Origin: a virus | Taxonomy: Duplodnaviria; Caudoviricetes | Virus record (IMG/VR): IMGVR_UViG_3300031999_000146 | Location: 1-30,258 of that record | DNA: 30,258 nt | Reading direction: 5' to 3' (one strand) | Part shown: one piece after another, positions 1 to 30,258 of the stretch | Layout of the letters: each line of letters begins with the position of its first letter | Position numbering within the stretch: the first letter of the stretch is position 1 | Program-made: the position numbers and the translations under genes | Notes under the pieces: generated by a model | Told to the model about the DNA's origin: nothing | The model's input: the letters and a program-made list of their open reading frames with translations, nothing else | Database searches by the model: none

Positions 1-99
1 CACTATCTTTGCTGTTGTCCATTGTGTTGAATCTACACGCATGAATGAGCGTACTTGTTGTACGATTCCGAGGTTTGTTACTGTATCTGAAAATGGTGT
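1..99. repeat. Terminal overlap A, identical to 29988-30086
   Basis: Read directly: 99 bp exact match, diverging at 100 vs 30087. Confidence 0.97.
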
Positions 100-105
100 G
101 CTCAT
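1..105 (-). CDS. 5' part of head-tail adaptor gene (HNH-plus allele; continues at 29987 on the circle)
   Basis: ATG at 105 encodes MSTPFSDTVTNLG..., the same peptide as the start at 30092. Confidence 0.9.
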   Translation of the reverse strand, partial: MSTPFSDTVTNLGIVQQVRSFMRVDSTQWTTAKIV

Positions 106-106
106 T

Positions 107-559
107 TTATTTATTTAAATTGTTAGTTGATAAATCTCTTACTCTTATGTGTCTGTTCAAGTCATATTCATAATGGCATTTTGTACACAATCTTTTCCAG
201 TCTGAAATCTCCTTTTTGTATTCGCCACTTATATTAGCCCAATGAATTGATTTACCAGTTGCTATCTTTTCACAAGACTCACAACAATTAGGTTTACCCA
301 ATTTAGATTCTACCCATTTGTGTAGTTGCCTGTATTTATTCTCACTTCCTAATATTTGATGACCAATATGACCAGTATTTGGAAATCTAGTCGCTTTTCC
401 ATTTTCCAATCCTGTTCTATTGTCTTTGTTTGCTAAGCCAATCTTTGCTTTATGTTCTTCTGTAAGTTTAATACCTTTGTGCTTAGCACTGTATTGTTTT
501 TTTGTTTCTTCTGTCCAGAAACTTCCATGTCCTTTTTGAAATCCTTTTTTTCCTTTCAT
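107..559 (-). CDS. Free-standing HNH homing endonuclease with NUMOD3-like N-terminal repeats
   Basis: KGFQKGH / KLTEEHKAKIG NUMOD3-like motifs; CxxC...HWAN...LCxxCH HNH core; absent from the allele at 30087-30131; start moved to ATG 559 behind TGnTAAAAT. Confidence 0.85.
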   Translation of the reverse strand: MKGKKGFQKGHGSFWTEETKKQYSAKHKGIKLTEEHKAKIGLANKDNRTGLENGKATRFPNTGHIGHQILGSENKYRQLHKWVESKLGKPNCCESCEKIATGKSIHWANISGEYKKEISDWKRLCTKCHYEYDLNRHIRVRDLSTNNLNK

Positions 560-575
560 ATTATATATTTTATCA

Positions 576-1181
576 TCAAAAACAATATTCACCGATGTGC
601 TTCACGACTATTGTTGGGTCTATCCACGTCTTGTACCCTGCATCTCTCGCCACGTTACTAAACCAAGCGTCCTCTCCCATCGCAAGTGCTCCTTGTGAAT
701 CTCTACCGAAGTTGAACCAAGGGTTCTTCTTTCCGTCTGCACCGATACCAAATTTAGGGTCTTTGAATATATCTAAGTTGATAAGCATACAACCCATACC
801 TGCATAGTTTGCTTCGTATAGTTCTGTTTCATTTCTCTCTTCCATAGGCTTAAAAGTAGGTGTCAAAGGAAATTGTCGTTTGTTGTACTCACACGCAACG
901 ATTTCTTTATTGTGTGCAAGTAGTTTGTGGAGTGTAGACATCATAAAGTGCATGTCTGAATCTACAAATAAGATATGTGTACCTCCGTTTTTGATTGCTT
1001 CATTTACAAGCCATGTTCGTGAAGAAACAATGTCGCAAGATACACGAATAAGAAAGTCACTCACAATGTCTTTTGCTCCAAGGATAGTACAGCCGATAGC
1101 ATGTGCTGTCAGTGTCTTCATAGCTAATGAATCAGAACATGGTACTGCGATGATTACTTTTGTTTCTTTATTTGTTTTCAT
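576..1181 (-). CDS. GT-A fold (GT2-like) glycosyltransferase
   Basis: VIIAVP start, THILFVDSD (DxD), GMGCMLI, GED.WF...GYK.W.D...V.H motifs; start taken at MKTNKE because the longer ORF overlaps the upstream gene. Confidence 0.8.
   Translation of the reverse strand: MKTNKETKVIIAVPCSDSLAMKTLTAHAIGCTILGAKDIVSDFLIRVSCDIVSSRTWLVNEAIKNGGTHILFVDSDMHFMMSTLHKLLAHNKEIVACEYNKRQFPLTPTFKPMEERNETELYEANYAGMGCMLINLDIFKDPKFGIGADGKKNPWFNFGRDSQGALAMGEDAWFSNVARDAGYKTWIDPTIVVKHIGEYCF
601..727. repeat. Terminal overlap B, identical to 30132-30258
   Basis: Read directly: 127 bp exact match. Confidence 0.97.
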
Positions 1182-1183
1182 AT

Positions 1184-1207
1184 CCCAGTCCCCATAAAGG
1201 GACTGAG
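1184..1207 (-). terminator. Hairpin downstream of capsid/cement genes, abutting the glycosyltransferase start
   Basis: Minus strand CTCAGTCCCT-TTAT-GGGGACTGGG stem with G-U pairs; no clear U-tract, so may be a stabilising or attenuating hairpin. Confidence 0.5.
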
Positions 1208-1219
1208 TATGAGAGCAAA

Positions 1220-1663
1220 TTAACCTTGTGCTACAAAGTAGAAGAGAGTAATCTCTACTACTCCTGCTGTAAAGGCGAAAGAAGCGATTGAAACAGTGAT
1301 GTTTCCTGCTGCTGTCAATTTTACTGGTGTTGCAAACGTTGGTACTGCATTGATTCGTGCATCTAATGAAAGCGAAGCTACTGCTGTCGCTCCAAGAATA
1401 GATGTTGTTGATGAACCTGCTGAAGTTCCTACTGAGAGTGTTCCTGCTCCTGAAGATGTACACGCTGCTGTAGAGTTGATTGTTCCTCCTACAATGATAG
1501 CGTTATCTGGAAGACTGAATCCTCGTCTAGGTACTATAGTTGAGATTGCACCTCCATCTACAGCGAAGCTGTAAACTGCTTTTGCTGTTTGCAATTCTCC
1601 ACCTGTTGCTTGTCTTGCAGCTTGTACTGACAAGTCTGCGTCTGGGTTTGTTGTGTTAGACAT
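1220..1663 (-). CDS. Putative capsid decoration/cement protein
   Basis: Small A/T/G/S-rich beta protein directly after the major capsid gene. Confidence 0.55.
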   Translation of the reverse strand: MSNTTNPDADLSVQAARQATGGELQTAKAVYSFAVDGGAISTIVPRRGFSLPDNAIIVGGTINSTAACTSSGAGTLSVGTSAGSSTTSILGATAVASLSLDARINAVPTFATPVKLTAAGNITVSIASFAFTAGVVEITLFYFVAQG

Positions 1664-1687
1664 AATTATTATGTATTAGGTTAATAA

Positions 1688-2587
1688 TTAAGCTACGTTC
1701 ACGTCAAAGATTACAGGAAGAAGGTTAGTTGGTACTAGGAATCCATAGTCAAGTCGTGTGTGAATTTGTGTTCCTGAAAGTGAACCTGCTGTTGAAGAAG
1801 CTGGCATTTCATTTACATAAGTTCGTCCGTAAGTTGATTTCAAGATACCGAATTTTTGTACTCCTCGTACTCCAGCCATCAAGTGGTTAGCTGCGTGTGA
1901 AGTTGAAACGTAGTGGTACAGTCCAAGATAATCTACTCCGATAGAACCTCCGTCTGACAATGATTTGTCAGCCATTGAGAATCCGTTAGCTTGCATGAAA
2001 GTAGTCATGAATGTCCAGTCTGCTGGTCGCCATACGATGAATCCACCATTTTCTTTGTAGAGGTTGAATCCGTTAGCTACGTAAACTTGTTCAATAACTC
2101 CTCGTACAATATCATCAACGTTAGATGCTGATACTGTTAGGTTTGTTGTTGAAAGTCCTACTGCTCCTGCTCCAGCATCTCCGATGTTTGTCCAAGCTGC
2201 GTGTTGAGCAAGAGATAGAGTTTCTGCTCGTTCTCCTACTTTCTTTCCAAGTAAGTTACCCATTTCTGCCATTTTAGCGTAGTTTGATTGTGCTTGGTCT
2301 GCGTAGTCCAAGTATACTGAATCAATTTCAGCTGTAACGATTGATAGAGTTTGGTTTGTTTCTGTAACATCAATGAAAGGGATAACATTAGATAATGTTG
2401 AACGCCCTGCAGCTGTGTTAGTTAGAGTTGCTACTGCTGGTTCGTTAGAAGTAGAAACTAGAGGAAAGTTGTAAGTTTGTGTGTCTGTATAAACAACATC
2501 GTTTACTTCTTTCCAGTTTTGTGGTTTGTCCAATCGTTGTGCGAGTTTGTTTTCCCATAACGCTTGGTAAATAATTGTGTTTGCCAT
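1688..2587 (-). CDS. Major capsid protein (HK97 fold, P22-coat-like)
   Basis: 299 aa after scaffold; N-terminal YQALWENKL, C-terminal RLDYGF motif; synteny. Confidence 0.8.
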   Translation of the reverse strand: MANTIIYQALWENKLAQRLDKPQNWKEVNDVVYTDTQTYNFPLVSTSNEPAVATLTNTAAGRSTLSNVIPFIDVTETNQTLSIVTAEIDSVYLDYADQAQSNYAKMAEMGNLLGKKVGERAETLSLAQHAAWTNIGDAGAGAVGLSTTNLTVSASNVDDIVRGVIEQVYVANGFNLYKENGGFIVWRPADWTFMTTFMQANGFSMADKSLSDGGSIGVDYLGLYHYVSTSHAANHLMAGVRGVQKFGILKSTYGRTYVNEMPASSTAGSLSGTQIHTRLDYGFLVPTNLLPVIFDVNVA

Positions 2588-2626
2588 GTTTTATAATTGT
2601 TTTAAATAATTTAATGGCTAACGATT

Positions 2627-3175
2627 CTATTGCCAACTTGGTTTGTTTCTGTGACCTTTATCTACAAAGGCGTTGATAACTGCCGACCTCGTTGCGAAAT
2701 CAGTAGGTAGTACACCTGTTGCTTCATATTTGGCTACAGCCGATGCGATATCATTAGTTTGATTACCACCTCGTTTGCTTCCACTTGGCATAGCTTCTTG
2801 AACTTCTCGTGCTGTCTTATTAGATTGAAGTTTTGAAGTAACATAATCATCTCGTAGTGCTTCTCGTACAGTTTTACCTGTTTTTTGAACGAAAGTTTCC
2901 ACAATCTTAATGTCTTCTGCTTCATAAACTCCTTTTACATCTAAGTAATTGAGCTGTGCATCATTCAATTCGTTAGCTTCGCTTGGAACAGCCTTAGTTT
3001 CACCTGACTTCCTCAATTCCTTGACTTGTCTTTTGAGTGAACCTTGAGTTTGTTGAAATTTCTCCCATTCTGATTTAGACATGGTAATCTTTTCCTCCTC
3101 AAGTTCTAATTCTAGTTCTTCTGCTTGTTCGTCTGTTTCAATGAACTGTTCTTCGTTGTTTGTTTCATTATCCAT
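2627..3175 (-). CDS. Scaffolding protein
   Basis: Acidic N-terminus, coiled coil, between portal and capsid. Confidence 0.7.
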   Translation of the reverse strand: MDNETNNEEQFIETDEQAEELELELEEEKITMSKSEWEKFQQTQGSLKRQVKELRKSGETKAVPSEANELNDAQLNYLDVKGVYEAEDIKIVETFVQKTGKTVREALRDDYVTSKLQSNKTAREVQEAMPSGSKRGGNQTNDIASAVAKYEATGVLPTDFATRSAVINAFVDKGHRNKPSWQ

Positions 3176-3258
3176 AATGATATGTTGTTTGTTTAGTTTT
3201 CTTTAAATAAAGAATAATTTTTAATGTTCCTTTTGGAAGGTAGAATAACCAATTTCTT

Positions 3259-3498
3259 CTAGCGTGCCTGATTTATCTTCTCTTGTTCTGGTGCTTTTGT
3301 CTTGAAACTATCTATCTCTCGAAAGACATCTTCAATGTTTTGCTTACCTGTTATGGAAGACCTTAACATTTGTCCAAGAAGAACATCATCTTTGGCATCT
3401 ACTGTAGTAATTATATCAAATTTAGATAACAGTGTATATTTTAACAAGTCAAAAAGCATTTTATTGTCTGCTATTATCTTGAATAGTTGTTTATCCAT
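3259..3498 (-). CDS. Hypothetical head-module protein
   Basis: ORF coupled to the portal stop (TAATG). Confidence 0.65.
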   Translation of the reverse strand: MDKQLFKIIADNKMLFDLLKYTLLSKFDIITTVDAKDDVLLGQMLRSSITGKQNIEDVFREIDSFKTKAPEQEKINQAR

Positions 3499-5300
3499 TA
3501 CATTGTTGGTGTTAGTGGTGGTTGTTCTGCTGATACTGGTGCTCCTTGTGGTTGTGTTGCTTGTACTTGTTCTGCTGTGATACCTGAGAAGTCTGCTGGG
3601 TCTAGTCCTGATGATTCTAGAATATCGTTGAAGATTTTAGCAATAGGTGGAAGTGTAAGCACTTGTGGATTTACAATGATTTGTCTAAAGATGTTCACGA
3701 GTTTATCTGTTCGAGCTGATAGGTCTTTTGACTTACCTTTCACAGATACTTTAACTGCAAGTGGAGCGTCTTTGAACTCACCTTTTAATATATCAATGAA
3801 CTTCTTGTTACCACCCTTACTAAACTCTTTCTTTGCTACTTCTACCATGAGTTTGATTTGGTCTGGGTTCACTTCTTCTCCTGCAAGTACCATGTTCTTA
3901 ATAGTTTGGTTTGCTTGGTTGATAGCAACTCTTTCTGCTACATATTGCATGTCTTCAAGTGAAAGCTCTGAAAGGAACTTAGCACCTTCACAGATTTTCT
4001 TTTGAATGTGAGGGATAATCCAGTCTTTGTATACTTCTTCAATGTGTTTAGCGAATTGTCCTCTTCGATATTCATGTAGTCCATGAGCTTCTGATGTAAC
4101 AAGTTCTTGTAGTTTAAATGGTGTACCTGCTGTTGGATTGTTACCCATGATTGAATCATTGGCTGCTCCCATTTGTTGTGCATGTGCTTCCCATTGTGCT
4201 ACTGAGTTGTCAAAGAGTGCCATGTTTCGAGGGAATGTATCTACTTGTCCCAAGTCCCCACCTTCTCCTAAGTCCATAATCTCTAGGTTCTCTAGGTCTG
4301 TAAGCTTTTGTCCTGCTACCTTTCCACTGTTTGGGCCAACAGCTTTAAGGATAGTGATTGATGCTGCATCTAACATAGCTTGCATACGAATCATGTCGTA
4401 GTTTACCCATACTTGTGCTTCAAATAGTTCTTCTGCTCCTCCAAATCCTAATGCTCTACCATATACTGGGTCACGTTTAATGAGTTTGAATGGGCTCTTT
4501 GATTCTGGTTTTGTGTATAGAATAACTCCTTGCTTCTCTAGTCCTGATTTAGGTGTATAGAAAGCAACAATGAAGATTTGTGATTCATATTCTCCTGATT
4601 CGTCCATAGGGTCTGCAAATCGTTTAGGTAAGTTTCCATGTACTTCAAAGATTTCAATGTATCGTCCTGTTGTCTTAGCGTGTCCATCGTTCGTGTTGTC
4701 GTTTTTCTTCTCTGAGCGTGAGAGTGCAATCAAGTCTTTAAGTGAGATAGTTGCTCCATTTGATTCTTCACCCCACCCTGCCTTCTTCATATCCATGAGT
4801 TGGTCTGGTGAGTAGTAGTGTCTGATTCCTAGAGGGCCTGAAAGCATGTCTGTTTGGTCACAGAAAGCGATAGATTGTAGTGCAACAACTTCTGGTGCTG
4901 GTTTGTTTAGTTTCTTTGAAAGTCCTGCTCCAAAGTCTATTCGTGATACGTTCAATTCATCTAAGTATGTATCAATGTCGTTCTCTTGTACAAAAACATC
5001 ATCGTGGTACTTCTTCACCAAGAATGAAAGGTGATACTTCTCTGGGTTGTTTACATAGATTTGTACATCTTTCATCTCTAAGTCTTCTGTTCGGTGCTGT
5101 AGATTCAAAATAGGTCGTGTGATGTTCTTCACTGGTTTAAAATCATTCTTCCCTGTAAGAAGTTGTGAGTTTGTATAAAGCTCAGTTGTCTTGATGTGGT
5201 CTTTCATTGACCAGTTCCAAGAATCGTTAATAGGAATAGCCTGCTTGTAGTTAGCTTCCTGTGTGATTATATAATTAAATATGTTTTTATCTTCGTCCAT
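3498..5300 (-). CDS. Portal protein
   Basis: 600 aa, downstream of TerL, helical, P22-like size and position. Confidence 0.8.
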   Translation of the reverse strand: MDEDKNIFNYIITQEANYKQAIPINDSWNWSMKDHIKTTELYTNSQLLTGKNDFKPVKNITRPILNLQHRTEDLEMKDVQIYVNNPEKYHLSFLVKKYHDDVFVQENDIDTYLDELNVSRIDFGAGLSKKLNKPAPEVVALQSIAFCDQTDMLSGPLGIRHYYSPDQLMDMKKAGWGEESNGATISLKDLIALSRSEKKNDNTNDGHAKTTGRYIEIFEVHGNLPKRFADPMDESGEYESQIFIVAFYTPKSGLEKQGVILYTKPESKSPFKLIKRDPVYGRALGFGGAEELFEAQVWVNYDMIRMQAMLDAASITILKAVGPNSGKVAGQKLTDLENLEIMDLGEGGDLGQVDTFPRNMALFDNSVAQWEAHAQQMGAANDSIMGNNPTAGTPFKLQELVTSEAHGLHEYRRGQFAKHIEEVYKDWIIPHIQKKICEGAKFLSELSLEDMQYVAERVAINQANQTIKNMVLAGEEVNPDQIKLMVEVAKKEFSKGGNKKFIDILKGEFKDAPLAVKVSVKGKSKDLSARTDKLVNIFRQIIVNPQVLTLPPIAKIFNDILESSGLDPADFSGITAEQVQATQPQGAPVSAEQPPLTPTM

Positions 5301-5542
5301 TATAATATTCCTAATATGTTAGTTTCTGATACAACGTAGTGTACAACATTATCTATCTCAAACTCGTCAAAACCGAATTTAGAAAAGAGAATGTTATCTC
5401 CTTTCTTGATTATATCATTTCCTACCACCACTGTGCCAGTAACTGGCTTCTCTTTAGGGTCACCTAGCATGATTCCTGATGATGTTTCGTTTGGTAGCTC
5501 TGTTGGTTTAACTAAAATTCTATTGTTGAGTGGTTTAAACAT
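5300..5542 (-). CDS. groES: Co-chaperonin GroES-like (short, 80 aa)
   Basis: KPLNNRILVK, TSSGIML mobile loop, GTVVVG, KKGD.ILFSKFG, E..ILGI. Confidence 0.92.
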   Translation of the reverse strand: MFKPLNNRILVKPTELPNETSSGIMLGDPKEKPVTGTVVVGNDIIKKGDNILFSKFGFDEFEIDNVVHYVVSETNILGIL

Positions 5543-5720
5543 AGATGATGTGTGTACGTTGTCTTTGTTCTAGTACTAATAAATTTTCAAACTTTCTCTT
5601 TCCATAGTCCCCCATTGTTCTCCAAGATACCCCCTGATAACTCGCCTTCTTTGTATCAACTTCAACTACCTTCAAATCAGATACTACTCGCTCTGCGATA
5701 ATGGCAAAGTCTGGCTTCAT
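5535..5720 (-). CDS. Hypothetical protein
   Basis: Overlap-coupled to both neighbours. Confidence 0.6.
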   Translation of the reverse strand: MKPDFAIIAERVVSDLKVVEVDTKKASYQGVSWRTMGDYGKRKFENLLVLEQRQRTHIIYV

Positions 5721-6001
5721 TTAAGCAAGTATTCTAATTGTTTGCTCATAATCCCTTGTGCAAGAGGAAAGAATAGGCGTTTAACCTTCATAGGTATCCA
5801 TGTTGTCTTCATTGATTTCTTTCCATAAGTAAGTTCAATGTTTGCTTTAGTGAATATCTTTATAGGTTTCTTAATAGATTGGAGTGCTTCAAGTACAGTT
5901 GTTCCTTTACCTTTTAACACTTGGTCTGCAAGGTTTATTGTTAATACAAATTCTGGTGCTTTCGTTTCTTTTGGAGTTGTTGCTTTTTTTGCTATTGCCA
6001 T
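5717..6001 (-). CDS. Hypothetical basic protein
   Basis: ORF with extended -10 (TGATATAAT) 7 nt upstream of ATG. Confidence 0.7.
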   Translation of the reverse strand: MAIAKKATTPKETKAPEFVLTINLADQVLKGKGTTVLEALQSIKKPIKIFTKANIELTYGKKSMKTTWIPMKVKRLFFPLAQGIMSKQLEYLLK

Positions 6002-6037
6002 ATAGTTGATTATATCATATTAAATTGTTTGTATACA

Positions 6038-7261
6038 CTATCTCGCTGGGTTCTTCCTATGTTCATTCGGTCTTCTAAACACTGGTGGTAAATCTCTTTG
6101 AGTATTGTGCATTGAGAGTGCGTATCGAAGTGCATCTAGTGCATGGTCGTTCTCTTTGATTGGGTTCTCCTCTTCATTCCTTCCAAACTTTCTCTCTGGG
6201 TATGCGTATGTTTCTAACTCATAGATTAGGTTCTGACATGATTCATGTACTCGTAGTCTTCCTGTCTTGAATAGTTCTTTAACTGTGTTGATTCCATTTC
6301 TCACTGAATCAGCGTTCTTAATCACTTGTCTTACATTTACACCACGCTTCTTGAACTCAAGTATTCCTGATGCACTCTCTGGGTCTGGGTAACATTCGTC
6401 CCACTTCATTGATGCCACATAGTCTGCTTGTTCTGCATCTGTAAGTCCTCTGACATAGAACTCGTCCCATACATAGAAGTTGCTATCTCTGTCCTTCTTA
6501 ATAGTGATAGAAGCACAAGGGTTGTGTGTACCGAAGTCATGTCCTCCAAAGGTCTTAACCCATACCTTCTCTGGATAGTCTTTGAATACATGAAAGGCTC
6601 GTTGGAACTCTTTGTATACCAGTCCTTCTTGTTTACGGAAGTCTGCCATGTACTCTTGAGCGAATCTATCCTCTGTTGACTTACTTCGTGTGTTCTCTAG
6701 TTCTTCCTTATCAAGGAATGGGTTGTCATATGATGAGAAGTTGAATGACTTGAAGTCCTCGTCTTTAGCTTCGAAGTTATATAAATCATAGAAGTGATTG
6801 AATCCTTTAGGTGTAGAGATAAACATAGCCTGTCCCTTTCTAAAGGTTAATGTAGCGAGTAGAACCTCTTGCCATGACAGCCAGAAGTTTCTCATTGAAG
6901 CTACCTCATCTAGTATGATTAAATCAAACTGCTGTCCTCGTAGTGTTTCAACTGCTTCCCAACCTCTCAGCTTAATGATAGATGTACCACCTACAAGGTT
7001 CTGTACCTCAATCTCAAGTGAGGGTGCTTCTTTAATCTTTATGGTTATGCCTTTGAGTTCATTCTTGAGCATAACCCATGCAATATCTCTGGCCTGTTGG
7101 ATAGTTGGTGCTATATAAACAATACTAGCGTTCTTGGAGAGGGCTACTCCCTTTATCTCCTCTATTGCTAGAGTTGTCTTACCAAACTGTCTACCACAGT
7201 TCACTACTCTAAATCTGTGAGTGTCTGATGCTATTTCATTTTGAGCTTTGTGTAGTAGCAT
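6038..7261 (-). CDS. terL: Terminase large subunit
   Basis: Walker A CGRQFGKT, LRG..FDLIILDE Walker B, ISTPKG, DFG and DHALDALRY nuclease motifs. Confidence 0.97.
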   Translation of the reverse strand: MLLHKAQNEIASDTHRFRVVNCGRQFGKTTLAIEEIKGVALSKNASIVYIAPTIQQARDIAWVMLKNELKGITIKIKEAPSLEIEVQNLVGGTSIIKLRGWEAVETLRGQQFDLIILDEVASMRNFWLSWQEVLLATLTFRKGQAMFISTPKGFNHFYDLYNFEAKDEDFKSFNFSSYDNPFLDKEELENTRSKSTEDRFAQEYMADFRKQEGLVYKEFQRAFHVFKDYPEKVWVKTFGGHDFGTHNPCASITIKKDRDSNFYVWDEFYVRGLTDAEQADYVASMKWDECYPDPESASGILEFKKRGVNVRQVIKNADSVRNGINTVKELFKTGRLRVHESCQNLIYELETYAYPERKFGRNEEENPIKENDHALDALRYALSMHNTQRDLPPVFRRPNEHRKNPAR

Positions 7262-7554
7262 TATGGTTTTATTCCATTCTTCTTAGCAATAGCTTCTGAT
7301 ATTTCAATAGTGAGTGTTCCTTTCACTTCTTGTTCTATATCTTGCTTAAAGTTACCCTCTGCCATCTTCCAAACATCTAGCTTGTTAAGTCCTGCAAAGT
7401 ATTCCTCTGCTTCTTCATCAGATAATCCTTCAAGATATTCTCTTGCTCTAGCTTTTAAAGACTTAGTGCCTTTCTTCTTTCCTCCAGGGTTACCACTCTG
7501 TCCTTTCTTGAATAACCATGGTCTGCTATTTGACTGTTCCTGAGTTTCGTCCAT
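7261..7554 (-). CDS. terS: Terminase small subunit (DUF5681-like)
   Basis: FKKGQSGNPGG motif, immediately upstream of TerL. Confidence 0.8.
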   Translation of the reverse strand: MDETQEQSNSRPWLFKKGQSGNPGGKKKGTKSLKARAREYLEGLSDEEAEEYFAGLNKLDVWKMAEGNFKQDIEQEVKGTLTIEISEAIAKKNGIKP

Positions 7555-7555
7555 A

Positions 7556-8878
7556 TTATTTAGTGTTATCTCTTTTAACTACTGAGATTCTTCCTACCTC
7601 TACAAGACCACAAGCTATACTCACTGCTGTTTCTAATGAAGCAATAAGTGATTCTGCTGTGTCATATACCTCTTTGAGATACTTCTTACCATTTTGTTCT
7701 AGTACCTCTCGTGGTTTTTGTAATGCCTTGTTTAAAATAGGTGATGACGTTTTAATCGTTTTATATGTCATACCTCCTCCTAGTATTATACCATTTGGAG
7801 ATGACAGTGCTATCTTCGTAGCTCCTACTGCGTCTTCTACTTTCTCTCTTACTGTGAACTGTTCATTCTTAGTTGGACTACCAACTTTAATTACTGCTGA
7901 TTGAGTGCCTTCAACAGTTTTCTTTCCAATAAGAGAAGTCTTTTCTTTAGTTGCTACTGCTGACTTAGCTAGTCCGAAGTGTTCCTTTGTAATTGGTCCA
8001 AGTTTAGGGTCGTGGATTGTACTATCAGTAAGCTCTGCTATCTTGTTCATAATCTCAAACTTCTCATCACCAAATCCTGCGTTGTTTACCAGTAGTGGAT
8101 TGAATACTCCATTAACTTTGTTCATAGCTATGATTGAGAGTACTTGGTCACTGAAGCTGTCTGCAAAGATAACGAACTCTCGTTTAGGTGACTTCATAAT
8201 CAACTCTAGTATCGGTATAAGTTGTTGTGGAGTTTGTAGTGCATCATTCACAATGATTATATATGGTTTATCCAATACTACTTTATCTCCTCTATTGGCT
8301 AGGTGTGTTGAGATATATCCTGCTGGCACTTCATACCCTGATGCTATCTCATAAGAGGTTGTCATATCCTCTGAATCCTCTATGTGTATGATTCCAGTTA
8401 TGCCTACCTTTGATACTACCTCTGATACTATCTTTGAAATGTCTTTGTTGTTGTATGCACTATAAGCCACCTTCTCAAGGTCACCTTTGCCTTTAATTTG
8501 TTTTGTCTTTTTAAGAATCTGTCCTTTAAAGTCTTCTAGTCCTTTACGAACTTCAAGTACATTGTCGTGTTCGTTTCCTTTAGCGAGCATTTCCTTTACC
8601 AGTGCAGACATAAGAATTGCTGAAGTAGTTGTTCCGTCTTGGATTCTTTCGTTTGTTTGTTTAGTTGTTTCCTTAATGTATTCAATGATTGCTTGTTCTG
8701 CATCATCTTCTAATTCAAAATGTTCTGAGCCAATCTTTCCATCATCTACTGCTTTGATTCCATTAGCCCCTATCAATATAGTCTTTCCTACTGGACCGTA
8801 TGTTGGTGTTATGAAGTCTAAATATTTGTCTATGGCTGATAATATTATTTCTTTTGGGTTGCTGTATATTATTTTCAT
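7556..8878 (-). CDS. groEL: Chaperonin GroEL-like, internally reduced (440 aa)
   Basis: TYGPVG, DDG, DGTTT, GYIS, AGFGD, AVIKVG, EKVEDAVGATK, GIILGGG motifs. Confidence 0.9.
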   Translation of the reverse strand: MKIIYSNPKEIILSAIDKYLDFITPTYGPVGKTILIGANGIKAVDDGKIGSEHFELEDDAEQAIIEYIKETTKQTNERIQDGTTTSAILMSALVKEMLAKGNEHDNVLEVRKGLEDFKGQILKKTKQIKGKGDLEKVAYSAYNNKDISKIVSEVVSKVGITGIIHIEDSEDMTTSYEIASGYEVPAGYISTHLANRGDKVVLDKPYIIIVNDALQTPQQLIPILELIMKSPKREFVIFADSFSDQVLSIIAMNKVNGVFNPLLVNNAGFGDEKFEIMNKIAELTDSTIHDPKLGPITKEHFGLAKSAVATKEKTSLIGKKTVEGTQSAVIKVGSPTKNEQFTVREKVEDAVGATKIALSSPNGIILGGGMTYKTIKTSSPILNKALQKPREVLEQNGKKYLKEVYDTAESLIASLETAVSIACGLVEVGRISVVKRDNTK

Positions 8879-9108
8879 ATTAAGGTTTCTTTATGCTTAG
8901 CGACTAATTCTTTAAATTCATCTGTAAATGTTAATGTGTATCGGTTAGTATATTTAGGCTTCTTTCCTTTACCTCCCTTACCAAATATTTCACCTTTTCG
9001 TGCTGGCTTTTCTTTCAACTCTGCATATTTATCTTTGAGCCTACCTTGTGCAGCGATTCTCTGAGCAAGTAGTTTGTATTGTTTTGTTGTTAGTCCTAGT
9101 GGTATCAT
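8875..9108 (-). CDS. Hypothetical basic protein
   Basis: ATGA-type overlap coupling with neighbours. Confidence 0.6.
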   Translation of the reverse strand: MIPLGLTTKQYKLLAQRIAAQGRLKDKYAELKEKPARKGEIFGKGGKGKKPKYTNRYTLTFTDEFKELVAKHKETLI

Positions 9109-9392
9109 ATATAAATTATTTTAAATGTTTTATCTTCCCTCATTCCCCATACTTCGCAAGGGATAAAGCATTTATGTTTTTGGAAGAAGCTGTTTATCTT
9201 TTTCTCTCTTGCTCTCATGTTCCCCACACTCGTCCACTGTAGCCATCGTATCTCACTATCTTTTACAAACACTCCGTCATAGATTCCAAATATATCTGTT
9301 TCTTGATACTTCACTTTAGGGGCTGACCACCCTACAAATCCTTCTGATTCTAATTGTTTATACACTGCTTTTTTTATTACACTCTCTGTCAT
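9105..9392 (-). CDS. PD-(D/E)XK nuclease, Holliday-junction-resolvase/VRR-NUC-like
   Basis: MTE..I...L...G, DIFGIYD, W.Q motif; start at MTES after TATAAT. Confidence 0.6.
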   Translation of the reverse strand: MTESVIKKAVYKQLESEGFVGWSAPKVKYQETDIFGIYDGVFVKDSEIRWLQWTSVGNMRAREKKINSFFQKHKCFIPCEVWGMREDKTFKIIYI

Positions 9393-9396
9393 TATT

Positions 9397-9696
9397 CTAA
9401 TTATATAACTTTGAATTAGAGTTGTAAAATTCAATGTCGCCTTTGTTTAATTCATACTTCTCTCGTAGCAAGAATCTAATTGTAATCTGTAGATATTTAC
9501 TTTCTTCTTCTTGAGAATGGTTAGCATGTGAGTGACAATCAGTACAGATAAGGAAAGCATTAAGTGGTGAGCTACTTACTCTCCCTCGTATATGGTGCAG
9601 TTCCAATCCTCTGTCTGAACGAAAACAATTCCAGCATGAGTATTCATACAGAAATATGTTTCGTGTGTCTTTGCTAAAAGGATTTAGTAACTTCAT
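9397..9696 (-). CDS. Small HNH-family protein
   Basis: CWNC...ELHHI.GR...N...ICTDCH. Confidence 0.8.
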   Translation of the reverse strand: MKLLNPFSKDTRNIFLYEYSCWNCFRSDRGLELHHIRGRVSSSPLNAFLICTDCHSHANHSQEEESKYLQITIRFLLREKYELNKGDIEFYNSNSKLYN

Positions 9697-9744
9697 CTTT
9701 CATATATGTATTGTTATGTGAGAAGTGTTACTCCTCGTTAATAA

Positions 9745-10254
9745 TTAGTATCTCCAACAATGAGCTGAAAATTTCCAGTCTTCCGTACCATAGTTCTCGT
9801 ATACCCACATAGCAAATGTAATGTTGTCTTTCTCGTCTGCAAGATTTAGTTGCAGTTCACCTGCTTTCTTCCCCCACACCTTCTCGTTGATTTGGAATCG
9901 ACCAATGTCCACTGTTCCGTTTGTGTTAGCGTTTGTTACTACTTGTCCGTTGTCTTTAAAGTGCTTGTTACCTGATTCACATTGAGCAATTCGTTGCATT
10001 ACTGCTGGTAGTTCTTTTGTTTCTTCTACTACTGGAGTTGCTTGGTTTAATTTGTCTAACTCTCTTGTGATGTATATATCTTTCATAACGATAAAGATGA
10101 TTGTTGTGAAGGCTGTACCTACCATAACAATAAATACTTTTCTCATAAACTGTGCAAGATTATATTTCATTACTTGGAATCGTGTGTATTTTTTATGTGT
10201 GGCTTCAAAAGCTCCAATATACTGATTTCCATTAAATATTTTTGTCTTCTTCAT
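9745..10254 (-). CDS. Membrane-anchored lytic transglycosylase (SLT/lysozyme-like)
   Basis: TM helix, IAQCESG catalytic Glu, DIGRFQIN, W..S..CW; start at MKKTKIF. Confidence 0.8.
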   Translation of the reverse strand: MKKTKIFNGNQYIGAFEATHKKYTRFQVMKYNLAQFMRKVFIVMVGTAFTTIIFIVMKDIYITRELDKLNQATPVVEETKELPAVMQRIAQCESGNKHFKDNGQVVTNANTNGTVDIGRFQINEKVWGKKAGELQLNLADEKDNITFAMWVYENYGTEDWKFSAHCWRY

Positions 10255-10726
10255 TTTTAATTTGTTTATGTGGGCAAAATCCATAGTGACCTAGACATGA
10301 GTTACAGTTGTAACACAGAACCCTAAATCCATCTGGAAACCCGTTGTTAATAACCCATGAGTATAGTGCTTGACCACCATTCCCAATATCTTTTCTATGT
10401 TGTGTTCCTCCTCCTTCAATGTGGTCTATTGTAAGAAACTCATAATGATTTTCTTTGCAACACTCACACTCTAGTTTTCCCCCCGAATAGAACTCAATAC
10501 ATTTCATTCTTCTTTTACTTCTGCTTTTGGTGTTATTATTGTATGCTTGTTGTCGATTTTCTTCAGCCCATTTTTTGTTCTTTGCTAATACTTTTTCTTT
10601 ATGTTCTTTATAATATTTTGAATTTTGTTTTGATTGGCACTCATCACACCAATTACACACATTCCCATTTGATAATATTTTTCTGTCGTTTACTTTACAT
10701 TTTGAACACTTTTTGTTTTTAGTCAT
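10232..10726 (-). CDS. Free-standing HNH endonuclease with N-terminal Zn finger
   Basis: CSKC/CDEC; CECC...LTIDHI.GGG...VLCYNCN; own promoter. Confidence 0.85.
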   Translation of the reverse strand: MTKNKKCSKCKVNDRKILSNGNVCNWCDECQSKQNSKYYKEHKEKVLAKNKKWAEENRQQAYNNNTKSRSKRRMKCIEFYSGGKLECECCKENHYEFLTIDHIEGGGTQHRKDIGNGGQALYSWVINNGFPDGFRVLCYNCNSCLGHYGFCPHKQIKNEEDKNI

Positions 10727-10732
10727 GTATTA

Positions 10733-10761
10733 AGTATACTATTTCTTAAAAGACATATCAA
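10733..10761 (-). promoter_or_regulatory. Sigma70 promoter for leaderless HNH mRNA, overlapping an inverted repeat
   Basis: TTGATA-17 nt-TATACT-6 nt-ATG. Confidence 0.8.
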
Positions 10762-10817
10762 TATGGATAGATGTCTTTAAGTCGAGTGTCACCATAAAAT
10801 ACTTTTATTTTTTTCAT
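10758..10817 (-). pseudogene. Orphan 5' stub of the transglycosylase gene (MKKIKVFYGDTRLKDIYPY*)
   Basis: First 9 codons match 21/27 nt with the start at 10254 (MKKTKIFNG). Confidence 0.7.
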
Positions 10818-10822
10818 ATGTA

Positions 10823-11032
10823 TTAGTTGTTATATCCACCTTGGTCATCGTACATCTCGTATGGTTCATCTTCTTCGTCACTGTTATCGTCCATAAGTGA
10901 TTCCATTGTTTCTTCGTCTTCTTCTTGTTCTATAGTTTTTATTGCCAACGCTTCTTCTTCTCCTGATAGTCCTTCAATACTTTTCTCGTTCATTTCTCTT
11001 GCTCGGTCAAAGCCAAATTTGTATAAGTCCAT
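10823..11032 (-). CDS. Small highly acidic early protein
   Basis: About 25 of 69 residues are D/E; start at MDLYKF; the upstream part of the ORF is promoter/leader. Confidence 0.7.
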   Translation of the reverse strand: MDLYKFGFDRAREMNEKSIEGLSGEEEALAIKTIEQEEDEETMESLMDDNSDEEDEPYEMYDDQGGYNN

Positions 11033-11076
11033 AATGTTTTGTGTTAGTTGTAATCTGTAAGTTGCCTTACTCTTAT

Positions 11077-11120
11077 ATAATATCAGTTTATAATTATAAT
11101 GCAAGTGTACCTGTGGATAA
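11077..11120 (-). promoter_or_regulatory. Early promoter with upstream DnaA box
   Basis: TTATCCACA (11120-11112), then TTGCAT-TATAATTATAAACTGA-TATTAT. Confidence 0.65.
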
Positions 11121-11145
11121 ACTACTTATACCCTTATTTATAGCC

Positions 11146-11211
11146 CTACTTCCACCCTCTCAACAAATTAACAACTAACACAGAGGTTTTCATTTGAGAA
11201 GGCAGAAGTAG
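11146..11211 (-). ncRNA. Candidate antisense hairpin RNA
   Basis: 18-bp stem fully paired only on the minus strand (3 G-U); loop complementary to leaders at 11040-11058 and 13343-13361. Confidence 0.6.
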
Positions 11212-11233
11212 AACCGTAACTCTACAAGTTTAT

Positions 11234-11596
11234 TTAGAAGGTAACTTCTCCTTCATGGACTGGGTACTCTGGCTTCATTCGTCTATCCTGCTCCACTAAA
11301 TCTTCTAAGGAAGGAAAGGGTACATGTATACCAAACTTCTCTCCTATGTGTCTGTTGATTGTTTCCCACATAACTTGCAGTTCACCAGATGTTAAGTCTG
11401 AGGTACTTTTTTTCTTATAAGAAGCAAGTTGTACTTTTCTCCATATCAATTCTTTAATCAAGGTTGCATTCCAATCTATTGAGATGTCATGTCTTAATGT
11501 CTTGAGAACATCATACCCTGCGTTGTTTAACTCTGTAGCCAAGAATTCAAAATACAGATGTAAGCTTTTATTTTGTTGAGTAGTTCTTTGCTTCAT
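11234..11596 (-). CDS. NinB/DUF1367-like recombination protein
   Basis: RT.QQN..LH, KSTSDL, G...PFP motifs. Confidence 0.7.
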   Translation of the reverse strand: MKQRTTQQNKSLHLYFEFLATELNNAGYDVLKTLRHDISIDWNATLIKELIWRKVQLASYKKKSTSDLTSGELQVMWETINRHIGEKFGIHVPFPSLEDLVEQDRRMKPEYPVHEGEVTF

Positions 11597-11598
11597 GT

Positions 11599-11922
11599 TT
11601 AGAAAGGAAAGTTTATTTCTTCTTCTTGTACTTTGTAAGGTGCTGATGTCCCTTTATCTTCAAAGACAATTCCATCACCTAATATTACACTCGGTTGTCC
11701 GTTAGCTCGTTCCTCCTTTGTTTGTGGTTCTGCTACAAAGTGTGTCTTTACCATAGCCCATGTATCACCCTCTTTAATAAGTTTCTTTTCTTTCAAAGGA
11801 ACAATGTCTAGTGCATACTCTCTGATAACAACTTCTTTACCTTCTTTGTTTGTGTATTTTCTTTCTGTAATCTTTGTCTTATCTATCTTTGATAGGTCAA
11901 TCTTAATTGATATTTTACTCAT
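11599..11922 (-). CDS. Putative single-stranded DNA-binding protein
   Basis: Follows ERF; acidic tail ending EEEINFPF. Confidence 0.55.
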   Translation of the reverse strand: MSKISIKIDLSKIDKTKITERKYTNKEGKEVVIREYALDIVPLKEKKLIKEGDTWAMVKTHFVAEPQTKEERANGQPSVILGDGIVFEDKGTSAPYKVQEEEINFPF

Positions 11923-11939
11923 AGTTAATTATTAGTTTT

Positions 11940-12335
11940 TTAAAATCCCAATTCTGGGTCAATGTTGGCACTACTATTCTTGTCTATCTTTTTTGGTACT
12001 GTACTCGCACCATCATCATCATCTGATGTTAATGCTAGAAGTGAAACGAGAGTATATCTTCTAAAATAAGTAATTGCTGAACCTAGTTTTTGTGGGTCTA
12101 GGTTGTCTGGTAGTTTTAATGAAGAAGTCATCTCTTCCCCCTTTGCTTCATCTGCTATTGATGTATACACATTTCCATCTTTAATTGGTTGTGTCAGTAC
12201 CAATCCTTCTTCTCGCAGAAGTGGTGTCAGTTTCTCAATAATCTGGTTCAAGTCTACATACTTGTAATTGTATGCTTTTGTATCTTTTACCAGTGTTCCA
12301 ATTTTATCTTGGATTCTTGCTATTTTTTCTAACAT
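11940..12335 (-). CDS. erf: ERF-family ssDNA annealing protein
   Basis: YKY.DL, Q..GSAITYFRRY.L...L.L..DDDDG. Confidence 0.93.
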   Translation of the reverse strand: MLEKIARIQDKIGTLVKDTKAYNYKYVDLNQIIEKLTPLLREEGLVLTQPIKDGNVYTSIADEAKGEEMTSSLKLPDNLDPQKLGSAITYFRRYTLVSLLALTSDDDDGASTVPKKIDKNSSANIDPELGF

Positions 12336-12345
12336 ATATGTGTGT

Positions 12346-12801
12346 TTAGTTGCTTGTAATTGCTAATGGTTCTCTTTTTGTGTCAAAGTATTTAACACAA
12401 TTTTCTTTTCTTATATATATTGCAAACAAATCCTGTCTGCCTATATCTTTATTTGTAAAGTTCCAAGAAATTTTACCTAAAGTATCTTTATAACCTGTCC
12501 TAACTTCAACTCTTTGTGTAATGCCATTTTTCATAGCTAGTAAATCACATGAACATGATGGTGATATTGCTCTAAATACAGCATATCCTTTTAACATTAG
12601 GTCAGCAGCACATACAAGTTCAGAAATTGCACCCATTGTACCAGTACTTATATTATTTAATCCTGTTCGACCAGTCTTTTCTGTATTGAACTTTGTCTTA
12701 CAAACAGGAGAACATAATCTTTTATGTGGTATTGTGGTATCAAATGTTTTATAACATTGTGCACACTCTTTTGTAACATTTTCTTTTTTTGTATATTTCA
12801 T
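12346..12801 (-). CDS. Zn-finger + PD-(D/E)XK endonuclease (intron-associated PDDEXK_5-like), probable homing endonuclease
   Basis: CAQC...CSPVC; G.ISE...L..KGY.VF...DL......RVEVRT; own promoter. Confidence 0.75.
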   Translation of the reverse strand: MKYTKKENVTKECAQCYKTFDTTIPHKRLCSPVCKTKFNTEKTGRTGLNNISTGTMGAISELVCAADLMLKGYAVFRAISPSCSCDLLAMKNGITQRVEVRTGYKDTLGKISWNFTNKDIGRQDLFAIYIRKENCVKYFDTKREPLAITSN

Positions 12802-12810
12802 ATCTATACT

Positions 12811-12839
12811 ATTATATACTATTTACTTGTACTAGTAAA
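12811..12839 (-). promoter_or_regulatory. Promoter for the 12801 endonuclease
   Basis: TTTACT-17 nt-TATAAT-9 nt-ATG; TTTACT..AGTAAA inverted repeat over the -35. Confidence 0.65.
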
Positions 12840-12845
12840 CACCTT

Positions 12846-13109
12846 CTATGCCCTTTCATACTTAAATCCGACTAATTCCCCATTTACCCTGTATTCCACC
12901 TTCCTGAGGGGGTTTTTAGTTAAAAAGTACACATAGTCTTTTCCTGTTTTTGTTTTCACGAATTTACCCTCTGTTTCAAACCCTTCACCCTTTAAGTCAA
13001 GGATTATTGCTGACAGTCTAGTGATGTATTCTTTCAAGCATTCGTTTCTTGAAATCTTTCCATTTTCTAGCAACTGCTTTTTAACAAAGTTGAGTTGTGT
13101 TTTTTTCAT
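12846..13109 (-). CDS. Winged helix-turn-helix protein
   Basis: L..G.ISR.E.....ITRLSA.I.DL...G pattern. Confidence 0.7.
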   Translation of the reverse strand: MKKTQLNFVKKQLLENGKISRNECLKEYITRLSAIILDLKGEGFETEGKFVKTKTGKDYVYFLTKNPLRKVEYRVNGELVGFKYERA

Positions 13110-13336
13110 TAGAAGATGAAGTTAAGTGCTTGTAATATGTACACAGCAACTCCTATAGCAATTATTGTGTAGATTACTTTTTCTATCATCGATAGTTCCA
13201 TTGATTCTGCTGAGAATCCAAAGAAGTCATCTGAATCTGCTAATCTAAAATCTGCTTGAGGTTTCTTTTTAGCAAGTCTTTTCTTTTTAGTAACGAAGTC
13301 TGTATTTGTTGAATTGCTTTTTACTTTTAGTTTCAT
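13109..13336 (-). CDS. Small early membrane protein
   Basis: C-terminal TM helix; first gene after the promoter. Confidence 0.65.
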   Translation of the reverse strand: MKLKVKSNSTNTDFVTKKKRLAKKKPQADFRLADSDDFFGFSAESMELSMIEKVIYTIIAIGVAVYILQALNFIF

Positions 13337-13378
13337 ATTGTTTGTGTTAGTTATAATTTGTACTTGATGTACTCCTAT

Positions 13379-13406
13379 AGTTTACTAACTATAATTATAA
13401 TGTCAA
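13379..13406 (-). promoter_or_regulatory. Early promoter
   Basis: TTGACA-TTATAATTATAGTTAG-TAAACT; shares CATTATAATTATA with the 11100 promoter. Confidence 0.7.
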
Positions 13407-13419
13407 TATGTAGTTGTCA

Positions 13420-13775
13420 ACAGGACGACTTTTACCTACTGATACTAGGTAATTTGTTTGGGTCTATGTTGAGAGTAGGTGTTATCTAATAAGATGAGTT
13501 CCTTTGGTACTACTTATTGATTACTAGTTTAAATACGATGCTAATCATTCGGTACAGACAGAGTCGCCAACTGTTTTTCTGTACTTTCGCATTAACACCT
13601 TATTTAAAATTTACAGAACAGTTTTACTTGAAGTTTTCTGAAATCAAGGTTTTACTCTTTTTATCTAGGCAACATAAAAGACCACCTATTGCTAGATGGT
13701 CGATTATGGGTGTCTATCCCACAGAAAAATACAGTGTTTGAACTTATATCCTTTTGTGGAATTGAGATAGACATA
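13420..13775 (-). ncRNA. Structured non-coding region (candidate ncRNA/origin)
   Basis: Promoter TGATATAAT near 13781-13789; long stem 13711-13773; GCAA-loop hairpin; further stems to 13423. Confidence 0.45.
13676..13701 (-). terminator. Intrinsic terminator-like hairpin
   Basis: GACCATCTA-GCAA-TAGGTGGTC-TTTT. Confidence 0.7.
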
Positions 13776-13802
13776 TCTACATTATATCAAACAGAATGGA
13801 AG

Positions 13803-14105
13803 TCAAGCAAGTTTTTCTTTAAGTGACCCAAAGAAGCATTTACTAAATGACCCATTTCTATTTTTGTAATCTCTACATACTGAAAGAAAATAATGTAAAT
13901 CTGGTTCTTTTAGATGAGGTACTTTTAAAGCAACTGCTCTACCAGTAATCAAACCTACCTTTGTTTTTCTTCCATTTATATTTGTGTATGTATATGGGCG
14001 TTCTTTGTTTATCTCATCTACAAATTCTTTAATAATTTCTTGTCTTGAATTAACAATATTATTTTTGGTTTTGATTTGATATTTTGTGAATAAACTAAGT
14101 TCCAT
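13803..14105 (-). CDS. Hypothetical basic protein
   Basis: ORF with TTGCAA-16 nt-TATAAT-6 nt-ATG leaderless promoter. Confidence 0.7.
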   Translation of the reverse strand: MELSLFTKYQIKTKNNIVNSRQEIIKEFVDEINKERPYTYTNINGRKTKVGLITGRAVALKVPHLKEPDLHYFLSVCRDYKNRNGSFSKCFFGSLKEKLA

Positions 14106-14156
14106 TCTTTAATTATAAAACACCCACTAAGTCTTGCAACGAAGGGGTGTGTATAA

Positions 14157-14399
14157 CTACATTCTCTTAACAGCAACGAGTTGCCATTCTGGGTCAAGCC
14201 AAATATCATTTAGCTCTTTTGCGATACTCATTGGGTGAGTGTCTGTGAATAATTGGTGAAAAGCTTGGTGCTTTTTGTAATCTACTCTAATTACATTAGG
14301 AATGTTTTTGATATTGCCATCAAAAGGCTTTCCTCCTGTTCTTGACCTAGATAGTCTGTGATGTTTGTTTGTTCTACGAACTTTTTTTTCTCGGCTCAT
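14157..14399 (-). CDS. Minimal HNH-like protein
   Basis: HHR..RSR.GG...N...V...H.AFH.LF; start at MSREKK. Confidence 0.55.
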   Translation of the reverse strand: MSREKKVRRTNKHHRLSRSRTGGKPFDGNIKNIPNVIRVDYKKHQAFHQLFTDTHPMSIAKELNDIWLDPEWQLVAVKRM

Positions 14400-14509
14400 T
14401 TGGGTAGGTACTTGGTGTGTGTTTTTTGATAGCGATGGCAAAAAAGCAAATTCCAATAGTGATACTCTCCTGAAACTAAATAAAATAATTCAAGTTGGAC
14501 AGTTTTCAT
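14396..14509 (-). CDS. 37-aa ORF not in the track (MKTVQLELFYL...)
   Basis: Follows TGTTATAAT; ATGA overlap with the next gene. Confidence 0.4.
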   Translation of the reverse strand: MKTVQLELFYLVSGEYHYWNLLFCHRYQKTHTKYLPK

Positions 14510-14538
14510 AAAATTGAAGGGCTCTAACTTAATTATAA

Positions 14539-14569
14539 CAAAAAATCCACAAGGGCGTGTGGATTTTTT
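14539..14569. terminator. Bidirectional intrinsic terminator
   Basis: AAAAATCCAC-AAGGGCGT-GTGGATTTTT. Confidence 0.75.
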
Positions 14570-14586
14570 ATTACCTTGGAACAGTT

Positions 14587-14988
14587 TTAATTATAGCAAA
14601 CTACATTTCTTCTGCAAACTCCCCACTGTGAATAAAAGCCAGATGACTTATAAAGTTTGTATGCGTATGCAATATTTGTTTCTGGGTCTTTCAACGCTTC
14701 TTCAGAAGGTCTGTATTTAGCGTTAGCACCATATAAATTTATTTGGAAAAGTCCCACAGAGTAATCACCAGTAGAAGGATTATTATTAAGAGCATTTGGT
14801 TTACAGTTAGATTCTGCCATCATAATTTTAATAGCAATATCATCATTCCAGTCATAAGACTTAATGATGTGTTTATAGAAATCGCAAGGTGCGATTTCTG
14901 GTAATACTGCTGTTGGTGCTTCTGCTTCTACGGTTATAAAAAACAGAAAACCTACTATGATACTAATTATTAAAAATATAAATCTCAT
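14587..14988 (-). CDS. Secreted/anchored lytic transglycosylase (SLT)
   Basis: Signal/TM segment, IMMAES, SVGLFQIN, DPETNI..A..LY. Confidence 0.88.
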   Translation of the reverse strand: MRFIFLIISIIVGFLFFITVEAEAPTAVLPEIAPCDFYKHIIKSYDWNDDIAIKIMMAESNCKPNALNNNPSTGDYSVGLFQINLYGANAKYRPSEEALKDPETNIAYAYKLYKSSGFYSQWGVCRRNVVCYN

Positions 14989-15059
14989 TAAATGACCTCG
15001 CAGGTAGCTGTACGGATTGTCTGTAAACTTCGGTATAATTTTCGGTGTCGGTATATATA

Positions 15060-15257
15060 CTATTCTAACACAGAAACTGGCATGCTTATAGAGTTATCTC
15101 CCTTTCCAATTCCTTCATTTAATGTGTGTCTTAAGCAGTGTATGTGTCTTCGTATTTCTGATTGTTTTTCTGGGTCTTTTTCTGTGAGTAAATTTTCCTC
15201 GCATTTAGCTAGTGATATTCGCAAATAGTCTTTATAACATTTGCAAGGCTTTTCCAT
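15060..15257 (-). CDS. Hypothetical protein
   Basis: First ORF after the leftward promoter. Confidence 0.5.
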   Translation of the reverse strand: MEKPCKCYKDYLRISLAKCEENLLTEKDPEKQSEIRRHIHCLRHTLNEGIGKGDNSISMPVSVLE

Positions 15258-15286
15258 TTATATTTGAATTAACCTCATTACTTTTA

Positions 15287-15333
15287 ATTATAAAATACTA
15301 ATCAGGTAGTGTCTATAATTTGCCTGTGCATAA
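15287..15333 (-). promoter_or_regulatory. Leftward promoter with upstream DnaA-box-like site
   Basis: TTATGCACA (15333-15325), then TAGACA-17 nt-TATAAT. Confidence 0.65.
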
Positions 15334-15375
15334 CTTTTATAGTAATGTACTTTGCCTATGATAAAATACTTAGTA

Positions 15376-15657
15376 ATGGGATTATATAAACTAATCAACA
15401 AAGATACTTGCACCATTTGTGGTAAGAAACTTTTAGTTCCTTCTTGGAAGAATTGTGAAGATTGTGATTTTAATTCTTATCGAAATAAATATTTAAGAAA
15501 ACAAATAAAAATAGAAAAAGCGAACCTAGTAAGGTTACAATTTCAAAAACTTAAAAGAAAAAATATGAGAAGTGTTAACTCTTCTAACTTAGTAAAAGCA
15601 CAAATAATAGTATTTGATGATTACAGTGGCAAGGTGATAGGGTACAGAATGTTTTAA
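15376..15657 (+). CDS. Zn-ribbon basic protein, antisense to the main gene flow
   Basis: CTICG...CEDC; TGATAAAAT 8 nt before ATG. Confidence 0.6.
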   Translation: MGLYKLINKDTCTICGKKLLVPSWKNCEDCDFNSYRNKYLRKQIKIEKANLVRLQFQKLKRKNMRSVNSSNLVKAQIIVFDDYSGKVIGYRMF

Positions 15658-16391
15658 ATAGTCCAAACTCCAGTAAGAGGAAGTTTGTTTGCTTTTTGAT
15701 AGTCTGTCACTGCTTTTGCAGTAATCTCTCCGTAATAACCTGTGCAAGTTGGATATGTAAAGAAGCCTTTGTCTTTAAGCATTTGTTGCAGCTTTACCAC
15801 TTCATCACCTCTTGAACCTAATGTTAATTCCTTTGCATAAAACAAATTAGGCGAGACGCACCCGTTGTAGCCATTTTCATAATCCACCACTTCATAAAAT
15901 AGTTTTCCACTCTTTAAAAATCCTTCTGAGTTTCTGATATATTGTTTACCTGAAGTTCGTTTTTTAACTCTGATACATTTTCTTACTTGAAAGTGAAGGT
16001 GAGTACCTTTTCCTGTTGGTTTTTCTTCTGGTGTTACCAGGTTGCCTGAAACATAACAAGTCCCCCAGTTGCCTTCTGTTGCGATTGGTTCTCCTGCTTT
16101 GACTATTTGTCCTTCTGTAACAAAACTCTTGTCTACGTGACCATAAGACACCTCATAGGAGAAGTCTTTGTCATCTATCATCTGAAACACAGCACGATAC
16201 TTAGTTGTGTCTTTGTTTGTCATATTCATAAGGGAATACACAAGACCTGTGACGGTTGCATTGATAGTTTTCTTAAAGCCGATTGTGTAGTCTTGACCTG
16301 TATGAGCAAGTAACCCACTGTTTTTGTATGAGGGATTTTTATTTTCTCCAAATCCTTGTGTCATTATTCCCTGCGGTTTTTTTAAAATCAT
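15654..16391 (-). CDS. Endolysin: M23 peptidase + peptidoglycan-binding domain
   Basis: HTGQD (HxxxD), YGH, HLHF; LGSRGDEVVKLQ..L...G.YG..T..AV..YQ. Confidence 0.9.
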   Translation of the reverse strand: MILKKPQGIMTQGFGENKNPSYKNSGLLAHTGQDYTIGFKKTINATVTGLVYSLMNMTNKDTTKYRAVFQMIDDKDFSYEVSYGHVDKSFVTEGQIVKAGEPIATEGNWGTCYVSGNLVTPEEKPTGKGTHLHFQVRKCIRVKKRTSGKQYIRNSEGFLKSGKLFYEVVDYENGYNGCVSPNLFYAKELTLGSRGDEVVKLQQMLKDKGFFTYPTCTGYYGEITAKAVTDYQKANKLPLTGVWTI

Positions 16392-16392
16392 A

Positions 16393-16421
16393 TTGATTAA
16401 GGTGTGTCCTTATGTTAGTAT
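16393..16421 (+). promoter_or_regulatory. Promoter for the inverted endonuclease
   Basis: TTGATT-17 nt-TAGTAT (with TGn)-8 nt-ATG. Confidence 0.65.
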
Positions 16422-16429
16422 TAGTGTAT

Positions 16430-16951
16430 ATGGATATAATAACACGAAACTGTACATTTTGTAACAAAGAATTTACACCGAACACAAGAGTTCAAATAAA
16501 TTGCTCGATACAATGTACAAAAAACAAATATTACAAAAGAAAATGTATTGAGTTAGGGAAATCATCAATTTTTGTAAATGAAGAAGATTTTTACAAAACA
16601 GAAACAGGTATTGGATTTAAGTGGGAAAAATATGTAGCAGACAAATTAGGTGCAACACATTTAGAATTTAATCTAGACGGATTAGATATAGATTGGAACG
16701 GAAAACTTATTGATGTTAAATCAGCACACCTAAACAAAAGAAAAAACAAAAGGGGAAAACCTGTGGTGGGTAAACAATTAGGATACTGGAATTTTAAGGG
16801 TTGGGGTTTAAATGAACCGAGTTTTTTTGTATGTGTCTGCGTAAATGATGATGAAAGTGTTGAAAAAACACTGATAATACCCTCATCGCTTTATCCAAAA
16901 CAAGGAATCACTGTTGGTCAGAAATCTAAATATGATATTTATTTAATTTAA
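16430..16951 (+). CDS. Zn-finger + PD-(D/E)XK endonuclease, probable homing endonuclease
   Basis: CTFC...CSIQC; G...E.......D......IDVKS; inverted inside the lysis cassette. Confidence 0.75.
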   Translation: MDIITRNCTFCNKEFTPNTRVQINCSIQCTKNKYYKRKCIELGKSSIFVNEEDFYKTETGIGFKWEKYVADKLGATHLEFNLDGLDIDWNGKLIDVKSAHLNKRKNKRGKPVVGKQLGYWNFKGWGLNEPSFFVCVCVNDDESVEKTLIIPSSLYPKQGITVGQKSKYDIYLI

Positions 16952-17030
16952 GACCTGCACCTTTATAAGAAGGATTAGCGTTAGCTGCGAAAGGTTGAGT
17001 GTTAATTCCTTTTGGTTCTATGAGTTTCAT
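16947..17030 (-). pseudogene. Orphan 5' stub of the endolysin (MKLIEPKGINTQPFAANANPSYKGAGLK)
   Basis: 16/28 aa identical to the current endolysin N-terminus; ATGA-coupled to the upstream gene. Confidence 0.85.
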
Positions 17031-17350
17031 TTTGCACTTGTAATTATTAAACCTAGTAAAGAAGCAATAATAGCCCCAACGATAATTCTGTTAATCCAAG
17101 TAAGAAGTGAGTTTATTTTCTCCACATCTATCTTATCTGCTTTCTTGTCTACTTCTGTTTTGTCAGCCTTTGTGTCTATTCTAGCGTGTACCCCTTCAAT
17201 TCGTTTGTCCATTTGTTCTTGGAACATAACCATTCGTTCTTGGTGAAGTGTAATATTCTCTTTTAGAGTGTTAGCAATATCATCAACTCGTTCTTTGATG
17301 TAGGATATTTCTCCTTGCATTACTGCTATTTTTGTTTCTTCACTAGACAT
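17027..17350 (-). CDS. XhlA-like coiled-coil membrane protein (lysis)
   Basis: Coiled coil plus C-terminal TM, in the lysis cassette. Confidence 0.6.
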   Translation of the reverse strand: MSSEETKIAVMQGEISYIKERVDDIANTLKENITLHQERMVMFQEQMDKRIEGVHARIDTKADKTEVDKKADKIDVEKINSLLTWINRIIVGAIIASLLGLIITSAK

Positions 17351-17351
17351 G

Positions 17352-17564
17352 TTACTCTCCTGTGTTCATAAACTTAGTAATTTCATTAACTAATGCTCCA
17401 AGAGTAGTGAGAGTAAGAACATCTGCTAATAGTTTCCAATCCACTATATAAATACTACCTGCTGAGATAATGAATCCTGCTCCTGTTACCACAAACAAAC
17501 CTGCTGTTCTCCAAGCAAAGGATTTAAGTCTGTTAAGATAGATTTGTTTATTTTTCTTTGTCAT
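17352..17564 (-). CDS. Putative holin
   Basis: Small protein with two TM helices, near the endolysin. Confidence 0.6.
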   Translation of the reverse strand: MTKKNKQIYLNRLKSFAWRTAGLFVVTGAGFIISAGSIYIVDWKLLADVLTLTTLGALVNEITKFMNTGE

Positions 17565-17685
17565 TTTTAACATCTGGTAGTTCTGTTAATAGTTTTCGGA
17601 GGGCATCAAATTGAGATGCTGGAATGTTTGTTGCGTATACAACTTGTAATATTGCTTCTATTTGCTCTTTTGATATTTGTTTCAT
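17548..17685 (-). CDS. 45-aa ORF not in the track (MKQISKEQIEAILQVVY...)
   Basis: Fills the gap; TATAAT 7 nt before ATG. Confidence 0.6.
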   Translation of the reverse strand: MKQISKEQIEAILQVVYATNIPASQFDALRKLLTELPDVKNDKEK

Positions 17686-17698
17686 ACTTATAATTATA

Positions 17699-18253
17699 CT
17701 ATTTTTTTAAAAGGTTGGCACTTACTTCTTCCACAGTTCTAATTTTGTAGTATTCAGGGTCGATAGCCTTCTTAGCCTTTTTCTTGTCAAACTCCACATC
17801 TACAAATTCTGCGATAGCATCTATAGTTTCATCTATCTTTAAAAAGTAGTCATCATAAGGGATTTCTAGTAGTTCCATATCTGGTCTATTTTCTACAATG
17901 AATCGTAGGAATCTGTATTGCTTTTCTATTTGTTGCTTCTGCAATTCCATATTAGGTGGCATTTGCTTTTGATTAAAGGTTTCAATGCGTGAGAGTACGA
18001 TTTGTTCTGTATCTCGTACTGGCATAATCACTTTGTATTCTCCTGCTGGCAAGTCAAAGAGTTCTAGTGCATTAAGACATTTAAAAGACTTGCCTTCTGG
18101 TACTGTCTTAAAGTTATGAGTTTCAAATGAACCATAAGGATTGATTGCCTTGTTTATTTCAAGGTTATGTTCTGCTTTGATACCTCCTTTATCTAGTATC
18201 ATCATTGATAAACTTGTTCCTGTTCGTGGGTTTCCTGTAACTATTGTTTTCAT
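17699..18253 (-). CDS. Sulfotransferase-family protein
   Basis: IVTGNPRTGTS 5'-PSB loop, NPYGSFE, R......S 3'-PB motif, YDD...I.EF. Confidence 0.8.
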   Translation of the reverse strand: MKTIVTGNPRTGTSLSMMILDKGGIKAEHNLEINKAINPYGSFETHNFKTVPEGKSFKCLNALELFDLPAGEYKVIMPVRDTEQIVLSRIETFNQKQMPPNMELQKQQIEKQYRFLRFIVENRPDMELLEIPYDDYFLKIDETIDAIAEFVDVEFDKKKAKKAIDPEYYKIRTVEEVSANLLKK

Positions 18254-18585
18254 ATTATTTCTTCTGTTAATAATTCTCCTGTAATAACCCCACTTCCATC
18301 TTCATTAAAGTTTACCTCATATCCCATAGGTACTCCTAGTGGTATGTATCCTTCTATTTTACTTGCTATAAATCCTTGTGCTTCTGCACTATCTGTAAAT
18401 ACTTTAATAGCATCAGTTCCTAATAACTTAATTTTTTCCCTTGGACTTGTTTCACCAAACCAAAAAGAATCATATGCTTGTTTGGTAAAGGATTGAAATT
18501 GACCTAGTGCATTTTCTGCGTGAGTGTTCATGGCATTTACTTCTGCTATAACTTTTAATTCGTTTGTTGTTGTTATGTTGTACAT
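18250..18585 (-). CDS. Hypothetical, paralog of 21332-21655
   Basis: Shared FW...P...LG...F..S...Q...Y..L.V...V.F..D..VI.G pattern. Confidence 0.65.
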   Translation of the reverse strand: MYNITTTNELKVIAEVNAMNTHAENALGQFQSFTKQAYDSFWFGETSPREKIKLLGTDAIKVFTDSAEAQGFIASKIEGYIPLGVPMGYEVNFNEDGSGVITGELLTEEII

Positions 18586-18590
18586 ATTTT

Positions 18591-21323
18591 TTAAATTACT
18601 TGATAAGTGAATGTGTAACTAAATGTATCTGCAATTCCATTGTGTTCATAGTAATCCATTTCAACTGTGTCATTGGTTGCATCTGCAATAATACCTCCTG
18701 AATGAGCTGTCCCTGCACTGTTAGGGATTGTTGAAGCATTTCCTCCTGCTTGATAAGCAGTTGAGAAGTTAGAAGCAATTGGTAATGATATTCGTATTCT
18801 AGTTTGTGTGTTGTTTGCTGTTGGTGTTATGTCCATTTGACCTGCTACAGTTACAGTATTTCCAACCCTCATATATGTAGCAAGGCGAGGTGTTGAAGAT
18901 GCAACATTGGCAACACCTGTAAGTGTTGGTGTATATGTACCGTGAGCAAGCCCTGTATCATTGGTGATTGAATCACATTGAAATGAACCAGCAACATCAA
19001 GAGTAGAGTTAGGAACGGTTTGTTTAACCCCAACATTACCTCCAAAGTAGTTTATATCTGCAGTATCTGCTTGATATATACCATATCCTGTTGTTACAAA
19101 AGATTGTTTTTGTTTACCAATATATAGTCCATATGCAGTTCCAATTGTTCCTGTACCTGCTTGATATGGAGCATCGGCAAAGAAATGATACAAGTTTGTC
19201 ATTACTCCTGCTCCTGATTCAAACCCAGACCTTGAATAATATGAAGTTGCAGCTGCTAGTGTTCCACCTGCATATAATGCTACACCTGATTGGTTTGCGT
19301 TTGCAGCCCCTCCAGAAATATTGTTTGCTGTGTTTACTCTTATTTGATTGTAAAAAGCTGTTACATTAGTTCCAAAAATATTACCTGATGGATTCCAGTT
19401 TGAAACATTAAACAAGTTGTAATAATTTTGGTTACCTACAGCAAGTGTATTTGAAGTAACCATATTGACACTCGCTTCAAAGTTGGTAGTTGTTGTTCTT
19501 GATATGTTTAATGCAGAAGTGGTTAATGGGTTTGTACCAATACCAACATTTTTACTAAATCTAAACCCTGCACTTGAACCAACAGCATCAAAAGTGTTTA
19601 ATCCTGCAATACTTGTTGTTGCATTCCAGTAGTTAGATGTATCATATCCAACTCTGAGTTGTTCTGTGGTTGCAACAGCGTGAAGTCTTGCACTAGGTGA
19701 AGTTGTCCCAATTCCCACACTACCTGATGAATTGGTTAAATGGAATGTAGCATTACCTGCAACAAATCTTAAATCTCTACCAACACCTGTTCCACCTTGT
19801 AAAGTCTGGAATAGGAACAGATTTGATACTGGCATAAATCTTGCCATTTCAAAGTTTCCAGTATAGTTGGCACCAAGATTATACATAGCAAAACCATTTC
19901 CATCACCATATGTTGTAACAAGTCCACCAACATTTATTCTGTCTGCTGTTTGAACAGTATTAACTGATATGTTACCTCCTGAACCAACTGATGTCATTAC
20001 AGTTGCAGAACTATTTTGAAACTCTAATAAGTTGGCTGTCTGTCCTGAAAATGCTTTTACAATTTGACCCTTTTTACCTGTTGCTCCTGTATCTATTTGA
20101 AGTTTTGCACCACTGTTTGTGACACCGATTCCAAAATCTCCATTATTCAAAAATCGAGCAAATTCTGTAGCCCCGTTATTTCCACCTTGAAATATCATAT
20201 CTGCACCAGAAGCACCTACTCCTGATGTTGTACGAAGAATCAAATCATCTGTTGTTCCTGTACCTCCTCTTATTATTTGTCCTCCACTTCTTCCTGCCAA
20301 TAATGTGTACTGAGTATGAACATCACCTGTTGTAAGGTTTGAAAGTGAGTTGTGGTTTTGTCCTGATACGGAATTGATATACCCAACATCATTCCAAAAA
20401 TTAGACAAAGGGTCGCCTTGCAATGCTACTGTTCCTGTTGCATCTGGGAAGCTGTATGTTTGTGCAGCCGTTAGACCTGTATAGTCAAAGTAAGAATGAA
20501 AACCACTTGGATTAAAAAATTGATACACATTTGCAATTGAAGCCCCAAATGCTCCTAAAAATGTTACTCCAATATCTGAATAATGATATGTAAGTCCACC
20601 GTTATAGATAGATTGATTTTTTGTAAAAGATTGGTCACTGGTTATTTTAAATGTTCCTAAATCTACATCTGCTGTTGCTCCTGTGTAGGGAACTAAACCA
20701 GATAATGCCGACGATGTTATATAAGCACTTGAATCAAGTGAACCATCTCCTTTAACAAATTGAGTTGATGTACCTCCTGTGGTTACAAAAGATTGTGCTT
20801 CAATATCATTAGTGGTGGTAGCACCTATATCTGTAACTGATTGGAGGTCAAGAGATGTTTGTATGTCTACATCTGTTACACCTGAAGCAGTTTGTGTTAC
20901 TGTAGCTCCTACAAAATTAAGAGTTCTTGCAACCTTTGTCTTCACAACCCCTCCTGATTCAACTCGTAGAGGGTGAGCACCCCAACCTACCAATGGAGCT
21001 TTACCATCTTTACCATTCTTGCCGTCCTTTCCGTCTTTCCCATCTACACCATCTTTTCCATCTAGTCCGTCCTTACCATTAAGCCCATCTTTACCTGCAT
21101 CTCCCTTGTCACCCTTGTCCCCCTTCTTACCTTCTATAGGTTCTGGTATTTCTCTGTTATTAGCTTCTGATGCAATAGCTAAAGCCCCCTCTAACTTCTC
21201 GTCTAAGGCTTCAAATTGGTCGCTGATGGCGTCTAGCTCTTCTACTATAGCTATTTCACCTTTGTCTGCTATTTTAGCAAGGCGTTCTAGTTTTTTTATT
21301 TGTTTTGGAGAAAGGTTATGCAT
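18591..21323 (-). CDS. Tail fibre/receptor-binding protein with collagen-like segment
   Basis: Coiled coil, about 15 G-X-Y triplets, four G(N/S/D)(V/F)GIG-type shaft repeats, beta-rich C-terminus. Confidence 0.8.
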   Translation of the reverse strand: MHNLSPKQIKKLERLAKIADKGEIAIVEELDAISDQFEALDEKLEGALAIASEANNREIPEPIEGKKGDKGDKGDAGKDGLNGKDGLDGKDGVDGKDGKDGKNGKDGKAPLVGWGAHPLRVESGGVVKTKVARTLNFVGATVTQTASGVTDVDIQTSLDLQSVTDIGATTTNDIEAQSFVTTGGTSTQFVKGDGSLDSSAYITSSALSGLVPYTGATADVDLGTFKITSDQSFTKNQSIYNGGLTYHYSDIGVTFLGAFGASIANVYQFFNPSGFHSYFDYTGLTAAQTYSFPDATGTVALQGDPLSNFWNDVGYINSVSGQNHNSLSNLTTGDVHTQYTLLAGRSGGQIIRGGTGTTDDLILRTTSGVGASGADMIFQGGNNGATEFARFLNNGDFGIGVTNSGAKLQIDTGATGKKGQIVKAFSGQTANLLEFQNSSATVMTSVGSGGNISVNTVQTADRINVGGLVTTYGDGNGFAMYNLGANYTGNFEMARFMPVSNLFLFQTLQGGTGVGRDLRFVAGNATFHLTNSSGSVGIGTTSPSARLHAVATTEQLRVGYDTSNYWNATTSIAGLNTFDAVGSSAGFRFSKNVGIGTNPLTTSALNISRTTTTNFEASVNMVTSNTLAVGNQNYYNLFNVSNWNPSGNIFGTNVTAFYNQIRVNTANNISGGAANANQSGVALYAGGTLAAATSYYSRSGFESGAGVMTNLYHFFADAPYQAGTGTIGTAYGLYIGKQKQSFVTTGYGIYQADTADINYFGGNVGVKQTVPNSTLDVAGSFQCDSITNDTGLAHGTYTPTLTGVANVASSTPRLATYMRVGNTVTVAGQMDITPTANNTQTRIRISLPIASNFSTAYQAGGNASTIPNSAGTAHSGGIIADATNDTVEMDYYEHNGIADTFSYTFTYQVI
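21000..21131 (-). repeat. Collagen-like GKD/GDK repeats
   Basis: GKKGDKGDKGDAGKDGLNGKDGLDGKDGVDGKDGKDGKNGKDGK. Confidence 0.9.
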
Positions 21324-21331
21324 ATAGTTAA

Positions 21332-21655
21332 TTATACTACATCACCTGAAATGACTACTGCATCTGGTTTAAATTCTACATTCTTCCACACTTGTAATTC
21401 TGTATAGTCTTCATCACCTGCTTTTAAGATGTCTTGTATTCCTTTTGAGAGTTGAAAGAGAAGTACTGATTTCTCTGCTCCGAGAGCATTGGCTATGAGT
21501 TGAGGGTCATACTTACTATTCCAAAAGGTATTGAAGATTTTAGAGTGTTTATCTTCTAAGGTGATGTGTAAGTCTGCAAGAAGTACAGCAAATTCTCGCA
21601 TGAATATTTCAAATTTTTGGTCTTCTGTTAGTTCTGGTAGTTGATTTAATTTCAT
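21332..21655 (-). CDS. Hypothetical, paralog of 18250-18585
   Basis: Same pattern as its paralog. Confidence 0.65.
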   Translation of the reverse strand: MKLNQLPELTEDQKFEIFMREFAVLLADLHITLEDKHSKIFNTFWNSKYDPQLIANALGAEKSVLLFQLSKGIQDILKAGDEDYTELQVWKNVEFKPDAVVISGDVV

Positions 21656-23679
21656 ATTAGTTTTTTGCGTTTAGTAATTTCATAAAATGAAAGTCGGTCA
21701 TCTGGTGTAAGTGGTTTGTTCTTTCTAATTAGTTCTTGTATTCGTTCTAGTTCTGCTATATCTTCAAGGTTGAAGTTTTTACCTTCTGTTTTATATGCTT
21801 TTTCAACTATTTCATCAATTTCAAGTGCAATTTTATCGTCAACTTCTTTTATAAGTTGTTTAGATGTGCTACTATTAGTAGATGATACAGATTCGCTTAC
21901 TTTTGATTTTGGCTGCACTGTCTTTGGTGTTTCTTTTCCTATTCTAACAAAACCACCTTGCTTGGTCTTGTCAAATGGTTTTTTCGTGGTAGCATTAAGA
22001 GATGTTTCTATATTGGGTTGCTTTGATTTTAATATTACTTGGTCTGATACTCCCTGAGTAGCGTCTTTTATATAATTATTATCTTTTAGGTAGTCTTCTA
22101 CATAGTTTTGTAACCCTCCTGGCAATCTAAAATTGTTTATATCATTACCCATAGAGTACAACATTTCAACGATAGGTCTTGAAGTGTTTTTTGTATACCC
22201 ATAAGCTTTAAGCAGTCTGACTGCGATTTCTGGTGAAGCTATGATAGCTGTGATTACAGCTGGGATATTTCCTGTTGCAAGTCCTCCTCCAGCAAGTGCT
22301 GTTCGTGCATATGTACCAACTTTAAGTCCTGAAGCTCTTTCCAGGTCTTCTGCTGCTTTCAATATTTTAATTCTTTGTCCTACTCCTGGCATAACTGATT
22401 CTAGTCTTCCAAGTACTTGTTCCTTTCCTGCTCCTGTTAGGTTGGCAATCTTGTTTACTGCTCCATCTTTAAATGAGCCATCTCTTTGTAGATAGTCTTT
22501 TTTAATCTGTTTCAAAGCTTTAACTTCTGGTGCATATTTTGCATCTAGTTCTGCAAGTCCCTTTATTTGAGTTTTTCCTAAATTATCATAAGCACCTCTT
22601 AAATCTCTAACAATAGGCGTGAGATTTCCTGTCTTTGCTGCGTCATACTTAGATAGTTGAGAAAGTGCTGACCTTGTATTTAAAAAGGCATTGTTTGATA
22701 GTTGAGGTTCGTTTCCATATACATTAAGGAAGTCTTCCAATGCTGTTTTGTCTGCTGATGTTAGAGGTAGTGCTTCTGCAGTTGTTTTAACTTTTCCATC
22801 TACAACTTGAATACCATATTTGTTTAAGATTTGCTCTGCAGTCCCTTCTGGGATTGATACAACCCCTTCTGTTTGTTTAATTGTGTCATAACCCTTACCA
22901 ATATCACTTAAGTCATCTATCTTTGTGTCTATTGCTGTTTTAACTTCTGCTCCAAGTCCAGTTCTTGTTGTATCTGAAAGTGCTTCTTTAGAAAAAGCTT
23001 TTGGATTTGCAATAATATTAGAAATTGTATCTGGGTTTAATCCTGTTGCTTGTGAGATACCAAACTTTGTAGTTTTGTCTATTCCTGACCCTACAGCATT
23101 TGTTGTCTTTGCAATAGGTTTTGTAACTACCTTTGATGTTGTACTGATTGCTTTATCAAGTTGTGCTGTCTTACCTGCCACTCCTGCTCCTCCTGCAACA
23201 AGAGAAATTACATCAGTTCCAAATCCAAAAGGGTCGTTTGTTGCTGTTCGTTGTAGATTTTCTAGTGAGCCATATCTATCTTTTAAGAAAGATGCAAACT
23301 GATTGAATTGTTGTTCTTGTTTCTGTGTTCCAGGAATAAGTTTTTGTACTCCTCCTGCTGCTGTACCTGCAATTCCTTTTGCAGTGTCTATCGGGTTGAA
23401 TAATGCTGTACCGATACTTTTTCCAAAGTTAATAGCAGAACTAGGCACATTACCAAGTGATTTAAACCCTGCTCTTAATGGGTTTTCCCCTGTTACTGCT
23501 GGGAAACTTGCTCCATAATTTTGTGCAGATTCTTGGTCTTTTGTTTGTGTCTGTGGAACTTGTTTGATTGGTGTTGATGTACCAAAACTATTAAAGTCAA
23601 AAGTACCAGATTTTGTAGTCTGCTTCTTCTTCTCTTCTTCTTTTGTAGTTGAACCGAAGTTTTTGAAATCGAATGCCAT
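21652..23679 (-). CDS. Putative DNA ejection/internal virion protein
   Basis: Large helical A/G/K/T-rich protein after the nozzle, podovirus synteny. Confidence 0.6.
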   Translation of the reverse strand: MAFDFKNFGSTTKEEEKKKQTTKSGTFDFNSFGTSTPIKQVPQTQTKDQESAQNYGASFPAVTGENPLRAGFKSLGNVPSSAINFGKSIGTALFNPIDTAKGIAGTAAGGVQKLIPGTQKQEQQFNQFASFLKDRYGSLENLQRTATNDPFGFGTDVISLVAGGAGVAGKTAQLDKAISTTSKVVTKPIAKTTNAVGSGIDKTTKFGISQATGLNPDTISNIIANPKAFSKEALSDTTRTGLGAEVKTAIDTKIDDLSDIGKGYDTIKQTEGVVSIPEGTAEQILNKYGIQVVDGKVKTTAEALPLTSADKTALEDFLNVYGNEPQLSNNAFLNTRSALSQLSKYDAAKTGNLTPIVRDLRGAYDNLGKTQIKGLAELDAKYAPEVKALKQIKKDYLQRDGSFKDGAVNKIANLTGAGKEQVLGRLESVMPGVGQRIKILKAAEDLERASGLKVGTYARTALAGGGLATGNIPAVITAIIASPEIAVRLLKAYGYTKNTSRPIVEMLYSMGNDINNFRLPGGLQNYVEDYLKDNNYIKDATQGVSDQVILKSKQPNIETSLNATTKKPFDKTKQGGFVRIGKETPKTVQPKSKVSESVSSTNSSTSKQLIKEVDDKIALEIDEIVEKAYKTEGKNFNLEDIAELERIQELIRKNKPLTPDDRLSFYEITKRKKLI

Positions 23680-23680
23680 A

Positions 23681-25144
23681 TTATTGGTAAGTTACTGTAT
23701 ATCCACTCTTGATTGCTTCTGTAATTTGTGTGCTATCGGCTGTACCATATTTAACTTCTCCTGAAGGTGAAGTAATCTTCACAGAAGTTGAGAGCCCTGA
23801 TGATGTCCTAATTGCTCCTTGTATTTTAATAAGTTCTTGTCTTGCAGCTGCTGGCTTCAAGTTAAGTGTTAATGATGTAGCAGCATTCTTAAGCATCTTA
23901 CCTTCAAAGTCTGAAACTGCTCCTTGTCCTTTAAGTTGACCTCTTGATGCAAGAGCTGCTTGGTCTATAATAGTTTGAATATTCGCTTTCGTTTTGTAAG
24001 CATCATCTTGAGGATTATTTCTGTTTATCATGTTTGCCCACCCAAATGTTCTATCAAAGTTAGTATCCCCTAATACATTACTTATATCATTTACTAATGA
24101 GAGTTGTTTTTCTGACTCAGCTACTGTAGTAGCAGAAGAAGTTGATACTTCTCGATTATCTACGTCAAATTGTCTTAATGCCAGACTGTTGTTAAAGTTA
24201 ATAGCTTCTTTCTTTTTTGCTAAATCAAAATCAAGATATGCCATATCCTTTTGTTGTTTGAACTGTGCCTGTTGTCTTTTATCTTCAATAATATTTTGTT
24301 CTTTCTTATCAATATAACTCATTACAGAATCATATAGTTTCATTTCATAGTTAAATTTATTCTGAATGTCTTGTGATTTTATTTGATAGTAAGTATCGAG
24401 AGTTTTGTTTGCCATTTCAAGATTACCTTGTGCTGCTGCAAGTTGTGCTTGTACTGGAAGTGCTTGGATAGCTGCTTCTCGTGAGATTTGTGCTTGTTGT
24501 CCTCCGATAATAGATTCTGTGATTCCTCGTCCTTGCCCTTCAAGACCAAGTGATTCTGCTTGTGCTTTTGCTGTGATGGCATTAAGTTGTGCAGTGTAGT
24601 TACTTACTTCTTGTTGTTTTTGTTTGATTCCAAGGTCTTTTTGTGCTTTTAAATACGCATCTGCACCTGATTCTGGAGCATCTGGTGGTGCTATCCCTAT
24701 AGCTGATTTAAAATAATCTGAAACGCTTGTATTTGTTGTTGCTGTAGTATCTGCAGTTGTTGTAGTTGTTGCATCTGTATTTGGTACTGGTGGCGTTACT
24801 CCAAGTGCCATGTTGTTAGCAAGAACAGTAGGCATTTCATTTTTACCTACTACTGGTGTAGGAACATCTATAAGTGCAGCATCTTGTAAGTCTGTTGCTG
24901 TAATTGGTTTACCTTTACTGTTATTAGCTGTAACTGAGTTACCTGTTCTAGAGTAGCCGTATTTAGCCCCTGATTGCCCTGCTGTGACTGCATTGTTGTA
25001 CTCTCCTACTGATTTAACATATCCCTTATTTACAGCCTGTTGAGCCATAGCATTAGAGTTACTTCCTGTTCTCATATTGGAAGATGTTTTGCTCTTTGAA
25101 GAACTTGTTTTACTTGGTGCTTTTGATATTGATTTTATTGCCAT
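23681..25144 (-). CDS. Putative ejection/internal virion protein
   Basis: Q/A-rich coiled coil, KGQGAVSDFE motif, synteny. Confidence 0.6.
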   Translation of the reverse strand: MAIKSISKAPSKTSSSKSKTSSNMRTGSNSNAMAQQAVNKGYVKSVGEYNNAVTAGQSGAKYGYSRTGNSVTANNSKGKPITATDLQDAALIDVPTPVVGKNEMPTVLANNMALGVTPPVPNTDATTTTTADTTATTNTSVSDYFKSAIGIAPPDAPESGADAYLKAQKDLGIKQKQQEVSNYTAQLNAITAKAQAESLGLEGQGRGITESIIGGQQAQISREAAIQALPVQAQLAAAQGNLEMANKTLDTYYQIKSQDIQNKFNYEMKLYDSVMSYIDKKEQNIIEDKRQQAQFKQQKDMAYLDFDLAKKKEAINFNNSLALRQFDVDNREVSTSSATTVAESEKQLSLVNDISNVLGDTNFDRTFGWANMINRNNPQDDAYKTKANIQTIIDQAALASRGQLKGQGAVSDFEGKMLKNAATSLTLNLKPAAARQELIKIQGAIRTSSGLSTSVKITSPSGEVKYGTADSTQITEAIKSGYTVTYQ

Positions 25145-25168
25145 GTTGTTAATTTTATTATAACATTT

Positions 25169-25426
25169 TTATGTCTGCGTACCCACTATTGTCCACGTAT
25201 TCGCTGCTGAACATACTTTTAATTTTCCACTGACCTCGATTATTTCTCCAACTTCACAAGTTGATGGGTCTACCGAGTATTTAGGAACTTTCAAACGAGT
25301 GTTGAAACGTGAGTATTTATTAAAATCTTGAGAAGAAGAAAAATTGTTAGCATATACTGTACTTTTAATATCTAAAAGTTCGTGATTAAGTTTATCTATT
25401 TGCATTTGTAAGTCTTGTGGATTCAT
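25169..25426 (-). CDS. Small virion-associated protein
   Basis: Tail module position. Confidence 0.55.
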   Translation of the reverse strand: MNPQDLQMQIDKLNHELLDIKSTVYANNFSSSQDFNKYSRFNTRLKVPKYSVDPSTCEVGEIIEVSGKLKVCSAANTWTIVGTQT

Positions 25427-25429
25427 ATT

Positions 25430-26926
25430 TTATACGTTATCAAGGATAGTTGCTTTACAAGAGTACCCTGTAATTTCTCCACCCCCTGTACTTGAGAACT
25501 GAAACTTATATTCTTTACCTGAAGCAAAGTTTGCATCTGTTGATTCAATACCTAAGAATGTTCGTGAGAGTTCACCTGCTGTTGAAAATGTCCCAATAGT
25601 AGTCCATGAAGTTGCATCATCTACTTTGTATTTAGCTGTGAATGTTTCGCCTGATGCTAGTTTTCTAAATGAAAGTCTTACTGCTTCTAAGCGTTTGTCT
25701 TTCTCTACATCTCCAAAGTTAATAATTTGTGTTTCGTATATAGATGTAAATGTGTATGTTGCTGCATCGTTTGTCTTATCAAGAGAACCATCTCCTGAGT
25801 GAGCGATAAAGAAGTAGTTTGCTGCTGTACCAAAAGATTGAATACCTGAAGTGTTGATGTTCTCGTCAATAATATCGAGAGTAAGTGTGTACGGATAGCT
25901 AGCGTTCTTTCTACCAAAAGACCAAATACCCTCATCGTATTCTGTACCTGCACTGTTAGTCATAATCTTTGCTGCAAAAAATACTCTGTTGTTTTTTACT
26001 GCCTTTGAGATTGGCATAGTTTTACCTACAAGAGCTTGTGTAAATACTTCTTTAACTACTTGTGGTACTCCTCCTTGGTACACTTGAATAATCATAGAAC
26101 CTTTACCTGCTCCTGCTGCGTTATTTAAATATCGGTCTGTCACACCTACTAACATTCCTTCGATAGTTTCAAGCACTCGAAGTTCACCTTCTCCCCAGTC
26201 AATCGCTTCTTGAACATCTGTTGAAGTTAAGTTCCATAGGAATACCTTTGATGCTCCGTTGAATGTAGAGATAGGAGCACAAGCAACTGCGAGATACTTA
26301 CCATAGTTAGCAATAGAAGTAATTTTAAAGTTAGTTGGGAGTGTCAAAACAGCGTCATTTACAGTTCCTCCTGATGTCACTCGTGCGATTTTATTGTTAT
26401 ATGGAAGATAGAGGTTGTCATCTGCTGCGATAACACCATTAGCTACTGATGTGATAGTACCTACAGTACCTGCTGTGTTTGAGATTGCAGGTGTACCTGA
26501 TAGAAGACCCCATTTGAATACTTGTGTAGTTCCTTGAAATCCCCATAGATAGTCCTTGTATTCTACTAAACAACCATATTGAACAGCTCCGTTACCTTCT
26601 GAAGTAGCAGGTGTAGTCCAAAGTCCTGTTGTAGCATCTGCTTTTTGTAGAATCTTTGTAAGTCCTCCTGCTGTCTTACCAAGTCCATAGAGTTTAGCTG
26701 AAGCTGAAGCGTATACAACATCTCGTACATAGTATTGTTTTAGGTCTGTAGAAGATATAGATGTTGCGTGGTCTGCTTCTAGTGAACGATAAGGTACAAG
26801 TCTGTTAGGTTGTGAAAATATATCAAAATGCTTTGTGATTATAAATTCACTGCCTGATTCCTTTCGAGGGTCATCTGATATACCACCTGAGAAGTTATTT
26901 ATTTTTAATTCTACTGTCTTGGACAT
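25430..26926 (-). CDS. Tail nozzle/stabilisation protein (P22 gp10-like beta-propeller)
   Basis: NNFSGG N-terminus, all-beta repeats, synteny. Confidence 0.65.
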   Translation of the reverse strand: MSKTVELKINNFSGGISDDPRKESGSEFIITKHFDIFSQPNRLVPYRSLEADHATSISSTDLKQYYVRDVVYASASAKLYGLGKTAGGLTKILQKADATTGLWTTPATSEGNGAVQYGCLVEYKDYLWGFQGTTQVFKWGLLSGTPAISNTAGTVGTITSVANGVIAADDNLYLPYNNKIARVTSGGTVNDAVLTLPTNFKITSIANYGKYLAVACAPISTFNGASKVFLWNLTSTDVQEAIDWGEGELRVLETIEGMLVGVTDRYLNNAAGAGKGSMIIQVYQGGVPQVVKEVFTQALVGKTMPISKAVKNNRVFFAAKIMTNSAGTEYDEGIWSFGRKNASYPYTLTLDIIDENINTSGIQSFGTAANYFFIAHSGDGSLDKTNDAATYTFTSIYETQIINFGDVEKDKRLEAVRLSFRKLASGETFTAKYKVDDATSWTTIGTFSTAGELSRTFLGIESTDANFASGKEYKFQFSSTGGGEITGYSCKATILDNV

Positions 26927-26927
26927 A

Positions 26928-28040
26928 TTATGAATAAGATATTACTCTTGCAAAACCATTACCCCCAGTTCCACCAGCACCTGATACTTGGTCACCTCCT
27001 GCTGCACCTCCCCCACCACCTCCTGCAGCACGACCTCCAGCACGACCAGTACCTCCAGCAACGCCTGAACCAAATGCACTAGAACCACCACCTCCACCAC
27101 CAGTACCACCTATCATTTCTGTAGTATTAGAAGGTGTATTTCCTGCTGTCGCTGTATTTGCATTTCCTGCTCCTCCAGTTCCTCCAGCTAAACTGTACGG
27201 TGTTAACGCTCCTCCAGCTCCTCCAGCTTGTGCTACCCCTGTTGTTCCTCCACCACCTCCACCACCTGTGGGCATAATGTAGAAAGCACCACCAACAAGA
27301 CCATCTTCTGAGTTAATCCCTGCCCTTCCTCCAGCAACACCATTTATTATAAATCCAGTAGATACTGTTCCACCTGCTCCACCTCCACCGATTTGTCCAC
27401 CTGCTCCACCATTTCCTCCAATAGCACTAAGCCAAGTACCAAATGATGTTGTTCCTCCAGTAGAACCAGCTAACCCATCGGCTGCAGTACGTGTTGCACC
27501 ACCAGCACCACCAGTTCCAATAGTAACTGTTTCTGTACTAGCAAGATTTGATGCTAAATATATATATTTGCTGTATGTTCCTGCTCCACCACCACCTCCT
27601 CCAGCGGCATCATTTACAGATGACACACTTCTTCCTGAACCACCTCCCCCACCACCTCCAAATAATTCAACAACTACAAACTTAGCTCCATTTGGTTTTG
27701 TCCAAGTTCCGTTTGCTGAAAAAGTTTGAGTATTTGAACCTGTAAAACTATCATCTAAAACTCCACTTGCGTTCAACTTGATTCCTTTTCCGCTATCTGC
27801 CGCACCTGCACTTGTTGTTACATAAGAAGGTGGAAAGTCTGGTGAACCTCCCGCATCTATATAAGCCTTAACTGCCTTTTGAGAAGGGATTTTAGCGTCA
27901 CTGTTGGCTGCAAGTGTTGTGTCTGTATCTATTACAGAAGTTTCTATCTTAGATGAATTAAGATTAGCAAAGTTAGTATTCAAGTCTGCTCTTGAAGATG
28001 TGATTGTATCTGTTGATTGTATTGTTTGTATTGTTGCCAT
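26928..28040 (-). CDS. Glycine-rich fibre protein B
   Basis: GTWTKP.GAK.V.VEL.GGGGGG...GG.G.A.V.S glycine-rich domain. Confidence 0.75.
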   Translation of the reverse strand: MATIQTIQSTDTITSSRADLNTNFANLNSSKIETSVIDTDTTLAANSDAKIPSQKAVKAYIDAGGSPDFPPSYVTTSAGAADSGKGIKLNASGVLDDSFTGSNTQTFSANGTWTKPNGAKFVVVELFGGGGGGGSGRSVSSVNDAAGGGGGGAGTYSKYIYLASNLASTETVTIGTGGAGGATRTAADGLAGSTGGTTSFGTWLSAIGGNGGAGGQIGGGGAGGTVSTGFIINGVAGGRAGINSEDGLVGGAFYIMPTGGGGGGGTTGVAQAGGAGGALTPYSLAGGTGGAGNANTATAGNTPSNTTEMIGGTGGGGGGSSAFGSGVAGGTGRAGGRAAGGGGGGAAGGDQVSGAGGTGGNGFARVISYS

Positions 28041-28041
28041 A

Positions 28042-28302
28042 TTATGCTGGTTTACTTGTATTGGTAATGGTTGAACTTACTTTTGTTCCGTTTGTAAACA
28101 AAGAAACACATTCTGACCATGTTCTCGTTTCACTAGCCCAAGTAGTTGGGATAGTGTCCCAAGTTTCTGCTTCTCCTACCTTAGCCCTGTTCAACAAGGT
28201 TGCATTGAGTTGATTCCATGTAGCGTAATCATTATCAATCCATGGGATTTGCCATGAAGCCCATTGAAGTGTTGTTGGTTTTGTTGTGTTTATTATTGCC
28301 AT
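28042..28302 (-). CDS. Small Trp/Thr-rich virion protein
   Basis: Repeated W at 7-residue spacing; between the fibre paralogs. Confidence 0.6.
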   Translation of the reverse strand: MAIINTTKPTTLQWASWQIPWIDNDYATWNQLNATLLNRAKVGEAETWDTIPTTWASETRTWSECVSLFTNGTKVSSTITNTSKPA

Positions 28303-28303
28303 G

Positions 28304-29371
28304 TTAGTTATAATATTCAATTACAATACATCTTCCATTTGCTCCTGCTCCTGAGGTAGATGGAGCGTCTTTTGAACCACCACCTCCACCTGCAGGTACT
28401 GACCCTGCAATAGCTGTAGTTGCGTGTGCTGCTCCTCCTGCACCACCAAGTCTTGAAGTACCACCAGCACTTTGAGTTGTACCTGTTCCTCCTCCACCTC
28501 CACCCCCAAAAACAGAATTACCACCAGCAGCAGATGTTCCTACCCCATCTGTAATAGAACCAGCTCCTCCTGCACCACCATAGTAAGAATCACCACCAGC
28601 ACCAGCAACTGTTGCACTTGAAGCACCACCTCCCCCCCCACCAAATAAGGAAGTACCACCACTTGTTACTCCTCCAATAGGAGAACCACCAGTACCACCA
28701 GTAACTGTTCTATTTTGTCCAGCCGATACTGAACCTCCACCTCCCCCTCCACCCATAGAATCATTATAATGACCACCAGCACCCCCTCCAAAAGAAAGAA
28801 CTAATGCACCAAAAGATGAATTTCCACCTGCATTTCCTCCTGTACCACTTCCTGTGGTACTAGCACCCCCTGCTCCAATAGTAACTGTTTCTGTAGTACC
28901 TAATTGAGAAGGTGTTAAAAAAATTTCACTATATGCTCCTCCACCTCCACCTGAACCATATCCTGCACCACCTGAACCTCCTCCTCCCCATAGTTTTACA
29001 AATAAACCTGTCAAACCTGTTGGTTTAGTCCAAGTAGCAGGAGAATCTGAAAAGTTATATGTTCGTGTTACTGGGTCTTTTATAAAACTTCCATCAAGTT
29101 CACCACTTGCATTTAACTTAACTCCTTTACCACTATCCCCAGCTCCTGCTGAAGTTGTAACAAATCCTGCTGCAATTCCTGTTGAATCTGCATAAGCCTT
29201 AGTTGCCTTTTGTGTAGCTACTTTAGTATCTGAGTTTGCTGCAAGAGTTACATCAGTGTCCAATGCAGTAGTTTCAACCTTATCTGTATTAAGGTTTGAG
29301 AAGTTTGTATTGATTACACCTCTTGAATCTGATGGATAATCTGTTGATTGTATTGTTGTGATTGTAGACAT
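28304..29371 (-). CDS. Glycine-rich fibre protein A (paralog of B)
   Basis: Same architecture and a conserved ~100-aa N-terminus. Confidence 0.75.
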   Translation of the reverse strand: MSTITTIQSTDYPSDSRGVINTNFSNLNTDKVETTALDTDVTLAANSDTKVATQKATKAYADSTGIAAGFVTTSAGAGDSGKGVKLNASGELDGSFIKDPVTRTYNFSDSPATWTKPTGLTGLFVKLWGGGGSGGAGYGSGGGGGAYSEIFLTPSQLGTTETVTIGAGGASTTGSGTGGNAGGNSSFGALVLSFGGGAGGHYNDSMGGGGGGGSVSAGQNRTVTGGTGGSPIGGVTSGGTSLFGGGGGGASSATVAGAGGDSYYGGAGGAGSITDGVGTSAAGGNSVFGGGGGGGTGTTQSAGGTSRLGGAGGAAHATTAIAGSVPAGGGGGSKDAPSTSGAGANGRCIVIEYYN

Positions 29372-29372
29372 A

Positions 29373-30092
29373 TTATCTAAAGTTAATTCCTATTGGTCGT
29401 AATATTCTTTTTTCGTCATTGTTTCTATCTTCAAAGTACTCAATCAATTTTCTTTCCTCTTTCTCTAACTCAACTGATAAAGGTTGAGTGTTTGAAAGTC
29501 CAAGTGTGATTGCTCCGTCATAGGCTGCAGCAATAATAAATCCTCTATCAAGTAATTGAGAGAATCCTGTTGTCTTTGTAGTATCTGTTGCTGCAAAAGA
29601 CGGAGAAGCTCTTTGAAAGAAGAATCTAAGTCCTGAAGCAACTGTTGCATCTGGTTTAGCGTCTAGTCTTATGATGTTGTCTGCAATCTTGTCGTATGAA
29701 GTAATAACACCTCTTGCTGTACCAAAGTATGCTGAATCAATACTAGGGTCGTTTCTATCTATTTGAGTTAGTGGTACATAAGAGCCATTTCTGAGGACTG
29801 AGATACCTGTAAGAGTGATGATTTGGTTTCCGTCTTCATCTGAAAGGAAAGAATAGTCAGTTTGGTCTTGATTTAAATTTGTAGTTCCTTCTGGGAGCTT
29901 TGTTTGGTTTGTGTTGTCCCATTGGAAGCGTTTGTCTGCTCCTATAGCGTATGCTGTAAGTCTATCAAGCCAGTTGTTACATGAGTTCACTATCTTTGCT
30001 GTTGTCCATTGTGTTGAATCTACACGCATGAATGAGCGTACTTGTTGTACGATTCCGAGGTTTGTTACTGTATCTGAAAATGGTGTTGACAT
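29373..30092 (-). CDS. Head-tail adaptor protein
   Basis: Position after capsid genes; start at MSTPFSD (30092), confirmed by the other allele. Confidence 0.65.
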   Translation of the reverse strand: MSTPFSDTVTNLGIVQQVRSFMRVDSTQWTTAKIVNSCNNWLDRLTAYAIGADKRFQWDNTNQTKLPEGTTNLNQDQTDYSFLSDEDGNQIITLTGISVLRNGSYVPLTQIDRNDPSIDSAYFGTARGVITSYDKIADNIIRLDAKPDATVASGLRFFFQRASPSFAATDTTKTTGFSQLLDRGFIIAAAYDGAITLGLSNTQPLSVELEKEERKLIEYFEDRNNDEKRILRPIGINFR

Positions 30093-30131
30093 AATATATA
30101 AAATTGTTAATAAGCGTACTCTCCTAAATGT
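30087..30131. other. Empty (endonuclease-free) allele corresponding to 100-600
   Basis: 45 bp between the same two flanks that enclose 501 bp at the left end. Confidence 0.92.
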
Positions 30132-30258
30132 TTCACGACTATTGTTGGGTCTATCCACGTCTTGTACCCTGCATCTCTCGCCACGTTACTAAACCAAGCG
30201 TCCTCTCCCATCGCAAGTGCTCCTTGTGAATCTCTACCGAAGTTGAACCAAGGGTTCT
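30107..30258 (-). CDS. 3' end of glycosyltransferase, empty-allele version ending KHLGEYAY*
   Basis: Same frame and sequence as 601-727, different last codons. Confidence 0.88.
   Translation of the reverse strand, partial: NPWFNFGRDSQGALAMGEDAWFSNVARDAGYKTWIDPTIVVKHLGEYAY

Follow-up and report, generated by a model that had tools for sequence, protein, structure and literature searches.

A candidate antisense hairpin in the 3' UTR of a phage early operon, with a loop complementary to the leaders of two early operons

The window, meaning the whole stretch of DNA analyzed, is the 30,258-nt phage record IMGVR_UViG_3300031999_000146, which has a completeness rating of 98%. Nearly all of its genes lie on the minus strand, and they include genes for a terminase, a capsid protein, tail fibres, an endolysin, GroES, a 440-aa GroEL-like protein, and an ERF annealing protein. 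A scan of 45 window ORFs found no integrase, repressor, or antirepressor families, which is not proof of a lytic lifestyle. An SD-like 4-mer is present at only 3 of 46 window gene starts, and the leaders are A-rich and G-poor. Several features lie away from the early region. The GroES gene and the short 440-aa GroEL-like gene (window 7556-8878, 5300-5542) flank the terminase on either side; the closest whole genome, G001, has a GroES/GroEL-type copy 72% identical to that of the window, and distant copies occur in several terminase relatives. The window ends repeat as two blocks (1-113 with 29988-30100, and 600-727 identical to 30131-30258), and an HNH-like gene (107-592) between the left-end blocks suggests a mobile endonuclease present in some genomes only, or an assembly overlap. 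The sole two sizeable plus-strand ORFs, 15358-15657 (+) and 16412-16951 (+), flank the endolysin gene, contain Cys-pair motifs, and resemble endonuclease-type genes that have been inserted.

Twenty-one relatives of the terminase were found in the genome collection. Among the best 14, 6 are in assemblies titled as Patescibacteria lineages (Nomurabacteria twice, Adlerbacteria, Saccharibacteria, Uhrbacteria, and Patescibacteria group), while 8 are in assemblies titled as other or unnamed bacteria, which may be mis-binned phage contigs. Relatives of the capsid protein occur in 2 of 401 Nomurabacteria-class genomes, on contigs of 36 kb and 12 kb with clusters of phage structural genes. The assignment itself was drawn only from terminase relatives in assembled genomes; because of these and the capsid relatives, a host among the Patescibacteria, which are ultra-small bacteria, is likely rather than proven. 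RNase III was present in 101 of 101 sampled genomes of the likely host class and Hfq in 0 of 101, these genomes being incomplete.

The early region comprises two operons, each beginning with a predicted promoter and a short leader, and a hairpin lies between them:
13420, minus strand: second TTGACA near promoter P2
13379-13406, minus strand: predicted promoter P2 (TTGACA 13406-13401, 16 nt, TAAACT 13384-13379)
13390-13399, minus strand: palindrome TATAATTATA in the P2 spacer
13337-13373, minus strand: leader 2, with a predicted mini-hairpin GUAC-AUCAA-GUAC (13372-13360), lacking an SD sequence; target 13361-13343
13109-13336, minus strand: target gene 2, a 75-aa orphan with a basic N terminus and a hydrophobic C-terminal helix
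11234-13109, minus strand: rest of the hairpin-bearing operon, encoding a wHTH-like protein of 87 aa, a PD-(D/E)XK nuclease, the ERF annealing protein, and 107-aa and 120-aa orphans
12811-12839, minus strand: internal promoter-like site ahead of the nuclease gene (TTTACT-17-TATAAT; a consensus match alone)
11142-11215, minus strand: hairpin in the 3' UTR of the upstream early operon (18-bp core 11211-11146, extended to 22 bp with 6 G·U pairs)
11164-11193, minus strand: hairpin loop, 30 nt (fold prediction)
11183-11193, minus strand: variable 5' part of the loop
11163-11182, minus strand: anti-leader segment UGUGUUAGUUGUUAAUUUGU, 19 of its 20 nt inside the loop, pairing with both leaders
11112-11120, minus strand: TTATCCACA upstream of promoter P1
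11077-11104, minus strand: predicted promoter P1 (-35-like TTGCAT 11104-11099, extended -10 TG-A-TATTAT 11085-11077)
11089-11098, minus strand: palindrome TATAATTATA in the P1 spacer
11033-11071, minus strand: leader 1, with a predicted 5' mini-hairpin GUAAG-GCAA-CUUAC (11070-11057) followed by an unstructured stretch lacking an SD sequence; target 11058-11040
10823-11032, minus strand: target gene 1, a 69-aa orphan, strongly acidic (25 D/E, 5 K/R) and the first gene of the P1 operon

The original prediction placed twin promoters before both leaders. The consensus scan lists P2; P1 was not listed, and its call is based on the extended -10 element and on alignment and paralogy to P2. The internal site at 12811-12839 is a possible second source of hairpin-bearing RNA. 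Besides its two copies in the early promoter spacers, TATAATTATA occurs at 17689-17698 before ORF 17685; it may be an operator, perhaps one recognized by the wHTH-like 87-aa protein (12846-13109), whose family match is weak (E 0.029). The predicted leaders are about 37 nt each and have the same plan, a 4- to 5-bp mini-hairpin at the 5' end followed by an open A/C-rich stretch, and the predicted cost of opening their target sites is only 0.1 to 0.4 kcal/mol (0.4 for 11056-11040). A ribosome is expected to load at about -26 to -7, the region that the loop would cover. Target gene 1 has no family in Pfam, PHROG, or Atlas; an acidic profile of this kind is typical of DNA-mimic or anti-defence proteins. 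Target gene 2 likewise has no family, its Pfam matches being below threshold and its Atlas matches under 0.9.

The hairpin begins 18 nt past the stop codon (11234) of the 120-aa gene, the last of a tightly packed gene run extending from 13336 to 11234, in agreement with the 3' UTR location proposed for it. In the minus-strand RNA the 18-bp core (11211-11146) consists of contiguous pairs, 3 of them G·U, with a folding energy of -27.5 kcal/mol (z -6.3; reached by 0 of 200 shuffles). The prediction that three plus-strand mismatches become G·U pairs and so fix the strand was borne out: all non-Watson-Crick pairs in the stem are G·U on the gene strand, and the extended 22-bp stem (11215-11142) folds at -33.6 kcal/mol on the minus strand compared with -19.3 on the plus strand, a gap of 14 kcal/mol. 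As RNA the extended hairpin has a z score of -6.1, and as DNA it folds at -11.2 with a z score of -4.0. A scan of 80-nt minus-strand windows at 20-nt steps ranked this hairpin first (-34.4; runner-up, -28.5). Typical features of an intrinsic terminator are lacking, in that the loop is 30 nt, no U-tract follows the stem on either strand, and the terminator scan did not list the site. No promoter-like site was found in 11700-11200, the 500 nt ahead of the hairpin, and ARAGORN gave no match. The extended stem starts with GGU, which resembles the GGW site cited in the accessible part of PMC5320573, and it has no 3' CCA-like tail.

Within the loop, the segment 11182-11163 pairs with 11058-11040 and with 13361-13343, each time as 11 bp, a 1-nt bulge, and 8 bp, with duplex energies of -21.9 and -19.9 kcal/mol. 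These sites end 7 nt before the ATG at 11032 and 6 nt before the ATG at 13336. Compared with an exact mirror of the loop, the two leaders show one A-to-G difference, one C-to-U difference, and the same missing base; because the loop has U at the A/G site and G at the C/U site, both leader variants pair, with G·U tolerated. The leaders are paralogous (75% identity over 75 nt) and are therefore not independent targets.

The claim that the loop is antisense to these two sites held when the loop was ranked against 46 curated gene starts: its best two partners are leader 1 (-22.1 kcal/mol) and leader 2 (-20.1), the third scores -16.3, and the remaining 44 are at least 3.8 kcal/mol weaker than the two targets. 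Dinucleotide shuffles of the loop reached the energy of leader 1 or leader 2 in 0 of 1,000 trials, matched the best-of-46 energy in 13 of 1,000, and matched the second-best in 2 of 1,000. A reverse scan scored 10,076 minus-strand windows; the loop reached -46.6 (both leaders summed) and the best window elsewhere -33.2, a margin of 13 kcal/mol. When both strands were scanned, leader 1 (-22.4) and leader 2 (-20.5) scored best apart from self matches, followed by an intragenic site (-19.1). With all 72 ATG-ORFs of at least 35 aa included, an out-of-frame start at 25935, nested in a late gene, scores -23.0, above leader 1. After the cost of opening both partners is paid, net energies are -11.8 and -10.0 kcal/mol for the two leaders. 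Cofolding the intact hairpin with the leaders is uninformative, as the algorithm treats loop pairing as a pseudoknot. These results support a complementarity that is nonrandom and specific to the leaders.

The region is present in three public runs, all as DNA contigs, with no RNA run listed; X1, which may be the source of the window, was not counted, and the comparison covers X2, which is nearly identical to the window, and X3, which is about 90% identical. The X3 data are single contigs with depths of 2.4 to 7.5, mostly under 5, and possibly come from more than one phage. At 11213, X2 and X3, from two studies, both turn the U·G pair of the outer stem into C-G, keeping the pair, and in X3 leader 1 a G-to-A change at 11055 turns a G·U pair with the loop into A-U. 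In the X3 contig carrying leader 2, none of the 15 of 21 substitutions listed falls in the target or the mini-stem; at about 8% divergence, a 19-nt target would stay unchanged about 1 time in 5. The alignment of the X3 hairpin contig spans 11134-11183 and has a single unplaced difference in 50 nt. In this contig (depth 2.8), the 8 loop bases 11184-11191 are replaced by 90 others, right at the edge of the anti-leader segment, giving a loop of 112 nt, and the sequence enters different genes on both sides of the hairpin. The stem and the anti-leader segment are kept there, while other sequence takes the place of the loop's 5' part and of the two flanking genes. The changes in X2 and X3 agree with pairing and are suggestive, short of proof by covariation, with one diverged homologue.

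Close relatives also exist as terminase clusters at 89-92% identity. The closest near-complete genome, G001 (capsid 90% and terminase 75% identical), has no DNA match to the hairpin and no anti-leader hairpin; by eye, the leader after its early promoter (L167:2238-2352) is longer and pairs with itself, a possible alternative control. In IMG/VR, the anti-leader 20-mer pattern had 0 matches, the stem pattern had 17 matches, none of which form the hairpin of the window, and a relaxed pattern had 118 matches, none with the hairpin/anti-leader architecture; 9 of these 118 precede an ATG, and 5 lie inside a predicted helix of at least 10 bp. The flanking 120-aa gene identified 3 distant loci in IMG/VR, all lacking the hairpin, and neither the 107-aa gene nor GroEL, used as IMG/VR queries, led to a locus homologous to the hairpin. 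Alignment of ERF returned at least 80 viral and at least 80 metagenome loci, one being the window's own record and the rest of those listed unrelated in context. Since G001 lacks the hairpin and the IMG/VR pattern scans found no homologue, it belongs to the accessory content of a mosaic region. X3 keeps the stem, the anti-leader segment, and the leader pairs, in line with the expectation that loop/leader pairing would be conserved; G001 has no such hairpin.

A detector for noncoding hairpins with anti-leader loops was applied to 260 loci (2.58 Mb; self copies, G001 duplicates, and the 17 stem-pattern loci excluded). Of the 80 hairpins it returned, only that of the window has two targets scoring 33; the next second-best score was 28. 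The top score, 38 in L207, was discounted, because its target, rich in U, overlaps ORFs on the opposite strand, and long hairpins in L023 and L024 had no specific leader match on inspection. In L271, a phage contig (G009:C11) with six genes in common with the window, a hairpin (L271:13615-13679; z -6.5) directly follows the capsid gene. The best partners of its loop among the 34 leaders of that contig are those of a portal-like gene (-22.6) and the capsid gene (-18.0), with the next at -13.8. The gene strand carries two copies of a 9-mer tag, and a third copy is inverted, with targets near L271:9488 and 12715, and the 9- to 10-nt tag is found only in the portal-like and capsid leaders of the contig. 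The motif was not found as a leader in other terminase loci. The L271 hairpin is unrelated in sequence to that of the window and addresses late genes; this case, chosen after the fact, suggests that the anti-leader hairpin design recurs in the lineage with unrelated sequence. A further related phage contig (G078:C12:12652-12794) has a 21-bp stem around a tRNA-like sequence with GGTTCGAATCC motifs.

We regard the hairpin as real and as a statistically strong candidate antisense element, with comparative support that is thin but consistent. The reading we prefer, to which we give about an even chance, is that it gives rise to a 3' UTR-derived antisense RNA, probably freed by RNase III, that represses early translation without Hfq. 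Transcription from P2 or from the internal promoter at 12839 would place the hairpin at the 3' end of the early recombination mRNA; gene packing suggests that P2 transcripts reach it, and leader 2, at their head, is complementary to the loop. Such a transcript can carry both targets in cis. A 19-bp helix within a closed 30-nt loop is topologically difficult to form without cleavage. Host RNase III would cut the 22-bp stem and release the loop, and opening the stem in this way would remove the barrier. The freed G/U-rich loop would then pair in trans, without Hfq, with the SD-less leaders at about -26 to -7 and block ribosome loading on both promoter-first early genes. The outcome would be a delayed negative feedback, in which two orphan early proteins, one acidic and one membrane-like, are lowered once early RNA accumulates. 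Blocking of a ribosome-binding site by a sequence exposed in a loop has a precedent in c4 RNA, as described in the available text of PMC12197685 and PMC5320573.

Other explanations account for part of these data. It is possible, though unlikely, that the loop acts only in cis, pairing with leader 2 of its own transcript as in an icaR-like closure, or, in read-through RNA, forming a pseudoknot-like fold with leader 1 some 105 nt further downstream, gene 11032 being translated in the latter version from P1 transcripts alone; the outcome could be repression, stabilization, or enhancement. The operon that the hairpin ends is the one that leader 2 starts, nothing would stop read-through to leader 1 in the absence of a U-tract, the L271 hairpin sits directly 3' of a capsid gene whose own leader it matches, and icaR, as far as the accessible part of PMC3868564 describes it, provides a precedent. 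Against this, passing a 19-bp helix through a closed loop with long flanking sequence poses a greater difficulty in cis, and the X3 hairpin contig enters a different gene at 11134, while the X3 leader-1 contig differs upstream at 11147. With these breaks the read-through geometry is therefore lost and leader 1 is still complementary, although the contigs may come from different phages. We judge it unlikely that the hairpin is instead a terminator, attenuator, or processing/stability hairpin before P1 like those of PeSL cassettes, its loop being a relic inverted copy of a leader that stays unpaired in vivo. The order of stop codon, stem-loop, AT-rich stretch, and promoter is that of one PeSL subclass, and a PeSL stem-loop lowered downstream reporter expression like a strong terminator (both from the available portion of PMC2839356); the stem here is very stable, and similar AACUAACAC leaders in other phages are represented by the 9 ATG-preceding matches noted above. 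A relic would not account for loop/leader differences that are all tolerated as G·U, for X3 keeping the anti-leader segment exactly to its edge despite a remodelled loop and with P1 not adjacent, or for a second case of unrelated sequence in L271, and the long loop, missing U-tract, and silent terminator scan are unlike an intrinsic terminator.

A role at the level of DNA is improbable: the 19-mer would be a protein-binding site, perhaps for the wHTH-like protein, located immediately 3' of both promoters, with the third, inverted copy upstream of P1 permitting looping or a cruciform. There are indeed three related copies, two of them equally placed relative to the twin promoters, and the weak wHTH match is in the same operon. 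However, the inverted copy carries a 1-nt insertion and does not adjoin P1 in X3, the G·U-rich stem folds far better as RNA than as DNA, and TATAATTATA, found in both promoter spacers, is a more natural operator. Chance pairing of a G/U-rich loop with generic A/C-rich, SD-less leaders is highly improbable and largely refuted. The base composition of the leaders and the score of the nested out-of-frame start, as good as that of leader 1, would be expected from it, but not the failure of every one of the 1,000 composition-preserving shuffles, nor the energy gaps to the other 44 leaders and in the reverse scan.

If real, such an antisense RNA would mean that a phage lacking an integrase, in SD-poor Patescibacteria without Hfq, uses a single 3' UTR hairpin acting on two operons to time its early genes, and would mark leader bases (about -26 to -7) important for SD-independent initiation in these bacteria. 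We place only a small probability on a broader version, in which the hairpin is a portable module of Patescibacteria phages resembling a precursor microRNA, with RNase III freeing a swappable loop "guide" directed against a private tag in SD-less leaders. Such a module would address early leaders here and portal and capsid leaders in L271, and extra guides could fit in the 112-nt loop of X3. If true, it would provide timing control that needs neither protein nor Hfq, and possibly RNA-based exclusion of kin phages. We know of no description of small-RNA regulation in Patescibacteria-type hosts. The element is small and amenable to reporter and in vitro assays. The literature covered, mainly open articles in their main text (the supplements of PMC2864571 may hold related motifs), contained no description of such an element for Patescibacteria phages, nor of anti-leader hairpins of early genes.

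Comparison with known systems places the hairpin near several of them. Most known phage antisense RNAs that silence genes of the phage itself belong to temperate phages of enterobacteria, and their sites of action are Shine-Dalgarno sequences. The CI RNA of satellite phage P4 derives from an early transcript, is processed by RNase P and PNPase, and pairs with early RNA, causing premature termination in its own leader. The likeness to the candidate element lies in a proposed processed RNA from an early transcript that would pair with early RNA. A cmscan of the whole window against Rfam to an E value of 5, the Infernal check proposed for the element, gave nothing at the hairpin, no C4 or CI match, and two weak matches elsewhere (DapZ, 1.4; sR9, 3.6). 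The suggested kinship with P1 C4 and P4 CI therefore survives as a C4-like logic, a loop directed against a start region, and not as family membership, the window having one hairpin, no Rfam match, and no immunity region found.

PeSL cassettes of T4-type phages occur repeatedly in a variable region as early promoter units that have a stem-loop separating the stop codon from the promoter (available portion of PMC2839356). The stop codon, stem-loop, AT-rich stretch, and sigma-70 promoter at 11234-11077 reproduce this layout. PeSLs have an SD sequence and many copies per genome, in contrast to the window, with no SD in either leader and two promoter copies, only one of which has a long upstream hairpin; their stem-loops are terminators or attenuators, and the portion of PMC2839356 available describes no anti-leader loop. 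In Staphylococcus aureus icaR, a motif in the 3' UTR base-pairs with the start region of translation; this blocks initiation and creates an RNase III substrate (PMC3868564, accessible part). That motif is a short anti-SD sequence acting on one chromosomal mRNA, whereas the hairpin presents a 19-nt non-SD segment in a loop to two operons. Small RNAs released from 3' UTRs by RNase III are marked by a long double-stranded stem, RNase III in the host, and a discrete processed RNA; the stem of the candidate element is 22 bp, and the likely host class carried RNase III in every sampled genome.

The closest parallel is c4 of phages P1 and P7 (Rfam RF01695), which, according to the available text of the sources, is cut from a longer transcript and has loops that pair near the ribosome-binding site of a phage mRNA (PMC12197685, PMC5320573; PMC2864571). 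c4 has three stem-loops (P1 to P3) and two pairing loops (a'/b') (PMC5320573, accessible part), whereas the hairpin is a single stem-loop with one pairing segment of 19 to 20 nt. In the same available text, c4 is matured at its 5' end by RNase P at a tRNA-like stem and serves lysogenic immunity through control of an antirepressor or kil; the hairpin differs in having two separate operon heads as targets, SD-less leaders, no Rfam match, and no integrase or repressor found in the window. The hairpin works like P1 c4, yet it is not a member of the Rfam C4 family. In both, a loop is complementary to the translation start region of a phage mRNA, and target specificity resides in the variable loop, as far as c4 is described in the available text.

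Follow-up and report, generated by a model that had tools for sequence, protein, structure and literature searches.

Why should a phage carry two beginnings of the same endolysin gene, with an inverted nuclease gene lying between them? This question is raised by the 30,258-nucleotide stretch of DNA analysed here (hereafter, the window), a near-complete phage record (98%), in which a nuclease gene is placed between a full-length endolysin gene and an extra fragment of the endolysin start. The same layout is repeated in a second locus, L013. Sequence comparisons induce us to consider it probable that this cassette homes without splicing, exchanging the endolysin gene's 5' end for another, with predicted cleavage at or near the Gly-His codons of unoccupied lysin genes.

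The locus opens with a holin-like gene of 107 aa (17027..17350, minus strand, from the gene calls), matching PHROG 1193 (E 1.6e-8), the holin PHROG 689 (E 1e-3) and, weakly and under the cut-off, Pfam XhlA (E 1e-4). The initial annotation had reported an ORF at 17030 coupled by ATGA to this upstream lysis gene, and the stop of 17350..17027 indeed overlaps the start codon of that ORF (17030..16926, minus strand, 34 aa). Its first 28 codons (16947..17030, minus strand; hereafter, the stub) resemble the endolysin start and likely represent a displaced original endolysin 5' end; the frame continues for six further codons into the antisense strand of the nuclease gene and stops at 16926. The claim that it runs into the stop of an inverted nuclease gene also held, as the nuclease stop codon (16949-16951) overlaps stub codons 27-28 (Leu27-Lys28). 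The nuclease gene itself lies on the plus strand at 16430..16951 (173 aa; open from 16412 as a 179-codon ORF). A promoter-like sequence for it (16393..16421, plus strand), composed of TTGATT, 17 bases containing TGTCC, and TAGTAT, abuts the start codon of the complete endolysin gene on the opposite strand (15654..16391, minus strand, 245 aa).

Elsewhere in the window, a sulfotransferase-like gene (17699-18253, minus strand; Pfam Sulfotransfer_3, E 4e-6) lies between the tail and lysis genes. Two neighbouring glycine-rich tail-like genes (26928-28040 and 28304-29371, minus strand) are paralogues, 54% identical over 137 aa. A Cpn60/TCP-1 chaperonin gene (7556-8878, minus strand, E 3e-19) is found near the gene of the terminase large subunit in this 30-kb phage.

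Could such an arrangement have been produced by assembly? Contigs of a second study span both junctions (16191-16654 and 16799-17211) with zero differences, and we therefore reject an assembly artefact. In two DNA runs, no contig without the nuclease, i.e., an empty allele, was found; contigs drop rare variants, so the lack of a nuclease-skipping contig is not evidence of absence. At the ends of the window, there are two near-exact repeats (1-99 with 29988-30086, and 598-727 with 30129-30258), the order of which is unlike that of simple terminal repeats. They reflect either the overlap of a circular molecule, with a segment that varies, or an oddity of assembly.

The endolysin is complete without the stub, its frame and catalytic residues being intact. 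It matches Peptidase_M23 (PF01551, residues 30-138, E 6e-10) and a peptidoglycan-binding domain (PF01471, E 3e-12). H30, D34, H131 and H133, forming the HxxxD and HxH motifs, are all in place and occupy invariant columns among homologues, and the structural model (pLDDT 93.8) adopts a LytM-type fold. Judging from the motifs and the modelled fold, the product of 16391..15654 is predicted to be an M23 peptidase endolysin with a wall-binding domain. At its other end, a second inverted ORF (15352-15657, plus strand) of approximately 100 aa with four cysteines overlaps the endolysin stop; it had no Pfam or PHROG match, and the Atlas returned only unnamed viral clusters at 0.90. The lysins of the window, P0022 and P0023 end some 10-25 residues before most relatives, so this ORF may have clipped the endolysin 3' end.

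The stub aligns with the endolysin start at 16391 without gaps, with 16 identities in 27 residues. The alignment scores 78, and none of 5000 shuffles scored above 50; the initial annotation had counted 16/28. As that annotation also stated, the break falls just before the catalytic HxxxD motif, precisely two codons ahead of His30. At the DNA level, the stub and the working start (16308..16391, minus strand, codons 1-28) share 45/84 bases (54%), and 11 of 15 synonymous codons differ, which is near saturation.

Which of the two starts is the old one? The nearest endolysin relative, P0022, is 85% identical, has the same length of 245 aa and continues with Gly-His after its start. Out of 28 residues, P0022 shares 24 with the stub vs. 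19 with the working start; the values are 23 vs. 16 for P0023 and 24 vs. 18 for P0027, all three being compared at the protein level and assumed to be unoccupied. The three nearest relatives with this kind of start thus match the stub better, which makes it the likely original start. Among 16 homologues aligned without gaps, 14 favoured the stub at the 12 differing positions, one favoured the working start and one was a tie. Such protein-level likeness is what had been foreseen if relatives began as the stub does, and it suggests that the stub is likely a recently stranded native endolysin start.

As for the working start, the initial annotation had taken it for a recoded duplicate. This view is not borne out: the DNA of the two copies is only 54% identical, so that the working start appears to be of foreign origin, as if it were the 5' end of a more distant homologue, and not a fresh duplicate. 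A search for a close donor found none. We also rejected recent duplication followed by decay, since of the two copies the stub is the better conserved, and the synonymous sites are close to saturation. Duplication with decay would be expected to leave the functional copy nearer to relatives and the non-functional stub farther from them, the opposite of what is seen.

Identity to P0022 does not return at the break; it resumes only near codon 64. Mismatches between the two lysins amount to 21/63 in codons 1-63 and 15/182 thereafter, i.e., 67% identity before codon 64 and 92% after it, with a change point at codon 63 that none of 1000 permutations equalled in strength. Residues 1-28 are 68% identical and the core 91% (111/122), while in 31 control pairs the corresponding conservation was 75% and 77%. 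Codons 29-63 (16203..16307, minus strand) match P0022 in 23/35 positions and were possibly transferred together with the cassette. We did not accept them as carried by the element: the region is somewhat variable in the 31 pairs (71%, vs. 77% for the core), and P0022 itself is divergent there.

These figures bear on a rival explanation, according to which the mobile unit comprises the nuclease and the whole lysin gene, transferred by mosaic recombination or after a cut elsewhere, the stub being a chance remnant. An exchange inside the gene fits the step at codon 64 better than a swap of the entire gene does, and the contrast with the control pairs points the same way. We return to this explanation below, when the other loci are considered.

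Another way to read a short gene start, an insert and a gene body is as an unrecognised intron, the stub being exon 1 spliced to the body. Phage genes are indeed often split by nuclease-carrying introns whose short first exons are often missed, according to a passage in PMC10448857. At this locus, neither Rfam nor RNA folding revealed a group I or group II ribozyme core: there was no Rfam intron match with E up to 5 over 15000-18000, and the sense strand folded no better than shuffles (z -1.27). The 555 bases from the stub to the new start are nearly all nuclease gene and promoter-like sequence, leaving no room for a ribozyme. Moreover, the downstream gene lacks no part even when the stub is disregarded, and several relatives are nearly stubless. 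By sequence, splicing at this locus appears unlikely, and we give the intron explanation next to no credence.

What kind of enzyme sits between the two starts? The initial annotation called it a PD-(D/E)XK nuclease; the predicted fold backs this label, which found no echo in Pfam, where the protein matched no family and hence no LAGLIDADG or GIY-YIG domain either. The model (pLDDT 86.7) shows an N-terminal four-cysteine region and a PD-(D/E)XK-fold domain. VIA-align placed NhoI (Z 11.5), I-Ssp6803I (Z 11.1; rmsd 2.3 over 103 residues, Foldseek E 8e-3) and Eco15I (Z 9.9) at the top, the next match scoring 7.7; DpnI appeared further down. A search among sequences of solved structures gave no match to the nuclease. 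E72, D92, D101 and K103 (numbered from 16412) are invariant in 20/20 close relatives, and D92 and K103 in all 36 sequences; by motif, these four are the putative catalytic residues. With a modelled alpha/beta core and conserved acidic and lysine residues, the protein can be placed, as a prediction, in the PD-(D/E)XK superfamily.

NhoI and I-Ssp6803I are tied in fold score, so the fold alone does not show homing. Taking into account that NhoI, a methylation-directed restriction enzyme, and Eco15I are among the top matches, with DpnI lower, one may suppose that the protein is a restriction-like or modification-dependent weapon of the phage against host or rival DNA, for which the place beside the lysin is merely a tolerated landing site. 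Such an explanation seems to us highly improbable, as it accounts neither for the back-to-back position (10/14 loci, see below) nor for the stubs and the changed junction residue; the absence of the family from all four other lysin loci examined also speaks against it. A small PD-(D/E)XK nuclease with a similar cysteine-rich start is encoded elsewhere in the window (12346-12801, minus strand; Pfam PDDEXK_5, E 1e-5), just upstream of an ERF recombination gene. A six-frame self-comparison revealed no duplicated gene end adjoining it.

The nuclease start is probably 16430, because 16412 falls inside the promoter-like sequence. The promoter pattern, derived from the nuclease loci themselves, has one match in the window and lies at most 60 bases from the nuclease start in 9/14 loci (L007, a locus of the same type as L008, was left out of the promoter, stub and Gly counts). 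The sequence at 16393-16421 is below the threshold of a generic promoter scan, and generic promoter and terminator matches in the window are at chance level (13 vs. 10.1 expected). Scanning viral contigs with the pattern gave 20 loci, none of which had the nuclease or a lysin; the pattern is not a usable marker among viral contigs. As to translation, a Shine-Dalgarno-like motif was found for only 4/36 genes of the window, so a new endolysin start would likely need none. Several genes have TATAAT a few bases before ATG, which, together with the rarity of such motifs, suggests leaderless messages and a host not reliant on Shine-Dalgarno pairing.

The family to which the nuclease belongs comprises, with E up to 1e-10, at least 73 clusters formed at 50% identity. 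A metagenome scan recovered 15 nuclease loci, one of them being the window. Among the other 14, an M23 lysin gene stands back-to-back with the nuclease in 10, L009 being counted on the basis of its motif and a weak profile match. L012, L015 and L018 carry in the lysin position another gene, not recognisably M23, and L020 is a distant locus with a different context. Between loci, the nucleases are 29-67% identical (mostly 39-67%) and the lysins approximately 20-40%, except for the pair L010/L011 (95% and 84%, respectively). A tree of 12 nucleases had good support for one of nine inner branches, so we draw no order of events from it.

In 10/11 loci, against a background of 31%, the stop of the upstream gene is coupled to a start codon, and in 7/11, against 8%, the two form an ATGA overlap; L010 and L019, which lie at contig ends, and the distant L020 with its other context were left out of this count. 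The coupled ATG remains in these 10 loci even though the upstream gene now faces the end of the nuclease gene. The stubs that follow vary in length from none to about 30 codons. Five stubs of at least 8 codons in other loci were tested against their own downstream gene, and only that of L013 was clearly significant (p 3e-4). Marginal values were obtained for L008 (p 0.04) and for L018 (p 0.02; the gene compared there is not recognisably M23), and the stubs of L011 and L012 were not significant. In five further loci, stubs have at most 3 codons outside the nuclease gene or are absent, so one fixed insertion point does not hold family-wide. The short stubs of L012 (2671-2600) and L018 (771-703), both on the minus strand, are alike and end in a Gln-containing motif resembling M23 starts. 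Replacement of the whole lysin is possible in these two loci, whose stubs are without statistical support.

Loci free of the nuclease were found, with lysin identities of 32-50% and none closer. Viral contigs scanned with the single lysin, the single nuclease or the nuclease alignment yielded no relatives, searching genomes with the lysin alignment yielded a single locus, weak and uninformative, and no nuclease match was found among 50,697 GenBank phages.

The second locus, L013, bears on the position of the break. Its nuclease is approximately 47-49% identical to that of the window, while the lysins are similar only locally (33%). Its stub of about 30 codons resembles the start of its own lysin and, in four relatives, is matched better than the working start (18 vs. 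16, 20 vs. 14, 19 vs. 14 and 17 vs. 8 identities). This stub breaks off right ahead of the Gly-His present in three of these relatives, at the same position as in the window. The fourth relative, P0239, has a start of the same type as the working copy of L013, which counts against our main reading.

At the position equivalent to this junction, the window lysin has Ala29-His30 (16302..16307, minus strand) and that of L013 has Pro before the catalytic His. Gly precedes this His in 53/56 homologues and Ala in 0/56 (three of 59 homologues without a detectable motif were left out), so that Ala in place of a nearly invariant Gly is a candidate resistance change. Gly is present in 4/4 nuclease-free loci vs. 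2/9 independent occupied loci, with L010 and L011 counted once, in a comparison that mixes M23 subfamilies, whose ancestry could account for the difference. The exceptions, in which Gly-His is kept beside the nuclease, are L008, L010 and L011. On the whole, the shared junction and the loss of Gly fit a target site at the Gly-His codons, with resistant replacements.

Considering all the loci together, we can come back to the transfer of nuclease and whole lysin as one unit. The unrecognisable genes behind the nucleases of L012, L015 and L018, as well as the variable stub lengths, are what such transfers would produce. Yet the break falls at one and the same codon in two loci that are distant from each other, in addition to the internal step in the window lysin, and we judge this explanation unlikely for the window, although it deserves more credit than the phage weapon or the intron.

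Hence, we prefer the replacement of the endolysin 5' end by a homing element, which might proceed as follows. During co-infection, the nuclease would cut the lysin gene of the other phage at or near the Gly-His codons of its catalytic motif. The gene-body side of the break would be repaired on the donor lysin downstream of the new start, and the other side either on the donor stub or by joining to the nuclease 3' end through short homology, which would explain why stub lengths differ across the family. The element would thus be copied in, bringing with it a 5' end that is likely foreign and resistant to cutting. The old start of the recipient would be left stranded behind the holin-like gene, and the lysin would be translated from the new start with no splicing.

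It is tempting to go further and to suppose that this PD-(D/E)XK homing family as a whole targets the Gly-His codons of M23 genes, re-heads lysins that are only 20-40% alike, drives the loss of Gly as an escape and sometimes swaps in a whole unrelated lysin, being the counterpart in phages of the arms race of WHO elements (see below) and reshuffling lysis genes. We put forward this broader scenario tentatively, and would at present sooner doubt it than rely on it.

It is usually held, as a passage in PMC3943268 states, that homing nucleases are able to enter conserved sites of essential phage genes by virtue of splicing. The window locus and L013 point to another route besides splicing in phages, with an enzyme fold, an orientation and a gene end different from those of yeast and mitochondrial systems. 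Such an element would give rise to chimeric endolysins and to misleading phylogenetic signal where genes begin. In addition, a previously uncharacterised nuclease family now has a candidate target, as well as an allele that is a candidate for resistance.

Finally, we would like to compare the cassette with known systems. Free-standing homing endonucleases known from phages lie in the space between genes or divide a gene into two parts, both of them expressed: SegF of T4 reportedly performs intronless homing, and mobE of Aeh1 is said to split nrdA into a gene in pieces. None of these is known to come with a stranded gene start and a substitute for it. Like these enzymes, the nuclease studied here is apparently intron-free and lies beside or within an essential phage gene. 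The bacterial PD-(D/E)XK homing endonuclease I-Ssp6803I (PDB 2ost) is encoded in an intron. It shares the fold of the window protein, differing in sequence (12-19% identity), and the alignment between them leaves out the four-cysteine N-terminus of the window protein. In ICP1 too, nucleases adjoin essential genes, as described in a passage of PMC10448857. Our literature search, covering few subscription papers and no supplements, found no description of a stub-and-replacement layout in phages.

The closest parallels come from eukaryotes. In the WHO elements of Torulaspora and Lachancea yeasts, the 3' end of FBA1 is replaced without splicing and the old end is kept as a fragment (PMC7282813; bioRxiv 10.64898/2026.08.13.744650). 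According to these sources, WHO elements, like the cassette, combine an endonuclease gene with a replacement gene end; they do so without splicing, as the cassette probably does. In WHO elements, the fragment of the old end starts at the cut site and resistance comes from the sequence of the replacement, two features that we predict for the cassette. WHO elements, as described there, act on the gene's 3' half through an HO-related LAGLIDADG enzyme, in diploid nuclei and in clusters, whereas the window has a replaced 5' end, an inverted enzyme of the PD-(D/E)XK fold, a phage endolysin gene and one copy. Cleavage is demonstrated for WHO and predicted for the window nuclease. A term search of the accessible text of the two WHO papers returned no word beginning with "phage".

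Mobile ORFs (mORFs) form gene hybrids in fungal mitochondria, as in atp6 of Allomyces macrogynus and in atp6, atp9, cox2 and nad3 of Glomus, according to PMC3630166. As is likely in the window, they bring a foreign gene end, and the displaced native end is nearer to close relatives than the working end is; unlike the cassette, they concern C-terminal ends, carry LAGLIDADG or GIY-YIG enzymes, and are co-oriented, co-transcribed and organellar (PMC3630166). The window is a virus record, and its nuclease has no Pfam domain of either type. A passage in PMC7487136 reports that the atp9 N-terminus was duplicated together with free GIY-YIG genes, and 5' cases may, given this passage, exist in mitochondria as well.

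Gene-end replacement without splicing is thus a principle already in print, for the WHO elements of yeasts and the mORFs of fungal mitochondria and chiefly with respect to 3' ends, which limits the surprise of the locus. What the locus adds is that a phage is concerned, that the gene end in question is the 5' one, that the PD-(D/E)XK enzyme is inverted and has a promoter-like sequence of its own, and that there is a candidate target at the M23 catalytic motif. Overall, we might conclude that the window element most likely works as WHO elements and mORFs do while being a member of neither family.
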